In this document: piece by piece, positions 1 to 64,000 of the stretch
Layout of the letters: every line of letters starts with the position of its first letter
Numbering within the stretch: the stretch's first letter is position 1
DNA from: an uncultured cyanobacterium
Lineage (GTDB): Bacteria; Cyanobacteriota; Cyanobacteriia; PCC-6307; Cyanobiaceae
Assembly (NCBI GenBank): GCA_963697335.1
Contig: CAVONQ010000003.1
Coordinates: forward strand, 1-64,000
DNA length: 64,000 nt
Direction: 5' to 3'
The notes under the pieces: model-generated
Database searches by the model: none
What the model saw: the letters and a program-made list of their open reading frames with translations, nothing else
What the model was told of the DNA's origin: nothing
Translations under genes and position numbers: made by a program

Positions 1-4
1 GTAG

Positions 5-150
5 GGCAGAAGGCCTTCGTACCCGCTGGCAACCATGCTGCGGATTCACCTGCTGCAGCAGTGTTGTTTACTCAGTGATCCGGCAAGAGATCTTAATTGA
101 GGTACCTACCATGCGCCGCTTTGCCGGGATCGACCTGATCAGTGACCGGT
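5..150 (+). pseudogene. IS5-family transposase remnant (frameshifted, truncated)
   Basis: Manual translation gives GRRPSYPLATMLRIHLLQQCCLLSDPA, then in another frame LIEVPTMRRFAGIDLISDR. This matches the IS5 transposase N-terminal motif. There is an in-frame stop upstream and a frameshift. Confidence 0.8.
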
Positions 151-225
151 CGCAGTGAGGGTTAGATCGATTGTGAGCTGGTACAGGCGGTGCTGCCCCC
201 ACCCCCAGGGCTGATTCAAAGTCTC

Positions 226-791
226 TCAGCAAGAGTTGGCTGCCGGTTGCCGCTGCGCCATGGCCAACAGCGCTGTGATGTCGTGGCAGACAGCCTGCAT
301 CCCTGAACGGATGGACTGAAAGCCGCCCAGTCGCAGCAGGTTGAGAGCGGCTGTCCGCAGCGTCGCCAGCGCTCCGGCGCCGTTGCCCCGATAACGGTGG
401 GCGTCCTCATGCAGCTGGGTGTCACGGATCCAGTGCCAGCTCTCAATGCTCCAGCGGTCGCGCACCAGTTGCAGCAGGGCTTCTGGGGTGGTGCGCAAGC
501 TGGTGAGGAAGAAATGGGTCTGCCGGAAGGTCTTGCCATCGCGGGGCCCGTCGGCGGCCATCTCCACAATCCAACTGGTGCCGCTCCAGGTCTCGCGGAT
601 GTGCTCCGGTGCCTGCTTGGCGCGGAGCGTCCAGGTGATGGCACGGCCGTGGCTGATCTCATGATCCGTTGCCACCAAAGGGATGTGGCGTTTCCCCTGG
701 AACTGGCTGCGGATCTGACGGTGCAGTGTCTTTTGGTTCCTCTTAACGGTCAGGAGGAAGTCGGCCCCCTGCTCGGTGAGCTGTTGAAAAA
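226..791 (-). pseudogene. ISAs1 transposase, C-terminal half
   Basis: FQQLTEQGADFLLTVKRNQ...VRDRWSIESWHWIRDTQLHEDAHR...LATLRTAALNLLR, the ISAs1 W-x-IE..HW..D..EDA motif. Confidence 0.9.
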
Positions 792-1050
792 CATCCCCAG
801 CCCCCAAGTGGCTCCCTTTGGTTCTGTAACACCCACGGCAGATCTACTGCAGAACCCTCAGAATTTAGACTGGGAGATGACATTCCGTTGCCGGAACCTT
901 TTTGGAGGTTTACCCCCGTCGAAAAACATGGCACGGAGCCTGCTGCGGCCTATTGCCTGGTGACAAATAGAAGTTCTCTAGAAACTTTTTTTTGATCCCG
1001 TTTAGGAAACTGCCACTCTTGCGTCAGCTCTGTTTGTCGTCTCCCCTTCC
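792..1050 (+). ncRNA. Putative IS110 bridge/seek RNA
   Basis: Non-coding left end with pairable stems (792-800/870-879; 819-828/848-856; 884-892/930-937; 971-975/984-988) and segments matching the target and donor junctions (see findings). Boundaries are inferred. Confidence 0.65.
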
Positions 1051-1065
1051 CAAGCAAGGAATCCG

Positions 1066-2448
1066 ATGCCACATCCGAAATCTAGAAGGCGGAATGAAGC
1101 ACCTGTAGTTCATCAAAGTGCGGCGGGAATTGACGTTGGCAGCCGGTTTCACGTGGTCGCTATCCCCAGCAGCTGCTCAGGGGAGCCTGTTAAGAAGTTC
1201 TCCAGTTTTACAGGAGATCTAAAGCGATTGCGTGATTGGCTTTGTCAGCACAATATCAAAACCGTAGCAATGGAATCTACTGGAATTTACTGGATACCAA
1301 TTTACGAGATTTTAGAGCAGGCAGGTCTCGAGGTATTCCTTGTCAACGCCCGTCATGTTAAATGTGTCCCGGGGCGTAAAAGTGATATCTCAGACGCTCA
1401 GTGGCTGCAGCAATTGCATAGCTGGGGCCTGCTTAAAGCCAGCTTTCAACCAAGCGAAGGAGTCGCCAACCTCCGATCATTATTGAGGCTACGCGATGGC
1501 CTTGTAAAAAGCAGGGCATCACACCAGCAACATATTCAGAAAGCATTGATGCAGATGAATCTCCAATTGCACCATGTCGTAAATGACGTTATGGGCAAGA
1601 CAGGGCGCCTCATTATCGATGCAATTCTTGCAGGAGAGCGTGATCCAAGCACTCTTGCGGCTTTTCGCGACAGACGCTGCAAGAATCATGAATCAGTGAT
1701 TGCAGAAGCACTGCATGGGCATTTTAGGGAAGATCATCTTTTCGAGCTTGCAGTTGCCGTGCATATGTTTGATGAGTATTCGGCACAGATTGTAAAATGT
1801 GAGACAACAGCGCATGAGCTACTGGACAAGCTTGCACGAGCCAAGGAGGCCTTGCCTGAGCCACTTACTAAAGGCAAGGTCAAGGCAAAAAGGAAGTCAG
1901 AATATTCTTTTGATCCGACTAGTTACATCAATGCTCTTACGGGAGCAGACCTGAGTGGCATCTATGGCCTTGGCCCTGGAAATCTTCTCACCATAGTCAG
2001 CGAGTGTGGCACAGATATGGAGAAATGGCCCACAGCAAAGCATTTCACATCCTGGCTAGGCCTAGCACCACAAAACAAGATTTCAGGCGGACGTGTGCTT
2101 TCCTCGCGCACGCGGCCAGGTTCAAGCCGTGCTGGCTCAGCCTTTTGGATGGCCGCACTAATTGCGTCACGGTCGCAAACTGCAATTGGAGCATTCAGTC
2201 GAAGACTAGCGATTCGACGCGGTAAGCCGAAGGCCCATGTTGCTACAGCAAGAAAGATAGCGGAACTATTCTATAGAGCTGTTCGCTATGGTGGCTGCTA
2301 TGTGGATCCTGGCTCTGCAGACTACGAAGAGAAGCAGAAGCGACTCGCGATTGCCAGCCTCGAAAGGAAGGCTGGCATGTTGGGATTCAGCATTGTAGAA
2401 AGTCAGATATCAAGCCCCAAAGCCCTTGCGATGGAGGGTGTTACTTAG
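1066..2448 (+). CDS. IS110-family DEDD recombinase/transposase (460 aa)
   Basis: GIDVG (D), VAMESTGIYW (E), RKSDISDAQWL (D,D), and C-terminal FTSWLGLAPQNKISGG (catalytic Ser), plus AxVATARK. Confidence 0.95.
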   Translation: MPHPKSRRRNEAPVVHQSAAGIDVGSRFHVVAIPSSCSGEPVKKFSSFTGDLKRLRDWLCQHNIKTVAMESTGIYWIPIYEILEQAGLEVFLVNARHVKCVPGRKSDISDAQWLQQLHSWGLLKASFQPSEGVANLRSLLRLRDGLVKSRASHQQHIQKALMQMNLQLHHVVNDVMGKTGRLIIDAILAGERDPSTLAAFRDRRCKNHESVIAEALHGHFREDHLFELAVAVHMFDEYSAQIVKCETTAHELLDKLARAKEALPEPLTKGKVKAKRKSEYSFDPTSYINALTGADLSGIYGLGPGNLLTIVSECGTDMEKWPTAKHFTSWLGLAPQNKISGGRVLSSRTRPGSSRAGSAFWMAALIASRSQTAIGAFSRRLAIRRGKPKAHVATARKIAELFYRAVRYGGCYVDPGSADYEEKQKRLAIASLERKAGMLGFSIVESQISSPKALAMEGVT

Positions 2449-2449
2449 G

Positions 2450-3060
2450 AAAGGTTTCTGGGTGTGGAGCGCATCTGCCTGGATCAGCACCCCCTCGAGA
2501 TCCAGCTCCCCGAGCAGTTGCCGGAGGACGGCCCGCTCGTGGTTCGCGCCAGTGGCGTAGCAGGCCTGCGAGATCGCCACACCCAAGGCGGCCGAGTACA
2601 GCGTCACCTGGGCAATGAACGCCGAACCACCGCCGGGTGTGGTCTCGATCGAGCCTCGCAGGGTCTTGCCGTCACACACCAGCTGATCGAGATCTGCTGC
2701 ACCACCAGGGATCTGGGCGATCGTCCAGTCACGGATGGCCGCGCACAAGGCCGCCACATCCACCTGCAGGAAGAAGTAGCGGAACGCTGAATCCGATGGG
2801 GGCCGCCGCAGTTCAAGGCCCAGCTGCTGACCCAGCACCGAATGGTGACGGCGAGCAAACCGCTCCAGATCCCGCAAGCTTTCGCAGCCGCTCAGGATGC
2901 CCAGCACCGCCACCAGCAGCAGGTACCAGGCCGGAATGCGCACCCCCCGCCGCATGCGGGCATCCGGTATCACCTTGAGGAAGCTGATCAGATCAAGATC
3001 AGTTGCGGCAGAGGCGGTTTCGGGCACAGGGAAGGGGCGATACCACCAAACAAACCCCAT
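2450..3060 (-). pseudogene. ISAs1 transposase, N-terminal half
   Basis: LISFLKVIPDARMRRGVR...PPSDSAFRYFF...VCDGKTLRGS...HERAVL...IQADALHTQKPF (DDE residues). Start is ATG 3060 or GTG 3027. Confidence 0.9.
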
Positions 3061-3142
3061 GCAGGCAGCCCAGGCCAGAGCACCTGTGACACACTTTGAA
3101 TCAGCCCTGCCCCCACCCCTACCACTGGTTCGGGTTCCAGGT

Positions 3143-3727
3143 TCAGCCGTTGCCCTCACGCCAGCCGTCCATGTGCAGGGCTGCCAGGGCTCCACGGCTC
3201 TCCAGCAGCGCCTCCGCCAACTCCCGCACAGCGCCATGGCCTCCATGACTACGCAGCACCCAATCGGCCCGCTGGCGCAGGCCCAGGGCGGCATCTGCCG
3301 GCGCCACCAACAAGGCGGTGGCCGGCCGAACTGCCAGATCGTTGAGGTCGTCGCCGATGAAGGCCGTGGCCTCCCGGCCGCGGTCCAGCTCAGCCTGCAA
3401 CTCGCGCAGCCCCAGCAACTTGTCGCCCACCTCGGCGCGGCAATGGCGGATCTGCAGATGGCGGGCCCGATGCTCGATGGCACCGCGGCGGCCGCCGCTG
3501 AGCAGAGCCACCTCAATACCGGCGCGCTGCAGCATGCGGATCGCCAGGCCATCGCGCACGTTGAAACGCTTGGTCACTCCACCGCTGGCCTCGTAATAGA
3601 GGCCGCCATCAGTGAGCACCCCGTCCACATCGCACACAAGCAGCTTCACAGCGGCCAGCCTCGGGCCGATTGCCAGACGCCGGATCCTGGAGCGCAGGGC
3701 CTGCAAAGGAGTGGCCATGTGGGTCAA
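3143..3727 (-). CDS. kdsC: Kdo 8-phosphate phosphatase (HAD, YrbI family)
   Basis: [15 protein letters not shown] and GDDLND motifs; adjacent to kdsA. Confidence 0.92.
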
Positions 3728-4545
3728 TAGGTGCTCACGGCCAGGTCGTCCTGCACCACGGCGCGCAGCTCCATCAGCTGGCGCAGCAGGGCTTCCAGGC
3801 GATGCAGGGGCACCATGTTTGGCCCATCACTGAGGGCCTGGTCAGGGTCGGGGTGAACCTCCATGAACAGCCCATCCACCCCAGCCGCCACCGCCGCCCG
3901 GGCCAGAGGCGCCACGAACTCCCGCTGACCACCGGAGCTGGTGCCGCGGCCGCCCGGCTGCTGCACGGCGTGGGTGGCATCGAAGATCACCGGGCAGCCC
4001 AACGCCTGCATCTGGGGCACGCTGCGGTAGTCCACCACCAGGGTGTTGTAACCGAAGCTGGAGCCCCGCTCGGTGAGCCAGAGGCGGCCGCTTTCGGGCG
4101 TCAGACCGCCCTCGCCCAGCTTGTTCACCACCTGGGCCATGTCCCACGGCGCCAGGAACTGGCCCTTTTTCACGTTCACCACCTTGTCCGTGCCGGCCAC
4201 CGCCTGGGCGGCGGCCTCGAGCAAATCAGTCTGGCGGCAGAGGAAGGCGGGGATCTGCAGCACGTCCACCGCTTCGGCGGCGGCGGCGGCCTGGTGGCTC
4301 TCGTGGATGTCGGTGAGCACAGGGATCTCCAGCTGCTGTCTCACCTCTTTCAGGATCCCCAGGCCCTCCTCGGCCCCGGGCCCGCGGAACGAGCTGCCCG
4401 AGCTGCGATTGGCCTTGTCGAAACTGGCCTTGAAGACATAGCTGATGCCCAACTCGGCGCACATTTCGCTCACTCGCTCGGCCACGTGCAGCACCAGATC
4501 TCGGCTCTCGATCACGCAGGGTCCGGCAATCAGGCGGAAGCTCAT
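3724..4545 (-). CDS. kdsA: Kdo 8-phosphate synthase
   Basis: [54 protein letters not shown]. Confidence 0.97.
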
Positions 4546-4565
4546 CAGGAGGGGGGCAAAGGGAT

Positions 4566-5615
4566 TCAGCTGGGGGAGGTGGCTGAGGCACTGAAGCCGG
4601 CCTTCACCAGATCATGCAGCCGCAGCAGCCCCTCCAGGCGCAGGGGGGCCTCCAGAGACACCACCGGCAGCACCGAAATCGCCTTGCGGCGGTTGCGCTC
4701 CATCAGCTCCAGGGCCTCGGCGGCCAGCACCTCGGGGGTCACGGTGATCGGATCCCTGGTGGCCATCTCAGCGGCGGTGATCCGGTCCCAGTCGCCCGGG
4801 CCATAGCGCTGCAGGGTGCGGCGCAGATCACCGTCAGTGATCAGCCCTGCCAGCTGGGAAGGATCACTGCCGTGAACCCAGCTGGCCCCGAGACTGCCCA
4901 GCCCAGGACTGCCCTCAGTGAGGTGGGCGATCACCACAGGCAGGCGCGCTTCCGGATGCAGGGCCTGAATCTCGCCGGCGGGCACCATCAGGTCTCCCAC
5001 TGTGAGCGTGAGGCGCCTGCCAAGGGAGCCGGCCGGATGGTTAATGGCAAAGTCCACCGGCGAAATGCCGGCCCGCTCCATCCACACCGCCGCCAGGGCA
5101 TCGCCGATAGCCATGGCCACGGCCGTGCTGGCGGTGGGGGCCAGGTTGAGGGGGCAGGCCTCCCGGTCCACGGCTCCGTCAAGAACGAGATCGCAGCCGC
5201 GGGCCAGGCTTGACTTCTGCCGTCCCACCAGGGCAATGCGGCTGGTGCCCCGCCGCTTCAGGTGGGGAAGGATGGCCAGCAGCTCTTGCGTCTCACCGCT
5301 GTTGGAGAGCAGCAGGGTCACGTCATCTGAGGCCACGATGCCCAGGTCACCGTGTAGGGCGTCCACGGGATTGAGGAACACCGCCGTTAGACCAATCGAA
5401 GAGAAGGTGGCGGCAATCTTGCGAGCCACGATTCCGCTCTTGCCCACGCCAGTGACGATTAGCTTGCCCCGGCGCTGCCGGCAGCTCTCCAGCAGCTCCA
5501 GCGCAGCCTCCACCTGCTGGGGATCGAGGCGATCGGCGGCCGCGGCGATCGCAGAGGCCTCCTCCTGCAGGCAGCGGGTAAGGGCGGACAAGGGCAGCAC
5601 GGGAATTGGAGTCAT
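4566..5615 (-). CDS. kpsF: Arabinose-5-phosphate isomerase, KpsF/GutQ family (SIS+CBS)
   Basis: [50 protein letters not shown]. Start set at ATG 5615. Confidence 0.93.
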
Positions 5616-5644
5616 TCTTCCAGCACCGCTCAACCAAGCTTCCT

Positions 5645-7798
5645 TCAACCCAGCACCCTCCCCACCACGGCCGCAGCCGGGAAGCCCGCCCGGCGCAGGC
5701 TTCCCACGGCGGCCTCTGCCGCCTTCCCCGGCACGGCCGCCAGCAGGGGGCCGCAGGTCTGGGGATCGATCAGCAGGGCCCGCAGGGCCGTCTCCTGGGC
5801 TGAGCTGCCTGGGCCAGCCCCCTCGCCTGGCACCAGGCGCACCGGACCCGCCAGCAGCTCCAGGGCGCTGGCATTGGACGGCGCCAGGCTGCTGGCATGG
5901 CCCTGCTGCAGCAGCTCCAGGGCCCCCGCCAACGGTGGGATAGACCCGCCCGCCAGCACCACCTCCAGCCCGGCCCCACTCGCCGCCAGCATCTCGCCCA
6001 GGTGCCCCAGCAGGCCGTAGCCGGTCACGTCCGTGCAAGCGCGGCAGCCGTGCTGCCGCAGCAGGGGCACCAGGGGAGCCTGGCTCTGCTGCAGCTGCTC
6101 GAGGGCGGCGTCGATCCAGCTGGCCCGGGCCACGCCGGCCATGGCGGCGGCGAACAGCACCCCCGTGCCCAGGGGGCGGCTGAGCAGCAGGGCATCACCC
6201 GGTTGCAGGGGCCCCTTGGGCCAGTGCTGCCGCGGCTCCACCACCCCATTGACGCTGAGGGCCACCACCAGGCCGCCGCCGTCGCGGGCCTCCAGGGTGT
6301 GGCCCCCCAGCAGGGGGGCCTGCAGGGGCTCCAGCACCGAGCGGATCCCGGCCAGGCACTGGTGCAGCAGCTCCTGCTGCAGGGACGCCGCAGCCTGGGG
6401 CAGGGTGAGCAGCGCGAGGGCGCTGTGCACCTGGGCGCCGCTGGCCCAGAGGTCGCTGCAGGCGTGCAGGGTGGAGAGGCGGGCATTGAGCCAGGCATCG
6501 GCCACCAGGGCGGGAAAGCCATCCACGCTCTGCAGCAGCAGCGCCCCGTCGGCCGTGCCCGTCACCGAGGAGGCGTCTTCGGCAGAGGTGCTCTGGCCGC
6601 TCTGGGCCAGGGCCGCCAGCAGGGGTGCGGCCGGCAGTTTGGCGGCGCAACCGCGGCAGGCCATGGCGTCCTCGGTGTCGGGCCCCATGGCGCCATCCGG
6701 CAGGAAGCGCTGCATGAAGCGCCGGTCGATGTGGTCTTTCCAGCGCCACAGCCAGCGGCTGGGGCCGAGCGCCAGGGGACCCCACAGGGCGATGGCCCGG
6801 GGGGGACGGCCCGCGGCACCGCCGCCATCGCCGAGCAGTTGCAGTGCGCGTCGCTGGGGCCGCCAGGGTCGCAGGGCCGGCAGCCGGGCCGGATCAGCCG
6901 CCAGCAACCGCTCCAGATTCAACGCCAGCGTGGGCGCCGCCCGCACGGCCCACACTCCAGAGGGCGCCCGGGGCGCCGCGGCCAGCACGGCGCAGTCTCC
7001 GCAGGCCAGGATCGTGGGGTGGTCCAGCACCTGCAGGCTGGCCTCGGTGAGCACCCGGCCGCGCCGATCACAGGCCAGGCCGGCAGCGGCCAGCCAGGCG
7101 GGAGCGGCGCTGCCCGTGCAGGCCAGGTCGGCGGCGGCCGCAGGCTCCACACCTCGGCGCACCGCCACCTGGGCTGCCCGCAGCAGTCGCTCTCCCAGGC
7201 GGTTGGCGGGGCCCGAGCCGAGGTGCAACCCCTGGCCCCGCAGCAGCAACTCCACCTGCTGACCGCGGCGGCGCAGGGCCAGGGCCAGCTCCACCGCGGC
7301 GGCGCCACCGCCCCGGATGCGCAGCCTGCGATCGAGGGGCTCCAGGCCGTCGAGCCAGGCGAGCATGGGCTCCAGGGGCTTCACGGCCAATGCCGGCACT
7401 GGGCTGGTGCCCACGGAGCGTGTCCCTCCGGGACTGGTCCCGGCCGTCACGGCACCCACGTCCAGGCTGAGCCAATCCCAGCGCAGCGCGGGGCGGCCCT
7501 GCAGATGCAATTGGCAGCGCTGGGGATCGAGGCCGTTGATCTCGGCGCGGATGAAGCCCACGCCGGCCCGCTGGCAGAGCTGGCGCAGGTCGATGCTGGC
7601 CTCGTCACGGCTGTAGAGGCCAGCCACCAGGCCCGGCACCATGCCCGAGTACAGAGCCGTGCTGTGCCTGCTCACCAGACTCACCTGGCCAGGTTGGGGC
7701 CGCCGGCCGCGGCCCATGGCCCAGCGCAGCAGCACCAGGGCGTGGGTGTGGCCGCCGCCGGCCAGGAGGAGATGGCCGGCCGGGCCGGAGGAACGCAT
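5645..7798 (-). CDS. selD: Selenide,water dikinase fused to an N-terminal FAD/NAD pyridine nucleotide-disulfide oxidoreductase domain
   Basis: N-terminal LAGGGHTH, YSGMVPG, GDC, SGVWAVR; C-terminal CRGCAAK, QSVDGF, GGHT, DVTGYGLLGHL, DPQTCGPLL. Confidence 0.9.
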   Translation of the reverse strand: MRSSGPAGHLLLAGGGHTHALVLLRWAMGRGRRPQPGQVSLVSRHSTALYSGMVPGLVAGLYSRDEASIDLRQLCQRAGVGFIRAEINGLDPQRCQLHLQGRPALRWDWLSLDVGAVTAGTSPGGTRSVGTSPVPALAVKPLEPMLAWLDGLEPLDRRLRIRGGGAAAVELALALRRRGQQVELLLRGQGLHLGSGPANRLGERLLRAAQVAVRRGVEPAAAADLACTGSAAPAWLAAAGLACDRRGRVLTEASLQVLDHPTILACGDCAVLAAAPRAPSGVWAVRAAPTLALNLERLLAADPARLPALRPWRPQRRALQLLGDGGGAAGRPPRAIALWGPLALGPSRWLWRWKDHIDRRFMQRFLPDGAMGPDTEDAMACRGCAAKLPAAPLLAALAQSGQSTSAEDASSVTGTADGALLLQSVDGFPALVADAWLNARLSTLHACSDLWASGAQVHSALALLTLPQAAASLQQELLHQCLAGIRSVLEPLQAPLLGGHTLEARDGGGLVVALSVNGVVEPRQHWPKGPLQPGDALLLSRPLGTGVLFAAAMAGVARASWIDAALEQLQQSQAPLVPLLRQHGCRACTDVTGYGLLGHLGEMLAASGAGLEVVLAGGSIPPLAGALELLQQGHASSLAPSNASALELLAGPVRLVPGEGAGPGSSAQETALRALLIDPQTCGPLLAAVPGKAAEAAVGSLRRAGFPAAAVVGRVLG

Positions 7799-7831
7799 GG
7801 GGAGGCGGGAGCGGGCCGGAGCGGGTGGGGC

Positions 7832-8695
7832 TCAGAAGGGGAAGAGCATGAAGGCCTTGGCGGCCAGGGGCAGCAGGAACTGCAGGGCATCCATCGTGCC
7901 GCCCACCAGGGCCGAGCCGACGCCATTGCCTCCACCCCCCAGCTGGCCCGGTGGCGCGCTGATCGCTGCGGCTGCCTGGCGCAGCTGGGCCGCCTGGGTG
8001 TCTTCGCCGCCGGCGGCATAGAGGCTGGCGGCGTGGTTGAAGTCGCTGGCGGCCAGCTGGGCCTTGCCCTGCTCACCGCGGGAGATGCCCCGGGCCACCC
8101 AGCTCACGGCCGCGCCGGGTTGCTGCCGGATCGCCGAACTGAAGAAGTGCTCCGCCTCGGGATAGCGGCCCAGCTGGGCGGCCTGCACGCCGGCGTTGTG
8201 CAGTTCCCCGAAGCTCAGCTGGCCGTGGTCCACCCCCCGGGCTCCCTGCCAGTGGGCGCGGGAGAGGGCTCCCGGATCGAGCAGGGCACCGCTCAGGTCC
8301 GCCTGGCGCAGGTCGGTGCCCTCCAGGCGGGCACCGCGCAGGTCGGCCCCCCGCAGGGAGGCCCCCTGCAGGGTGGTGAAGCTCAGATCCGCCCCCATCA
8401 GCTGGGCGCCATCCAGCCGGGCCTGGCCGAGGTTGGCACGCTGCAGGCGGGCCTGGCGCAGGTTGACGTCCTCCAGCTGGGCATGCACCAGATCGGCGCC
8501 AGCGAGGTTGCAGCGCGGGCACTGCCGCTGCTCCAGCAGCTGCAGCAGGTCGTCGCTGGAGGAGGCGAGCACGGCGCCGCCCAGCAGGGAAGGAGAACCC
8601 AGGCTGACGGAGGCCAGCAGCATCAAGGTGCTGCGTCGGAGCGCTCCGAATGCTTGGCACGCCCACCAGTGCCGTGTCATGGCCCGGCTCTCCAT
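7832..8695 (-). CDS. Pentapeptide-repeat protein with C-terminal TPR-like region
   Basis: CPRCNLAGADL followed by A(D/N)Lxx repeats, then TPR-like helices. N-terminal signal-like segment; start uncertain. Confidence 0.85.
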   Translation of the reverse strand: MESRAMTRHWWACQAFGALRRSTLMLLASVSLGSPSLLGGAVLASSSDDLLQLLEQRQCPRCNLAGADLVHAQLEDVNLRQARLQRANLGQARLDGAQLMGADLSFTTLQGASLRGADLRGARLEGTDLRQADLSGALLDPGALSRAHWQGARGVDHGQLSFGELHNAGVQAAQLGRYPEAEHFFSSAIRQQPGAAVSWVARGISRGEQGKAQLAASDFNHAASLYAAGGEDTQAAQLRQAAAAISAPPGQLGGGGNGVGSALVGGTMDALQFLLPLAAKAFMLFPF

Positions 8696-8738
8696 GACTC
8701 GATTTATAGCGCCATAGCCCAGTGCCTAGCGTTCAACC

Positions 8739-9860
8739 ATGGACAGCGGCGATACGGGTGAGCGACATGGCGGCAACCTGACCGCTGCCGCCGCCCGCCT
8801 GGGCCAGCCCGCCGGCCGGCTGCTCGATGCCAGCGCCTCCCTGGTGCCCTTCGGGCCACCCTGGGCTCTGCGCCGTGCCCTGCTGCGGGCGGGGCTGGGG
8901 TCGGCCGTGCGGGTGTACCCCGACCGCGGCTGGGAGAGGCTACGGGGGCAGCTGGCGGCGCTGCATGGGCTGGAGCCAGCCCAGGTGCTGCCGGGCAATG
9001 GAGCCGCTGAACTGTTCACCTGGGCGGGCCGCGACGCCGCCGCAGCGGGGCTCAGCCTGGTGCCCCAGCCTGGCTTCGCCGACTACAGCCGGGCCCTGGC
9101 CTGCTGGGGCGGCAGGATGCAGAGGCTGCCCCTGCCGCTGTCCTGGCCCGAGGCCTTCCCCCAGCCCTTCCCGGCCCTCCCCGACAGCCCCAGCCCGGCG
9201 GAGGAGCCCCAGGTGTTGTGGATCTGCAATCCCCACAACCCCACCGGCCAGCTGTGGAGCCGCCACTCCCTCGAACCGCTGCTGGAGCGCCACCGCCTGG
9301 TGGTGTGCGACGAGGCCTTCCTGCCCCTGGTACCAGGCGGTGAGGGCCAGTCGCTGCTGCCCCTGCTGCAGCGTCATCCCAATCTGGTGGTGGTGCGCAG
9401 CCTCACCAAGCTGCTGGCCTGCGCCGGCCTGCGCATCGGCTATGCCCTCGGCAGCGCCGAACGGCTGCGGCGCTGGGCCGCCTGGCGCGATCCCTGGCCC
9501 GTCAACGGCCTGGCCCTGGCGGCGGTGGAGCAGCTGCTGGCCGATCCGAGGGCCCTGGCGGGTTGGACCCGGCGGGTGCATGGCTGGGTTGCCCAGGAGC
9601 AGCCCTGGCTGCGGCGGCAGCTCGGACGCTGGAGCCAGTTCACGGCCATGCCCTCGGCGGCCAACTTCCTGCTGCTGCGCGGCAGCGGCCCGCTGGTGGA
9701 ACTGCGCCAGGCACTGGAGCGCCGCCACGGCATCCTGCTGCGCGACTGCCGATCGTTCGAGGGCCTGGGAGCCAGCTGGCTGCGCCTCGGCCTGCAGGAC
9801 CGCCGCGGCCACCGGCGGCTGTTGGCAGCGCTGGCCCAGGAGCTTCCCCCCTGCGACTGA
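8739..9860 (+). CDS. cobD: L-threonine-O-3-phosphate decarboxylase (cobalamin synthesis, PLP class I/II)
   Basis: HGGN, DASAS, GNGAAE, NPHNPTG, DEAF, RSLTK..GLRIGY, ANFLL, RDCRSF. Confidence 0.85.
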   Translation: MDSGDTGERHGGNLTAAAARLGQPAGRLLDASASLVPFGPPWALRRALLRAGLGSAVRVYPDRGWERLRGQLAALHGLEPAQVLPGNGAAELFTWAGRDAAAAGLSLVPQPGFADYSRALACWGGRMQRLPLPLSWPEAFPQPFPALPDSPSPAEEPQVLWICNPHNPTGQLWSRHSLEPLLERHRLVVCDEAFLPLVPGGEGQSLLPLLQRHPNLVVVRSLTKLLACAGLRIGYALGSAERLRRWAAWRDPWPVNGLALAAVEQLLADPRALAGWTRRVHGWVAQEQPWLRRQLGRWSQFTAMPSAANFLLLRGSGPLVELRQALERRHGILLRDCRSFEGLGASWLRLGLQDRRGHRRLLAALAQELPPCD

Positions 9861-10961
9861 TCAGGAGCGGGATCGGGGCCGTCTGGCGGCCACCAGGTCT
9901 TGCAGCAGGCTGGCTAGCTGCTGATCGGCATCCGGGGTGTCCAGCCGGGCCATCCCCTGGGCCATGGCCTCCAGCGGATCGGCCTGGGGCGGCACCCGGC
10001 GCAGGCGCGGGCCCAGCAGCCGCCACACGGCACGCTCCAGGGTGGGCAGCTCAGGGGCGTGCTGCTGCACGATCACGGCGGCCGCCAGGCTCGCGGCCGC
10101 CTCGGCATTGGCATCCTGGTGCCGGTCGGCCGCGCTGGGATAGGGCACCAAAATGGCAGGGGTGCCACAGGCGGCCAGCTCGCTGAGGGCTCCAGCCCCG
10201 GAGCGGCTGATGGCCAGGGACGTGGCCTCCAGCAGCCCCGCCATCTCATCACTGAAGGGCCGCTCCACGACGCCGGGGGGCAGGGGGGCGCCGGCCTCCG
10301 GGTCGCTGCTGCCGGTGAGGTGCACCACCCTCACCCCCGCGGCACAGAGCCGGGGCAGCAGCGGCCGCACCATCCGATTCAGGCCCAGGGCTCCCTGGCT
10401 GCCACCCATCACCAGCAGCAGCGGCCCCCCGCCAGGGGGCAGCCAGGACGGGGGGACCGCCGGCGCGCGGAATTCCGGCCTCACCGGGGTGCCCGTCACC
10501 AGCACCTGGCAGCCCGGCAGCTGCGCCACGGCCTGGGGCAGCCCCACCGCCAACCGGGTGCAGAACCGTCCCAGCAGCCGCGTCACCCGCCCCGGCACGG
10601 CGTTGCTGTCGTGCAGCACCACGGGCACACCACACCAGCGGGCCGCCAGGATCGCCGGCGCAGCGATGTAGCCGCCGCTGCTGAACACCGCGTCGATCTG
10701 CTCGCGGCGGAGCAGCCGCCGCACGCTGCCGATGGCCACCAGCAGCCGCAGCAGGTTGAGCAGCTTGCGCAGGCCGCGGCCCTGCAGCCCCCCCGCCTTC
10801 ACCGTGTGCAGGGGATAGCGCCGCGGCACCAGCTCCCGCTCGAGCCGGTCGGGCACCCCCAGCCAGCGCACGTCCCAGCCCGGGGGGAGGGCTTCAGCCA
10901 CAGCCAGGGCAGGGAACAGATGTCCCCCGGTGCCACTGGCCGCGATCAGGAGCCTGGGCAT
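9861..10961 (-). CDS. murG: Undecaprenyl-PP-MurNAc-pentapeptide GlcNAc transferase
   Basis: [38 protein letters not shown]. Confidence 0.95.
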
Positions 10962-11010
10962 GGACGTTGCCGCCAACGGCGCCTAACTTAAAAGCCGTCC
11001 CAGCAGCTGC

Positions 11011-11784
11011 ATGCGCCACCCCCGGCACCGTTCCCTGCGCTCCACGCTGCTGAGCGCGGCCATCCTGCTGCCCCTGCTCGGCCTGGAGGCTCCCCTTGCC
11101 CTGCCGGCCCGCGCCGCCGACCCCATCCCGACCCAGCTCCAGAGCCTGCAGGCGGCCCTCAATGGCCAGGGAGATCTCGAAGCCCTGCTCAAGGTGGGGC
11201 CGGGCCTGGACCCCGCCGACGTGGTGCGCCGCCGCAACACCCTACTGAGCAAGTTCCCCGATGCCCGCTGGACCCTCACGCCGGGCGCGGCCCTGCGCGA
11301 CGGCCGCGCCACGGTAAAGCTGCAGGTGAGCGGCAGCCGCACCGAAGGGCCCACCACCTACCGCCTCGAGGCGGAGCAACGGCTCGCGCTCGAAAGTGAC
11401 GGCCGCCGCATCACCGGCCAGACGGTGATCAACGAACAATCCGTGCTGCGCAGTGGTGATGACCCCCTGCCCGTGAGCCTGCTGATCCCCGATGCTGTGC
11501 TCACGGGTCAGCGCTACGACGTGGACGTGATCTTTGACGACCCCCTGGATGGGGCGATTGCCGCCGGCGGCATCGTGGCCCTCAGCCCCCAGGAGGTGGC
11601 CACCCAGGACAGCCCCACCCTGCAACTCGGGGCCCTCGGCGGCGGCGGCCTGTTCAAGACGGTGCAAGCCCCCTACACGCCGGGGGAGCAGACCTGGGCC
11701 GTGCTGATGGTGCACCCCAAGGGGATTGTGAGCGCCACCAAGCGGGTGCGCGTGGTGGCCGATCGGGCCCAGCTCACCCTCTGA
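11011..11784 (+). CDS. Conserved cyanobacterial exported hypothetical protein (NTF2-like N-terminus)
   Basis: Signal peptide; GQRYDVDVIFDDPL and LGGGGLFKTVQAP resemble conserved cyanobacterial proteins; host-like codon usage. Confidence 0.7.
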   Translation: MRHPRHRSLRSTLLSAAILLPLLGLEAPLALPARAADPIPTQLQSLQAALNGQGDLEALLKVGPGLDPADVVRRRNTLLSKFPDARWTLTPGAALRDGRATVKLQVSGSRTEGPTTYRLEAEQRLALESDGRRITGQTVINEQSVLRSGDDPLPVSLLIPDAVLTGQRYDVDVIFDDPLDGAIAAGGIVALSPQEVATQDSPTLQLGALGGGGLFKTVQAPYTPGEQTWAVLMVHPKGIVSATKRVRVVADRAQLTL

Positions 11785-11793
11785 ACCCCCGGC

Positions 11794-12699
11794 TCACTCG
11801 CTGAACCAACGAGCCAGGGCTGAGACGTCATCATCGCCGTGGCCCCGGGCCATCAGGGCGTCCTCGATGGCGGCCACCCGCTCGGTCAGGGGCAGGGAGA
11901 GATCCACACCAGCGGCAGCCTCCAGGGCGATGGCGAGATCCTTGCGGTGCAGGGCCAGGCGAAAGCCCAGGGGGTAATGGTCCTCCAGCATCTGGGCGGC
12001 CCGGTGGTCCAGGGCCCAGGACCCCGCCGCCCCCAGCTTCAGGGCCTCGACCACCTGGGGCATGGGCAGCCCCAGGCGACTGCCCAAGGCCATGGCCTCG
12101 GCGACGGCCCCATAGCTGCCCGCCACCAGCACCTGGTTGACGGCCTTGGCCTGCTGACCCGCCCCCACCGGCCCGAAGTGGCTGATGCACTGACCCACCA
12201 CCTCCAGCAGGGGCCTGGCCCGGGCCAGATCCTGCGGCGCCGCCCCCACCAGCACCGAGAGTGTTCCGGCAGCGGCCCCCTCGGTGCCCCCGGTCACGGG
12301 GGCATCCAGGTAGGCCACGCCATGGCCGGCCAACCGCTCCGCCAGCTGGCGGCTGGTGGCCGGCGCGATCGTCGAGAAGTCGATCACCAGGGATCCGGGG
12401 CGCAGACCCTCGATCGCCCCGGCGGGGCCCAGCAGCACCGCCTCCACAGCCGGCCCATCGCTCACGCAGAGGCAGAGCAGCTCCGCGTCCGCCGCCGCCG
12501 CCGCCGGGCTGGAAGCCGAACGGGCCCCGGCGGCCACCAGGGGTTCCTCCCTGGCGCGGCAGCGGTTGTGGACCAGCACGGGGTAGCCGGCGGCCAGCAG
12601 GTTGGTGGCCATGGGGGCACCGAGGGCTCCCAGCCCCAGGAAGGCCACGCTGGGACGCGTGGGCAACTGGTGGGCCGGGTCAGGCAACGATCGGGTCAT
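11794..12699 (-). CDS. NAD(P)-dependent 3-hydroxyisobutyrate/2-hydroxy-3-oxopropionate reductase family protein
   Basis: FLGLGALG, DFSTI, LDAPVTGG, GAGQQAKAVNQ, F.LALHRKDL. Confidence 0.88.
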   Translation of the reverse strand: MTRSLPDPAHQLPTRPSVAFLGLGALGAPMATNLLAAGYPVLVHNRCRAREEPLVAAGARSASSPAAAAADAELLCLCVSDGPAVEAVLLGPAGAIEGLRPGSLVIDFSTIAPATSRQLAERLAGHGVAYLDAPVTGGTEGAAAGTLSVLVGAAPQDLARARPLLEVVGQCISHFGPVGAGQQAKAVNQVLVAGSYGAVAEAMALGSRLGLPMPQVVEALKLGAAGSWALDHRAAQMLEDHYPLGFRLALHRKDLAIALEAAAGVDLSLPLTERVAAIEDALMARGHGDDDVSALARWFSE

Positions 12700-12760
12700 C
12701 GAGAGCGCGGCCTCGGTTGCGAGCAGGCGCGGGATTGGCGTCGGGCAGCCCCGCCTGACC

Positions 12761-13966
12761 TCAGGCCTCGTCGAGGGCGGCCACGCCCGGCAGCACCTTG
12801 CCCTCCAGCAGCTCCAGGCTGGCGCCACCGCCGGTGGAGATGTGGCTCATCTTGTCGGCCACGCCCACCTTCTCCACGGCGGCCACGGAGTCACCGCCGC
12901 CGATGATCGTGCAGCAGCCCTTGGCGCTGAGGTCCGCCAGGGTGTGGGCGATGCCGTTGGTGCCGGCGGCGAACTGGTCGAACTCGAACACGCCCATGGG
13001 GCCGTTCCAGATCACGGTCTTGCAGTCGGCCAGGGCCGCCTGGAAGGCCTTGAGGGCGTCGGGACCGATGTCGAGGCCCATCCAGCCGTCGGGAATGGCG
13101 TCGATCGGGGTGGTCTGGCTATTGGCGTCGGGGGCGAAGGCATCGGCCAGCACCACATCGGTGGGCAGCAGCAGCTGCACGCCCTTCGCAGCCGCCTTGG
13201 CCTCCAGCTCCCTGGCGAGTTCGAGTTTGTCCTCCTCCACCAGGCTCTTGCCCACCGCCAGGCCCCGGGCCTTGTAAAAAGTGAAGATCATGCCGCCGCC
13301 GATCAGCACCTTGTCGCACTTGTCGATCAGGGCCTCAAGCACGCCGATCTTGCTGCTCACCTTGGAGCCGCCCACAATCGCCGCCAGGGGGCGCTTGGGC
13401 TCGTCGATGGCGCCCTGCAGGTACTGCAGCTCCTTCTCCATGAGGTAGCCGGCCACGCTGGGGCTCAGGGCCTTGGTGACCCCCTCGGTGGAGGCGTGGG
13501 CGCGGTGGGCGGCGCCGAAGGCGTCGTTCACATAGACATCAGCCAGGGCGGCGAGCTGGGCGGCGAAGCCAGGATCATTCTTTTCTTCCTCCGCGAAGAA
13601 GCGCACGTTCTCCAGCAGCACCACGTCGCCATCGGCCATGGCGGCGACCTTGGCCTCGGCATCGGGGCCGATGCAGCTCTCGGTTTTCAGCACCGGCTTG
13701 CCCAGCAGCTCGGCGAGGCGCGCCGCCACCGGGGTGAGGCGCATGGCCTCGTTCACCTGGCCCTTGGGCCGACCGAAGTGGGCCGCCAGGATCACCTTGG
13801 CGCCCTTGCCGGTGAGGTCGTTGATCGTGGGCAGGGCGGCGCGGATGCGGGTGTCGTCGGTGATGGCGCCGGCGTCATCGAGCGGTACGTTGAAGTCGAC
13901 CCGCACCAGCACGCGCTTGCCACGCAGGTCGTCAGCGGAGAGGCTGGCCAGGGATCGCTTCGCCAT
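12761..13966 (-). CDS. pgk: Phosphoglycerate kinase
   Basis: [59 protein letters not shown]. Confidence 0.99.
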
Positions 13967-14117
13967 GGAGTGCGCGGGTAGGGGTAGGGACAAACGGGCG
14001 GGAGCTTAGCTCCCAGCCTCCTCTACCACCTGGACAGCCGATCTGACCAGCCGCTGGGTGTCTGGATGGCCGCCGGGGGCGCCGCGCTCCAGACTGCCAT
14101 CACTGGGGCCTAGCACC

Positions 14118-14489
14118 ATGTTCGACACCGTTCTCTTCCCGATCGATCGCAGCCGCCAGGCCCTCGACACCGCCGCCGTGGCCCTGCAGCTGGTCCAGCA
14201 GCACAGCAGCCGCCTGGTGCTGCTCTCCGTGGTGGAGCCCGACGACGACCCCGCCGCCGTGGCAGCCCTGCTGCAGGAGGCCCGCCAGAGCTTTGAGCAG
14301 AAGGGGGTGGCCTGTGAGCTGGTGGAGCGGGAGGGCAAGCCCGCCTTCGTGATCGGCGATGTGGCCGATGAGATCAATGCCGACGTGATCGTGATGGGCA
14401 CCCGCGGCATCGCGATCGAGAGCGATCAACAGAGCACCGCGGCCCGGGTGATCCAGCTGGCGCCGTGTCCGGTGCTGGTGGTGCCCTGA
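14118..14489 (+). CDS. Universal stress protein
   Basis: MFDTVLFPID...DVIVMGTRG...APCPVLVVP. Confidence 0.92.
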   Translation: MFDTVLFPIDRSRQALDTAAVALQLVQQHSSRLVLLSVVEPDDDPAAVAALLQEARQSFEQKGVACELVEREGKPAFVIGDVADEINADVIVMGTRGIAIESDQQSTAARVIQLAPCPVLVVP

Positions 14490-15403
14490 TGCCGCCCCAG
14501 ACCATCCAGCTCAGCGTCAACGCGCCGGCGATCCAGTGGTACCCGGGCCACATCGCCAAGGCGGAGAAGGCCCTGGCCGAGGCCCTCGCCAAGGTGGACC
14601 TGGTGATCGAAGTGCGCGATGCCCGCATTCCCCTGGCCACGGGCCATCCCCGTCTGCAGCGCTGGATCGGCAGCAAGCACCACCTACTGGCCCTTAACCG
14701 GGTGGACATGATCCCGAGGGCGGCCCGGGACGAGTGGAGCGCCTGGTTCAAGCGGCAGGGCCAGGTGGTGTGGTGGTGTGACGCCAGGGTGGGCACCGGC
14801 GTGAAGCAGCTGCAGCAGGCCGCGATCCGAGCCGGCGCCGCCCTCAACGCCCGCCGGCTGGGTCGGGGCATGCGCCCCCGGCCGGTGCGGGCGCTGATGC
14901 TGGGCTTCCCCAATGTGGGCAAGTCGGCTCTGATCAACCGGCTGGTGCGCCAGAAGGTGGTGGACAGTGCCCGCCGGGCCGGCGTCACCCGCAGCCTGCG
15001 CTGGGTGCGGCTGGGCCAGGACCTCGACCTGCTCGATGCGCCCGGCGTGCTGCCGCCCCGGCTGGATGACCAGCAGGTGGCCCTGCGGTTGGCCCTCTGC
15101 GACGACATCGGCCAGGCGGCCTATGACAACGAGGGAGCGGCCCTGGCCTTCCTGCAGTTGCTGGTGCTGCTGCAGGCGGTGCCGGCCGCCGGCGTGCCGA
15201 AGGATCTGCTCCTGAGCCGCTACGGCCTGGCCCAGACCGACCTGCCCGGCGGGGGCCCCGATGTGGAGGGCTGGCTGCAGGCCGCCGCCGGGCGGCACAC
15301 CAGCGGCGACAGCCTGCGCATGGCCACCAAGCTGCTGGATGACTTCCGCTGCTCCCGGCTCGGGGCCCTGGCCCTGGAGCTGCCGGCGGCCCCGCTGGCA
15401 TGA
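14489..15403 (+). CDS. ylqF: Ribosome biogenesis GTPase YlqF/RbgA
   Basis: IQWYPGHIAKA, EVRDARIP, GFPNVGKS, DAPGVL. Confidence 0.95.
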   Translation: MPPQTIQLSVNAPAIQWYPGHIAKAEKALAEALAKVDLVIEVRDARIPLATGHPRLQRWIGSKHHLLALNRVDMIPRAARDEWSAWFKRQGQVVWWCDARVGTGVKQLQQAAIRAGAALNARRLGRGMRPRPVRALMLGFPNVGKSALINRLVRQKVVDSARRAGVTRSLRWVRLGQDLDLLDAPGVLPPRLDDQQVALRLALCDDIGQAAYDNEGAALAFLQLLVLLQAVPAAGVPKDLLLSRYGLAQTDLPGGGPDVEGWLQAAAGRHTSGDSLRMATKLLDDFRCSRLGALALELPAAPLA

Positions 15404-15458
15404 GCGCAGAGCCGATGAGCGCAGACCCCATCAAGCCAGAGCAGGGGAGGCGTTGCTG

Positions 15459-16409
15459 ATGGCCGCGTTCGGCGAGGGGGAGGGCGAGCTGCTGACGCTC
15501 TCCTATCCGAAGCCGCTGCCGATGCGGCTGGATCGCTGGCTGGTGGCCCAGCGGCCGGAGCAGAGCCGGGCCCGGATCCAGAAGTTCATCGAAGCGGGCT
15601 ACGTGCGGGTGAATGGGGTCACCGGACGGGCCAAGACCCCCCTGCGGCCAGGGGACCGGGTGGAGCTGTGGATGCCGCCACCGGAGCCGCTGCCCTACCT
15701 GATGGCCCAGGAGATGCCCCTCGATGTGCTCTACGAGGATGCCCATCTGATCGTGCTCAACAAGCCGGCCGGCCTCACGGTGCATCCGGCGCCGGGCAAC
15801 AGGGACGGCACCCTGGTGAACGGCCTGCTGCACCACTGCCCCGACCTGCCCGGCATCGGCGGCGAACTGCGGCCCGGCATCGTGCACCGGCTCGACAAGG
15901 ACACCACCGGCTGCATCGTGGTGGCCAAGAGCCAGGAGGCCCTGGTGAAGCTGCAGGTGCAGATCCAGAGGCGCATCGCCTCGCGCCACTACCTGGGCGT
16001 GGTGCACGGCCAACCCCGCGCCGACCACGGCACCGTGATCGGCGCGATCGGCCGCCATCCCGTGGATCGCAAGAAGTACGCCGTGGTGAGCGACGCCAGT
16101 GGACGGCACGCCTGCACCCACTGGTCTGTGCAGGAGCGGCTGGGGGATTTCGCGCTACTGCGCTTTCAGCTGGACACTGGCCGCACCCATCAGATCCGGG
16201 TGCATGCCGCCCACATCGGCCATCCGATCGTGGGCGACCCCGCCTACTCCCGCTGCCGGCGCCTGCCCGTGGCCCTGCCGGGGCAGGCCCTGCACGCCGT
16301 GCAGCTGAGCCTGGATCACCCGATCAGCCAGGAGCGCCTGGTGTGCGAGGCGCCCCTGCCGCCGGCGTTTGAGCGGCTGCTGGAGCAACTGCGGGGCCGG
16401 CTGCGCTGA
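15459..16409 (+). CDS. RluA/RluD-family pseudouridine synthase
   Basis: S4 domain, NKPAGLTVHP, HRLDKDTTG, TGRTHQIRVH, PIVGDPAY. Confidence 0.95.
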   Translation: MAAFGEGEGELLTLSYPKPLPMRLDRWLVAQRPEQSRARIQKFIEAGYVRVNGVTGRAKTPLRPGDRVELWMPPPEPLPYLMAQEMPLDVLYEDAHLIVLNKPAGLTVHPAPGNRDGTLVNGLLHHCPDLPGIGGELRPGIVHRLDKDTTGCIVVAKSQEALVKLQVQIQRRIASRHYLGVVHGQPRADHGTVIGAIGRHPVDRKKYAVVSDASGRHACTHWSVQERLGDFALLRFQLDTGRTHQIRVHAAHIGHPIVGDPAYSRCRRLPVALPGQALHAVQLSLDHPISQERLVCEAPLPPAFERLLEQLRGRLR

Positions 16410-16449
16410 AGACCTTCCGTTCCAGCCTCAAAGGGTGCCCCGCCGGTAT

Positions 16450-17259
16450 TTAGAGCGTCCCCACCAGCATGTCGTCGAAGTGGGTGGTGAAGGCACCGGC
16501 GCTGGGCTCGTTGCGCTTGTAGATCCCGAATTTGAAGCGGTAGTAGGGGGTGGGGCCGCGGTTGGGGATCGGCTGCACATTGGGGGTTCCTGCCGAACCC
16601 ATCCAGCTGCCGATCTGATTGCCATCGGCGGCCACGCTCATGCTGCTGTTGCCGCCGGGGAGAAAGCGGAAGCGGATCTGAAAGTTGTGCCATTGCCCCG
16701 GCACAAAGCTGAAGCGGGCCACCTTGTTGAGCTGGCGGGAGCCGCCATTCACACTCTTCGTGATGAAATCCACCTCATGGGATTCCCCCCGTCGCATGCG
16801 GATGCCCGCGAACGGGTTCCTACCCCCCAGCTGCCAGAGCTGCATCAGGTAGAAGGAGTTATTGGACACCCCACTGCCCTCGGGAATCCGCAGCCGGAAG
16901 TCTGCTTGTAGGGTGCGACCAGCCTTGTAGTAGCCCTGCTGGCTGAGCTCGGCGCGGTCCTTCACACCGCTGCCTTGGCCGCTGACATTGAAACTCAGGA
17001 AGCGGTTGCTGCCCTCCTGAGCAATGCTCACCGGGGAGAAGGCGCCTTGGTATTTACCAAGCAGATCAGGGGAACCCGCTTCGATGTAGTTGCCCCCGCT
17101 GCCAAGCCGGGCGCTGGGGCCAGGAGGGATCTTTCCAGCAGTGGGGTGACGGTTGAGAATTTCACCGTCACCAGTCAGGCGGATAGTGGTGGCTTTTTGG
17201 ACTCGGGCTCTACTGAGCACCCGGCGCCTGGAAGTCTTTCTGCGATTCTGAATGCGCAT
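16450..17259 (-). CDS. Putative polysaccharide-lyase-like beta-jelly-roll protein (heparin lyase I/PL-type)
   Basis: DRAELS, F.LMQLWQ, GQWHNF, FKFGIYK and terminal FDD resemble this fold family. Lower GC than its neighbours. Confidence 0.6.
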   Translation of the reverse strand: MRIQNRRKTSRRRVLSRARVQKATTIRLTGDGEILNRHPTAGKIPPGPSARLGSGGNYIEAGSPDLLGKYQGAFSPVSIAQEGSNRFLSFNVSGQGSGVKDRAELSQQGYYKAGRTLQADFRLRIPEGSGVSNNSFYLMQLWQLGGRNPFAGIRMRRGESHEVDFITKSVNGGSRQLNKVARFSFVPGQWHNFQIRFRFLPGGNSSMSVAADGNQIGSWMGSAGTPNVQPIPNRGPTPYYRFKFGIYKRNEPSAGAFTTHFDDMLVGTL

Positions 17260-17292
17260 ACGAAGATGCTCACACTTGGCGAACAAAAGAAG

Positions 17293-17334
17293 AGCTTAGT
17301 CCTTTAATGCAGACTATTTTGTAAATAGTAACAC
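17293..17334 (-). promoter_or_regulatory. NtcA-type class II promoter (GTG-N8-TAC-N22-TAAGCT)
   Basis: Minus strand reads tGTG-TTACTATT-TACa (17334-17321), exactly 22 nt, then TAAGCT (17298-17293), upstream of ATG 17259. Confidence 0.65.
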
Positions 17335-17380
17335 AATTTAGTCGCCGGATAGCCCCTGGACTGTTGACATTAGAATCCAC

Positions 17381-18982
17381 TCACACGGGCTGGGGCAGCC
17401 GCGGACAGGCCTCCACCAAGGTGCGGGTGATGGCGGCTTGGGGATGGCGCAATAGCTCGGCCCCCGGGCCCTGCTCCACGATCCTGCCGCCCTCCAGCAC
17501 GATCACGCGATGGCAGAAGCCGCCGGCCACAGAGAGGTCGTGGGTCACGAACAGCATGCCCAGCCCGAGACGCTGCTGCAGATCCCGCAGCAGGGCCAGC
17601 ACATCGGCCTGCACCTCCGCATCGAGCATGCTCACGCTCTCGTCGCAGAGCAGCACCTTGGGCTCCAGGATCAGGGCCCGGGCGATGGCCACCCGCTGCT
17701 GCTGACCGCCGGAGAGCTGGCGCGGCAGCCGCTGCTCGAACGCCTCAGGCGGGCTCAGGCCCACCGCCGCCAGCAGTTCCCGGGCCCGCTGCCGGGCCGC
17801 GGGCCGGCTGGCCAGGCCGTGGATGCGCAGGGGGTCGGCCACGGCGTCAGCCACGGTCATCTGGGGATTGAGGCAGGCCAGGGGGTCCTGGAACACCATC
17901 TGCAGGCCACGGCGGGCCTGCCGCAGCGACTCGCCGCGCAGCTGCCGCAGGTCGATGCCATCCAGGCGCACCGCCCCTCCCCGCACAGCCGTGAGACCCA
18001 TCAGGGCGCGGCAGAGGGTGCTTTTGCCACAGCCTGAGGCCCCCACGATCCCCACGGTTTCGCCGCGGCCCACCTCCAGGCTCACCCCATCGACGGCCTT
18101 CAGCCAGCGGGGCCGCCAGGGAGCTGAAGGCAACGGATGCCAGCAGCGCAGCGCCTCGATCTCCAGCAGCCGCTGCCGCTCACCCGGTGGACGGGCGCCC
18201 GCCGCCTCCCGCTCGCGGGCCCGGGCCACCAGCCGTTGGCTCAGCGGCGCCTGCGGCTCCAGCAGCAGCTGCCGCGCCGGGGCCTGCTCGATCAGGCGGC
18301 CCTGGTCGAGCACCGCAATCTGGTCGCACCAGCGCCCGGCCATGGCCAGGTCGTGGCTGATCAGCAGCAGGGCGCTGCCGGCCTCGCGGCAGAGCTGGGT
18401 GAGCTCCGCCATCACCTGGCCAGCCACGGCCACATCAAGGCTGGTGGTGGGTTCATCGGCGATCACCAAGGGCGGCCTCAGGGCCATGGCCAGGGCAATG
18501 GCCAGCCGCTGGCGCATACCGCCACTGAAGGCATGGGGATAGTTGTCAAAGCGCTCCGCGCTGATGCCCACCCGCTGCAGCAGGTCCTCGGCCCGCTCCC
18601 GCAGGGCACGCCGCCGCCAGCCGGGGCGATGGGCCGCCAGGGTGTCGGTGAGGTGATCCCCCACCGTCAGCAGCGGATTGAGACGGGTCATCGGGTCCTG
18701 GAACACCAGGCCCACGGCCTCGCCGCGCAGGCGCCGCAGGGCGGCCCGGCCCAGCTGGCGCGGATCCTGGCCACCGAGGCTGAGACTGCCGCTGCACTGG
18801 CTGCCCTCGGGCAGCAGCTGCAGGGCCGCCCGGGCCACGGTGCTCTTGCCGCAGCCGGAGGGGCCCACCAGGGCGAGGGTCTCACCGGGATGCAACTCCA
18901 GCTCCAGGCCGTCGAGGGTGGGGCTCGGCGCACCCGGATAGCGAACCACCAGGTCCTTGGCGCACAACACGGGCTCAGTCAT
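17381..18982 (-). CDS. Dipeptide/oligopeptide ABC transporter ATP-binding protein (fused double NBD)
   Basis: Two Walker A motifs (GPSGCGKS, GASGCGKS), FQDP, FSGGMRQR/LSGGQQQR, ADEPTT. Confidence 0.93.
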   Translation of the reverse strand: MTEPVLCAKDLVVRYPGAPSPTLDGLELELHPGETLALVGPSGCGKSTVARAALQLLPEGSQCSGSLSLGGQDPRQLGRAALRRLRGEAVGLVFQDPMTRLNPLLTVGDHLTDTLAAHRPGWRRRALRERAEDLLQRVGISAERFDNYPHAFSGGMRQRLAIALAMALRPPLVIADEPTTSLDVAVAGQVMAELTQLCREAGSALLLISHDLAMAGRWCDQIAVLDQGRLIEQAPARQLLLEPQAPLSQRLVARAREREAAGARPPGERQRLLEIEALRCWHPLPSAPWRPRWLKAVDGVSLEVGRGETVGIVGASGCGKSTLCRALMGLTAVRGGAVRLDGIDLRQLRGESLRQARRGLQMVFQDPLACLNPQMTVADAVADPLRIHGLASRPAARQRARELLAAVGLSPPEAFEQRLPRQLSGGQQQRVAIARALILEPKVLLCDESVSMLDAEVQADVLALLRDLQQRLGLGMLFVTHDLSVAGGFCHRVIVLEGGRIVEQGPGAELLRHPQAAITRTLVEACPRLPQPV

Positions 18983-19066
18983 GGCCCCCAGCTTGGATCC
19001 GCTGATGACGACAGTGCTCCCGATCGGGCCGCGCCTGCATACGATTGGTGCAGTCCGCAAGGTTGC

Positions 19067-21556
19067 ATGCTCCGCGCGGTTTCCGATCTGAATCCCCCGC
19101 TGGAGCACGCCGGCGCCCCGGACCCAGACACGGATCACCCCGTGGTGGGTGGTCGTCAGAGCCGCGCAGTGACCGCCGAGTCGCCGGTGCCTTCCAGACT
19201 CAAGACAGACTTAGAGGGGGGGCAAGAGAGCGTGCCACAGGCCCCTTGCCTCGATCTAGCGATCGGGCCTCCGGCGGCCCGGGCCCTGCCCAAGCGGCGT
19301 CCGATCCACAGCCCCGCCGACTACGGCCTGGAGCTGCCTCAGTGGCTGCAGCGCTGCATCGAGCACGCCCCCCCCGGCGCAGGCGAATCGTGCCCCACCG
19401 ACGCCGAGGCCCTGCTGGCCTCCGCCTTTGACTTCGCCTATCAACTCCACGAGGGCCAGTACCGGGCTTGCGGCGATCCCTACATCGTGCACCCGATTGC
19501 CGTGGCCGATCTGCTGCGGGACATCGGCGCCAGCGCCAGTGTGATCGCCGCCGGCTTCCTCCATGACGTGGTGGAGGACACCGAGGTGACGCCCGAGGAA
19601 CTGGAGCAGCACTTCGGCGCCGAGGTGCGCGCCCTGGTGGAGGGGGTGACCAAGCTCGGCGGCATCCACTTCACCAATAAAACCGAGGCCCAGGCCGAGA
19701 ACCTGCGGCGGATGTTCCTGGCCATGGCCAGCGACATCCGCGTGGTGCTGGTGAAACTGGCCGACCGGCTGCACAACATGCGCACCCTCGGGGCGCTGAA
19801 GCCCGAGAAGCAGCTGCGCATCGCCCGCGAGACCCGCGAGATCTACGCCCCCCTGGCCAACCGGCTCGGCATCGGCCGGCTCAAGTGGGAGCTGGAGGAT
19901 CTGGCCTTCAAAATCCTGGAGCCCGAGGCCTACCGAGACGTGCAACTGCAGGTGGCCACCAAGCGCAGCGAGCGCGAGGAGCGGCTGCGGGTCACGGTGC
20001 AGCTGCTGCGCGACAAGCTCGCCGCCGTGGGGCTCTCGGCCTGCGAGGTGAGCGGTCGCCCGAAGCACCTCTACGGCATCTGGAGCAAGATGCAGCGCCA
20101 GCAGAAGGCCTTCCACGAGATCTACGACGTGGCCGCCCTGCGCATTCTCTGCCCCAGCCTCGATGGCTGCTACCGCTCCCTGGCGGTGGTGCACGACACG
20201 TTCCGGCCGATCCCCGGACGCTTCAAGGACTACATCGGCCTGCCCAAGCCGAATGGCTACCAGTCGTTGCACACGGCGGTGATCGGCCGGCACCGGCCGA
20301 TCGAGGTGCAGATCCGCACCGCCGAGATGCACCAGGTGGCGGAATACGGCATTGCCGCCCACTGGAAATACAAGGAGGGCGGTTCACCCGCCGCCCTCGG
20401 CAACGATGCGGAGCGCTTCAATTGGCTGCGCCAGCTGGTGGACTGGCAGAAGGATGGCGGTGCCCAGGACAGCAACGACTACCTGGCCTCAATCAAGGAA
20501 GACCTCTTTGACGAAGAGGTGTTCGTGTTCACCCCCAACGGCGATGTCGTAGGCCTGCGCAAGGGGTCAACGGCAGTGGATTTCGCCTTCCGCATTCACT
20601 CCGAGGTGGGCAACCACTGCCAGGGGGCACGCATCAACGACCGCCTCTGCCCCCTGGCCACACCGCTGCAGAACGGCGACTTCGTGCAGATCCTCACCGC
20701 CAAGTCTGCCCACCCGAGCCTCGACTGGCTCAACTTCGTGGCCACCCCCACGGCCCGCAACCGGATCCGGGCCTGGTACAAGAAGAGCCATCGCGAGGCC
20801 AACATCCAGCGCGGCACCGAGATGCTGGAGCGCGAACTGGGTCGGGAGGGCTTCGATGCCCTGCTCAACGGCGAGGCGATGGCCAAGGTGGCCCGCCGCT
20901 GCAACCTGATCAGCACCGACGACCTGCTCGCCAACCTCGGCTTCGGCGGGGTGACCCTGCACCAGGTGCTGAACCGCCTGCGCGAAGAACTGCGCCTCGC
21001 CAACAGCGCCGCCACCCCGGTGCTCAGCAACGAGGAACTGGCCCGCTCCGTGAAAACCCAGGCCGGCCCGGCCACCGCCACGGCCAGCCCCACCGGCCCC
21101 GGAGCCTCCAGCGCCATCCTGGGACTTGAGGGCCTCGACTACCGGCTCGGCGGCTGCTGCAGTCCCCTGCCCGGGGAAGCGATCCTCGCAGCGGTGGCCC
21201 TCGGCAACCACGGCATCACGATTCACCGCCAGGACTGCGCCAACGTGCAGCAGGTGCCGGCCGAGCGCCGCCTGCCGGTCCGCTGGAACCCCGCTTCCGA
21301 CCAGGAGAAGCGCCGCTACCCGGTGCAGCTGCGCATCGAGGTGTTGGATCGGGTGGGCGTGCTCAAGGACATCCTGATGCGCCTCTCCGACCATCGCATC
21401 AACGTGAGTGACGCCCGGGTGCGCACCACCCCCGGCAAGCCGGCCCGCATCGAACTGCGGGTGGAACTCAGCGGCGCCCACCAACTCACTGGCACCATCA
21501 ACCAGATCGCCTCCATGGCGGATGTGCTCGACATCTGTCGTACGGGGATTGGTTGA
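19067..21556 (+). CDS. spoT: Bifunctional (p)ppGpp synthetase/hydrolase
   Basis: HEGQYR..GDPYIVHP, LHDVVED, VKLADRLHNMRTL, KDYIGLPKPNGYQSLHT, TGS and ACT domains. Start approximate. Confidence 0.96.
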   Translation: MLRAVSDLNPPLEHAGAPDPDTDHPVVGGRQSRAVTAESPVPSRLKTDLEGGQESVPQAPCLDLAIGPPAARALPKRRPIHSPADYGLELPQWLQRCIEHAPPGAGESCPTDAEALLASAFDFAYQLHEGQYRACGDPYIVHPIAVADLLRDIGASASVIAAGFLHDVVEDTEVTPEELEQHFGAEVRALVEGVTKLGGIHFTNKTEAQAENLRRMFLAMASDIRVVLVKLADRLHNMRTLGALKPEKQLRIARETREIYAPLANRLGIGRLKWELEDLAFKILEPEAYRDVQLQVATKRSEREERLRVTVQLLRDKLAAVGLSACEVSGRPKHLYGIWSKMQRQQKAFHEIYDVAALRILCPSLDGCYRSLAVVHDTFRPIPGRFKDYIGLPKPNGYQSLHTAVIGRHRPIEVQIRTAEMHQVAEYGIAAHWKYKEGGSPAALGNDAERFNWLRQLVDWQKDGGAQDSNDYLASIKEDLFDEEVFVFTPNGDVVGLRKGSTAVDFAFRIHSEVGNHCQGARINDRLCPLATPLQNGDFVQILTAKSAHPSLDWLNFVATPTARNRIRAWYKKSHREANIQRGTEMLERELGREGFDALLNGEAMAKVARRCNLISTDDLLANLGFGGVTLHQVLNRLREELRLANSAATPVLSNEELARSVKTQAGPATATASPTGPGASSAILGLEGLDYRLGGCCSPLPGEAILAAVALGNHGITIHRQDCANVQQVPAERRLPVRWNPASDQEKRRYPVQLRIEVLDRVGVLKDILMRLSDHRINVSDARVRTTPGKPARIELRVELSGAHQLTGTINQIASMADVLDICRTGIG

Positions 21557-21956
21557 GAAAACTCTGATCAAGCCGCTCAACTCGGAGGACGCCCATGATG
21601 CGGATCAGCGCCATTGAATTGCAGGCCTGGTGAACATCGCCGTCGATCACTGCCCATGCGACCATACACACCGCCACGATCATTCCCAAAAGATTTCCGC
21701 CAGCGCTTGAAAGGGCGCATGAAGATGCCGATCTCACCGCAGGCGCTCACCAGGCCAGCACCAGCGGAATGTTTTGAGCCTGTCCCAGGCAGCCCCCTGG
21801 TCTTCAATGATGGCCGGGGAAGGAGCAGGCCGGCAGTGCTCAAGCCGGTCAACTCTGACCGGCCAACACCTTAAAGGGATGACAAGCCAGGCGAAGTTTC
21901 AATGATCTCCTCTCGAATGCCATGCTAGCCTTCAAGAAAAGACTGGAAACGAAACA

Positions 21957-22601
21957 GTGCATAAATTTGGCCGCCTAGATTCTTTAGGCATTTCCTATGG
22001 CACTGACAAATCCAGCCGTGCACACAACTACCTTCACTTTTACGAGCACTTCCTGCATCGCTTTGTCGATTTAGATTTTCAGTTTGTTGAGATTGGCATC
22101 TTCAACGGCGGCTCTATTAGAATGTGGCTTGAATACTTTCCTCAAGCAACAATTCACGGCTTAGACATCGACCCAGCACGGGTAGCCTCAATTGATCACC
22201 CTCGCTTCGTAGGTCATGTTGTTGACCATGAGGATCTTTCGTCAATCACCCAGTTGATTGCGCAGATTAGCCCCCTGGTCCTATTGGATGATGGCTCTCA
22301 CTTCTGGCCACATCAGCTGATCACGTTAGAGCATCTTTCCAGCCTAGTTCTCAACAACGGACTATTAATTGTGGAAGATTTAGAAGTCTGCTATCAGCCT
22401 CTCGCCGCAACTTATTCTCGCGGGTCCAAGATCTCTCCCGCCGATCAGATAGCCCAGATATCTTCAAGAGTTCTTTCTGGTGGACTGGACGACTGTCCTA
22501 CTGCCTCAGCTTCCGTCCAGATGTCAAATCAGATTTTTTCCAGCATCTCAGTTTATTGCCACACAATGGTTGCCTGCAGGAATCAATACTACGGAAGCTA
22601 A
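21957..22601 (+). CDS. Class I SAM-dependent methyltransferase (sugar O-methyltransferase-like)
   Basis: YGTDKS..HNY, VEIGIFNGGS..MW..YFP, GLDID, DDGSH, GLLIVEDL. Low GC. Confidence 0.8.
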   Translation: MHKFGRLDSLGISYGTDKSSRAHNYLHFYEHFLHRFVDLDFQFVEIGIFNGGSIRMWLEYFPQATIHGLDIDPARVASIDHPRFVGHVVDHEDLSSITQLIAQISPLVLLDDGSHFWPHQLITLEHLSSLVLNNGLLIVEDLEVCYQPLAATYSRGSKISPADQIAQISSRVLSGGLDDCPTASASVQMSNQIFSSISVYCHTMVACRNQYYGS

Positions 22602-22626
22602 CTCGGGCAACCGTATCTCTATCAAT

Positions 22627-23802
22627 ATGTCTCTAAGTTTGACTAACGCCCCTCACCTTGAGGTTGCATTCGAAACCCAGCAGGGTGAACTTTCAAGCTG
22701 GCATTCTCTTGATTGCCGGCTAGCAAGCTTGCCAACGGACTCATCCAGCTTGACACCAAACGAGCTTTTGGATTATGCCATCTCTCATAGTGACACCTCA
22801 AGTAGCGTGGCATCCAGGAGTGATTTTAATGTCATTCATGTCAGACGGAATGCATCCTCATCGCCTGCATTCCACTCATGGCATACCCGCGCAAGAATCG
22901 CAGATGTGCCATTTCTGTTCAACCCCGCACCGCTAAACGCAGCCAACAATACACGTCGAACCAAACTTGTATATTTCTTAAATGCTAGCTTATCGGCATC
23001 CTATCTCTTAATCCTTTCCAAGCAACTGAAGCTGTTGCGAGGCGCAAAGGTTGATAGCGATCCATCATTCTCTTTTCTGTTGGTATTTATCGGGTCTCCA
23101 GCCGAGGCCGAAGCTGCCGTTGACCGCATCAAGAAGTTTTTACCTAGCCTCTTTCCACATAACTCTGATTGCCCGAATAATCGATTTAGGCTAATCTGCA
23201 ATGCTCATTCATGTTATGAATACGAAGGCATCCTCGCAACGTGGGCAGAAGCCAGGTCCGCCATGGCCCCCAGTGATCTATTGATTTACGCCCATTGCAA
23301 AGGGATTTCTAAACTAGATCAAGCTCGTCGCCGTGACGTACACGAAATCGCATCTTCGCAATTACTTCTTTCTAAGATCTATGCCAACATAGACATTATG
23401 AATGTCTTCCCTTTCCTCACGCGGCTTGGCGTCGCTACCGGGGGGCCAGGTTGGATGTGGTTTAACTTTTGGATGGCTACTTCTCAATACCTTGCCAATG
23501 TCGAGCGGCCAATTCTCACGACGCGTCGCCACTACTATGAAGATTGGCTGTACAGACAACTTACCAACCCTGTGCCGCCTGAACGCTCCACGGACGCTGA
23601 ACAACCTGGCGAGCCAGGGGCTTGTTCCTACACTGGCGACGTAAAGGGATGCTACAACGCCCTTAGCATTCCAGGCTATTTTAATATCGGCGACTCAATC
23701 CCACCATTAGACGTATTATCGGCTGCGGAGCTATTGACCGCAAAAGTCCTTGCTCGGCATTCTCGTACTCGCAAGCAAGCCCTATTGCGTGATCAGTGTT
23801 GA
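22627..23802 (+). CDS. Hypothetical protein, possibly glycosyltransferase-like
   Basis: Long ORF in low-GC DNA with YEYEGI, IYAHCKGIS, WFNFW and RHYYEDWL. Start chosen at ATG 22627. Confidence 0.6.
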   Translation: MSLSLTNAPHLEVAFETQQGELSSWHSLDCRLASLPTDSSSLTPNELLDYAISHSDTSSSVASRSDFNVIHVRRNASSSPAFHSWHTRARIADVPFLFNPAPLNAANNTRRTKLVYFLNASLSASYLLILSKQLKLLRGAKVDSDPSFSFLLVFIGSPAEAEAAVDRIKKFLPSLFPHNSDCPNNRFRLICNAHSCYEYEGILATWAEARSAMAPSDLLIYAHCKGISKLDQARRRDVHEIASSQLLLSKIYANIDIMNVFPFLTRLGVATGGPGWMWFNFWMATSQYLANVERPILTTRRHYYEDWLYRQLTNPVPPERSTDAEQPGEPGACSYTGDVKGCYNALSIPGYFNIGDSIPPLDVLSAAELLTAKVLARHSRTRKQALLRDQC

Positions 23803-24841
23803 TGCACGCGAGGCGATCACCGCTGAGCTGCATGTCTGTGCCTTCTGGATAGTCTGGGCCTCTGCCCCCGTTCATCTCGGGTGGGGTGACAGAGTCAAGA
23901 ACCAGCGTGGATGTGATCAGCGCTGCTTGATTTGAGCGTGCTATCGGCCCGTACATCGCCAAGGGTTACTCGATATTTACCAACTGAGATCGCAAATGAG
24001 AGGATGCAGTATTAAGCGTTGAAGGATTCACCATTGGGCCAATGCTAGACCTAACGAGCCTCAAGATGCATGCTTCTTCCCGATAGCCAAATTGAGATCT
24101 CCGCATCGACAAGTCAGCAACATAATCTCCGAGACACTCATGGGCAGAGACCTTCAGGGGATCATTGCTCGTCCATTGGAAGTTTGCAGCACGTTCGGCA
24201 GAGCATTCAACGGGCCCCCGAGCGATTGAAGTCCAAGAGATCAAGTCAGTGCTATGCATAGAGGGAATGGCGCGGGGTTCTCTGCTCATGGATGGCGCTC
24301 GACCCAGGGCCCTAGCAATCAGCCATACACCCATCTTCTGGACCCTGGAGAATGGCGAGCCCCTCTCTTCCAGAGGGAAAAACAACAGCAATGCTGACCG
24401 AGATCAAATCCGGACCTGCGCAGCACAGCTTGTGACGTTGTCAGCAATGACAAGCCAGAACGCAACCCGTGGCTGAGCCGCTATGCACAAGGGGTGCAGC
24501 GACGGTCACTTGCAACTGGGCTGGGGCAATCACTTCCCAGACTGCCCGGCACCCCCGACGAGCTGACCCCCTTCCTTCCCAGAGGTTCCGGATCCCCCGC
24601 GCCAGCCGTGGCCGACGTGCCTCGACACCTGGTGGGGTCCCGGAATCATCAATGGCCGACGACTGGCAGCCCTTCCACGACTGGCTGGCGCGCACCGTGG
24701 TGCAGGACGACTGATCGCGGGGGCTCTGGGCATGGGCATTCAGCCACAGCACCCGGGCCGTGTGTCAGCTGCTACAGCCCAGTCGGGGCAGGTTGTCTAC
24801 AACCTGGCGAAGCATTTATCTCGTCAACCACCAATCTGGCC

Positions 24842-25030
24842 ATGACGCCTGAACAGGCCGCCGAACTGATTGACCACACCCTCGATCAGGTGCATCAGCG
24901 CCTGCAGGATCTCCAGGATCAGTGCCTCAGCAAAGACCACCATGCCCTGGCTGAGGAATTTCGCGAATGGCGCCATCCCACCGGTGGCCACATCGACCTG
25001 ATGGTGTTCCCCGGACTCGCCAATTCCTGA
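24842..25030 (+). CDS. Small hypothetical protein (62 aa)
   Basis: ATG-initiated, helical composition (MTPEQAAELIDHTLDQV...ALAEEFREW), host-like codon usage. Confidence 0.55.
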   Translation: MTPEQAAELIDHTLDQVHQRLQDLQDQCLSKDHHALAEEFREWRHPTGGHIDLMVFPGLANS

Positions 25031-25068
25031 ACCGGGTTTCTGCGGCAGGTTCCTGAATGAGCCCACAG

Positions 25069-25575
25069 TCAAAATGGCGGCGGCGAGGGCGGCACACCAG
25101 CGTCCGATTGAGCCTGGGCCTGCACCAGCCAGCGCCAGTACAGCCAGCCTCCCAGGGGGCCTGCCGCCAGTCCCACCAGCAGCGATCCGAGCAACATGCG
25201 GCTCACAAAGGCCCAGCCCAGCTGCCAGATCGCCTCGCTGCGCAGGCTCTCCAGCCCTGGCCAGCCCTGGCCGGGCCCCAGCAACACACTGCCCAGCTTG
25301 AAATTGAACCAGTAGAGGGGCAGGTAGGTGAGGGGGTTGCTGATCCAGGTGCCGGCGGCGGCCAGCAGGTGGTTGCCCCTCACCAGGCTCGCCAGGGCCA
25401 CGCCCAGCAGGGTCTGGAGCCCGAAGAACGGAAAGCAGCCGCAGAACACCCCCGCCGCCAGCCCCCTGGCCCGCTGACTGGGGCTGCCCTCCTGCTGCCA
25501 CAGCCAGTGGATCGCCCGCCGGATGGCGCGCACCGCGGGAGCGAGCGGTTGAAACTGGGGAGGACGCAGCGCCAT
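25069..25575 (-). CDS. DUF2062-domain membrane protein
   Basis: GSPSQRARGLAAGVFCGCFPFFGLQT, TWISNPLT. Confidence 0.88.
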   Translation of the reverse strand: MALRPPQFQPLAPAVRAIRRAIHWLWQQEGSPSQRARGLAAGVFCGCFPFFGLQTLLGVALASLVRGNHLLAAAGTWISNPLTYLPLYWFNFKLGSVLLGPGQGWPGLESLRSEAIWQLGWAFVSRMLLGSLLVGLAAGPLGGWLYWRWLVQAQAQSDAGVPPSPPPF

Positions 25576-25583
25576 GGAACGGG

Positions 25584-26984
25584 GTGACAGGCCAGCTGGT
25601 GCGGGATGACGAAGCGGTAGCGGAGAGCTCCCAAGGCGGCGACACGATCGCGGCGGTCGCCACGGCGATCGCGCCGGGGCAGGGGAGTGTGGCGATCGTA
25701 AGAATCTCCGGCCCCCGGGCCGAGGCCATCGGTGAGCGCCTGTTCCGGGCGCCAGGGTCCCAGGTGTGGGACACCCATCGGGTGCTCTATGGCCACGTGG
25801 TGGACCCAGCTTCGTTGGAGATGGTGGATGAGGCTCTGCTGCTGCTGATGCGGGCGCCGCGCAGCTTCACCCGCGAAACCGTGGTGGAGCTCCATTGCCA
25901 TGGCGGCCTGGTGCCGGTGCAGCGGGTGCTGGAGCTGGTGCTGGCGGCGGGGGCCCGTAGGGCCCAGCCCGGGGAATTCAGCCAGCGGGCCTTCCTGAAC
26001 GGCCGCCTGGATCTCACCCGGGCCGAAGCCATGAGCGAAATGATCACGGCCCGCAGCCGCCGCGCCGCCCAGCTGGCCATGGCCGGCCTCGATGGCGGCC
26101 TGCAGCGCCGCATCGGCAGCCTGCGGGAGCGCCTGCTCGACCAGCTGGCCGAACTGGAAGCTCGTGTCGACTTCGAAGACGACCTCCCCCGCCTCGACGC
26201 CGGCGCCGTGGTGGCCGCGCTGATGGCTGTGCAACAGGAGTTGGAGGACCTGGTGCTGGAGGCCCGCCAGGGGGCCGCCCTGCGGGAGGGGCTGCGGGTG
26301 GCGATCGTGGGGCGCCCCAACGTGGGCAAGAGCAGCCTGCTCAACCGGCTCAGCCGCCGCGAGCGGGCGATCGTGACCGACCTGCCCGGCACCACCCGCG
26401 ACCTGCTGGAGAGCGAGCTGGTGCTCGACGGCGTGCCGCTCACCCTGCTCGACACCGCCGGCATCCGGCCCACCGATGACGCCGTGGAGCAGCTCGGCAT
26501 CGCCCGCAGCCGTGAGGCCCTGGCCAGCGCCGATGCCGTGCTGCTGCTGTTCGACCTGCAGGTGGGCTGGACCGAGGAGGACGCCGCCCTGCGGGACCTT
26601 GTGCCGGAGGGAGTGCCCCTGCTGCTGGTGGGCAACAAGGCAGATCTGATGCAGTCAGAGGCGGTGGGGACACCCTCGGACGGGGTGATCAGCGCCCTCA
26701 CCGGCGCCGGCAGTGACGCCTTGGTGCAGCTGCTGCTGCGGCGCTGCGGGGCGGGCGATCTGCAGGGCATCCAGGTGGCCCTCAACGCCCGTCAGCGCGA
26801 TCTGGCCAGCGAGGCGGCGGCGGCCCTGGCGAACAGCCTGGAGGCCGCCGAGCAGGGGCTGCCCTGGGATTTCTGGACCATCGACCTGCGCACGGCGGTG
26901 CGAGCCCTCGGCGCCATCACCGGCGAGGAGGTGAACGAGGCGGTGCTGGACCGGGTGTTCTCGCGCTTCTGCATCGGCAAGTGA
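25584..26984 (+). CDS. mnmE: tRNA modification GTPase MnmE
   Basis: DTIAAVAT, IVRISGP, ELHCHGG, GEFSQRAFLNGRLDL, GRPNVGKSS, DTAGIR, FSRFCIGK. Confidence 0.98.
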   Translation: MTGQLVRDDEAVAESSQGGDTIAAVATAIAPGQGSVAIVRISGPRAEAIGERLFRAPGSQVWDTHRVLYGHVVDPASLEMVDEALLLLMRAPRSFTRETVVELHCHGGLVPVQRVLELVLAAGARRAQPGEFSQRAFLNGRLDLTRAEAMSEMITARSRRAAQLAMAGLDGGLQRRIGSLRERLLDQLAELEARVDFEDDLPRLDAGAVVAALMAVQQELEDLVLEARQGAALREGLRVAIVGRPNVGKSSLLNRLSRRERAIVTDLPGTTRDLLESELVLDGVPLTLLDTAGIRPTDDAVEQLGIARSREALASADAVLLLFDLQVGWTEEDAALRDLVPEGVPLLLVGNKADLMQSEAVGTPSDGVISALTGAGSDALVQLLLRRCGAGDLQGIQVALNARQRDLASEAAAALANSLEAAEQGLPWDFWTIDLRTAVRALGAITGEEVNEAVLDRVFSRFCIGK

Positions 26985-27026
26985 GCCGGGCAGGCTGCCA
27001 TGGTCCTGGAGGCTTCACCCCCTGCC

Positions 27027-27890
27027 ATGCCCCCCCTGAGCCCCCTGCAGCTTGAGCCCCTCCTGCGCGCCTGGCTGGCGGAAGATCTGGGCCGCGGCGA
27101 CCTGACGGCGCCGGCCCTGGTGGGGATCCGCGGCCGGGCCCACTGGGTACCCAGGCGCGCCGGGGTGTTCTGCGGCGGGGCGCTGGTGGAGCCCCTGTTC
27201 CGGCTGCTCGATGCCGAGGTTCAGGTGCGGCTGCTGGTGGCCGATGGCGAGCGAGTGCAGGCCGATGAGCGGTTGCTGGAGCTGGAGGGGGACGCCGCGG
27301 CCCTGGTGGCAGGCGAGCGCACCGCCCTGAACCTGGCGATGCGCCTGAGCGGCATCGCCACGGCCACCGCCGAACTGGTGCAGCAGCTGGAAGGTAGCGG
27401 TGTGCGCCTGGCCGACACCCGCAAGACCACCCCGGGGCTGCGGCTGCTGGAGAAATACGCCGTGCGGTGTGGCGGCGGCCTCAACCACCGCTTCGGGCTC
27501 GACGATGCCGCCATGCTCAAGGAGAACCACCTGGCCTGGGCCGGCGGGGTGGAGCCGGCCCTGGCGGCGGTACGCGGCGCCGCCCCCTGGCCCGCCCGGG
27601 TGATCGTGGAAGCGGAGACCGCCGCCGAGGCCGAGCAGGCGATCCAGGCCGGCGCTGACGCGGTGCTGCTCGATGGCTTCAGCCCCGCGGCACTCGCCGA
27701 GCTGGTGCCGGCCCTGCGCCGGCTGGCCACAGGCCTGGACCGGGCCGTGGTGCTGGAGGCCTCCGGGGTGGAGCCCGCCCAGCTGAGCGCCTGCGCGGCC
27801 AGCGGCGTGGACCTGATCTCCAGCAGCGCGCCGATCACCCGCAGCCCCTGGCTGGACATCAGCATGCGCTTTGCGCAGCAGTGGATCTGA
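27027..27890 (+). CDS. nadC: Nicotinate-nucleotide pyrophosphorylase (carboxylating)
   Basis: EDLGRGDLT, ERTALNL, DTRKTTPGLR, NHRFGLDD, KENH, EASG. Confidence 0.95.
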   Translation: MPPLSPLQLEPLLRAWLAEDLGRGDLTAPALVGIRGRAHWVPRRAGVFCGGALVEPLFRLLDAEVQVRLLVADGERVQADERLLELEGDAAALVAGERTALNLAMRLSGIATATAELVQQLEGSGVRLADTRKTTPGLRLLEKYAVRCGGGLNHRFGLDDAAMLKENHLAWAGGVEPALAAVRGAAPWPARVIVEAETAAEAEQAIQAGADAVLLDGFSPAALAELVPALRRLATGLDRAVVLEASGVEPAQLSACAASGVDLISSSAPITRSPWLDISMRFAQQWI

Positions 27891-29023
27891 GTTGTCACCG
27901 CCGCAATGAAGAATCCTGCGGGCTGCAGTCCGCCGAATGGCCGGATGCCCCGGGCCTTGCCAGAGTCCTGGAGCATCCGGCGTGGCGTGCTTTGTCTTCC
28001 CCAGGCCCTTCGGCCGATTCCTCCCCAGGGAGATCGACCCGACAAGGCAGGCCCCTGCGCCTGAGCTGCCCCCGAGCCCGCCGCCTGGGCCGCGCCCTCT
28101 GCAGCACGGCCGCCCTGGCAGCCCTGGCGGTGGCCGCGGGGCTGGCGTCACCGGCCGCCGCCCTGGCGGGAGGGGCCGTGGAACGGGTGGCCCGCTCCGG
28201 GGAACTGGTGCTGGTCGGCCCCAGCGACGCGCCGCCCCTGCTGAGCGGCGGTAGCCAGGGCCAGCCCCAGGGCTATGCGGTGCTGCTGGGCGAGCGGATC
28301 GCCGCGGAGCTGGCCAGGGCCGTGGGCCGACCCGTGAGGCTCCGGCTGGTCATGGAGCCCGACCTGGCCGCCACCGCCGGTCGAGTGACAGCCGGCACCG
28401 CCGACCTGGCCTGTGGCATTCCCTTCACCTGGGAGGCCGACATGACCGCCGACTTCTCGATGCCCGTCGGCGTGTCTGGGCTGCGCCTGCTGGCCCCCGC
28501 CGGCCGCTTCGACGGCAGCCCGGCCGCCCTGGCCGACCGGCCGATCGCCGTGGTGCGGTCCACCCTGGCGGTGACGGAGCTCAAGGGGATACAGCCCGAG
28601 GCCCGGGTGGTGCCGTTCGCCAATCTCTCCGAGGCTCTCGATGCCCTGGTGGCGAACCAGGTGGAGGGGGTGATCGGCGACACCAAGGTGCTCGCTGCCC
28701 TGGCCAGGGAGCGGGGGCTCAAGGGCCTGACGCTGGTGCCCGACGAGCCCTTCGAGAGCTATGGGGTGGCCTGCCTGCTGCCGGAGAACGACTCCGCCTT
28801 CCGCAACCTGGTGGATCTGGCCATCGCCCGGCTGCTGCAGGGCTATGTGGACGGCCGACCCGAGGACGTGGCCGCGGTGGATCGCTGGCTGGCTCCCGGC
28901 ACCGGCCCCGGTGCCGCCCATGAACAGATCGACGAGATCTTCCAGGGGCTGTTGCTGGGCCGGGAGGCGATCCGGCCCCTGCCCGCGGCCGACGGCGATC
29001 AGCAGCCCGAACCCGGCAGCTGA
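27881..29023 (+). CDS. grrP: Extracellular substrate-binding-like orphan protein of the GRRM system (SBP family 3-like)
   Basis: Signal-like LAALAVAAGLASPAAALA, then VERVARSGELV, ADLACGIPFTW, DFSMP, YGVACLLPENDS. Lies directly upstream of grrA-grrM. The true start is probably downstream of 27881. Confidence 0.8.
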   Translation: MDLSCHRRNEESCGLQSAEWPDAPGLARVLEHPAWRALSSPGPSADSSPGRSTRQGRPLRLSCPRARRLGRALCSTAALAALAVAAGLASPAAALAGGAVERVARSGELVLVGPSDAPPLLSGGSQGQPQGYAVLLGERIAAELARAVGRPVRLRLVMEPDLAATAGRVTAGTADLACGIPFTWEADMTADFSMPVGVSGLRLLAPAGRFDGSPAALADRPIAVVRSTLAVTELKGIQPEARVVPFANLSEALDALVANQVEGVIGDTKVLAALARERGLKGLTLVPDEPFESYGVACLLPENDSAFRNLVDLAIARLLQGYVDGRPEDVAAVDRWLAPGTGPGAAHEQIDEIFQGLLLGREAIRPLPAADGDQQPEPGS

Positions 29024-29089
29024 AGCGGCCTCTCCTCCCCTTCCCGCCGTTCCGTTTTCCCGTCCGCGCGTCTCTTCCCAGCACCCGTC

Positions 29090-29536
29090 ATGGCCTTTCT
29101 GACCCGCTCCCGCCTCTTCGGCCTGCTGCTGCTGTTGTCGATGCCGCTCGACTGCGCAGCGGCCCTGGCCACAGCCGCCGCCCAGCAGGGATCGACCGCA
29201 AGCATCGAGGAGCGGCTGCAGCGGATCTCGGCGGTGGTGCGGGACAGGGAGCGGCAGGCCGGCACCGACCTGGAAGGCCAGGACCCCGAGACAGGGCCCC
29301 CGGACGCCCTGGCCTACGTGTTCGTCAACGCCCCCACCCTGGGTTGGGGCAACGGCGGCTTCAGGAATGGCGGCTTCTACAACGGCGGCTTTCGCAACGG
29401 CGGTTTCTTCAATGGCGGCTTCCGCAACGGGGGGTTCCGCAACGGCGGCTTTCTCAATGGCGGCGGATTCCGCAACGGCGGCGGCTTCAGAAATGGGGGC
29501 TTCCGCAACGGCGGTGGCTTCCGGAACTTCCGCTGA
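29090..29536 (+). CDS. grrA: GrrA/OscA-family Gly-rich-repeat RiPP precursor
   Basis: Hydrophobic N-terminus, SIEERLQRISAVVR leader, core WGNGG(FxNGG[G])n. Adjacent to a radical SAM gene. Confidence 0.9.
   Translation: MAFLTRSRLFGLLLLLSMPLDCAAALATAAAQQGSTASIEERLQRISAVVRDRERQAGTDLEGQDPETGPPDALAYVFVNAPTLGWGNGGFRNGGFYNGGFRNGGFFNGGFRNGGFRNGGFLNGGGFRNGGGFRNGGFRNGGGFRNFR
29345..29533 (+). repeat. Coding tandem repeat (15/18-bp units encoding F-x-N-G-G[-G])
   Basis: About 12 units such as TTCCGCAACGGCGGC with synonymous variation. Confidence 0.9.
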
Positions 29537-29547
29537 GCAAGGCCCCG

Positions 29548-30771
29548 ATGAGCGTCACCCCGGTGCCTGAGCTGCCCCCAGCCGAGCTGGCCTCCAGGGA
29601 GGCGTCTTCAGGGGAGCTGGCCTATGGGCCGGTGCGGCTGCTGGTGCTGCAGCCCACCCCCTTCTGCAACCTCGACTGCAGCTACTGCTACCTGCCCCAG
29701 CGGGACGACCGCACCCGGCTGTCGCTGGAGCTGCTGGAGGCGGCCCTGGAGCGGGTGCTGGAGAGCCCGTTCTTTGACGGGGGATTCACCCTGCTCTGGC
29801 ATGCGGGCGAGCCGCTCACCATGCCGATCGCCTTCTACGACGCCGCCAGCGCCCGTATCCAGGCCGTGCTGCAACGCCACGGGCTGCCGCCCTCCACGGT
29901 GGTGCAGTCGCTGCAGACCAACGCCACCGTGATCGATGCGGCCTGGTGTGACTGCTTCGAGCGCCATGACATCCACGTGGGCGTGAGCATGGATGGCCCC
30001 GCCTTCCTCCACGACGCCCACCGGGTCACCCGCACCGGCCTGCCCAGCCATGCCGCCGTGATGCGGGGGGTGGACTGGCTGCAACGGCGGGGCATCCCCT
30101 TCGAGGTGATCTGCGTGCTCACCGCCGCAGGGCTCGACCATGCCGATGCGATTGTCGATTTCTTCCTGCAGCAGGGCATCGGCGACGTGGGCTTCAACAT
30201 GGAGGAGACCGAGGGGGTCAACACCCACTCCAGCCTGGAGGTCTCAGCAGGGGAGCGGCCCGCCCTGGAGGCCCGCTACCGCCAGTTCATGGAGCGCGTC
30301 TGGGACCGCTGCGGCGAACAGCCCGAGCGGCTGCGGATCCGCGAGTTCGAGGGCATCACCAGCCTGGCCTGCGGCGATGCCCGCCTGGTGCAGACCGACA
30401 TGAACACCCCCTTCGCCATCGTGAACGTGGATGCCCGCGGCAACATGTCCACCTTCGATCCGGAGCTGCTCTCGGTGCACACCGAACGCTTCGGCGACTT
30501 CTGCTTCGGCCATGTGCTGCGCGACAGCCTGGTGGATCTGGCCGGCACGGAGAAGTTCCAGCAGGTGGAGCGCGAGATCCGCACCGGCGTGGAGCGCTGC
30601 CGCGCCAGCTGCGACTACTTCGGCCTCTGCGGTGGCGGCGCCGGCAGCAACAAGTACTGGGAGCACGGCCGCTTCGACGGCACCACCACGCAGCACTGCC
30701 GCTACCGCATCCAGCTGGTGGCCGAGGTGGCCCTGGCCGGCATGGAGCGAGAGCTGGGCCTCAACCCCTGA
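29548..30771 (+). CDS. grrM: GrrM/OscB-family cyclophane-forming radical SAM/SPASM peptide maturase
   Basis: LLVLQPTPFCNLDCSYCYLP (CxxxCxxC), WHAGEP, QTNAT, GVSMDGP, STFDPELL, CRASCDYFGLCGGGAGSNKYWE. Confidence 0.93.
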   Translation: MSVTPVPELPPAELASREASSGELAYGPVRLLVLQPTPFCNLDCSYCYLPQRDDRTRLSLELLEAALERVLESPFFDGGFTLLWHAGEPLTMPIAFYDAASARIQAVLQRHGLPPSTVVQSLQTNATVIDAAWCDCFERHDIHVGVSMDGPAFLHDAHRVTRTGLPSHAAVMRGVDWLQRRGIPFEVICVLTAAGLDHADAIVDFFLQQGIGDVGFNMEETEGVNTHSSLEVSAGERPALEARYRQFMERVWDRCGEQPERLRIREFEGITSLACGDARLVQTDMNTPFAIVNVDARGNMSTFDPELLSVHTERFGDFCFGHVLRDSLVDLAGTEKFQQVEREIRTGVERCRASCDYFGLCGGGAGSNKYWEHGRFDGTTTQHCRYRIQLVAEVALAGMERELGLNP

Positions 30772-32029
30772 GGCCCTGACCCCGACGCTCGGCGAGCTGC
30801 CCGAACAGTTCCACGTACTGACGCGGCCCGCCGGCCAGGCTGGCGTCGATGCGCAGGGAATCCTGCGGATCGGTGAGGCCAACCAGGCAGCCATCGGCGT
30901 GGGAGGGGCGGTCCACGGCGCCGCCGCTGCTGTCCACCAGCACCACCCGGTTGGACGTGCCGAACACCTCGCCCAGCTCCTGCAGCAGGGTGAGAAAGCC
31001 CCGGTCGCTGCCGCCCCGCAGCCAGCCCCCAGCGGGGGCCGGCACCGAAGTGATCGTGTCCCCCACCCCCACCAGGGTGGGCATCAGCGCCGGCTCGAAG
31101 GCCGAGCGGGCCAGCTCCAGCAGGCTGGGGTGGTCGTGGGGGGCTGTGCGCACGTTGAAGTCGGCGCCGAGGGGGGCGCTGCCGGTGCGGCGCCCAATCG
31201 CCTGGTTGAGCAGCACCAGCAGGCCCACCTCCTTGAGGGCGCCGCGCAGCATCAGCTGGAAGTCCGTGGTGCCGGTGCCGGCGGCGCTGGCGGGCTTGAG
31301 CTGCTCGCTGCCCTGCCGGCTGCCCAGGTTCGGGGCCAGGTGCAGGAAAAAGGCCTCGCCCAGCCCCGCCGCCGGGGCCTCCGCCAGCAACTCCCCCATC
31401 ACGTCCAAGGCCAGGGCCTGCAGATCCTGCTGCCGGGCCACGTCGCCCTGCACCGCAGCGAGGAGCCCATTGAGATTGAGGCTGGGGGAGAGGGGGTTGT
31501 CGAGCACAGCCGCCTCCACCAGGGCCTCCCGTTCGGCCGCAGCGCGTTGGGGCAGCAGCGCCGGCAACCGCTCCAGCAAGGTCCGCCGCAGCCGCTGCGG
31601 CACCGCCGCCAGAAAGGCGAGCTCCCCGGCGGACACCCCCGGGTGGCTCACCCGGCCAAAGCGGTCCTGCAGCTGCACGCCGCCGGCCGCCAGCCCCGGC
31701 AGGTAGAGGCCCTCGGCGGCAGGCTCGGCCAGGCCGGCCAGGGCCTGCTCCACCACCCGGTTCACCCCCCGGCTGCCCTCATGCTCGCCATTGGTGAGCA
31801 CGGCAAACTGCCCCTCCAGCTGCCGCGCCGCCCGGATGTAGGCCGGCTCCAGCCGCCGCTGGCGGGGATCGTGCACCAGCTCCATGCACACCCCGTCGAG
31901 GTCCTGCACGATCAACAGCTCGGCCGGGGCGGCCAGGTCGTCGAGCAGGGCTTCCGGGCTCAGGGGCTTGGACGAGAGGGGCATGGCCGGGGGTGCCGGG
32001 GCATCGGGCGCGGCCGGGACCGCTGCCAT
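30761..32029 (-). CDS. stpA: Glucosylglycerol-3-phosphate phosphatase
   Basis: LLIVQDLDGVCM, VLTNGEHEG.RGVNR, YLPGLAAGGVQ, GTTDFQ, GVGDT, RGGSDRGFL. Start is 32029 or 31984. Confidence 0.92.
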   Translation of the reverse strand: MAAVPAAPDAPAPPAMPLSSKPLSPEALLDDLAAPAELLIVQDLDGVCMELVHDPRQRRLEPAYIRAARQLEGQFAVLTNGEHEGSRGVNRVVEQALAGLAEPAAEGLYLPGLAAGGVQLQDRFGRVSHPGVSAGELAFLAAVPQRLRRTLLERLPALLPQRAAAEREALVEAAVLDNPLSPSLNLNGLLAAVQGDVARQQDLQALALDVMGELLAEAPAAGLGEAFFLHLAPNLGSRQGSEQLKPASAAGTGTTDFQLMLRGALKEVGLLVLLNQAIGRRTGSAPLGADFNVRTAPHDHPSLLELARSAFEPALMPTLVGVGDTITSVPAPAGGWLRGGSDRGFLTLLQELGEVFGTSNRVVLVDSSGGAVDRPSHADGCLVGLTDPQDSLRIDASLAGGPRQYVELFGQLAERRGQGLRG

Positions 32030-32131
32030 CACCCTGCCCCATCGGCCAGCCATTGCACTTCCTTTCGCCAGCGGTGAATCCCGGCATCCAGTCAGCTCTG
32101 TTGTGGTACCAAACTCAAAACAGGTGGCTGC

Positions 32132-33676
32132 ATGGGTTCTGCCCTCTTTCTGAGCATCGACCAGGGCACAACAAGTTCCCGGGCGGCGCTGTATGACCGC
32201 CAGGGCCAGCAGGTGGCCTGCTGCGGCGCGCCCCTGGAGTGCCACTACCCGGCGGATGGCTGGGTGGAGCAGCACCCGGAGGCGATCTGGCAGAGCCAGC
32301 TGGCCGCCCTGCAGCAGCTGGAGCAGTCGATCAGCCCGGAGCAGCGCCGCGCCGTGGCGGCCTGCGGGATCGCCAACCAGCGTGAAACCACCGTGCTCTG
32401 GCGTCGGGGCACGGAGGAGCCCCTGGCCCCGGCGATCGTGTGGCAGGACGGCCGCACCGCCGCCCTCTGCGCCGCCTGGAAGCAGGAGGGGCTGGAAGCC
32501 ACCATCCGCCAGCGCACCGGCCTGCTGGTGGATCCCTACTTCAGTGCCAGCAAGATTGTGTGGCTGCTGCGGGAGCTGCCGGCGGCGGCGGCGGCAGCGG
32601 CGGCCGGGGAGCTGTGTTTCGGCACCGTGGACAGCTGGCTGCTGTGGCGGCTGTGCGGACGCCATGCCACCGACTGCAGCAATGCCAGCCGCACCCTGCT
32701 GATGGACCTGGAGCAGCTGCGCTGGGATCTCGACCTCGCCTCCAGCCTGGGGGTGCCGCCGGACGCCCTGCCGGAACTGCTGCCGAGCCAGGCCGCCTTC
32801 GGCACGATCGCGGCGGGGCTGCCCTTCGCCGGCGTGCCGATCACGGCGGTGCTGGGGGATCAGCAGGCCGCCACCCTGGGCCAGAGTTGCCTGGCCAGCG
32901 GCGAGGGCAAGTGCACCTACGGCACCGGCGCCTTCCTGGTGATCAACACCGGCGCCACGATCCAGCGCTCCGACGCCGGCCTGCTCAGCACCGTCGGCTG
33001 GACCGACGCCTCTGGCCGCCCCACCTACTGCCTCGAGGGCAGCCTCTTCAATGCCGGCACCGCCATTCAGTGGCTGCGCGACGGTCTGAAGCTGATCGAG
33101 CGCTCCGACCAGGTGAACGCCCTGGCCGCCAGCTGCAGCAGCAGCGGCGGCGTGATGCTGGTGCCCGCCTTCACCGGCTGGGGTACGCCTCACTGGGATC
33201 CGGCGGCCCGGGGCCTGCTGATCGGCCTCAGCCGTGACACCGGTCCGGCCCAGCTCGCCCGGGCCACCCTGGAGGGCATCGCCCTGGCGGTGGCCACCCT
33301 GGTGGAGCTGGCCGAAGAGGCCCTGGGCGAGCCCCTGCAGGAGCTCGCCGCCGATGGCGGGGCGGCAGCGGCCGATCTGCTGCTCCAGGCCCAGGCCGAT
33401 GCCACCGGCCTGCCGGTGCGGCGCCGGGCCGACCTGGAGAGCACGGCGCGGGGGGTGGCCCTGCTGGCCGGGGTACAGGTTGGAGAGCTGGAGGGCCTGG
33501 GCGCCTGGAGCGACCTGGTCGGGGCCCCCGGTGCCCGGCGCTTCGAGCCCGCGATCAGCCCGGAGCAGCGCCAACATCGGCAGCAGCGCTGGCGGTCCGC
33601 CGTGGAGCGCAGCCTGCACTGGCATGAACCCGACCTGCAGCAGGCCCAAATGGTGTCCCCTTCTGGAGCAACCTGA
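32132..33676 (+). CDS. glpK: Glycerol kinase
   Basis: SIDQGTTSSRA, GIANQRET, WQDGRT, DPYFSASK, GDQQAA, KCTYGTG. Confidence 0.96.
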   Translation: MGSALFLSIDQGTTSSRAALYDRQGQQVACCGAPLECHYPADGWVEQHPEAIWQSQLAALQQLEQSISPEQRRAVAACGIANQRETTVLWRRGTEEPLAPAIVWQDGRTAALCAAWKQEGLEATIRQRTGLLVDPYFSASKIVWLLRELPAAAAAAAAGELCFGTVDSWLLWRLCGRHATDCSNASRTLLMDLEQLRWDLDLASSLGVPPDALPELLPSQAAFGTIAAGLPFAGVPITAVLGDQQAATLGQSCLASGEGKCTYGTGAFLVINTGATIQRSDAGLLSTVGWTDASGRPTYCLEGSLFNAGTAIQWLRDGLKLIERSDQVNALAASCSSSGGVMLVPAFTGWGTPHWDPAARGLLIGLSRDTGPAQLARATLEGIALAVATLVELAEEALGEPLQELAADGGAAAADLLLQAQADATGLPVRRRADLESTARGVALLAGVQVGELEGLGAWSDLVGAPGARRFEPAISPEQRQHRQQRWRSAVERSLHWHEPDLQQAQMVSPSGAT

Positions 33677-35220
33677 TGACAGTGGATCTGCTCGTGATCG
33701 GTGGCGGGGCCACCGGGTCCAGCGTGGCACTTGAGGCCGCGCGCCGCGGCCTCTCGGTGACCCTCGTGGAGGCGGGCGACATCGCCCAGGGCACCAGCAG
33801 CCGCAGCACCAAGCTGCTGCACGGCGGCGTGCGCTATCTGGAACTGGCCTTCCGCCGGCTGGACTGGCGCCAGCTGCAGCTGGTGCGGGAGGCACTGGGG
33901 GAACGGGGCCACTGGCTGGAGGCGGTGCCGTTTCTCGCCCACCGGCTAGAGCTGCTGCTGCCTACGGCCGGCTTCATCCAGCAGGCCTACTACGGCATCG
34001 GCCTGGGGCTCTACGACCTGCTGGCCGGGCGCCGCGGCATCGGCGCCAGCCGCTGGCTGGCCCGCGGGGCCGTGCAGCAGCAGTTGCCTGAGCTGGCTCC
34101 AGGCTACAGCGGTGTGGCCTACAGCGATGGCCAGTTCGACGATGCCCGGCTCAACCTGCTGATCGCCCGCACCGCAGCGGGCCTGGGTGTGAGCGTGCAC
34201 ACCCGCACCCGGGTGGTGGAGCTGCTGCGCCAGCAGGGCCGCCTCAGCGGCGCGGTCGTGGAAGACCTGCAGACGGGGGAGCGCCGCGAGCTGCAGGCAC
34301 GGGTGGTGCTGAACGCCACCGGCATCGGCGCCGACGCGATCCGCCGCATGGCCGATCCCGACCAGGGTCCGCGGCTGCAGGCCAGCCGGGGCATCCACCT
34401 GGTGCTGAAGGGAAACCTCTGCCCCGGCGGCACCGGCCTGTTGATTCCCGCCACCGACGACGGCCGGGTGCTGTTCCTGCTGCCGTTCTTCGGCCGCACC
34501 CTGGTGGGCACCACCGACACCCCCTGCCCGGTCGGGGAGGCCAACACCCCCAGCCCCGAGGAGGAGGCCTACCTGCTGAGCTACGTACGGCGCTGGTTCC
34601 CCCAGCACGGAGAGCCGCAGGTTTGCAGCCGCTGGGCCGGCGCCCGCCCCCTGCTGCGCCCGGCCAGCGCCGCCACCCCCGCTTCCGCGGGTGCAGCCCC
34701 GGAAACCTCCACCGTGGTGCGCGAGCACGAGGTGGAACAGCTGCCCTCCGGGCTGATCAGCGTGATGGGCGGCAAGTGGACCACCTGCCGCCCCATGGCC
34801 CTCGATGGCCTGAACGCCGTGGCAGCCCAGCTGGGCCGACCCCTGGCGGAGCCCGCCGGACCCACGCCGATCCTGGGGGCCGACGTGGACTCCGAGGTCA
34901 CCCGTCAGGGGCTGGCGGCCCTGGAGCAGCGCCTCGGCGCTGAGCACCCAGCGGCCCTGGTGCAGCATCTGCTGGCCAGCCATGGGTTAGAGGCCGAGGC
35001 GGTGCTCGCCTGCGCCGCCTCGCCCCAGGAGAGGGAACCCCTCAGCCCGGTGATTCCGCTCACCGCCGCGGAGGTGCGCCACGCCGTGCGCCACGAGTGG
35101 GCCCGCAGCAGCGACGACGTGCTCTGCCGCCGCTGCCGCCTCAGCTTCGTGGACAGCGCCGAGGCCGAACGGCTGCGGCCCGAGGTGCAACGGCTGCTGG
35201 ATCAGGAGCTGGCAGGCTGA
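33676..35220 (+). CDS. glpD: FAD-dependent glycerol-3-phosphate dehydrogenase
   Basis: VIGGGATG, GTSSRSTKLLHGGVRYL, DGQFDDAR, GTTD, GGKWTT. Confidence 0.95.
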   Translation: MTVDLLVIGGGATGSSVALEAARRGLSVTLVEAGDIAQGTSSRSTKLLHGGVRYLELAFRRLDWRQLQLVREALGERGHWLEAVPFLAHRLELLLPTAGFIQQAYYGIGLGLYDLLAGRRGIGASRWLARGAVQQQLPELAPGYSGVAYSDGQFDDARLNLLIARTAAGLGVSVHTRTRVVELLRQQGRLSGAVVEDLQTGERRELQARVVLNATGIGADAIRRMADPDQGPRLQASRGIHLVLKGNLCPGGTGLLIPATDDGRVLFLLPFFGRTLVGTTDTPCPVGEANTPSPEEEAYLLSYVRRWFPQHGEPQVCSRWAGARPLLRPASAATPASAGAAPETSTVVREHEVEQLPSGLISVMGGKWTTCRPMALDGLNAVAAQLGRPLAEPAGPTPILGADVDSEVTRQGLAALEQRLGAEHPAALVQHLLASHGLEAEAVLACAASPQEREPLSPVIPLTAAEVRHAVRHEWARSSDDVLCRRCRLSFVDSAEAERLRPEVQRLLDQELAG

Positions 35221-36890
35221 GGCGGCTCGCTGGCCTCGGCCACCATCTCCATCTCGCCCACCAGCCACCAGAAGAAGCCGTAGGCGGGCAGGTAGATGAA
35301 CCAGCTGTCGCTCGCGGCAGGAAACTCACACCCTCCCACCACCTCGCGCATGCGGCTGCCCCGCCACTGATCCAGATCGAGCTGGGTGGAGGCGCCAGTG
35401 CCCGACACATTGGCCGCCACCACCATGGTCATGTCGGCGGTGCTGCGGGAGTAGCTCAACACAGAGGGGTGGTCGCTCTCCAGCAGCTGGAAATCCCCCA
35501 GCCGCAGGGCCGGCAACTGCTGGCGACTGGTGAGCATGCGGTGGTGCCAGTTGAGCAGGGAGCCGGAGAGCTGTTGCTGCACGGCCACGTTGACCACCCG
35601 ATAGTCGTAGCCGGGGGCAGTGATCGGTGGCAGCACCAGCAGGGGATCGGGCGCCGTGGAGAAGCCACCGTTGCGGTCCCGCGTCCAGGCCATCGGCGTG
35701 CGGTTGGCATCGCGGTCGCGCAGCCCGGGCCAGTCACCCATGCCCAGCTCGTCGCCGTAGTACAGGCAGGGGATGCCGGGCAGGCTGTAGATGAGGCTGT
35801 GCAGCAGGGTGTTGGGGCGTGGATCGCCGTTGAGCATCGGCGCCAGCCGACGGTTGATGCCCCAGTTCAGCCAGTGGCCCTCGGCGTTGGGAAAGCCGGT
35901 GCACACCGCCTCCACCACCGCATCGCTCACCAGGTGACCATCGCCCAGCCACAGCTCGTCGTGGTTGCGCAGGGGCAGGGCCCAGCGACAGCCCGGTACG
36001 GCGTTCTGGGCCTCGCGCAGGCAGGTGTAGAGCTGGTCGCAGCGCCCCTGGGCCACCGCCGCGAACAGGTGGGCGGTGAGGGCAAACTCAAAGGCCGCGT
36101 GCAGTTCCCCCTCCGCCAGGTAGGGAGCCGACTCCTGCACGGGCTGAATCGCCTCGGCCAGCAGCAGCACGTCGCGGCCGCAGGCATCCACCCGCTGCCG
36201 CACCCGCCGCAGGAAAGCGTGGGTCTCGGGCAGGCCCTCGCAGCGGCTGCCCTCCTCCTCGAACAGGAATGGCACCGCGTCGAGCCGGAAGCCGTCGATC
36301 CCCTGCTGCAGCCAGAAGTCCACCACCGCCAGCATCTCCTCCTGCACGGCCGGGTTGGCGTAGTTGAGGTCGGGCTGGTGGCGCAGGAAGCGGTGCAGGA
36401 AGTACTGGCCCGCCACCTCATCCCACTCCCAGTTGGAGCTCTCGTAGTGGCGGAACAGCACGGGGGCGTCGGCGTAGCAGTCGTCGCGATCCCGCCACAC
36501 GTAGAAGTCGCGCTCGGAGCTGCCGCTCGGCGCCCAGCGGGCCCGCTGGAACCAGGGGTGCAGCACGCTGGTGTGGTTGAGCACCAGATCGAGCACCACC
36601 TTGATGCCGAGCCGATGGGCCCGCTCCAGCAGCTGGCGCAGGTCGGCCAGGCAGCCCAGATCGGGATGGATGGCCTTGAAGTCGGTGATGTCGTAGCCGC
36701 CGTCCTTGAGCGGAGAGGGGTAGATCGGCGTCAGCCAGATCGCATCCACCCCCAGCCAGCTCAGATACGGCAACCTCTCCCTAATGCCGGCCAGATCGCC
36801 GATGCCATCACCGTTGGCATCGGCAAAGCTGCGCGGCAGCAACTGGTAGATCACACAGCCTTCCCACCAGTGCGCCACCGGATCAGGCAT
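35202..36890 (-). CDS. treS: TreS-like GH13 alpha-glucoside enzyme (trehalose synthase family)
   Basis: FADANGDGIGD, DGGYDI, VLNHTS, HQPDLN, GFRLDAV (Asp), LAEA (Glu), LRNHDEL (Asp), GINRRLAP, YYGDELGMGD. Confidence 0.8.
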   Translation of the reverse strand: MPDPVAHWWEGCVIYQLLPRSFADANGDGIGDLAGIRERLPYLSWLGVDAIWLTPIYPSPLKDGGYDITDFKAIHPDLGCLADLRQLLERAHRLGIKVVLDLVLNHTSVLHPWFQRARWAPSGSSERDFYVWRDRDDCYADAPVLFRHYESSNWEWDEVAGQYFLHRFLRHQPDLNYANPAVQEEMLAVVDFWLQQGIDGFRLDAVPFLFEEEGSRCEGLPETHAFLRRVRQRVDACGRDVLLLAEAIQPVQESAPYLAEGELHAAFEFALTAHLFAAVAQGRCDQLYTCLREAQNAVPGCRWALPLRNHDELWLGDGHLVSDAVVEAVCTGFPNAEGHWLNWGINRRLAPMLNGDPRPNTLLHSLIYSLPGIPCLYYGDELGMGDWPGLRDRDANRTPMAWTRDRNGGFSTAPDPLLVLPPITAPGYDYRVVNVAVQQQLSGSLLNWHHRMLTSRQQLPALRLGDFQLLESDHPSVLSYSRSTADMTMVVAANVSGTGASTQLDLDQWRGSRMREVVGGCEFPAASDSWFIYLPAYGFFWWLVGEMEMVAEASEPPQPASS

Positions 36891-36959
36891 CAGGCATCCA
36901 GACCCTCTCGCTCTGTCTTGGTTTAGGCGCAAATGGCCGCCAGCGCCAGCACCCGGGCC

Positions 36960-37949
36960 TCAGCAGCGCAGCCCGCTGGCCTGCTGGAAGCGATGTTCGT
37001 GGCGCCGGTCCCAGCCCAGCTGCAGCGCGCTGGCGATCGGCTGGCTGCCGTCGCAGGTCCAGCGCAGCTCTCCGTGGGGGCTGCTGAGCGTGAGCTGCTG
37101 GCTGGCGCCGTGCCACTCGCGGCTGAGCACCCGCACCGGCAGGCCGCCCTCGGCCACCGGATGCAGGTGCTCGGGACGGATGCCCACCAGGGTGCCGTCC
37201 TGCATCGGCAGCAGGTTGATCTGGGGTCGGCCGATGAAGCGCGCCACCGCTACGTTGGCCGGCGTGCCATAGAGCTCCTGGGGGGTGCCGCACTGCTGCA
37301 GGCGCCCGTGCTGCAGCACGGCGATGCGGTCGGCGATGCCCATGGCCTCCTGCTGGTCGTGGGTCACATACACCACCGGGGCCTGGCTGCCGCAGAGGAT
37401 CGTGCGCAGCTGGGGGCGCAGCTCCTCCCGCAGCTGGGCATCGAGGTTGCTCATCGGTTCATCCAGCAGGAACACCCGCGGCTGGCGCAGCAGGGCCCGG
37501 GCCAGGGCCACCCGCTGGCGCTGGCCGCCCGAGAGGTCGGCGGGCCGTCGCTCGCGCTGATCCTCCAGCTGCAGCATGGCCAGCACCCGGGCGATCTCCT
37601 GCTGCCGCTGCTGCCGCGACACCCCCCGTAGCTCCATGCCCAGCGAGAGGTTGCGGGCCACGCTGAGGTGCGGGTAGAGGGCATAGCTCTGGAACACCAT
37701 CGCCACCTGGCGCCGCCCCGCCGGCAGGGCGGTGATGTCGCGCTCGCCCAGCAGGATGCGGCCGCCATCGGGCTGATCGAGGCCGGCGATCAGCCGCAGG
37801 ATCGTGCTCTTGCCGCAGCCGCTCGGCCCCAGCAAGGCCACACACTCGCCCGGCTCCACCCGCAGGTCGATGCCCGCCAGGATCGCGCGTTGGCCGAGGC
37901 GGCGTTCCAGGCCTTCGAGGCGCAGGGCGGGGGCTGGTGCGCTGCTCAT
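36960..37949 (-). CDS. Sugar ABC transporter ATP-binding protein (GgtA-like)
   Basis: GPSGCGKS, VFQSYALYPH, LSGGQRQR, LDEPMSNLDA, VTHDQQEA. Confidence 0.92.
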   Translation of the reverse strand: MSSAPAPALRLEGLERRLGQRAILAGIDLRVEPGECVALLGPSGCGKSTILRLIAGLDQPDGGRILLGERDITALPAGRRQVAMVFQSYALYPHLSVARNLSLGMELRGVSRQQRQQEIARVLAMLQLEDQRERRPADLSGGQRQRVALARALLRQPRVFLLDEPMSNLDAQLREELRPQLRTILCGSQAPVVYVTHDQQEAMGIADRIAVLQHGRLQQCGTPQELYGTPANVAVARFIGRPQINLLPMQDGTLVGIRPEHLHPVAEGGLPVRVLSREWHGASQQLTLSSPHGELRWTCDGSQPIASALQLGWDRRHEHRFQQASGLRC

Positions 37950-38782
37950 CCCTTGATCGCTCCCTGGGTGAGGCCGGCCACGATCTGGCGCTGGAACAGC
38001 AGCAGCAGGGCCAGCAGCGGCACGCTGCCCAGCACGGTGGCGGCGGCGAAGGCGCCGTAGGGCACCGTAAACACCGAGGAGCCGGCGATGCGGGCCATGG
38101 CGGGCGCCAGGGTGAGCAGCTCGCTGCGGCTGAGCCAGGTGAGGGCGATCGGAAACTCGTTCCAGCTGAACAGGAACACCAGCAGCGCCGTGCTCACCAC
38201 CGATGGCCCCATCAGCGGCAGCAGGATCCAGCGCAGCCGCTGCCAGAGGCTGAAGCCCTCCAGCACAGCGTTCTCCTCCAGCTCCCGCGGCAGCTCCGAG
38301 AAGGCCGCCTGCAGCAGCAGCAAGGCCAGGGGCAGGGACAGGCCGGCGTAGGGCAAGCACAGGGCCAGCAGGTTGTTGGCCAGCCCCAGCTGCCGCGCCA
38401 CCTGCAGCAGGGCCAGGAACAGCAGCACGTAGGGAAACACCGCCGCCGCCAGCAGACCGCCGCCCACCAGCAGCCGCAGCAGGCCGCCGCGGCGGCTGAG
38501 GGCATAGGCACAGGGTATGGCGAGGGCGAGGGTGAGCAGGGTGCTCAGGGCCCCCACCACGGTGCTGTTGAGCAGGTAGCGCCAGAAGGGGGGATCACTG
38601 CCCAGCACGGCGCCGTAGTTGGCCAGAGTCCAGCCGCGGCCAAGGGCCGCCGCGCCGGCCAGCAGGGCCTCGGGGGTCCGCAGGGAGGTGTAGAGCTGCC
38701 AGAGCATGGGCGCCAGGCTCCAGACCAGCAACAGGACCACCAGGGCCAGACGGCCGCCGCGGGGCGAAGCGGCCTGGCTCAT
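37946..38782 (-). CDS. Carbohydrate ABC transporter permease (MalG/GgtD-like)
   Basis: Transmembrane helices, LPRELEENAVLEG (EAA-like), FSWNEF. Confidence 0.9.
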   Translation of the reverse strand: MSQAASPRGGRLALVVLLLVWSLAPMLWQLYTSLRTPEALLAGAAALGRGWTLANYGAVLGSDPPFWRYLLNSTVVGALSTLLTLALAIPCAYALSRRGGLLRLLVGGGLLAAAVFPYVLLFLALLQVARQLGLANNLLALCLPYAGLSLPLALLLLQAAFSELPRELEENAVLEGFSLWQRLRWILLPLMGPSVVSTALLVFLFSWNEFPIALTWLSRSELLTLAPAMARIAGSSVFTVPYGAFAAATVLGSVPLLALLLLFQRQIVAGLTQGAIKG

Positions 38783-39648
38783 GCCGTGCCCTCCCGCCGC
38801 CGGCGCTGGCTGAGCACCAGGGCCAGGGCGCAGCCCAGCAGCAGGGCGAACATGCCCAGCATCACGGTGGCGCTGTAGCCGAAATCGAGAAAGCGCATGG
38901 CGTTCAGGTAGGCGTAGAGCGCCAGGCTCTCGGTGCTGCTGGCGGGGCCGCCGCCCGTGAGCACGGCCACCAGATCGAACACCCCCAGGGCCTGGGCCAG
39001 GCGGAACAGCAGCACGATGAAGATGTAGGGGCGCAGCAGCGGCAGGGTGATCCAGCGCAGGGCCTGCCAGGGGCGGCCACCCTCCAGGGCCAGGGCCTCG
39101 TAGAGATCGGCCGGGATGCTCTGCAGCCCGGCCAGCAGCAGCAGGGCCACGAAGGGGGTGGTTTTCCAGACATCGGCCAGCACCACCGCCATCCAGGCCA
39201 GCTGGGACGACGCCAGGAAGGGCAGGCTCGGCAGGCCGACGGTCTGCAGCAGGCCGTTGATGGGCCCGTTGGGGTCGTTGAAGATCCAGCGCCAGCCCAG
39301 GGCCATCACGGTGGTGGGCAGGGCCCAGGGCAGCAGGCTGAGGCTGCGCACCAGGCCCCGCCCCCGCCAGCGCTGATGCAGCAGCAGGGCGATGGCCAGC
39401 CCCAGCAGCAGCTCCAGCCCCACCGACACCACCGCGAAACGCAGGGTCTGGGCGGCGTCCTGCCAGAAGCGTCCATCGCCGAGCAGCCGCTGCCAGTTGG
39501 CCAGGCCCACCGGCACGGGCTCCAGGCCCGTGAACACCGACTGGGCCTGCAGGCTCAGCCAGGCGTAATCCAGGATCGGCCACACGAACACGGCCAACAA
39601 CAGCAGCAGCGCCGGGGCGATCAGCAGCAGGGTGAGGGCCGCACTCAT
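38779..39648 (-). CDS. Carbohydrate ABC transporter permease (MalF/GgtC-like)
   Basis: GLANW, LLPWALP, DVWKTTPF, GLQSIPADLYEA. Confidence 0.92.
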   Translation of the reverse strand: MSAALTLLLIAPALLLLLAVFVWPILDYAWLSLQAQSVFTGLEPVPVGLANWQRLLGDGRFWQDAAQTLRFAVVSVGLELLLGLAIALLLHQRWRGRGLVRSLSLLPWALPTTVMALGWRWIFNDPNGPINGLLQTVGLPSLPFLASSQLAWMAVVLADVWKTTPFVALLLLAGLQSIPADLYEALALEGGRPWQALRWITLPLLRPYIFIVLLFRLAQALGVFDLVAVLTGGGPASSTESLALYAYLNAMRFLDFGYSATVMLGMFALLLGCALALVLSQRRRREGTA

Positions 39649-40937
39649 CGCTGCGCCGCCTGACCGCTCGCCTCAAGGAGCTGCTCGCTGGCCCGGCCGG
39701 CCCGGCCCATCGCCAGGGCCGGCGCGCTGTCGCCGGTGATCACGCCACTGAGCTGGCGCTGCACGATGTCGCTGAGCTGGGCGTAGCCGGGGTTGATCGG
39801 CCGCAGCACCACGGCCTCCAGGGCCTGCTGGAGCACGGGCAACAAGGGGCGTTCGCGCACCAGGTCTGGGTCTTCGAACAGGGCGGTGAGGGTGGGGGTG
39901 TAGCCCCAGCGCCGCACCAGCTGGCGCTGGCTCTCGGCGCCGGTGAGGGCCTGCAGCGCCTGCACGGCCTCGGCGGGATGGGCCGTACCGGCCAGCACCG
40001 AGAGCCCCCAGCTGCCCTGGGTGGCACCGGGGGTCTGGCCGGGCTCGGCCACCATGGTGGAGACGCCCACCTTGCCGGCCACGGCGCTCTGGGGCCCCTG
40101 CAGCTCCTGCCAGGCGTAGGGCCAGTTGCGCATCAGGGCGGCGTCGCCGGCCTCGAAGCTCTGCAGGGCCTCGGGTTCGGCGAAATTGGCCACGGCGGCG
40201 GGGCTGACGCCCGTGTCGATCAGGGAGCGCATCCAGGCCGCGGCCTGATCGGCGGGGGGAGCCAGCAACCCCATGCCGGGCTGATCGGCCTGCCAGGAGC
40301 CGCCGAAGCCGTGCAGCACCTCCAGAAACACGCAGCTGAGGCCTTCGTACTGGCGGCCCTGCCACACGTAGCCCCAGCGCACCCGGCCCTGGTCCTGCAA
40401 CTGCCGGGACACGGCCACCAGCTCGGCGGGGCTGCGGGGCGGCTGGTCCATGAGGTCAGTGCGCCAGTAGAGCAGGCCCATGTCAGCCACCAGGGGCAGG
40501 CGCCACAGGCGGCCATCGATGCGGTTGCCGGCGCGGGCGCCGGGGGCCAGGGGCTCGAGGGCCTCGGCGCCGAGCCAGTCGTCGAGGGGCAGCAGCCAGC
40601 CCGCAGCGGCGTACTTGGCCGTCCAGGTGACATCCATCAGCAGCAGGTCGTAGGGGCTGTCCCCCAGCAGCAGGCTGCTGATCGCCAGATCCGACACCGA
40701 CTCGGTTTCAAACGGGCCCCGGGTCACGGCGATACGCAGATCGCGGTGATGGCGGTTGAAGGCCGCCACCTGCTCGGCGGTGGCATCGGCGAAGGGGGCG
40801 GGCATCAGCACCCGCACCGTGGTGGGCTGCTGCCCGGCGGCCAGGGTGCGCCAGCCGACACCCCCCCCGGCCAGGGCGACCAGGATCCCCAGCATCAGGC
40901 CGAGGGCCAGGAGCCAACGCCTGGAGGGAAAGCTCAA
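39645..40937 (-). CDS. Sugar ABC transporter substrate-binding protein (GgtB-like)
   Basis: N-terminal anchor, DLLLMDVTW, LYWRTDL, QYEGL, MRNWPYAW. Confidence 0.9.
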   Translation of the reverse strand: MSFPSRRWLLALGLMLGILVALAGGGVGWRTLAAGQQPTTVRVLMPAPFADATAEQVAAFNRHHRDLRIAVTRGPFETESVSDLAISSLLLGDSPYDLLLMDVTWTAKYAAAGWLLPLDDWLGAEALEPLAPGARAGNRIDGRLWRLPLVADMGLLYWRTDLMDQPPRSPAELVAVSRQLQDQGRVRWGYVWQGRQYEGLSCVFLEVLHGFGGSWQADQPGMGLLAPPADQAAAWMRSLIDTGVSPAAVANFAEPEALQSFEAGDAALMRNWPYAWQELQGPQSAVAGKVGVSTMVAEPGQTPGATQGSWGLSVLAGTAHPAEAVQALQALTGAESQRQLVRRWGYTPTLTALFEDPDLVRERPLLPVLQQALEAVVLRPINPGYAQLSDIVQRQLSGVITGDSAPALAMGRAGRASEQLLEASGQAAQR

Positions 40938-42469
40938 ATCGCGCGCAGGGTGCCCAGTTGCTGCTCAGCCCAGTGCTGCACGGTGAACTCCTCCACCGCC
41001 TCGGACATCGAAGCCATGCGGCGCTTCTGCTCGTCCAGGGGCATCTCCAGGGCGGCGACGATGGCCGCGTCCATGCTCCGGTGGGAGTAGGGGTTGGTGA
41101 CTACCGCGTCTTCCAGTTCCACCGAGGCCCCGGAGAACTCGGAGAGCACCAGCGCCCCACCCTGGCCCTGGCGGGTGGCGACGTATTCCTTCGCCACCAG
41201 GTTGAGACCGTCCCGCAGCGGCGTGATCCAGCACACGTCCGACTGGCTGAACCAGGCCACCAGCTCGTTGTAGGGAGTGCGGCGGGTGGAGAGGCGCACG
41301 GGGGTCCAGTCGATGCGACCAAAGCGACCGTTGATGCGGCCCACGATCTCCTCCACCGAGCGCTGGATGTCTTCATAGATGCGCATGCCGCTGGCGGCGG
41401 CCACACAGGCGAGGAACAGCTCCACTTCGCCGTGCCACTGGGGCTGCTGCTCCAGCACCCGCTCGTAGGAGAGCAGCATCTCCTCGTTGCCCTTGGTGTA
41501 GTCCACCCTGGAGGCCGAGATGATCAGCTTGCGGCCGGCGTGCTGCTCGGAGATCTGGGCCGCCATCGTCTGCACCTCAGCGCTGTCCCTGAGCTCACGG
41601 ATCACATCCGGGGAGGTGCCCACCGGAGAGGCCTGGATGTGTACCCGGCGGCCGTTGTGCTCCAACCAGGGCAACACCGTGGGCTGGGCCAGGGCACTGC
41701 CGTGGTGGCGGAACTTCGCGGCCACCGGCACGGGATCACCACAGCGGGCGCCGCGCAGATTGATGGCGGTGCGGGAGAAGTTGTCGGCGTAGCGGGGAAT
41801 GTGGAAGCCCACCAGGTCGCAACAGAGCAGGCTGTCGAGAATTTCATCACGCCAGGGCAGGATGCTGAACACGTCGTTGGAGGGGAACGGCGTGTGGTGA
41901 AAAAAGGCGATCCTCACATCGGGTCTGAGGGCCCTGATCTGGGCTGGAGCCAGCCAGAGGTTGTAGTCGTGCACCCAGATGGTGGCCCCTTCCGCCGCCT
42001 CCTCACAGGCCGCGCGGGCAAACGACTGATTGACCCCTACAAAGGTGTCCCAGTCTGAGTTGTCAACACTGAACAAGCCTGGGAAGCTGTGTAGAATCGG
42101 CCAGAAGGATTCCTTCGAGGTGACGTGATAAAAACTCGAAATCTGCGTTTCGGTCAGCGGCAGTCGTCGCAGGGTGAATGGACTGGCCAACGGCACCGTG
42201 AGCCGTTCGTCAACAGCATTGGAAGCATCATCCTCTTGGCGCCAGGAAATCCAGGTGCCGGAGCGCTCCTCCAGAAACAGATTGCGGAGGGTGGGGATGA
42301 TGCCGTTCGGGCTTTTCTGATCGACGAACTCGATGCTGCCATCGGCGGCTGTTTTGAGGTCGTAGGGGGAGCGGTGGTAGACCAGCACAAAGCTGCTGCT
42401 GCCGAAGGCCTGGCTGGGATCTGACTGCGCAAGGATGCTGGGCATGGGCAAACTGTCTGTGGCACGCAT
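40934..42469 (-). CDS. ggpS: Glucosylglycerol-phosphate synthase (GT20)
   Basis: VYHRSPYD, KSPNGIIPTL, FWPILHSF, WVHDYNLWL, FHHTPFP, RVDYTKG, TPLRDGLNLVAKE. Start uncertain (42447-42490). Confidence 0.93.
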   Translation of the reverse strand: MRATDSLPMPSILAQSDPSQAFGSSSFVLVYHRSPYDLKTAADGSIEFVDQKSPNGIIPTLRNLFLEERSGTWISWRQEDDASNAVDERLTVPLASPFTLRRLPLTETQISSFYHVTSKESFWPILHSFPGLFSVDNSDWDTFVGVNQSFARAACEEAAEGATIWVHDYNLWLAPAQIRALRPDVRIAFFHHTPFPSNDVFSILPWRDEILDSLLCCDLVGFHIPRYADNFSRTAINLRGARCGDPVPVAAKFRHHGSALAQPTVLPWLEHNGRRVHIQASPVGTSPDVIRELRDSAEVQTMAAQISEQHAGRKLIISASRVDYTKGNEEMLLSYERVLEQQPQWHGEVELFLACVAAASGMRIYEDIQRSVEEIVGRINGRFGRIDWTPVRLSTRRTPYNELVAWFSQSDVCWITPLRDGLNLVAKEYVATRQGQGGALVLSEFSGASVELEDAVVTNPYSHRSMDAAIVAALEMPLDEQKRRMASMSEAVEEFTVQHWAEQQLGTLRAI

Positions 42470-42639
42470 GGCTTGGGGAACTGGCATCAACAGGACGTGG
42501 TTGAACCTCGCGGGGCTCGCTGCGCTACGAATCCGGATAGGACGAGATTGGAATCAGCTTGTCCGCCTGGCGGACAAGCACCATCAGAGGACCACAGCGG
42601 CACACTGTTATGGCCTTCAACAAGCAAAAAGGTCCTGAT

Positions 42640-42668
42640 ATCATAGATCAAGTGTACCACTTTGTCAA
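42640..42668 (-). promoter_or_regulatory. Sigma70-type promoter of the ggpS operon (TTGACA-N17-TATGAT)
   Basis: Minus strand TTGACA at 42668-42663, 17-nt spacer, TATGAT at 42645-42640. Confidence 0.75.
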
Positions 42669-42903
42669 GCGGTCTTGACTTGTTGATGATCTTCGCTCCG
42701 GCTTATTGCGGACCAGCCGTTGAATCATCGCCGGAATGGGCAGATGGAGACTGTGACTCACGATATCGACAGACGCCCCGACGCTGTCACCAGAAGCAAC
42801 GCCCCCATTGAAATTTTTTTGCTGCGATCCAGGTGATCATCAAGATGCCATCCGGCAAACCGGGGCCGTCCTAAGCTGATCCCAGCTCTGTAGCGAATCC
42901 TCC

Positions 42904-43137
42904 GTGCCGCTCAGCCTGGTCCAACGGGGACAACGGGTGCGTGTTGTGTCGCTACCCGTCTATCCAGCCCTGCAGGGGCGACTTCTGGCGATGGGCATTC
43001 GGCCGGGGGCCGAGCTGGAGGTGCTGCGCCGCAGCAAGCCCGGCGGCACCCTTCACCTCGCCAGTGGGCTGCTGGAGTTCATGCTCCGCCACGACCATGC
43101 CGAGGAGCTGGAGGTGGAGGCACTGCCCCAGGCCTGA
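42904..43137 (+). CDS. feoA: Ferrous iron transport protein A
   Basis: 77 aa, LQGRLLAMGIRPGAELEVLRR (SH3-like FeoA signature). Confidence 0.85.
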   Translation: MPLSLVQRGQRVRVVSLPVYPALQGRLLAMGIRPGAELEVLRRSKPGGTLHLASGLLEFMLRHDHAEELEVEALPQA

Positions 43138-43403
43138 GCGGGAACCAGCCCTCGCCGCGGCCCAACCACCAGCGCCAGGGCTGCTGCGAGCCTGGTTCCG
43201 ATCCTGACGTGGATTCATGGCCGCGTCCTGACGCAAACGACCTGGCGAGCAGGGGCCCGTGCAGAGCCCAGTCACCCCAACTCCTAGCGCCATGAATGGC
43301 TGCGACCGAGGCAAAAAACGTGAATCGGATGTGACCCAACGACCGCCTGCGACGTGACTCATGTCACCAGCTGCCGTGGCTGGCCCTGCTACTGCTGGCG
43401 GCA

Positions 43404-45266
43404 TCACGCCAGCAGTAGCCCACCCTGGTAGACCAGCAGGGCCAGCAGCCAGGCCAGGCTGAGCGACCAGGCCAGGGACAGCAAGGCGAAGCTGCGGCTC
43501 CTGGACTCCTTGAGTTGGATGGCCACAGTGCCCAGACAGGGGGTGTAGAGCAGCACGAAGGTCATGAAACTCAGAGCCTGCAGGGGTGTGATCGCCTGGC
43601 TGATCACACTGCCCAGGCTGGCTTCACTGGTGGCATAGATCACGGCCATGGCCCCCAGCAGAATCTCCTTGGCGATGAAGCCGAAAAACAGCGACACGGT
43701 AAGGGCCGAGGTCATGCCGATGGGCCCAAGCAAGGGCTGGAAGAACTGGCCAATGGCATCGGCCAGCGTGTTACCTGATCCCTGAATGGCCCCGGCTGGC
43801 AGGTGGGTGAGCAGCCAGATTCCCGCCGCTCCGATCAGGATGAAGGCCCGTGTCGTCACCAGGAAATTGAGCATGGAGGTCCAGCCCCTGCGCAGAATCG
43901 TGCTCAGGCTGGGAGCGCGATAGGGAGGGAGCTCAAGCACGAAGGCCTCGCGGCTGGGAAAGGCCCGCTTGAACACCAGACCGGTGATCACCGCGGCCAG
44001 GAAACTAAGCCCATAGAAGCCAAACACCACCAGGCCTGGGGCCCACCAGGGCCGGGGAAAGAAGACCCCGGCCATGAAGATGAACACTGTGAGACGCGCC
44101 TGGCAGAGGGCGAAGGGAATGCAGAGCATGGCCAGCAGCCGCATGCTGCGATCACGGATCACCCGGGTGCCCATGATCGAGGGCACATTGCAACCAAAAC
44201 CCATGATCTGGAGCACAAAGGCACGGCCATCGAGGCCCAGCCAGTGCATGAAGCCGTCCATCAGGAAGGCGGCTCTCGGCAGATAGCCCGAGTCTTCCAC
44301 CACCGCCATGATGACGTAGAAGAGGAAGATGATCGGCAGGAAGGTGGTCACCGTACCGACCCCCAGCCACACACCCTCGATCAGAAATCCCCGCAGGAAC
44401 TCTGGCGCTCCCGCAGTCACCAGCAGCGGCTCCAGCACGGCGGTCTGCATCCAATCCACCAGGGCTGCGAGGAGTTCCTGCAGCGGCGCACCCAGGGCAT
44501 AGAGCAGCTGGAACATCGCCATCACGATTCCCAGGAAAGCCAGCAGACCCAGCACCGGATGCATGAGCAGGCGATCGGTGCGTCGGGTCCGCCGGTTGAC
44601 CAGCCGCCGCGGCTGCGTCACGGCCGCGGCGGCCAAGGCTGCAGCCCTGGCCTCGACACCGAATGGCGGCTCCGGTCGACTCGCTGGGCTCACGGTCCCC
44701 ACGCCCCGGTGCACGGCCTCGATCAGCTCCTCGATCCCCTGGTTGCGTTTGGCGCTGACCGGGAGCAGGGGCAGGCCCAGCTCCGCACTCAGGCGTTGGT
44801 GGTCGATCGCGATGCCCAGCCGCCGCGACTCATCGCTCATGTTCAGGGCCACCACCATGGGTATCCCGAGCTCCCGCAGCTGCAGTACAAAGCGGAGCTG
44901 GTTGGTGATCTGGCTGGCGTTCACCACCACCAACAGCAGGGCGGGGGGGGTCTGGTGCAGGAAACGCTGCACCACAGCTTCGTCCTCACTGCTGGCGCTG
45001 AGGTCGTGAATGCCGGGCAGATCCACCAGGGTGTGGCGCCGCCCCTGGCGGTCGGCTGGCATCGAGCCCCGCAGCAGCTCCACCGTGAGCCCTGGCCAGT
45101 TGGCAATCTGAGCATCGCCGCCGGTGAGCCGGTTGTAGAGGGTCGACTTGCCCGTGTTGGGCATGCCGATCAGGGCCACGGTGGAACACTCGGTGGCGTT
45201 GGTGCCAGCACCACGCCTCAGCAGTGCCGCCCGCGGAGCTTGAAGGCCTCGGCCAGACGCGTCCAT
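43404..45266 (-). CDS. feoB: Ferrous iron transport protein B
   Basis: GMPNTGKST, ANWPGLTVE, DLPG, LNMSDE, EDSGYLPRAAF, GFGCNVP, ELPPY, YTPC. Confidence 0.95.
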   Translation of the reverse strand: MDASGRGLQAPRAALLRRGAGTNATECSTVALIGMPNTGKSTLYNRLTGGDAQIANWPGLTVELLRGSMPADRQGRRHTLVDLPGIHDLSASSEDEAVVQRFLHQTPPALLLVVVNASQITNQLRFVLQLRELGIPMVVALNMSDESRRLGIAIDHQRLSAELGLPLLPVSAKRNQGIEELIEAVHRGVGTVSPASRPEPPFGVEARAAALAAAAVTQPRRLVNRRTRRTDRLLMHPVLGLLAFLGIVMAMFQLLYALGAPLQELLAALVDWMQTAVLEPLLVTAGAPEFLRGFLIEGVWLGVGTVTTFLPIIFLFYVIMAVVEDSGYLPRAAFLMDGFMHWLGLDGRAFVLQIMGFGCNVPSIMGTRVIRDRSMRLLAMLCIPFALCQARLTVFIFMAGVFFPRPWWAPGLVVFGFYGLSFLAAVITGLVFKRAFPSREAFVLELPPYRAPSLSTILRRGWTSMLNFLVTTRAFILIGAAGIWLLTHLPAGAIQGSGNTLADAIGQFFQPLLGPIGMTSALTVSLFFGFIAKEILLGAMAVIYATSEASLGSVISQAITPLQALSFMTFVLLYTPCLGTVAIQLKESRSRSFALLSLAWSLSLAWLLALLVYQGGLLLA

Positions 45267-45454
45267 GGGCTGCAGAGGGGGGATTCAGATCTAATCCCCG
45301 CAGGCTGTCTGGCTCCGGCCCAAACCGCACCGTTGCAGGTGACCTCTGATGCGCAGCTCTCCTCAGGAGCCGGGGCTCAGCGGCGGAAGGCGGAGAGGGA
45401 TGATCAAGGCCGGATTGTTGTTCCACCCCGGCACACCGGCCGCCCCCGCCACCC

Positions 45455-47290
45455 ATGCTGCGCATCGCCCACGCCCTCGAAGCCCAGCTCACGGCGGCCC
45501 TGGAGCGGGCGTTTCCCGATCAGGCGGCGACGGCGCGGCAGGGCGGAGCTGCCCTGGATCCCCAGCTGGCGGCGGCCAGCAAGCCTGAGTTCGGCGATTT
45601 CCAGGCCAACGGCGCCCTGGCCCTGGCCAAGCCGCTGCGCCAGGCGCCCCGCGCCATCGCCGCAGCCATCGTGGCTGAGCTGGGCGCCGACCCCAGCTTC
45701 ACGGAGCTCTGCCTGGAGCCCCAGATTGCCGGCCCGGGCTTCATCAATCTCACCCTGCGGCCGGAGCGGCTGGCGGCCGAGCTGGCGCAGCGCCTCGACG
45801 ATCCGCGCCTGGGGGTGCCCAGTGTGCAGGGGGCCAGCGCCGAGGCGCCGGCGCCGGTGATCGTGGACTTCTCCAGCCCCAACATCGCCAAGGAGATGCA
45901 CGTGGGGCACCTGCGCTCCACGATCATCGGCGACTCCCTGGCCCGGGTGCTGGAGTTTCGCGGCCATCCGGTGCTGCGGCTCAACCACGTGGGCGACTGG
46001 GGCACCCAGTTCGGCATGCTGATCACCCACCTCAAGCAGGTGGCGCCGGAGGCCCTCAGCACCGCCGATGCGGTGGATCTGGGCGATCTGGTGGCCTTCT
46101 ACCGCCAGGCCAAGGCCCGCTTCGATGCCGATGGGGCCTTCCAGGCCAGCTCCCGCGAGGAGGTGGTGAAGCTGCAGGGGGGGGATCCGGTGTCACTGAA
46201 GGCCTGGGGGCTGCTGTGCGACCAGAGCCGCCGCGAGTTTCAGAAGCTGTACGACCGCCTCGCCATCGACCTCAGCGAGCGCGGGGAGTCCTTTTACAAC
46301 CCCTACCTCGAGGCGGTGGTGGCCGATCTGGAGGCCTGTGGCCTGCTGGTGACCGACGACGGCGCCCGCTGCGTGTTCCTGGAAGGCGTGAGTGGCAAGG
46401 ACGGCAAGCCCCTGCCGGTGATCGTGCAGAAGCGCGACGGCGGCTTCAACTACGCCACCACCGACCTGGCCGCCATCCGCTACCGCTTCGCGGCGCCCCC
46501 GGAGGGCGATGGCGCCCGGCGGGTGATCTATGTGACCGATGCGGGCCAGGCGGCCCACTTTGCGGGGGTGTTCCAGGTGGCCGAACGGGCCGGCTGGATC
46601 CCGGCCGGGGCGCGCCTGGAGCACGTGCCCTTCGGGCTGGTGCAGGGCGACGACGGCAAGAAGCTCAAGACCCGCGCCGGCGACACCGTGCGCCTGCGCG
46701 ACCTGCTGGATGAGGCCGTGGAGCGCGCCGAGGCCGACCTGCGCCGCCGCCTCAGGGAAGAAGAGCGCAGCGAAGACGAGGCCTTCATCCAGCAGGTGGC
46801 CACCACCGTGGGGCTGGCGGCGGTGAAGTACGCCGACCTCAGCCAGAACCGCAGCACCAACTACCAGTTCAGCTTTGATCGCATGCTGGCTCTGCAGGGC
46901 AACACGGCCCCCTACCTGCTCTATTCGGTGGTGCGCATCGCCGGCATCGCCCGCAAGGGGGGCGATGGGGCGGCGGCCGGTTCCGAAGCTGCCGCGGTAG
47001 CGGGGGATGTCTCGCTGAGCTTCAGCGAACCGCAGGAATGGGCCCTGGTGCGGGAGCTGCTCAAGCTCGATGGCGTGATCGTGGAGGTGGAGGAGGAGCT
47101 GCTGCCGAACCGGCTGTGCAGCTACCTGTTTGAGCTCAGCCAGGTGTTCAACCGCTTCTACGACCAGGTGCCCGTGCTCAAGGCCCCCGAGCCGGCTCGC
47201 GCCTCGCGCCTGGCCCTCTGCCAGCTCACCGCCGCCACCCTCAAGCTGGGCATGGGACTACTGGGGATTCCCACTCTGGAGCGGATGTGA
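45455..47290 (+). CDS. argS: Arginine--tRNA ligase
   Basis: [53 protein letters not shown]. Confidence 0.98.
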
Positions 47291-48475
47291 GCTGGTGGCT
47301 GGCGCAATCTCCCCAAGCCTCCGCATCAGCGGCGTAATCGACAGCCCCTGCACGATCACCGAAAAGGCCACCACCGCGAACGCCACGGTCACCACGGAGT
47401 CGCGGTAGGGGAGGCTGGTGGGCAAGCCCAGGGCGAGGGCCAGGGCCAGGGCACCGCGCAGGCCGCCCCAGAAGAGCACGTGCTGGTGGTTGGCCTTCAC
47501 CCTCAGCGGCGATGCCTGGAACAGAAGGCAGCAGCCATAGGTGGACAGGGCCCGGCCCGCCAGCACCAGGCCAATGGCGATGCCGATCGGCAGCAGCACC
47601 CGGGTGAAGTTCTGGTGCGCCTCCAGCATCCCCATCAGCAGGAAGATCAGCGAGTTCACCACGAAGGCGGCGTACTCCCAGAACGATTCCACCGCTTCGC
47701 GGCCCTTGGGGGAGATGGCGCCCAGGGGGCCGAGGTTGCCCAGCATGATGCCGGCGGTGAGGGTGGCCAGCACCCCCGACACCTCCAGCTCCTCCGCCAG
47801 CAGAAACGAGCCATAGGCCGCCACCGTGGTGAAGGTGATCTCCACCAGGGGGTCTTCGGTGCGGCCGGCCAGGGCGAGCAGGGCCGCGGCCACGGCGGCT
47901 CCGCAGGCCACCCCACCCACGATCGTGAGCGCCAGAAACTGGACGGTGCCCAGGGGCGTGATCGTGGCGCCGGTGGCGAAGGCGATGGCGATGCCGAAAG
48001 CCACGGCAGCGGTGCTGTCGTTGAGGAGGCTCTCCGCCTCCACCAGCTCCCGCAGCCGGCCATGCACGCCCGCCTCCTTGAAGGTGGCGATCACCGACAC
48101 CGGATCGGTGGCCGAGATCAACACGCCGAACAGCAGTGCCGCCTGCCAGCTCCAGTCGGCCAGGTAGTGCATGCCCAGCGTGGTGATGCCGGCGGACACC
48201 ACCACGCCCAGGGTGGCCAGGGTGAGCACCACGGGCAGGTCCTTGCGCAGGGAGGGCCAGGCGATGAAGATCGCCGCCTCGAAGATCAGGGGCGGCAGGA
48301 AGGCATTGAAGATCAGCTCCCGCGTCAGGGCGATGTCAGGAGCGAAGGGCAGCCAGGCCAGCAGGATGCCTCCCAGCACCAGGCCCACGCTGTAAGGCAA
48401 GCGCAAGCGGCGGGCCAGCATGGCCACCACGGCCGCCACCAGCAGCAGCAGCTCAACCTTTTCGATCGTGAGCAT
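47258..48475 (-). CDS. Na+/H+ antiporter, CPA1 (NhaP) family
   Basis: [36 protein letters not shown]. Confidence 0.92.
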
Positions 48476-48529
48476 GGGGAAGGGAAAACGGCAGGCGATG
48501 CCAGACCCCAAGCCGGGGAGAAGCCGCCC

Positions 48530-50134
<1,605 letters not shown>

Positions 50135-50182
50135 ACACCAGAACGCTAGCAAGGTTGTCCCGGCTGCGCCTTGCCGCGGTCC

Positions 50183-50833
50183 TCAGCCCTGGGCTGGGTT
50201 GCCCTGCAGCCCGTTCAGCGCCGCTGCCACCACCCGGTGGTCCCCGTCCTGCTGCAGGCCGCTGAGCAGGGTTCTGGCCCGCTCGACGACGCCGGCATCG
50301 GCGGGGAGTGAGCTCTGTTGCATCAGGCGGCCCAGGATCTCGGTGCCGCCCACCCGCACGGTGTCGTCGGCATCGGTTAGGGCCAGCTCCGCCAGTTCAA
50401 GCAGATCGGCCGCCCCGGCCTCGGGGTGCTCGGCCACGGCGGAGAGCACGCTGCAGCGCAGCAGCCACTGGGTGTCAGCCCGGAAGGCCTCAAGCACCAC
50501 GGGCCAGGCCCGCTCCAGCCCGTAGCTCACCAGGGCATTGGCCGCCTCAGCCCGCACGTTGGCGTCCTCATCGTGGCGCACGGCCTGCACCAGGGCCTCC
50601 CAGCCGGCTTCGGTCTGCTTCACGCCCAGGCCGGCACAACTCAGGGAGCGCACGATGAAAGCCGACTGCTCCAGCCCCCGCAGCAGCAGCGGCACTGCCT
50701 GTTCATCCGGCACCTCCCGCAGCCCCACCAGGGCCGGCATGGAACGGGAGGGATCACCGGAGAGGATGGCCTCCTCCAGCGCCGCGAGGTCGGCGGGCTG
50801 GTTCTGGGGGCGGGGGTCGGAAGCTTCGCTCAT
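50183..50833 (-). CDS. HEAT-repeat (PBS lyase/NblB-like) protein
   Basis: Repeated D..ANVRAEAANAL, D..WLLRCS and D..TVRVG units. Confidence 0.8.
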   Translation of the reverse strand: MSEASDPRPQNQPADLAALEEAILSGDPSRSMPALVGLREVPDEQAVPLLLRGLEQSAFIVRSLSCAGLGVKQTEAGWEALVQAVRHDEDANVRAEAANALVSYGLERAWPVVLEAFRADTQWLLRCSVLSAVAEHPEAGAADLLELAELALTDADDTVRVGGTEILGRLMQQSSLPADAGVVERARTLLSGLQQDGDHRVVAAALNGLQGNPAQG

Positions 50834-51081
50834 CCCTCCAGCCTGGCGGATGGCCGGCCCTGGCGCAGGGCCTCCAGCAACGAGCGGCGCCGTCTGCGGC
50901 GCCTGTGAAGGCTGCTGCCGAGCAGGGCCGTGCCGATCACCAGCGCCGGCAAGGCCTGCCAGCGATCGGGGCCGCGGCGCTGGGCCAGCACCCCCAGGGC
51001 CACCACCAGCAGCAGCGGGGCCGAGAGGGCCAGCATGGTGTGCAGCAGCGGGCGCTGGCGGGTCGAAACAGGGGGACTCAT
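50830..51081 (-). CDS. Small membrane protein (DUF3188-like)
   Basis: LSAPLLLVVAL...QRRGPDRWQALPALVIG...RRRRR; overlaps both neighbours in an operon. Confidence 0.7.
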   Translation of the reverse strand: MSPPVSTRQRPLLHTMLALSAPLLLVVALGVLAQRRGPDRWQALPALVIGTALLGSSLHRRRRRRRSLLEALRQGRPSARLEG

Positions 51082-52355
51082 CGGGGCCGCTCCATCCAGC
51101 GCAGCAGGCTCAGGGTGAGCACCCGCACGCCCACCGCCAGGGCGCCCTCATCGGGGGCGAAGGTGTTGCTGTGCAGGGGCGTGCAGCCGTCGGGCCCCGC
51201 CACCCCGAGGCGAAACATCGTGCCGCGGATGCCGTCGAGCAGCTCGGCGAAGTCCTCCGCCCCCAGGGAGGGCTGATCCAGCCACTGCACCTGCTGGCCG
51301 CCCAACACCTCCGAGCCGGCCTCGGCCACCAGCTGGGTGAGGGCCACATCGTTCTGCACCGGCGGCGAGATGCAGCGGTAGCGCACCCGCGCCTCGCCGC
51401 CATGGCCCCGGCAGAGGGCGTGGACCGTCTCCTCGATCCAGGCAGGCAGCTGGGCGTGCACGTCGTTGTCGAGGCAGCGCACGGTGCCGAGCAGACGCAC
51501 GTGGTCGGCGATCACGTTGAAGGCCTTGCCCCCCTCGATCCGACCGAAGCTCACCACCACGGGATGCAGGGCGTCGAGCCGCCGCGAGATCGCCTCCTGC
51601 AGCCCACTCACCACCCTGGCCGCGATCCAGATGGCATCGGTGCTCTGGTGGGGCCTGGCGCCGTGGCCCCCCTCCCCCAGCACCTCCACCTCCAGCTCGC
51701 CCGCCGCCGCCGTGAGGCTGCCGCTGCGCACGCCGATCATGCCCACCGGAATGCTCGGAAAGGCATGCAGGCCGAACAGGGCCGCCACGTTCTCCACGGC
51801 CCCGTCGGCCTTCATCCAGGCCGCTCCCTGGGCGGTTTCTTCGGCGGGCTGGAAGAGCAGCCGCACCCGCTGGCGCAACAGCTGGGGTTGCCGTTGGGCC
51901 ACCGCACTGAGCAGCCGCGCCACCCCCAGCCCCACGCTGGTGTGAAGGTCATGGGCACAGGCGTGCATCAGGCCCTGAACGGTGGAGGCGTAGTCGAGCC
52001 CGGTGCGCTCCTCCACCGGCAGGGCATCCATGTCCACCCGCAGGGCCACCACGGAGGGATCGGAGGGGTGGGCGCCCGGCCCAGCCCCAGCCGGCCCCAG
52101 CTCGGCCAGCACGCCGGTGCGGCCCACCCCCTCGCGCACCTGCCAGCCCCAGCGGCGCAGCTCCCCGGCCACCAGGGCCGCCGTCTGCTGCTCATGGCCA
52201 CTGAGTTCGGGGTGGCGATGCAGGTGGCGGCGCAGCTGGATCAGCTCCGGCAGCACGGCCTGCAGCTCCGCCTCCAGGCCCAGAGACTGCCAGCTGAAGC
52301 CGGCGCCAGCGCCGCCGGCCTGGCCAGAGGTCGCCGTGAGGGGGGTGGGGGGCAT
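51078..52355 (-). CDS. M20D amidohydrolase (N-acyl-L-amino acid amidohydrolase family)
   Basis: RRHLHRHPELS, RVDMDALP, MHACAHD, FQPAEE, GGHGARPH, AEDF. Confidence 0.92.
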   Translation of the reverse strand: MPPTPLTATSGQAGGAGAGFSWQSLGLEAELQAVLPELIQLRRHLHRHPELSGHEQQTAALVAGELRRWGWQVREGVGRTGVLAELGPAGAGPGAHPSDPSVVALRVDMDALPVEERTGLDYASTVQGLMHACAHDLHTSVGLGVARLLSAVAQRQPQLLRQRVRLLFQPAEETAQGAAWMKADGAVENVAALFGLHAFPSIPVGMIGVRSGSLTAAAGELEVEVLGEGGHGARPHQSTDAIWIAARVVSGLQEAISRRLDALHPVVVSFGRIEGGKAFNVIADHVRLLGTVRCLDNDVHAQLPAWIEETVHALCRGHGGEARVRYRCISPPVQNDVALTQLVAEAGSEVLGGQQVQWLDQPSLGAEDFAELLDGIRGTMFRLGVAGPDGCTPLHSNTFAPDEGALAVGVRVLTLSLLRWMERPR

Positions 52356-52380
52356 CGGGAATCAGCTCAGGGGGTGCGGC

Positions 52381-53274
52381 TCAGGAGAGGGCCAGAAACT
52401 GCTGGAGAGCTTCCACCGGAGCGGGCGGCCAGCGCCGCGTCTGCCGTAACCATTCTTCCTGGCGGTAGCGGGGATCGAGGCCGGAGGCGGCCGCCCAGTT
52501 GCTCTCGGCCTCGCCGCGGTGGCCCTGTTGCCAGAGCAGGGCCGTGAGGCCGGCGCGGGCATCGGCAAACATCGGATAGCGCCGGATCAGCGAGCGCAGG
52601 GCCTGCTCAGCCCCGGCGCAATCCCCCAGCTGGAAGGCCGCCAGAGCGGCGCTGGAGCGGGCCATCGCAAAGCCCGGCCGGGCCAGCGACGCCGCCTCGA
52701 AGCTGGCCCTGGCCGCCGGCCAGTCGCCCTGGGAGCCGAGCACGTTGCCGAGGTTGTAGAGGGCCGAGGCATCGGCCGGATCACGCTCCAGGATCCAGTG
52801 GTAGTCGTCTGCGGCGGCCTGCCAGCGGCCCAGGGACTCCTCAGCGGTGCCGCGGTTGAGGTGGGGGTCGGGGCTGGACGGATCGAGTTGCGCGGCCCGG
52901 CTCTGGTCGGCGATCGCCGCCTCGGCATCCCCCAGCGCCAGGCGCACATTGCCGCGGTTGCTCCAGGCGGCGGCGTCGCCGGGCGCCAGGGCCAGCACCT
53001 GATCCCACAGGGGCAGGGCCTCGCCGAATCGCCCCTGGCGACTGGCCTGCAGGGCCTGCTCGAACAGCCGTTCATGGGCGGCCGGATCCGGCTCGGAGCC
53101 CGCGGCACCGCCGCCTTCACCCCCATCGGCGCCAACGGCACCGGCGCTGCCCAACCAGACCAGCAGCGCCAGCCCAGCGGCCAGCAGCACCCTTGGCCAC
53201 CGGCAAGCGAGGGCGCGGGCTGCTTGGAGCCAGCTGGCCTCGGCCTGCATGTGGTGGGTCGCTCGCCTGCTCAT
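52381..53274 (-). CDS. Tetratricopeptide-repeat protein
   Basis: AWSNRGN, HLNRG and LYNLGN repeats; C-terminal [14 protein letters not shown]. Confidence 0.85.
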
Positions 53275-54362
53275 GCGATGGCGCCCTGGGCGTCGAGATG
53301 GGCACGGCCCGCCGGGGTGAGCAAGCGCCCCCGGGGGGTGCGTTGCAGCAGGCCCTGCTGGAGCAGATAGGGCTCAACCACGGCCTCGAGGGTGGCCGGG
53401 TCCTCGCCGAGTCCGGCGGCCAGGGTGTCGAGCCCCACCGGGCCACCACCGTAGGCTTCCAGCATCAGCCGCAGCAGGCGGCGGTCATGGGCATCGAGCC
53501 CGCGGCCGTCGACGCGGTGCAGGCTGAGGGCCTGGTCAACAAGGGCCGCCGTGATCAAGGGCTGGCCGTTGACGGCCGCCACATCCCGCACCCGGCGCAG
53601 CAGGCGGTTGGCGATCCGCGGCGTACCTCGGCAGCGGCGGGCCACCTCCAGGGCCGCCTCGGGCTCGAGCTGCAGCCGCAGCAGCCCGGCGGCCCGCTGC
53701 ACGATCGCCTGCAGGTCGTGCAGGCCGTAGAACTCCAGTCGCTGGATCAAGCCGAAGCGATCCCGCAGCGGCGAACTCAGCGAGCCGGCCCTGGTGGTGG
53801 CCCCCACCAGGGTGAAGGGGGGCAGCGGCAGGCTGCGGGTGCGCGCCGTGGTGCCCTTGCCCACGGTGAGATCGAGGCGGAAGTCCTCCATCGCGGGGTA
53901 AAGCAGCTCTTCGGCCACCCGGCTGAGCCGGTGGATCTCGTCGATGAACAGCAGCTCGCGGGGCTGCAGGTTGACCAGCAAACCCACGATGTCGCGGGGG
54001 CGCTCCAGGGCGGGGGCGCTGGTGATGCGGCAGCGCACCCCCAGCTCCTCGGCCAGCACCAGGGCCATGGTGGTCTTGCCCAGGCCCGGGGGGCCGTAGA
54101 GCAGCACGTGGTCGAGGGCTTCGGCGCGGGCCTGGGTGGCCTCGATGGCGATGCCGAGCACCTGCTTGAGCTCACCCTGGCCGATGTAGTCGGCAAGGCG
54201 GCGCGGCCGCAGCGAATCCTCGCGGGCCTGGGGAGCCTCGGCGGCAACCTGGGGCTGGGGACCAACCGGGGGATACGCCTGGGGATCCACCAGCCGCTGG
54301 CCGGTGCCAGCGCCGCTGCGGCGACGGTCCTGGCCCTGGGATCCGGAGGAGACGATCGCCAT
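53271..54362 (-). CDS. ruvB: Holliday junction branch migration helicase RuvB
   Basis: [51 protein letters not shown]. Confidence 0.98.
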
Positions 54363-54463
54363 GGCTGGAGGGTACCGGCCCCGCCCAGCCGCTGTGCCGC
54401 CCGAGGCGGCCTGAAGGGCACCTAGGGTCAGCATCTGAGCAGGCGTGCAGCGGAACCGGAACC

Positions 54464-54964
54464 ATGGCCAAGGGCGGCACCAAGAAGCTGGCCGCCAAGG
54501 CCCAGCGGGATGCGGCCCGGCGCCTGCTGGCCGACAACCGCTTCGCCCGGCACCAGTACGAGATCCTCGACGACCTCGAATGCGGCATCGAGCTGCTGGG
54601 CACGGAGGTGAAATCGGTGCGGGCGGGGCAGGCGAACCTGCGCGACGGCTTCTGTCTGATCCGCAACGGCGAGCTGCAGCTGCACAACGTGCACATCTCG
54701 CCCCACAGCCATGCCGGCGCCTACTTCAACCACGAGCCGCTGCGGGTGCGCCGCCTGCTCGCCCACCGTCGCGAGATCGAGCGGCTGCGCGTGGCCCTGG
54801 AGCAGAAGGGCCTCACCCTGATCCCCCTCAACCTGCACCTGCACGGCTCCTGGATCAAGGTGTCCCTGGGCCTGGGCAAGGGCCGCAAGCTGCACGACAA
54901 ACGGCAGGAGGAGCGGCGCAAGCAGGAGGCCAAGGACACCCGCTCCGCCATCGCCCGGCTCTAG
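54464..54964 (+). CDS. smpB: SsrA-binding protein
   Basis: [40 protein letters not shown]. Confidence 0.97.
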
Positions 54965-57057
54965 GGGCCCGACTCGGCCGGCCCGTCGTCTCCGTTGCGG
55001 GAGTTCCCGGCCGCGGGAGAAGCATCCCTGGGCAGCGGAGGGCCGCCGTCGGGGGGGGGCTCAGGTCGGGTGGCCGCAGGGGCTGAGCGCGGGGGTGAGT
55101 CGGGCGTGCCGGGAGGCTCCGGCGCTTCAGGGCTCTGGGAAGTGGTGGGCTCGGGAGGAGCGCTCGGCGCTGGCAGGTCGGCCCTCAGCGACAGGGTGAT
55201 CAGCGCCGGGGCGACCCCCTCATTGGTCACCAGCAGCTGCACCGGAGAGGCCTTCTGGGCGGGCAGACTCACCACCCGCAGCGGACCCTTGGGCTCCAGC
55301 AGCGTGCCGTCGGCGCTGAACACGCTCATCGCCATCAGCGGCGAGCCATTCACCCCCAGCACCAGGCGGTGGCCCGGGGTGAGCCGCACCGGGAACAGCC
55401 GCGCTCCGCCGGCCTCCACCGAGGCCGAGATCGTCTGGGTCTGCAGGGGCCGGGCTTCGATCGCTTCGATCTGCACGTTGCCGAGGATCTGCTCCGCGGC
55501 GGCAAACCAGAGCTGACGGAACGGCTCCGCCGGGATCCCCGAGCCCTGGCGCCCCGGCAGCAGGTTCTGGGCATTCCCCGACACCAGCTGCCGCAGCACC
55601 TGGGGGCTGATCCCCTGGCTGACCAGGCTCTGCTGACGCCGTTCCCAGTCGGCGTTGCTGAAGCCGCCGAGACGGCGGCGGATCTCCAGGGGCAGCTGCT
55701 CCACCCGGGCCAGCCATTCCTCGGCCAGGTCGTTCCATACCTTGCGCAGGGGCGCGTCTTCCAGGGAGTCGCTGGGGGGGCGCCCGCCCCGCTCCGGGAA
55801 CTGGGCCAGCAGGCTGGCATCTACCAATTTCAGGAACCAGGTGCGATCCACCTGCAGGGCGCGCAGCCGGTTGAGCAACTGCTGGCGCTGATCCACCTCT
55901 CCTGGCGGCAGGCTGCTGGGCAGCTGCAGGGCCGCATCCGGCACCGTGGGCGCCGCCTGGCGGCCACGGCTGAGCCACCACCAACCAAGCGCCGTGCCCA
56001 CCACGGCGGAGAGCACCAGGGCCATCACCACCGGCCAGAGGCCACCCTCGGCGGCCTCGTCGCGAGCCTCGCCGCGGCTGCGGGCCGGGGGCGCAGGCAC
56101 GGGCACAGGGGCCCGCAGGGGCGGCAAGTCCGGCCCAGCGGCAGGGGCGGCGGCCAATGGGACGGCAGCGGCCGCAGAGGAGACAACGGCCGTGCCGGCC
56201 AGCTCCAGCACCGGCGGCGGCACCAGCACCACGGTGCGGTCGGCCCTGGGCACCGGCCCGGTGGACTCAGGCATCGCCAGCGCCTGAAAGGCCGTGAGCG
56301 CCTGGCTGGCCGACGCGAAGCGCTGATCGGGCTGGCGCTGCAGCAGGCGTTGCAGGGTGTTCTGCAGATCCGGCTCAGCACTCAGGGCCGCGGGCATGCG
56401 CCACTGGGCCGTGACCGGATCGAGCAGGCTGGCCGGTGCATCCCCACTCAGCAGTACCAGGGCCGTCACGCCGAGGGCATGCAGGTCCATCCAGGCCTCG
56501 GGCCCGGAGCTGTGGGCCAGCTCCGGCGGGGCATACCCGGGGGTCACCACCACGCCGCCGGCCACCAGCCCGAAGTCGAGCAGCACGGGCAGGCCGTCGC
56601 TGTCGCGGCGCAGCAGGTTGGCCGGACAGAGATCGCCGTGCACCAGCTCCTGGCCATGCAGCACCGCCAGCACGGGCAGCAGCTGGCGCACCAGCAGCAT
56701 CACCTCGCCGGCACCGAATACCATCTGCCGCTCAGCCCGCACCTCGATCAGCTGCTGGTAGGTACGGCCCGCCTGCCACTCCCGCACCAGCCAGAGGGCG
56801 TCACCGTCCCGCACTGCGCTGCCCAGTCGCGGCACCTGGGGGTGGAGCACCCCCTGCAGCCGCCCCCAGCGGGCCAGGGCGGCGGCCTGGTCGGTGGGGG
56901 GCTCCAGCCGCCGCAGGGCCACCAGGCCATCACCGGCCAGCTGGTCACGGGCGCGCCAGAGGCTGCCCTGGGCTCCCTGGCTGAGGCATTGATCCAGCCT
57001 GTAGCGATCGCCGATCAGCGCACCTGGCTGCACGGAAGGAGCGGAATCAGGGGGCAT
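54961..57057 (-). CDS. Membrane-anchored Ser/Thr protein kinase-like protein
   Basis: [40 protein letters not shown]; central TM helix and Pro-rich tail. Confidence 0.85.
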
Positions 57058-58058
57058 CAGCCGGCCGCGGCCAGAGCCCGCTCAGGTTGCCGCAACCCCT
57101 TGGTGGCGAGCCACTCCCGGTCATAGAGCCGGGAGCGGTAGCGGTCGCCGCTGTCACACAACACGGTGACGATCGTGTGGCCTGGACCGAGGCGACGGGC
57201 CGTCTCCACAGCCGCGGCCACGTTGATGCCCACCGACCCCCCCAGGAACAGGCCCTCCTGCCAGAGCAGGCCATAGATGGTGTCGAGGGCGGCCTGGTCG
57301 ACGATGCGCACGGCGTCATCCACCGGTGCCCCCTCGAGATTGGCGGTGATGCGGCTGTTGCCGATCCCCTCGGTGATCGAGCTGCCCTCACTGCGCAGCT
57401 CGCCGCTGCTGGCCCAGCTGTAGAGGGCACTGCCCTCGGGATCGGCGAGCACGCAGCGCACGGCGGCGTTGCGTTCCTTCAGGAACAGGGCCACGCCGGC
57501 GTAGGTGCCGCCCGTGCCGGTGGCCGCCACCCAGGCATCGACGCGGCCGTCGGTCTGCTCCCAGATCTCGGGGCCGGTGGAGCGGTAGTGGGCGCGGCGG
57601 TTGGCCAGGTTGTCGAACTGGTTGGCCCACACCGCGCCAGGGGTTTCGGCGGCAATGCGGCCCGAGAGCTTCACGTAGTTATCGGGGTCGCGGTAGGGCA
57701 CCGCCGGCACGGTGCGCACCTCGGCCCCGAGGCTGCGCAGCAGCCCGATCTTCTCCGCCGACTGGGTGTCGGGAATCACGATCAGGGCGCGGTAGCCGCG
57801 GGCATTGCAGAGGTGGGTGAGGCCGATGCCGGTGTTGCCCGCCGTGCCCTCCACCACGGTGCCCCCGGGCCGCAGCAAGCCCTCCTGCTCGGCCTCCAGC
57901 AGGATGCCAAGGGCGGCTCTGTCCTTCACCGAGCCGCCGGGGTTCATGAACTCCGCCTTGCCCAGAATCTCGCAGCCCGTGAGCTCACTCAGGGCATGGA
58001 GGCGGATCAGGGGGGTGTGGCCCACCGCCCCGACGAAGCCCTGAGTGATCTGCCCCAT
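57057..58058 (-). CDS. cysK: Cysteine synthase
   Basis: GHTPLIRL, KAEFMNPGGSVKDRAA, EGTAGNTG, NQFDN, GTGGT, EGIG. Confidence 0.93.
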   Translation of the reverse strand: MGQITQGFVGAVGHTPLIRLHALSELTGCEILGKAEFMNPGGSVKDRAALGILLEAEQEGLLRPGGTVVEGTAGNTGIGLTHLCNARGYRALIVIPDTQSAEKIGLLRSLGAEVRTVPAVPYRDPDNYVKLSGRIAAETPGAVWANQFDNLANRRAHYRSTGPEIWEQTDGRVDAWVAATGTGGTYAGVALFLKERNAAVRCVLADPEGSALYSWASSGELRSEGSSITEGIGNSRITANLEGAPVDDAVRIVDQAALDTIYGLLWQEGLFLGGSVGINVAAAVETARRLGPGHTIVTVLCDSGDRYRSRLYDREWLATKGLRQPERALAAAG

Positions 58059-58125
58059 GCCGTGATCGCCGCGTGGCGGGATCGTAGGCAACCTCCCTAA
58101 GGTCGGGCCTGCACCCGGCACTCCC

Positions 58126-59376
58126 ATGACCACAGGCCTGCCGGCCAGGCTCCGTCAGGTGCGTCAGCACAGCCTGGATCTGATCGCACCGCTGCAGCCG
58201 GAAGACCTCTGCCTGCAGGGCATGGCCGACGCCAGCCCGCCCAAGTGGCACCTGGGCCACACCACCTGGTTTTTCGAGACGTTCGTGCTCCGGCCCCTGC
58301 AGGCGGCGGGGGTGGAGCTGGGCTTCACGGCTGCGCCCGAGGCCTGGGGCTTCCTGTTCAACAGCTACTACGACACGATCGGCGAGCGCCATCCGCGGCC
58401 CGAGCGGGGACTGCTGAGCCGCCCGCCGATCGAGGCCGTGCTGGCCTGGCGCCAGCAGGTGGATCAGGCCCTGGAGAGGCTGCTGGATCAGCAGCAGGGG
58501 CCTGGCACGCCATCCGCAAGCCACGAGCTGCTGGAGCTGGGCCTGCAGCACGAGCAGCAGCACCAGGAGCTGCTGCTGATGGACCTCCTGGATGGCTTCA
58601 GCCGGAATCCTCTCCAGCCCTGCTATGCGGCCGAGCCCGAAGAGCGCTTCCGCAGCGCCTGGGTCGCCGGCAGCCAACCCTCCCCGGCGGCGGCTGGCTG
58701 GCTGGAGCACCCCGGCGGGCTGCTGGAGATCGGCCACGACGGCACCGGCTTCCACTTCGACAACGAGGCTCCCAGGCACCGCCAGTGGCTCGAGCCCTTC
58801 GCGCTGGCCGAGCGGCTGGTGACCAATGGCGCCTACGCCGCCTTCATCGCCGATGGGGGCTACAGCAGAGCGGAGCTGTGGATGAGTGAGGGCTGGGCCC
58901 TCGCCAGGGCCGAGGGCTGGCAGGCCCCCCTTTACTGGCGCGATGGGGCGTCCGAGCCCTATGCCTTCACCCTGGCGGGCCCGCAGCCGCTGCACCCCCA
59001 GGCCCCCGTGAGGCACCTGAGCTGGTTCGAGGCCGACGCCTTTGCCCGCTGGGCCGGGGCCCGCCTGCCCACGGAGGCCGAATGGGAAGCCCTGGCCGGG
59101 CGCCTGCCCCAGGCCCATGGCCTGCTCTGGCAGTGGACCGCCAGCCCTTACCGCCCCTATCCCGGCTTCCGCGCCGCCCCTGGGGCCGTGGGCGAATACA
59201 ACGGCAAATTCATGAGCTCCCAGATGGTGCTGCGCGGCAGCTCTTACCTGACGCCGCCGGGCCATGCTCGACCCACCTACCGCAATTTCTTCCCGCCTGG
59301 CTGCCGCTGGATGGCCTCCGGCCTGCGGCTGGCCCAGGACCGCCCCAACGACCACCCCAGCCCCCCAGCCGCGTGA
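58126..59376 (+). CDS. egtB: Ergothioneine sulfoxide synthase
   Basis: DASPPKWHLGH, FNSYY, HEQQHQE iron motif, FDNE.PRH, RLPTEAEWE, GEYNGKFM. Confidence 0.95.
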   Translation: MTTGLPARLRQVRQHSLDLIAPLQPEDLCLQGMADASPPKWHLGHTTWFFETFVLRPLQAAGVELGFTAAPEAWGFLFNSYYDTIGERHPRPERGLLSRPPIEAVLAWRQQVDQALERLLDQQQGPGTPSASHELLELGLQHEQQHQELLLMDLLDGFSRNPLQPCYAAEPEERFRSAWVAGSQPSPAAAGWLEHPGGLLEIGHDGTGFHFDNEAPRHRQWLEPFALAERLVTNGAYAAFIADGGYSRAELWMSEGWALARAEGWQAPLYWRDGASEPYAFTLAGPQPLHPQAPVRHLSWFEADAFARWAGARLPTEAEWEALAGRLPQAHGLLWQWTASPYRPYPGFRAAPGAVGEYNGKFMSSQMVLRGSSYLTPPGHARPTYRNFFPPGCRWMASGLRLAQDRPNDHPSPPAA

Positions 59377-60443
59377 CCCCACTGCCATCCGCCCCCGCCA
59401 GCCGCATCGCGGCCGCAACAGCCGCCCCCACCGAGCTGATCGACCTGCACCCCGAGCCCGCCGACATGGTGCGCCTGGTGAGCGAGGGCATGGCCCTGCG
59501 GCCGCGGCAGCTGCCCGCCTGGCTCCTTTACGACGCCGAGGGCTCCCGGCTGTTCGAGGCGATCTGCGCCCAACCTGAATACAGCCTCACCCGGGTGGAA
59601 ACGGCCCTGCTGGAGAGCCGGGCCGAGGAGCTCGCCGCGGCCCTGGGCGAGGGCGTGCTGGTGGAATTCGGCGCCGGCAATGCCCGCAAGGTGGCGCCGC
59701 TGCTGCGGGCGTTGCGACCGACGGCCTACGTGCCGATGGACATCAGCGCCAGCCACCTGGCCGGCGCCTGCGAGGCCCTGCAGGCCCAGCACCCGGCCGT
59801 GCCCGTGCTCGGCATCTGCTGTGACTACAGCCAGTTGGACCACCTGCCTGAACACCCCCTGTTGCAGGGCGAGCGCCTGCTGGGCTTCTACCCAGGCAGC
59901 TCCCTGGGCAACTTCAGCCCCGACCAGGCCCGGCGGCTGCTGGAGCAGTTCAGCAGGCTGCTGGGTCCCGGCAGCTGCCTGCTGATCGGCATCGACCAAC
60001 CCAAGGGCAGGGCTCGGCTGGAGGCGGCCTACAACGATGCGGCCGGGGCCTCGGCCGCCTTCGGCCGCAACCTGCTGGTGCGCCTCAACCGCGATCTGGG
60101 CGGCACGTTCGATCCCAGCGCCTTCGCCTACCGGGCCCGCTGGGAAGCCGACCACAGCCGCATCGCCATGGCCCTGGTGAGCCGGAAGGAGCAGGAGGTG
60201 CAGCTGGCCGGCCGCCGCTGGCGGTTTGGGGCGGGCGAGGAGCTGATCACCGAGTACAGCGTCAAGTACACCCCTGAGGCCTTCACTGCCCTGGCGGCTG
60301 CGGCCGGCTGGAAGGCCCTGCGGCGCTGGAGCGACCCCTCCGGCGACCTCTCGCTGCACCTGCTGGTGCCGGAGGCGGCGGACCGGGGCGGCCCCCAGGG
60401 AGCAGACTCGGAGGGGTCTGCGCCAGTGCAGCGGGAGAGCTGA
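59373..60443 (+). CDS. egtD: L-histidine N-alpha-trimethyltransferase
   Basis: LYDAEGSRLFEAIC..PEY, EFGAG, DIS, FYPGSSLGNF, AYND, TEYSVKY. GTG start overlaps the egtB stop. Confidence 0.95.
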   Translation: MTPLPSAPASRIAAATAAPTELIDLHPEPADMVRLVSEGMALRPRQLPAWLLYDAEGSRLFEAICAQPEYSLTRVETALLESRAEELAAALGEGVLVEFGAGNARKVAPLLRALRPTAYVPMDISASHLAGACEALQAQHPAVPVLGICCDYSQLDHLPEHPLLQGERLLGFYPGSSLGNFSPDQARRLLEQFSRLLGPGSCLLIGIDQPKGRARLEAAYNDAAGASAAFGRNLLVRLNRDLGGTFDPSAFAYRARWEADHSRIAMALVSRKEQEVQLAGRRWRFGAGEELITEYSVKYTPEAFTALAAAAGWKALRRWSDPSGDLSLHLLVPEAADRGGPQGADSEGSAPVQRES

Positions 60444-60445
60444 CC

Positions 60446-60697
60446 ATGAGCCGGGAAGAACAGCGGGCGGCGATGCGCCAGGTGCGCGAGGAGTTGGCGG
60501 GCGAGCTGGAGGAGCTCTACCGCCGGGCCTTTGACCGGATCGGCGACGCCAGCCTGGGAGAAGGGGCCGTGGCGCGCCTCACCCAGTTGTTGCTCCGCTC
60601 CCGGGAGGCCGCGATCACGCCCCTGCAGGAGGAGATCGAGGCGCCGCTGCTCACCACCCCTGCCGGCGAGCCCACCCCGGGCCGGCCGCCGGCATGA
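60446..60697 (+). CDS. Hercynine metabolism small protein (EgtBD-associated)
   Basis: MSREEQRAAMRQVREEL...LTQLLLRSREAA; immediately after egtD, as in the cyanobacterial EgtBD-associated family. Confidence 0.75.
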   Translation: MSREEQRAAMRQVREELAGELEELYRRAFDRIGDASLGEGAVARLTQLLLRSREAAITPLQEEIEAPLLTTPAGEPTPGRPPA

Positions 60698-61176
60698 GCT
60701 GGCTGGAGGATCTGGAGGCCCGGCTGGAGAGCCAGCTGGAGACCTTTCTGGCCGCCAACCCCGAGCAGGAAGCCCTGCTGCGGGATCAGAACGATCGCGA
60801 CCAGCGCCGCGACCTGCTGGCACAGCGCCTGGCTCTGCAGAGCCAGGCTGAACGCCAGCGCCAGGGGCTGCTGCAGCTGGCCGAGGAGATCCGCTCCTGG
60901 CAGGCCCGCATCCTCAAGGCCCGGTCCGCCGGCGCCGACGCCCTGGCCGACCGGGCCGAGGCGCGGGTGGAGGCGCTGATGCTGCAGGGCCGGCGCCACT
61001 GGGAGGAACTCGCCGCCCTGGGCAGCCGCTTTGCGGAGATCGAGCAGGCGATCGCTGAGCTGGCCTCCCGCCAGAGCCAGGCCCGCCGGGCCGCCGGCGG
61101 CGCCGACCTGGAGCGGGACTGGGCCGCCTTCGAAGCGGAGCAGGACCTGGAGCGCCTGCGTCGCCGTCAGGCCTGA
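60694..61176 (+). CDS. Hercynine metabolism protein (PspA-like coiled coil, EgtBD-associated)
   Basis: MSWLEDLEARLE..L..FL.ANP.Q, W..R..KA..AG...LA.RA, LERDWAAFE. Confidence 0.75.
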   Translation: MSWLEDLEARLESQLETFLAANPEQEALLRDQNDRDQRRDLLAQRLALQSQAERQRQGLLQLAEEIRSWQARILKARSAGADALADRAEARVEALMLQGRRHWEELAALGSRFAEIEQAIAELASRQSQARRAAGGADLERDWAAFEAEQDLERLRRRQA

Positions 61177-61187
61177 GGCCCCTGCCT

Positions 61188-61235
61188 AAGCCTTGGGCTC
61201 GGGCTCAAGCCTTGGACTCGGGCTCAAGCCTTGGG
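61188..61235. repeat. 19-bp tandem repeat, about 2.5 copies
   Basis: AAGCCTTGGGCTCGGGCTC / AAGCCTTGGACTCGGGCTC / AAGCCTTGGG. Confidence 0.85.
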
Positions 61236-61487
61236 GGCGGGTGGCACCAGATTGACGCCGTCGGGCGGCGGGGTGGGATCGGGATCGGCGATCAGCATGT
61301 GCTGCAGCACGATCTCGGGGCGTTCGCTATCCCGCCAGCGGATCCGATAGGCGGGCATCTTGGTGCCGCGACTGGTCGTCTGCTCGACCGGCTCCATCAC
61401 CCAGCCTCGGCGAGAGCGGCCCTGGGGGTTGCGCTTCACCACCGCATCTGCGTGCTGGAAGCGAAAACCGACGCGCTCGCCACTCAT
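61224..61487 (-). CDS. Conserved hypothetical protein (87 aa)
   Basis: ATG-initiated ORF downstream of lysS with host-like codon usage (MSGERVGFRF...RWRDSERPE). Confidence 0.7.
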   Translation of the reverse strand: MSGERVGFRFQHADAVVKRNPQGRSRRGWVMEPVEQTTSRGTKMPAYRIRWRDSERPEIVLQHMLIADPDPTPPPDGVNLVPPAPKA

Positions 61488-61551
61488 GGAATCGCTGCCC
61501 CCATTGGGGAAGATTGCCTACCGCTGCAATTATCTCATTGCGCCTCGCCGC

Positions 61552-63060
61552 TCAGGCTTCCTCGCTGTCTCGGCTGCGCTGCAACTCGGGTCGTAGCAGC
61601 GGAAAGGCGATCACATCGCGGATCGAGGCGCTGTCGGTGAGCAGCATCACCAGGCGGTCGATGCCGATGCCGAGCCCGCCGGTGGGGGGCATGCCCACCT
61701 CCAGGGCCTGGAGAAAATCCTCGTCCACGCCCTGGGCCTCCAGGTCGCCGGCGGCCTTGCGCCGTTGCTGCGCCTCCAGCCGCTGGCGCTGATCCACCGG
61801 ATCGATCAGCTCGCTGAAGGCATTGGCGGTCTCGCGGCCCACGATGAACAGCTCAAAGCGCTCCACCAGGCCCGGCTTGCTGCGGTGGGCCCGGGCCAGG
61901 GGAGAGTTCTCGACCGGGTAATCAAGCACGAAGGTGGGCTGGATCAGGCTCTCCTCCACCCGCTGCTCGAAGGCCTCCACCAGCAGCCGTCCCACCGAAT
62001 CGGCCAGGGCCGGCACCTCGAGGCCCTGGGCGGCCATGGCGGCGGCGGCCTCCTCGCGACTGCCGAAAAGGCTGAAGTCGAGGCCGGTGGCCTGCTGCAC
62101 GAGCTCGTGCATGGTGGCCCGCCGCCAGGGGGGCGTGATGTCGATCGTGGTGCCCTGGTAGGGGATCACGGTGCTGCCGCACACCTCCTGGCAGACATGG
62201 GCGATCAACGCCTCGGTGAGTTCCATCATGTCGGTGTAGTCGGCGTAGGCCTGGTACACCTCCACCGAGGTGAACTCCGGGTTGTGGCGGGTGCTCACCC
62301 CCTCGTTGCGGAAGATGCGGCCCAGCTCGTAGACCCGCTCGAAGCCGCCCACCACCAGGCGCTTCAGGTGCAGCTCCGTGGCGATGCGCAGGGTGAGCGG
62401 CAGGTCGAGGGTGTTGTGGTGGGTCTCGAAGGGGCGGGCATCGGCGCCGCCGGGCTGGCTCTGCAGCACCGGGGTCTCGATCTCGAAGAAGCCGCGCTCG
62501 TCGAGCCAGCGGCGCAGGGCGCCGATCGCCCTGGCCCGGCGCCGGAAGGTCTCGCGGGTGTGGGGGGAGACGATCAGATCGAGGTAGCGCTGGCGGTAGC
62601 GCTTCTCCACGTCCGCCAGGCCGTGCCACTTGTCCGGCAGGGGCTGCAGGGCCTTGCAGAGCATGGTCCAGCCCGTCACCTTCACCGAGAGCTCGCCCCG
62701 GTCGGTACGGCGCAGGCCGCCCTCCACGCCGATCAGATCGCCGGCATCCACCAGGGTGGTGAGCTGCTGGAAGGCCTCGGGGTCGCTGGCCGCCAGGGTG
62801 GCCTTGTCGATGAAGAGCTGAATCACCCCGCTCTCATCCGCCAGGGTGAAGAAGGCGAGCTTGCCCATCACCCGGCGGGTCATCACCCGCCCGGCCACAC
62901 ACACGGGCGTCCCATCCTCGGCGCCGTTGGCCAGGTCGGCGTAGGTGACCTGCAGATCGGCCGTGCGGTGGGTGGGGGCAAAACGCAGCGCGTAGGGCCC
63001 CTTGCCGAGCTCCGCCAGGGTATGGGCCTTCTCCAGGCGGGTCTTGCGCAGCTCCGACAC
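61552..63060 (-). CDS. lysS: Lysine--tRNA ligase (class II)
   Basis: [64 protein letters not shown]. Confidence 0.99.
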
Positions 63061-63121
63061 GGGGGATGGGGATCTCAGCTGGCAGCCATCCTGCAGGAGA
63101 GGAGCTCAGCCCCGGCTGGAA

Positions 63122-63886
63122 TCAGCCCGCGGCGCTGAGGCCCATCTCGCCGAGGCGCTGGGAGGCGTAGCCGGTGCCCCGCACCGTGAGGATCAGCTCG
63201 GGGTTGCGGGGATCGGGCTCGAGCTTGCCGCGCAGCCGCGCCACGTAGACATCAACCACCCGCAGGTCAGCGGCGCGGCGCGGCGGATAGCCCCACAGCT
63301 GCTCGAGGATCTCGGCCCGGGGCACAACGCGGCCGGGTTCCCGGAACAGCAGCTCCAGCAGGCTGAACTCGGTGTAGGTGAGGGCGATGCGGTCGCCTTC
63401 GCGGGTCACCTGGCGGCGGTTGGTGTCCACCACCAGGTCTCCGAGCCGCAGCACACCGCTGCCACTGGGCATCTCCCGCGGCTCACTGGCGGCCGAGCCC
63501 CGGCCCACCCGCCGCAGGATCGTGGCGATGCGTGCCTCGAGTTCCTTGGGACTGAAGGGCTTGGGCAGGTAGTCGTCGGCGCCGAGGTCGAGGCCGGACA
63601 CCCGCTCAGCGATGGCATCGAGGGCCGAGAGAAAAATGATCGGCACGCACGACTCAGCCCGCAGCCGCCGGCAGACGGCGAAACCGTCCAGCTTGGGCAG
63701 CATCACATCGAGCACCACCAGATCGGGCTGCTCCTGGTGAAAGAGGCTGAGGGCCTCTTCGCCGTCCTCGGCGCAGATGACGCGGTAGCCGGCGAGCTGC
63801 AGGCGCATCAGCAGCACCCGGCGCACGGCCGCCTCGTCGTCGACTACGAGCAGCGTGGCCTTGGGCTCCGCTGGCGTGATCGACAT
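63122..63886 (-). CDS. srrA: OmpR-family response regulator, RpaB paralogue (SrrA-like)
   Basis: VVDDE, LDVMLPKLDG, GADDY.KPF, wHTH with RVVDVYVARLRGKLEPDPRNPELILTVRG, which differs from canonical RpaB VVDVHISRLR. Start uncertain. Confidence 0.75.
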   Translation of the reverse strand: MSITPAEPKATLLVVDDEAAVRRVLLMRLQLAGYRVICAEDGEEALSLFHQEQPDLVVLDVMLPKLDGFAVCRRLRAESCVPIIFLSALDAIAERVSGLDLGADDYLPKPFSPKELEARIATILRRVGRGSAASEPREMPSGSGVLRLGDLVVDTNRRQVTREGDRIALTYTEFSLLELLFREPGRVVPRAEILEQLWGYPPRRAADLRVVDVYVARLRGKLEPDPRNPELILTVRGTGYASQRLGEMGLSAAG

Positions 63887-64000
63887 GTCCGCGGAGGGCA
63901 TGGGCGCAGCGCCTAGGGGATGAAGAATCGCAACCATACCCCTGAGGGAGGGGTTCGGTCATCCCCCAGATCGGCTCCTGGAGCGCCGTTCTGCCCATGC

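Follow-up and report, generated by a model that had tools for sequence, protein, structure and literature searches.

An IS110-family element at the frameshift site of an ISAs1-family transposase gene in a picocyanobacterium-like genome: probable site-specific parasitism with a putative RNA guide

IS4321 and IS5075 are insertion sequences (ISs) with a DEDD transposase and sub-terminal inverted repeats that insert in a site- and orientation-specific manner into a fixed target inside another mobile element, namely the ends of Tn21. In ISPpu9, ISPpu10 and other REP-targeting elements of the IS110 family the landing site is a multicopy and presumably neutral repeat. The mechanism of IS110-family elements is known from three reports (Durrant et al. 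2024, PMC11208160; Hiraizumi et al. 2024, PMC11208158; Siddiquee et al. 2024, PMC11187229). According to the first two, IS621 has a non-coding left end upstream of its transposase gene, an RNA core of ~170 nt with a loop whose sides correspond to the sense strand of the left target plus core and to the complement of core plus right target, and a 2-nt core, CT, on both sides of the element. For IS1111-type elements (ISEc11, ISKpn4, ISPa11), PMC11187229 gives sub-terminal inverted repeats of ~11-13 bp, terminal extensions of 7 and 3 bp, a guide-order rule and a non-coding region that is normally downstream of tnp, with rare exceptions, e.g. ISMtsp17.

The locus compared here with these systems lies in a stretch of 64,000 nt (the window) from an uncultured cyanobacterium of the Cyanobiaceae (contig CAVONQ010000003.1), in which an IS110-family element is found inside an ISAs1-family IS. 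From the sequences of the locus and its relatives, the insert is very probably an intact IS110-family element that is RNA-guided, with a guide set to one short site in ISAs1-family ISs. Site-specific parasitism of ISAs1 is well supported, and the RNA guidance of insertion is what we infer from the structure and covariation of the element's left end. The kind is already known, since IS4321/IS5075 target Tn21 ends and share with the window element all the properties listed above; what is new is a member with a new target, which lies in the ISAs1 transposase gene at a frameshift site rather than in a TIR. The window element also differs from them by a long non-coding region upstream of its transposase gene and by its picocyanobacterium-like host. 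With the REP-targeting elements it shares the multicopy landing repeat, which in the present case is an autonomous transposon that is disabled by the insertion.

Members of the ISAs1 family have terminal inverted repeats (TIRs) of ~14-22 bp and target site duplications (TSDs) of ~8-10 bp (ISfinder ranges), and their transposase is encoded by a single ORF. The window ISAs1 occupies 206-3109 on the minus strand and is split by the IS110-family element. As the first-pass annotation had already read from the DNA, the nesting is accompanied by perfect ends: the 17-bp TIR beside the 3' end of the transposase gene (206-222, CAGGGCTGATTCAAAGT) is the reverse complement (17/17) of that beside its 5' end (3093-3109), and the same 10 bp (CCCCCACCCC) form the left (196-205) and right (3110-3119) copies of the TSD, both lengths being inside the family ranges. 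Two minus-strand pieces flank the insert. The orfA part (2452-3060, ATG at 3060-3058) carries the DDE_Tnp_1_assoc domain (Pfam PF13808), and the orfB part (226-789), which lies in the -1 frame with respect to orfA and has no stop codons in its translation, carries the DDE domain (Pfam DDE_Tnp_1). They match NF033564, the NCBIfam ISAs1 profile, which represents one protein of 314 positions, at profile positions 2-150 (77.4 bits) and 154-314 (100.2 bits), respectively, both above the cut-off of 70 bits, and are therefore halves of one gene. Uninterrupted relatives of this ISAs1 are 1244 bp long.

The boundaries of the IS110-family element were set by taking into account an uninterrupted ISAs1 copy on contig C7 of the same genome, 26 uninterrupted copies in relatives and the junctions of related elements. 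The initial placement at about 790-2451 holds for the nesting; the exact element is 792-2449 on the plus strand, 1658 bp without the core, with the dinucleotide AA as core at 790-791 and again at 2450-2451. The left target, GTTGAAA, is at 783-789 and the right target, AGGTTTC, at 2452-2458, as obtained from the junction comparison. Deletion of the element with one AA gives back the length of the uninterrupted site. AA is found on both sides in 25/25 tabulated elements and also in L109, the flanked elements being those of the window, of the loci L030, L108 and L109 and of 21 relatives. AC was considered as the core and dropped: the right junctions of relatives (TTAGG, AA, GATG) are without it. 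The element has no TIRs or long TSD and is bordered by a short core on either side, as is characteristic of the IS110 family. It is present in a single copy in its own genome (18 contigs).

The transposase gene (1066-2448, plus strand) is intact, encodes 460 amino acids and has its stop codon 1 nt from the element end. The protein matches PF01548 (DEDD_Tnp_IS110, 79.2 bits), PF02371 (Transposase_20, 52.6 bits) and NF033542 (233.7 bits, cut-off 140), in agreement with the N-terminal DEDD/RuvC-like and C-terminal Tnp domains that define IS110-family transposases. It is also distantly related to the transposase of IS621 (8wt6, E 6e-8). Comparison with the L109 gene yielded a dN/dS of 0.035. A Pfam search of positions 3-158 of the window gave no match.

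The proposal that removal of the insert rejoins ISAs1 into one open frame was not borne out. Across the insert (...HTQKPFFQQLTEQ...) a -1 shift is required at CC(G/T) TTT TTC, and this layout is native: in 26/26 uninterrupted ISAs1 copies orfA occupies frame 0 and the DDE part frame -1, in departure from the single ORF of the family. Either the window-type ISAs1 elements are a frameshifted subgroup or this is a feature unrecorded in the papers retrieved. A literature search, with most subscription journals and ISfinder/TnPedia outside its reach, returned no publication that deals with IS110 insertions in ISAs1 or with ISAs1 frameshifting. The IS110 insertion point is this conserved -1 frameshift site of the ISAs1 transposase gene, a circumstance overlooked by the first-pass annotation, as were the half-matched sites of L108 and L109 described below. 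On the ISAs1 coding strand the left target comprises the frameshift-site T-run and 4 further nt. The target is a GTTTTTC(N2)C run, read in the orientation of the window as G-Y-Y-G-A-A-A, then AA, then (A/C)GG. GTTTTTC is present in 22 of the 26 uninterrupted copies, and variants without the T-run (CCGTTTACGGGC) account for 2/26. In the genome of the window (2.58 Mb, 68% G+C), G[TC][TC]GAAAAA[AC]GG is a rare motif, with 2 occurrences, one of which is an ISAs1 relic. The conserved -1 frameshift in a widespread picocyanobacterial ISAs1 subgroup bears on annotation: the transposase genes of the subgroup need care because they will resemble pseudogenes.

Close copies of the IS110 element were sought independently of ISAs1, with the transposase or the IS110 DNA as query or by aligning contigs to the window, and in this small and partly related sample, limited for the metagenomes to the matches listed, all 7 copies that reach a junction lie at the homologous ISAs1 site, in the same orientation where it is readable. 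Recurrence at the same ISAs1 position, which had been put forward as a check on site specificity, was therefore observed, and copies lying mostly in non-ISAs1 sequence, the opposite outcome, were looked for with none seen among the matches listed. Both junctions are visible in each of L030, L108 and L109, and in a relic (G309:C63) the left junction is found at the ISAs1 site. Junction contigs were obtained from three metagenome runs: a contig of 1701 nt in run X7 covers 766-2466; in run X4 one contig covers 749-957 and another, ending at 2451, continues into CGGGCGCTGGGTA, another ISAs1 variant; and a contig of the RNA-library run X15 covers 763-895, transcription being beyond what contigs can prove. 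A misjoining of two repeats during assembly could be suspected, as the region is near the end of contig C3, within its first 3.1 kb, and both elements are repeats in the community. The same nesting in three loci of other assemblies (L030, L108 and L109) and the X7 contig, which spans both junctions in an unrelated run, leave practically no weight to such an artefact.

The recurrence could also reflect one ancient insertion, after which the composite was passed on by inheritance or transposed whole with the help of intact ISAs1 copies acting in trans. The shared position would then be due to common descent. At first sight co-divergence is suggested by L109, in which IS110 is 72% identical to that of the window at the nucleotide level and the whole composite is ~72-80% identical. 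Furthermore, the window composite, with its intact TIRs and perfect TSD, is mobilisable in principle, and L030 presents a near-identical IS110 in another context, preceded by 2.1 kb of upstream DNA without a match in the genome of the window. However, both ISAs1 halves are open in L109, and their comparison with those of the window gives dN/dS values of 0.10 and 0.17 at dS ~0.9-1.1, with no stops or frameshifts, which is the signature of purifying selection and unlike that of a split gene. They must have diverged as working genes before each interruption, which makes the insertions independent. In L030 and L108 the IS110 is much closer to that of the window than the ISAs1 parts are: 99.8% (4 differences in 1657) against 95.9% and 98.7% in L030, and 97.2% against 82.7% (52 nt) and 59.8% (657 nt, with gaps) in L108. 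The X4 contig, in which the same IS110 right end is joined to a different right-target variant of ISAs1, and the covariation of guides and targets in relatives, by which the clade appears to choose its sites, point in the same direction. An ancient single insertion as the sole explanation is largely refuted and is regarded as very unlikely. The same data weigh on the idea that the composite hitchhikes: in L030 the divergence is ~5 to 17 times greater in the ISAs1 parts than in the IS110, which speaks against the two having travelled together. A second composite with readable TSDs was not found, L109 being without a TSD and L030 and L108 ending at contig ends. That both insertions are recent, as had been suggested, receives indirect support from the absence of stops in the halves and from the near-identity of the IS110 elements of the window and L030.

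The left end of the IS110 element (792-1065, plus strand) is a non-coding region of 274 nt without an ORF on that strand, in which blocks are conserved with L109 and with the 56-60% relatives. A scan of 1-3600 against Rfam, with E up to 10, returned no left-end RNA family, the sole match being a chance lncRNA (E 4.6), and the fold of the single sequence was no better than those of shuffles (z -0.26); the alignment fold alone was informative. From 19 left ends, RNAalifold predicts a bridge RNA/seekRNA core at 873-1044, closed by a stem between 873-881 and 1036-1044 (columns 82-90 and 254-262), in which changes on both sides are seen at 6 of these 8 pairs. Within it, 885-893 forms the 5' arm of a stem with 929-936 (columns 94-102 and 140-147) that would close the target-binding loop and shows changes on both sides at 3/8 pairs (in 2, 3 and 6 sequences). 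The loop contains an inner hairpin at 904-917 (GGAGG...CCCCC; columns 113-118 and 125-129), which is mostly invariant.

The two sides of this predicted loop match the two halves of the target, a match of a putative guide to this site having been noticed at the outset. The segment at 895-903 complements core and right target, with 9/9 matches to the 6-A target variant (found in the C7 copy and in L193). The segment at 918-926 (GUCGAAAAA) has the same sense as left target plus core and is followed by CAU (up to 929), identical to nt 1-3 of the IS110 element; it matches 8/9 positions at the window's own site, where guide and left target disagree at one position (C opposite A), and 9/9 in L109 (12/12 with CAT). 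A k-mer map of the left-end alignment shows, in at least 90% of 25 elements, a sense match to the target at one place and, in ~70%, an antisense match at another. The two places lie on opposite sides of the internal loop, and compensatory changes are seen in the stem that closes this loop. Among 1000 mononucleotide shuffles of the left end, a 9-nt sense match was found in 5, a 9-nt antisense match in 5 and both in 0.

Both segments covary with their targets in relatives. That aligned to 918-926 follows the left flank (GGAAA, GCAAA, GAAAA), a left flank of AGGAA, AGCAA or AGAAA being accompanied by the identical change in the RNA segment, and that aligned to 895-903 follows the right target (GATGTCA, GTTGTC, GAAGTC), with GATGTC, GTTGTC or GAAGTC paired with RNA GACATC, GACAAC or GACTTC. 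Recurrent independent insertion into diverged ISAs1 elements, the guide match in a structured loop and this covariation agree with the early proposal that the IS110 element is programmed for one ISAs1 site.

The fit of the two guides to the ISAs1 population is unequal. Of the 26 empty sites, 11 pair with 918-926 along its whole length (a single G-U being included in 8 of these), 13 show one mismatch and 2 show three. For 895-903, the numbers of sites with zero, one, two, three and four mismatches are 1, 5, 10, 9 and 1, respectively. The right-side guide fits the window/L030 type of site only. Its pairing in L108 and L109 is confined to the A-run, which leaves the left half-site as the only well matched one in these insertions. 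Thus, either recognition of the right half is loose or those insertions are half-matched.

This inequality bears on the possibility that ISAs1 is not programmed for at all, the element taking whatever short A/T runs a G+C-rich genome offers and selection sparing only dead-end insertions, e.g. those into other ISs. In favour of this view, both guide segments match best at the A-run, the match on the right fails past the A-run in L108 and L109, and an insertion into an IS should be neutral. Yet the shorter pattern G[TC][TC]GAAAAA is present at 42 sites in the genome of the window and all observed junctions, among the matches listed, share a single ISAs1 position and orientation; matching is not confined to the A-run, continuing into GYYG on its left and, in the window, into GGTT on its right; and guides and targets of relatives covary even where the A-run is absent (AGGA, AA, GATGTCA). 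Such unguided use of A/T runs is considered unlikely, and a guide set to the ISAs1 site remains the preferred explanation.

For the donor, a guide-like segment (UUAGGAA, 1002-1008) has the same sense as the right end plus core and gives the D_sense signal in at least 90% of the 25 elements. The complement of AA plus CATCCCC, as a donor guide for the left end, was sought on both sides of 1002-1008 with nothing consistent found. A sub-terminal inverted repeat is formed by 826-836 (GTAACACCCAC) and 2434-2444 (GAGGGTGTTAC), complementary at 10/11 positions, 9 of them contiguous. It reaches 13/13 in the 56-60% relatives (GAAACACCCACGG and CCGTGGGTGTTTC) and accounts for the D_anti signal, seen in no fewer than 90% of the 25 elements.

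A predicted structured non-coding end, with a loop complementary to both target strands, places the element with the IS110 family, and its left end resembles that of IS621 in the location upstream of the transposase gene, in the correspondence of the loop sides to the targets, in the 2-nt core on both sides and in the RNA core of ~170 nt, as these are given in PMC11208160 and PMC11208158. It differs from IS621, as described there, in the core (AA instead of CT), in the reversed order of the guides, the top-strand complement coming first (cf. PMC11208158), in the sub-terminal inverted repeat of 10-13 bp, in the distantly related transposase of 460 amino acids and in the donor loop, of which only the sense half is assigned. 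The repeats and the guide order, with 895-903, the top-strand complement, 5' of 918-926, are those of IS1111-type elements, from which, as described in PMC11187229, the window element departs by its upstream non-coding region and by terminal extensions of 34 and 5 bp. On the wider reading given below, the clade would be intermediate between the IS110 and IS1111 types, with sub-terminal repeats and IS1111 guide order combined with an upstream non-coding region.

As for the mechanism, an RNA of ~170 nt, made from about 873-1044 of the left end, would form the internal loop, bind the transposase and direct insertion. Strand exchange by the transposase would take place at the AA core, so that each side of the element ends up bordered by AA, and insertion would part orfA from the DDE domain and so disable that ISAs1 copy. 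The frameshift run is constrained, which makes it recognisable across diverged ISAs1 lineages, and the landing site is multicopy and probably of no cost to the host. A wider reading, which we put forward tentatively and rate a little short of evenly balanced, is that this picocyanobacterial clade of bridge RNA/seekRNA IS110 elements, as an architectural intermediate of IS110 and IS1111, consists of obligate hyperparasites of ISs, with guides re-set between the terminal repeats of IS3-family elements (56-60% relatives) and the ISAs1 -1 frameshift site (window lineage and 74% L109 lineage). The frameshift run would have been chosen since ISAs1 cannot change it without losing its transposase, and the run-less variants among the uninterrupted copies would be escape mutants. 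The locus would offer a natural case of a transposon parasitising a transposon via RNA-guided targeting of a site that is hard for the victim to mutate, and a simple system in which arms races of mobile elements can be studied. It would also enlarge the catalogue of programmable recombinases by a guide/target pair whose core is AA and by an element in which IS110-type and IS1111-type features are combined in an unusual way.

The 56-60% relatives insert into the ends of IS3-family elements, not into ISAs1, which brings them closer to the habit of IS4321. Neither a circle-junction joint nor a non-ISAs1 loose end at 792 or 2449 was found among the contig matches listed. Occupancy of the ISAs1 site is low: an ISAs1 piece was detected in 154/401 family genomes, and the junction of the IS110 right end with ISAs1 in 3/401, 2 of these 3 being relics of uncertain IS110 identity. 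In G090 and G247, a remnant ending in TTTTCAGGAGTCCCTACTTAGG followed by AA lies at the ISAs1 site and was evaluated as a possible third lineage, but it was not counted among the IS110 insertions. No full-length element with this type of right end was found among 223 loci, and 18/19 nt of the right-end-like remnant recur in G146, with no IS nearby.

The claim of the first-pass annotation that the IS110-family element is programmed to insert into an ISAs1-family element at its A/T-run is supported. RNA-guided members of the IS110 family that use a fixed target, in some cases within another transposon, are already known; the element described here adds one member to them, and its target is new. 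The outer ISAs1 element (206-3109, from sequence reading and the ORF list) carries perfect 17-bp terminal inverted repeats (206-222 and 3093-3109) and is flanked on both sides by a perfect 10-bp target duplication, CCCCCACCCC (196-205 and 3110-3119), both features being read in the sequence as originally described. Its transposase lies on the minus strand in two pieces, which match positions 2-150 (window 2452-3057) and 154-314 (window 226-789) of NF033564 above cut-off and the Pfam domains DDE_Tnp_1_assoc and DDE_Tnp_1. The intact plus-strand gene of the inner element (1066-2448 in the ORF list) encodes a 460-residue transposase with the Pfam domains DEDD_Tnp_IS110 and Transposase_20, which scores 233.7 bits (cut-off 140) against NF033542, 'IS110 family RNA-guided transposase', and bears a distant likeness to IS621 (8wt6; E 6e-8). 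From sequence reading, ORF list and profile matches, the nested pair is real. ISAs1 sits 33 bp downstream of a HAD-hydrolase gene (3143-3727, minus), itself preceded by a DAHP_synth_1/KdsA-like gene (3724-4545, minus); a Pfam search with the 51-residue open frame at 3-158 gave no match.

The junction register was set from uninterrupted ISAs1 copies together with the junctions read in 25 related elements, where AA is present on both sides in every case (25/25). Uninterrupted ISAs1 reads GAGCTGTTGAAAAAAGGTTTCTGG in the same genome (C7:135000-135517, part of an ISAs1 with 99-100% identity to that of the window) and, in the majority form of relatives, ...G(YY)GAAAAACGG.... The resulting order is left target GTTGAAA (783-789), left core AA (790-791), IS110 (792-2449), right core AA (2450-2451) and right target AGGTTTC (2452 onward), and contigs from other sequencing runs contain the empty form, with a skip of exactly 1660 bases (789 to 2450; 792 to 2453). 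Removal of about 790-2451 had been proposed to rejoin ISAs1: the site stands, the element's limits are corrected to 792-2449 with AA cores, and the single open frame is withdrawn, the frame of ISAs1 after IS110 removal not being continuous. Further ISAs1 relics are present in this genome: the one at C9:83798-84412, which stops at the contig end, is internally deleted and has a run of 5 A at the site, and C6:776-1655 holds a 67-74% identical copy.

The putative guide segments were located by aligning left ends from the window group and from relatives whose transposases are 56-60% identical, an unbiased 6-mer map of 25 elements yielding two target-related places. The segment GTCGAAAAA (918-926), followed by CAT, the first bases of the element, has the same sense as the left target and core in at least 90% of elements, and AACCTTTTT (895-903) complements the top-strand core plus right target in approximately 70%. 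In the RNAalifold consensus of 19 left ends, 22 of 49 pairs show changes on both sides, and the two segments are predicted to face each other in an internal loop closed by a stem (885-893/929-936), with an inner hairpin (904-917) and an enclosing stem (873-881/1036-1044) that delimits an RNA core of approximately 172 nt; UUAGGAA at 1002-1008 is a candidate for one half of the donor loop, no partner segment for the other half being found, and no Rfam family matched the left-end RNA. Among relatives, the sense segment changes along with a left flank of AGGAA, AGCAA or AGAAA, and right target and RNA segment vary together (GATGTC/GACATC, GTTGTC/GACAAC, GAAGTC/GACTTC). With this covariation and matches of 8/9 (sense) and 9/9 (antisense) in the window, found together in 0/1000 shuffles of its left end, the putative guide does fit the ISAs1 site, as first suggested.

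Of 29 family loci with an ISAs1 piece, 27 were scored (L198 and L210, without the anchor motif, were left out), and one of the 27, L191, is an occupied relic, leaving 26 uninterrupted copies. Pairing of the left guide is complete at 11 of these sites (8 with one G-U) and has one mismatch at 13 and three at 2; for the right guide, zero, one, two, three and four mismatches are found in 1, 5, 10, 9 and 1 sites, respectively, and in the occupied loci L108 and L109 it pairs with the A-run alone. Because the left guide pairs better, most of the specificity would be carried by the left half-site. A 2026 preprint reportedly describes 'half-match recombination', which may be relevant.

Tabulation of flanks revealed recurrent insertion at one ISAs1 position. 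With the transposase as query, 202 relatives came from genome contigs and at least 559 from metagenome contigs, and the best 80 in each set were kept; among the matches listed, only L030 (100%), L108 (98%) and L109 (74%) exceed 61% amino acid identity, and all three lie at the homologous ISAs1 position in identical orientation. At the DNA level, 12 of 401 family genomes gave a match, the element's own among them; the one close relative, G309, holds a relic of the left end with the flank GAGCTGCCGAAA-AA-CATCCCCC. Four sequencing runs, each from a different study, added three cases when their contigs were aligned to the window: X7, where a single contig crosses both junctions, X4, with a contig over the left junction and a right end continuing into CGGGCGCTGGGTA, and the RNA library X15, with a contig over the left junction. 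In L109 (1795-1812) ATA replaces the ATG start and the first codon of the longest ORF is a GTG 41 codons further on; this transposase copy may therefore be decaying. The element is present once in its own genome (18 contigs, 2.58 Mb), where near-target sites outside ISAs1 are limited to C18:~424531 (minus) and C18:386734, GGCGAAAAAAGGTTTC and GCTGAAAAACGG, both unoccupied.

Identities to the window for IS110 and for the two ISAs1 parts are 99.8%, 95.9% and 98.7% in L030, 97.2%, 82.7% and 59.8% in L108, and 71.7%, 73.5% and 79.9% in L109. Between window and L109 the ISAs1 halves give dN/dS values of 0.10 and 0.17 (dS approx. 0.9-1.1) with no stop in either half, and the IS110 transposases, 74% identical, a value of 0.035. 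By these ratios the ISAs1 halves were functional genes while they diverged, so the insertions of the window type and the L109 type, at least, are separate events. No support was found for movement of the composite as a unit; a second target duplication was not readable, and L030 counts against such movement; the 2.1 kb upstream of L030 have no match in the window's genome. Occupancy is low: a right-end/ISAs1 junction occurs in only 3/401 family genomes versus 154/401 with an ISAs1 piece. In X7 the summed contig depth on ISAs1 parts is approximately 2 to 25 times that on IS110, summed depth not being equivalent to copy number. In G090 and G247, two of the three genomes with such a junction, a 24-nt right-end-like remnant, TTTTCAGGAGTCCCTACTTAGG, then AA, abuts the ISAs1 site (L191:1469-1494, L218:1480-1508); these junctions were not assigned as IS110 insertions, since the remnant also occurs (18/19 nt) with no IS nearby in G146 (C1:2517675-2517693, L221), and no full-length element with this motif was found among 223 loci.

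According to PMC11208160 and PMC11208158, the IS621 guide pairing with the bottom strand is the first in order. The guide order of the present element is that of IS1111, which it also resembles in a sub-terminal repeat (826-836 versus 2434-2444, 10/11; 13/13 in relatives), but it differs in its upstream non-coding region and in the extensions past the repeats, of 34 and 5 bp. ISAs1 was not found in the flanks of the 56-60% relatives. Their rejoined target, e.g. CCCCGGTTTCAGGA-AA-GATGTCACCCC, matches the end of an IS3-family element in G309:C63 (NF033516, 200.7 bits), and 14/21 have a homologue of an IS3-type transposase in the right flank, so the wider clade also lands in other insertion sequences. 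These relatives (L004-L014, L031-L036, L110-L125) insert at ...TCAGGA-AA-GATGTCACC, matching the IS3-family terminal repeat (L015:957-2456, L003), and covariation with this target is seen in their guide segments. IS4321/IS5075 are said to have the same habit, with Tn21 ends as target. G309:C63:1-3135 (L015/L003) is a nested pile in which an ISAs1-like stub is followed by the IS110 left-end relic, into which the IS3-family element has inserted (4-bp duplication, CTGC) and which is truncated at the tnp start by another transposase-like sequence, also present upstream of the stub.

The discontinuous frame is a property of uninterrupted ISAs1 itself. In 26/26 copies orfA keeps frame 0 for approximately 12 codons past the site (...PFF.SS.SRGPTS[S/C]*) and the DDE part (...VF[Q/R]QL.EQGADFLLTVK...) is in frame -1; 25/26 are open across the junction, the exception, L199, having a stop two codons beyond it. 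Homopolymer error does not account for this layout, because several such genomes are single-contig assemblies. The site is GTTTTTC in 22/26 copies and CCTTTTTTC in 1/26, the run being absent in 3/26, and from these sequences we infer that a programmed -1 shift, or equivalent recoding, would occur at CC(G/T) UUU UUC. In L189 and L201 (and L206) the T-run is replaced by CCGTTTACGGGC (or TTTGTC), the two-frame layout being kept without a slippery run; the IS110 left guide has 3 mismatches to the L189 and L201 sites, and the run-less copies may represent escape variants or be dead. A shift of this kind is not reported in the papers found by a literature search on ISAs1 and frameshifting. The subgroup is widespread in the family, and automatic annotation probably turns such two-frame genes into pseudogene calls. 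A conserved GGAGCAGGGGGCCGACTTCCTCC is found downstream of the shift site, CC(G/T)TTTTTC.

Follow-up and report, generated by a model that had tools for sequence, protein, structure and literature searches.

A putative bridge-RNA-guided IS110-family insertion sequence with reversed guide order in the genome of an uncultured Cyanobiaceae bacterium

The stretch of DNA analysed here (64,000 nt from an uncultured member of the Cyanobiaceae, in the following called the window) contains an IS110-family insertion sequence whose non-coding left end repeats short pieces of the very site in which the element sits. Are these pieces the guides of an RNA that directs recombination, or do they resemble the junctions for some other reason? 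Here we present an analysis of the element together with its relatives. It supports the reading of the left end as a bridge RNA given in a preliminary description, and we regard it as probable (about 85%) that bridge-RNA-guided recombination is how the element at 792 to 2451 moves. It is the relatives, and not the window sequence alone, that carry the weight of the evidence.

The element, its insertion site and its relatives

The gene at 1066 to 2448 on the forward strand encodes a transposase/recombinase of 460 aa with matches to the Pfam families DEDD_Tnp_IS110 (3.7e-22) and Transposase_20 (6e-14), PF01548 and PF02371 both exceeding their cut-offs, and with a score of 233.7 bits (cut-off 140) for NCBIfam NF033542 ('IS110 family RNA-guided transposase'). 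The protein combines a DEDD (RuvC-like) N-terminal domain with an IS116/IS110/IS902 C-terminal domain that carries the catalytic serine, as expected of the IS110 family in the broad sense. The recombinase had been described as intact, which agrees with the retention of the catalytic residues D23, E70, D107, D110 and S340, each at least 97% conserved among 110 relatives; S340 is aligned to the catalytic serine of IS621. Similarity to the IS621 recombinase is remote (E 6e-8), and identity to the IS4321 protein is 23% over 150 aa plus a 52-aa piece in a comparison that did not extend to IS1111 itself. IS4321 copies on the same plasmid record as a relative gave no match at E 1e-3.

The boundaries of the intact element (792 to 2451, the right core copy counted in) were derived from empty sites and from the two closest relatives, L085 and L086, with proteins 98% and 74% identical to that of the window. 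The empty target site is present in the same genome with five A on contig C9 and with six A on contig C7, where its flanks are identical to those of the window. (That two unoccupied target copies persist in the same genome was counted against the bridge-RNA reading.) Both L085 and L086 terminate in CTTAGGAA, followed by C. From these observations it follows that the right end with its core copy is CTTAGGAA (2444 to 2451), that the right flank begins with A2452 and that the original target had six A. The left flank ends in the A-run 787 to 791 and the element starts with C792. The occupied site holds five plus three A against six in the empty site, so that only the 2-nt core is duplicated. The left end measures 274 nt, and the stop codon TAG (2446 to 2448), which lies inside the right end TTAGG with its core copy AA (2445 to 2451), is 3 nt from the right end of the element. 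The element lacks terminal inverted repeats, is not accompanied by a target duplication past the shared core and is site-specific, all in accordance with IS110.

The insertion site of the window element is GTTGAAAAAAGGTTTC. Its left half, GTTGAAA (783 to 789), belongs to an interrupted IS4-like transposase gene, whose minus-strand open reading frames hold DDE_Tnp_1 and DDE_Tnp_1_assoc, and is joined to the right flank in the empty copies; the left copy of the core AA follows at 790 to 791, and the right half, AGGTTTC (2452 to 2458), is read from the empty site on contig C7. The target reconstructed earlier, AAAAAGGTT, is contained in the true site, but the latter has six A, as contig C7 and the relatives show. 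The proposed AA core holds for the family: at 96 of 111 loci the left flank closes with AA before a C, and 120 of 123 right ends read TAGGAA. One relative, L103, is a contig of 1729 nt with a terminal overlap of 121 nt, which corresponds to a circular unit of 1608 nt in which right end, a single AA and left end abut. The joined ends of the window element would read ...GGGTGTTACTTAGG-AA-CATCCCC.

The host is a cyanobacterium, since its genome yields 12 matches to phycobilisome families. Within this genome the element is single-copy and foreign, with a GC content of 50.0% against 68.9% for the window. A search for close copies in 201 genomes of the same family returned matches in seven, the own genome included; in the other six the identity was 65-73% and covered parts of the element only, and none of seven genomes of the same genus matched. 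The element had been called cyanobacterial, which is correct for the host but not for the family: about 760 relatives were detected (202 + 559 stretches), and they span many phyla and include copies on enterobacterial plasmids. Runs of A are the target of most family members, and many relatives, again also on enterobacterial plasmids, have inserted where IS3-family transposases have their A-rich frameshift site. (A further element of the IS110 family, found on plasmid pEc4097 (L170/L171), is IS1111-like, with a left end of 78 nt, a right end of 265 nt and 10-bp repeats.)

A predicted two-loop RNA structure and its candidate target guides

About 150 relatives with 50-98% protein identity share a covarying structure at the position of window nucleotides 872 to 1045, upstream of the gene and with two internal loops, as in the IS621/ISEc21 type; the ends of the predicted RNA were set by the outer helix 872-882/1035-1045. 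The consensus structure from 71 diverse relatives has 24 pairs, 18 of them with changes on both sides. Regarding the 1702 cells of the alignment, 95.2% are paired, whereas 40-53% are paired in controls with slid partners, and 255 cells are changed on both sides, compared with 24-69 when the partners are slid; none of 500 shuffles reached values as high as those observed.

Loop 1 is closed by a basal stem (889-893/929-933) that can be extended in the window to 884-888/934-937. The stem strings reported earlier, TCCGTTGCC (884 to 892) and GGCACGGA (930 to 937), are found in these places and include parts of the family stem. The inner hairpin of loop 1 (904 to 917) has GG...CC closing pairs, which are G-C in 65 and 71 of the 71 sequences and, being invariant, are uninformative for covariation. 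All six pairs of the loop 2 stem (936-941/1025-1030) are changed on both sides among the relatives; the window itself pairs at 936-939/1027-1030 only. On the 5' side of loop 2 lies CCTATTGCCT (949 to 958; family consensus ACTTGnnA[T/G]T), followed by an inner hairpin, GGTGAC...GATCC (959 to 999), in which 962-965 pairs with 993-997 and three of four pairs covary.

Folded to minimum energy, the left end as a whole (792 to 1065) does no better than shuffles (z -0.26), Rfam 15 yielded three matches over 500 to 2800 at E up to 10, all far under the gathering scores, and the homologous RNA is not recognisable by eye in a Streptomyces relative (L176; 32% aa identity). A sigma-70-type site was not found in a promoter scan of 760 to 1100, and the lone terminator-like match of the promoter/terminator scan (883 to 896) is part of loop 1. 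(By eye, and in proteobacterial members only, a TAnnnT box stands just 5' of the outer helix and a TTGGAC-like box 18-19 nt earlier; no claim is attached to them.) Matches in four RNA libraries are assembled contigs, which are uninformative on transcription, ends and strand: one of 644 nt over 814 to 1400 with 16 differences, from a relative carrying A896T; one of 205 nt over 760 to 958, which spans the left junction; and one that departs from the window at 792 into other sequence.

The 3' side of loop 1 carries the putative left-target guide GTCGAAAAA (918 to 926, with C927 after it), which has the sense of the left flank and core. It matches its own site, GTTGAAAAA, at eight of nine positions, with one mismatch (C920 against T785). 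The same homologous site is occupied in L085 and L086, the three sites being diverged copies from one transposase family; all three elements have the guide GTCGAAAAA, and the sites of the two relatives read GCCGAAAAA and GTCGAAAAA, respectively, so that the match is complete (9/9) in L086. In 113 distinct pairs of guide and upstream flank, which comprise 25 distinct guides, agreement with the own guide averaged 8.24 of 10 positions, compared with 7.35 +/- 0.06 for permuted pairs, and none of 1000 permutations reached the observed value. Flank positions -7 to -4 are followed in register by columns 920 to 923 (83-100% identity), and this diagonal holds the four pairs with the highest mutual information. 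Each of the 14 guide classes that contain a non-A base agrees with its own flank at 7-9 of nine positions (e.g., AGGAAAC against AGCAAAC, TTGTCAAAC, TTTGACAAC and CTAGGAAC). C927 is invariant and equals the first base of the element, in the manner of a handshake. The longer match noted before, GTCGAAAAACAT (918 to 929) with GTTGAAAAACAT (783 to 794) at 11 of 12 positions, is correct as a count, but of its final CAT the C alone is conserved in relatives. An extension of the guide by the AT after C927 is not supported: the base after C927 is the same as the second base of the element in 22 of 81 pairs, and 18.4 would be expected.

On the 5' side of loop 1, AACCTTTTT (895 to 903) is antisense to AAAAAGGTT at all nine positions, just as first reported; AAAAAGGTT consists of two flank A, the core AA and AGGTT (2452 to 2456). 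This candidate right-target guide was examined in 100 distinct pairs, among which the 5' segment takes 60 different forms. An exact match to the core and at least three flank bases is seen in 39 of the 100 when guide and flank belong together and in 10.4% of cross pairs, and the observed mean was reached in none of 5000 permutations. The signal is antiparallel, columns 898 and 897 being complementary to right-flank positions +2 and +3, and the guide switches with the flank (GACATCT/AGATGTC, GACAACT/AGTTGTC, GACTTCT/AGAAGTC). It covaries less regularly than the left-target guide: 37 of the 100 own pairs have no exact match past the core by this strict measure, and in several clades the pairing requires, by eye, a bulge of 1-2 nt. 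L085 and L086 retain, or nearly retain, the 5' segment of the window, yet their right flanks begin with CAGGC and CGCTT.

The preliminary description had proposed to follow the segments aligned with 895-903 and 918-926 through homologous copies. They do change along with the flanks of each copy, and retention of unchanged segments by homologues at unrelated targets, named there as an outcome that would speak against guides, did not occur among the relatives collected.

Donor side, inverted repeats and competing readings

The 3' side of loop 2 (1002 to 1009) reads TTAGG and the core AA, followed by A1009, which equals the first base of the right flank; as first described, TTAGGAAA occurs both here and at 2445 to 2452. 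TTAGGAA is present in RNA and right end throughout the family. The covariation of this presumed donor guide is thin because the guide is almost invariant: in L165 RNA and right end alike have TCAGG, and ATAGG in the RNA with CATAGG at the right end is concordant at three loci and discordant at two. The base after AGGAA and that at the junction are the same in 68 of 95 pairs, compared with 58.6 expected (G row: 7 of 8). The TTAGGAA of the RNA could equally be a DNA motif that is present twice.

Three guides were found (left target, right target and donor right end) against four in the IS621 type; short or discontinuous pairing could escape detection. No RNA segment tracked the start of the left end in mutual information across all RNA columns or in the table inspected by eye, and sliding 9-mer probes in both senses with permuted controls gave about 2-3 of nine everywhere. 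Anchored profiles gave at best 4.1 of 10 identities against 3.0, in the same sense and 13 nt before the left repeat arm, which is read as common clade composition rather than pairing. The 5' side of loop 2 (949 to 958) showed neither match nor covariation to the left-end start or to nearby DNA; when it was compared as a 10-mer with each whole locus, 8 of 54 distinct segments matched, at scattered positions.

The identity of GTAACACCC (826 to 834) with the reverse complement of GGGTGTTAC (2436 to 2444), also pointed out before, is real, but it is that of a subterminal inverted repeat in the DNA, and a role as guide is unsupported. The left arm lies 34 nt inside the left end and the right arm adjoins the match to the donor guide. 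In the window the repeat measures 9 bp; among 72 distinct relatives, 58 have arms that match over at least 7 nt (7-16 bp), and in 57 of these 58 the left arm lies 28-42 nt from the start of the element.

These observations bear on an alternative, modelled on the seekRNAs of the IS1111 type, in which loop 1 alone seeks the target, the protein recognises the ends mainly via the subterminal inverted repeats, and the TTAGGAA of loop 2 repeats a DNA motif to which the protein binds, or is of minor importance. It would accord with the thin donor covariation, with the missing guide for the left-end start, with repeats of 7-16 bp, which fall within the IS1111 range, and with a top-strand match that precedes the bottom-strand match on the 5' side, an order shared by all four IS1111 members that Siddiquee et al. 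2024 (PMC11187229) tested. We nevertheless judge it improbable: TTAGGAA stands on the 3' side of loop 2 right after CCCG, in exact pseudo-symmetry with the left-target guide, and the base after it tracks the right flank. The covariation of all six stem pairs marks loop 2 as a conserved RNA feature, the non-coding region lies upstream and not downstream of the gene, and the protein is far from that of IS4321, a member of the IS1111 group.

A second alternative starts from the composition of the left end. In 3000 dinucleotide-preserving shuffles of 795 to 1065, an exact antisense match of at least 9 nt to the empty site occurred in 214, a sense match of at least 8/9 to GTTGAAAAA in 236 and a right-end match as good as the observed one in 396; both target matches together were found in 18 and all three in one. 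Singly, then, the matches in the window recur in 7-13% of shuffles and are only mildly unusual because of the A/T runs. This would suit a structured 5' leader or promoter that controls expression of the transposase, with the protein picking the target and the flank matches as A/T-rich, low-complexity by-products, as would the prevalence of A-runs among the targets and the position of the RNA immediately 5' of the start codon. This reading is very unlikely, however: the segments switch with the flanks in 14 non-poly-A classes and at the right flank as well, the permutation controls never reached the observed values, and the variable segments occupy the internal loops, not the helices, of a covarying structure. 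Least credible of all are functionless DNA relics of former tandem or nested insertions or of end duplications, which would explain the likeness of 918-929 to the left junction in its entirety, and of 1002-1009 to the entire right junction, and for which tandem or circular forms such as L103 offer a source, but relics would decay instead of covarying, whereas the segments keep their structural place across relatives of 50-60% protein identity in many phyla and are updated to the target of each lineage.

Proposed mechanism and comparison with known systems

According to the bridge-RNA reading, the left end would give rise, ahead of the recombinase gene, to an RNA of about 175 nt (roughly 872 to 1045) that would fold into an outer helix around two internal loops and be bound by the protein. 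Loop 1 would read the target, 918-926 pairing with the bottom strand across the left flank and core AA, and 895-903 pairing with the top strand as antisense of core and right flank. Loop 2 would read the joined ends of the element, with 1002-1008 carrying the sequence of right end and core. At the putative handshake positions, the base after each 3' guide matches the other partner (C927 with C792, A1009 with A2452); in IS621 it is the bases in these places that serve as handshake guides.

The rules for IS621 used for comparison come from parts of Durrant et al. 2024 (PMC11208160) and Hiraizumi et al. 2024 (PMC11208158). Like IS621, the element carries, in its left end and ahead of the gene for a DEDD plus serine recombinase, a predicted non-coding RNA of about 175 nt with target loop before donor loop and with loops that each read one strand per side of a common 2-nt core, and it has a joined-end (circular) donor form (PMC11208160), as well as a handshake-type base after the 3' guide (PMC11208160, PMC11208158). 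It differs from the IS621 of these sources in that the order of the guides is reversed in both loops (here the 5' side faces the top strand and the 3' side the bottom strand), in a core of AA (TT on the other strand) instead of CT, in a protein of 460 aa instead of 326 aa, in asymmetric inverted repeats of 7-16 bp instead of 2-3 bp (the 9 bp in the window likewise exceed the 2-3 bp subterminal repeat of the IS621/ISEc21 type), and in the lack of a detectable guide for the left-end start. A rotation of the DNA by 180 degrees would convert the arrangement into that of IS621, with the 5' guide on the bottom strand, the 3' guide on the top strand followed by the handshake, and the core read as TT. 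Because the rotated arrangement equals that of IS621, the element most likely shares the chemistry of IS621 (DEDD and serine), presumably also the order in which the strands are cleaved, with the sites flipped relative to the direction of the gene.

ISEc21, as described in part of PMC11187229, shares the upstream non-coding region, a conserved target site within another insertion sequence's transposase gene and an RNA that matches both target strands, whereas its top-strand match lies 3' of the bottom-strand match (5' in the present element) and its protein has 358 aa. The inverted order of the guides, taken in the preliminary description as a sign of a different architecture, is real relative to IS621 but not new in itself: the same order was reported for IS1111-family seekRNAs by Siddiquee et al. 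2024 (PMC11187229), with the top-strand match 5' of the bottom-strand match in ISEc11, ISKpn4, ISPa11 and ISPst6 (IS1111), elements with which IS4321 is taken together here. Subterminal inverted repeats of similar length are a further likeness to IS1111 (7-17 bp; the arms here are asymmetric). In contrast to IS1111 as portrayed there, in which RNA and long non-coding region follow the gene, the RNA precedes it here, the transposase has 460 aa and not 330-350 aa, and the left repeat arm is located 28-42 nt into the element instead of near its end. In the present element a guide order known from IS1111 seekRNAs is combined with an upstream RNA, a 460-aa transposase and subterminal repeats of 7-16 bp. 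No description of this combination was found in the literature searched, which excludes the Extended Data Fig. 10c and the Supplementary Table 5 in Durrant et al., where the guide order of further IS110-group members may be given.

It is conceivable, though we would not call it probable, that this clade of long (440-460 aa) recombinases is intermediate between the IS110 and IS1111 groups, with the RNA upstream, an IS1111-like guide polarity, long inverted repeats and a bridge RNA of three guides. The start of the left end would then not be read by the RNA save for the single handshake C, and the left half-site would be set by the subterminal repeat, whose left arm lies within the element. In proteobacterial members, by eye, the left repeat arm is flanked by a -35-like and a -10-like hexamer immediately ahead of the RNA, so that recognition of the ends could be coupled to expression of the RNA.

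Programmable recombinases are being developed from bridge and seek RNAs. To our knowledge, the systems behind the design rules to date are IS621/IS622, ISEc21 and a small number of IS1111 members. The clade departs from these models in its AA/TT core, its long asymmetric subterminal repeats and the lack of a detectable guide for one donor half-site, and it provides about 150 natural, already reprogrammed examples for linking guide polarity, insertion orientation and end recognition. From the view of the host, the element is an ordinary foreign insertion sequence that inactivated another insertion sequence; for the family, the clade may bear on the divergence of the IS110 and IS1111 groups.

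Element, recombinase and host gene

In the window the element interrupts a minus-strand gene for an IS4-like transposase, of which two ORFs remain (226-807 and 2410-3552, minus strand), with DDE_Tnp_1 and DDE_Tnp_1_assoc domains. Two copies of this host gene without insertion are present in the same genome: that on contig C9 reads GCTGTTGAAAAAGGTTTC (5 A), and that on contig C7 reads GCTGTTGAAAAAAGGTTTC (6 A), with the same flanks as in the window. The two closest relatives, L085 (98% amino acid identity) and L086 (74%), are located at the homologous site in diverged members of the same host-gene family, and both right ends are CTTAGGAA, then C. From the empty sites and these right ends it follows that the element spans C792 to G2449, that a core AA flanks it on both sides (790-791 and 2450-2451), that the right flank begins with A2452 and that the target A-run comprises six A. 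The AA core proposed in the preliminary description, whose quoted strings were all found where it placed them, recurs throughout the family: the left junction is AA followed by C in 96 of 111 relatives' loci, and the right end is TAGGAA in 120 of 123. In a metagenome contig of 1729 nt (L103), a 121-nt terminal overlap defines a unit of 1608 nt that joins the right end to the left end through a single AA; the contig represents a relative assembled as a circle or in tandem, and its joined ends are the donor form expected in the IS110 family.

The A-run of the IS4-like gene varies in length between copies (5 A at C9:84300, 6 A at C7:135090; window 783-791 and 2452-2460). By our own reading of the ORF frames, neither length puts the two halves of the host gene in one frame, as 4 or 7 A would, which suggests that the copies on C9 and C7 may be frameshifted pseudogenes or rely on slippage.

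The sole ORF of the insert (1066-2448, plus strand) encodes a protein of 460 aa with two IS110-family domains, scoring 233.7 bits against NCBIfam NF033542 ('IS110 family RNA-guided transposase'; cut-off 140). Residues D23, E70, D107, D110 and S340 are each at least 97% conserved among 110 relatives, and in the alignment with IS621 (E 6e-8), the only relative with a solved structure, S340 falls on the catalytic serine. The identity to the IS4321 protein is 23% over 150 aa; four Streptomyces plasmid proteins among the matches listed show 30-34% over 83-95% of the length, two of them annotated as IS110 family transposase.

The host genome (2.58 Mb) is that of a cyanobacterium (12 phycobilisome-family matches) and contains the element once; the G+C content of the element is 50.0% vs 68.9% for the window. 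A search of 200 further genomes from the same family gave no close copy, with 0 of 7 in the same genus; six of the 200 match parts of the element at 65-73% identity. Copy number, G+C contrast and the lack of close copies in these genomes argue for a recent foreign arrival. A second, unrelated IS110-family gene is present in the same genome at C10:19872-20312 (L167:1447-2529), with a 360-aa ORF and a PF01548 match of 81.7 bits.

Structure of the predicted bridge RNA

Relatives' loci were collected by scans of genome contigs (78) and metagenome contigs (80), among the matches listed. The motif CCCG-nTTAGGAA occurs exactly once, 20-260 nt before the gene, in 151 of 159 loci (window counted), and the 149 loci with sufficient upstream sequence yielded 122 distinct RNA sequences. 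RNAalifold, applied to 71 sequences with pairwise identity below 85%, gave a consensus of 24 pairs, 18 of them with compensatory changes: an outer helix (872-882/1035-1045, plus strand, as is the whole RNA), which bounds a predicted RNA of about 175 nt, and two stems (889-893/929-933 and 936-939/1027-1030), each around an internal loop with a hairpin, all as drawn in the window. The first can be extended to the 884-892/930-937 stem of the preliminary description. Over the helices and two closing pairs, 95.2% of 1702 cells are paired, whereas sliding the partners by 1-3 columns leaves 40-53%; cells changed on both sides number 255 vs 24-69 on sliding. None of 500 shuffles matched the observed value in any of five structure measures. 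The single-sequence fold of the whole left end was no better than those of shuffles, and no Rfam family matched the left end.

Both inner hairpins (904-917 and 959-999 in the window) begin GG-UGA in most relatives, and the second closes with GAUCC, placing UGA opposite GAU, an arrangement that resembles a kink-turn; UGA is absent from the window's first hairpin. Regarding RNA libraries, fifteen runs contain parts of the stretch, as assembled contigs only, and those from four runs span parts of 760-1400, carrying neither end nor strand information.

Guides and insertion sites

Taken alone, the string matches in the window are not overwhelming: when the left end was shuffled 3000 times with dinucleotides preserved, an antisense match of 9 nt occurred in 214 shuffles, the 8/9 sense match in 236 and both in 18, a right-end match at least as good as observed in 396, and all three in 1. 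The weight of the evidence lies with the relatives. The left-target guide (918-926) forms the 3' side of loop 1, after CCCG, and is closed before the stem by an invariant C (C927); relative by relative, its nine bases match the locus's own left flank. In 127 loci the upstream DNA sufficed for a comparison; guide plus C matched at best 10/10 positions in 5 of them, 9 in 42, 8 in 64, 7 in 14 and 6 in 2, whereas guides swapped from other loci gave at least 9 matches in 6.9% of trials. On average, 113 distinct pairs matched at 8.24 positions vs 7.35 ± 0.06 after permutation (0 of 1000 permutations as high). Because A-runs are the target of most members, the informative cases are guides containing a base other than A; they form 14 classes, all of which match their own flank at 7-9 of 9 positions. 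The four strongest associations between RNA columns and flank form an in-register, same-sense diagonal (920-923 against flank -7 to -4; 83-100% identity), which is not fully independent, as the guide itself was used to place the junction.

The right junction was placed independently, via the conserved right end. The test covered 100 distinct pairs with 60 different 5' segments. The right-target guide (895-903) is an exact complement of the core plus at least 3 flank bases in 39 own pairs vs 10.4% of cross pairs (mean 1.86 vs 1.08; 0 of 5000 permutations as high). Column 898 is complementary to right-flank +2 and column 897 to +3, an antiparallel diagonal, and the cyanobacterial clade shows clean guide/flank switches. 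The right-target guide is more irregular than its left counterpart: by the strict measure, 37 of the 100 own pairs have a score of zero; in some clades a small bulge has to be allowed, and beyond the A-run L085 and L086 show no match. With the covarying fold and both permutation tests, the proposal of a bridge RNA whose guides match the insertion site stands, and the element is a genuine member of the bridge/seek-RNA systems, apparently intact.

The 3' side of loop 2, also after CCCG, carries TTAGGAA (donor guide, 1002-1008), equal to right end plus core family-wide. The rare RNA variant ATAGG is accompanied by a CATAGG right end in 3 loci but not in 2 others; the variant end was never seen with TTAGG in the RNA, and an enterobacterial relative has TCAGG in both RNA and right end. 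Agreement between the base after the donor guide (A1009 in the window) and the base that opens the right flank is seen in 68 of 95 pairs vs 58.6 expected, and where the RNA has G the flank has G in 7 of 8. C927, next to the left-target guide, is identical to the element's invariant first base. Both bases hold the positions of the IS621 handshake guides, which, according to the available text of PMC11208158, come after the 3' guide and, once strands have been exchanged, pair with the other DNA.

By symmetry, a guide for the left-end start is expected on the 5' side of loop 2 (949-958). This side has a conserved ACTTG...TGG frame around a variable middle, which tracked nothing found, and searches across the relatives' RNAs gave no segment matching or covarying with the left-end start, though short or discontinuous pairing may escape them.

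Relation to known groups and range of the clade

The guide order is opposite to that of IS621 and ISEc21 (which agree, according to the available text of PMC11187229), and the inversion suggested in the preliminary description applies to both loops, but it is not new: reversed order is already known from IS1111-family seekRNAs, being found in all four tested by Siddiquee et al., who themselves point out the reversal (PMC11187229, available text). On rotating the DNA by 180 degrees, the arrangement becomes topologically identical to that of IS621, which suggests the same chemistry, with sites that would be flipped relative to the genes. The rotated core reads TT, which agrees with T being conserved at the second position of IS110 cores (PMC11208158, available text). 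The subterminal inverted repeats are IS1111-like: the right arm adjoins TTAGGAA, and the left one is set 28-42 nt in from the element's end. A match of at least 7 nt between the arms was found in 58 of 72 distinct relatives vs 28% of cross pairs; it reaches 9 nt in the window and, in one cyanobacterial clade, 16 nt. Unlike in IS1111, the RNA lies upstream of the gene and the protein has 460 aa; a few such exceptions, their RNAs unanalysed, are mentioned in the available text of Siddiquee et al. (PMC11187229). The element does not fully fit either the IS110 or the IS1111 group.

On the E. coli plasmid NZ_CP047278.1 (169038-175423), two identical inverted copies of an IS1111-like element encoding 317 aa (L170/L171; left end 78 nt, right end 265 nt, subterminal repeat 10 bp in each) flank a TetR/RND-adaptor/ABC transporter block; two IS4321 copies are located elsewhere on the plasmid.

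The relatives come from many phyla, with protein identities of 50-60% except for L007, L085 and L086. A tblastn search of plasmids gave 467 records, among them plasmids of Citrobacter, Enterobacter, Klebsiella and E. coli with 52% identity. The majority occupy the A6-7 slippery site at the orfA end of IS3-family transposases (...CTAAAAAA | GCGGCGGCCTTCTTCGC...; many of L012-L164, e.g., L015, L017, L020, L027, and L165:1250-1275). In one relative (L106/L109), the left-target guide is CTAGGAAC; the left flank, CCCTAGGAA, looks similar to the right end of the family itself. The right junction of this relative is TAGGAG in place of TAGGAA, a possible donor/target core mismatch. The clade lives largely off insertion into other insertion sequences, and does so on plasmids of Citrobacter, Enterobacter, Klebsiella and E. 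coli as well. It is widespread and unites features of both described groups; one guide may be missing from it.
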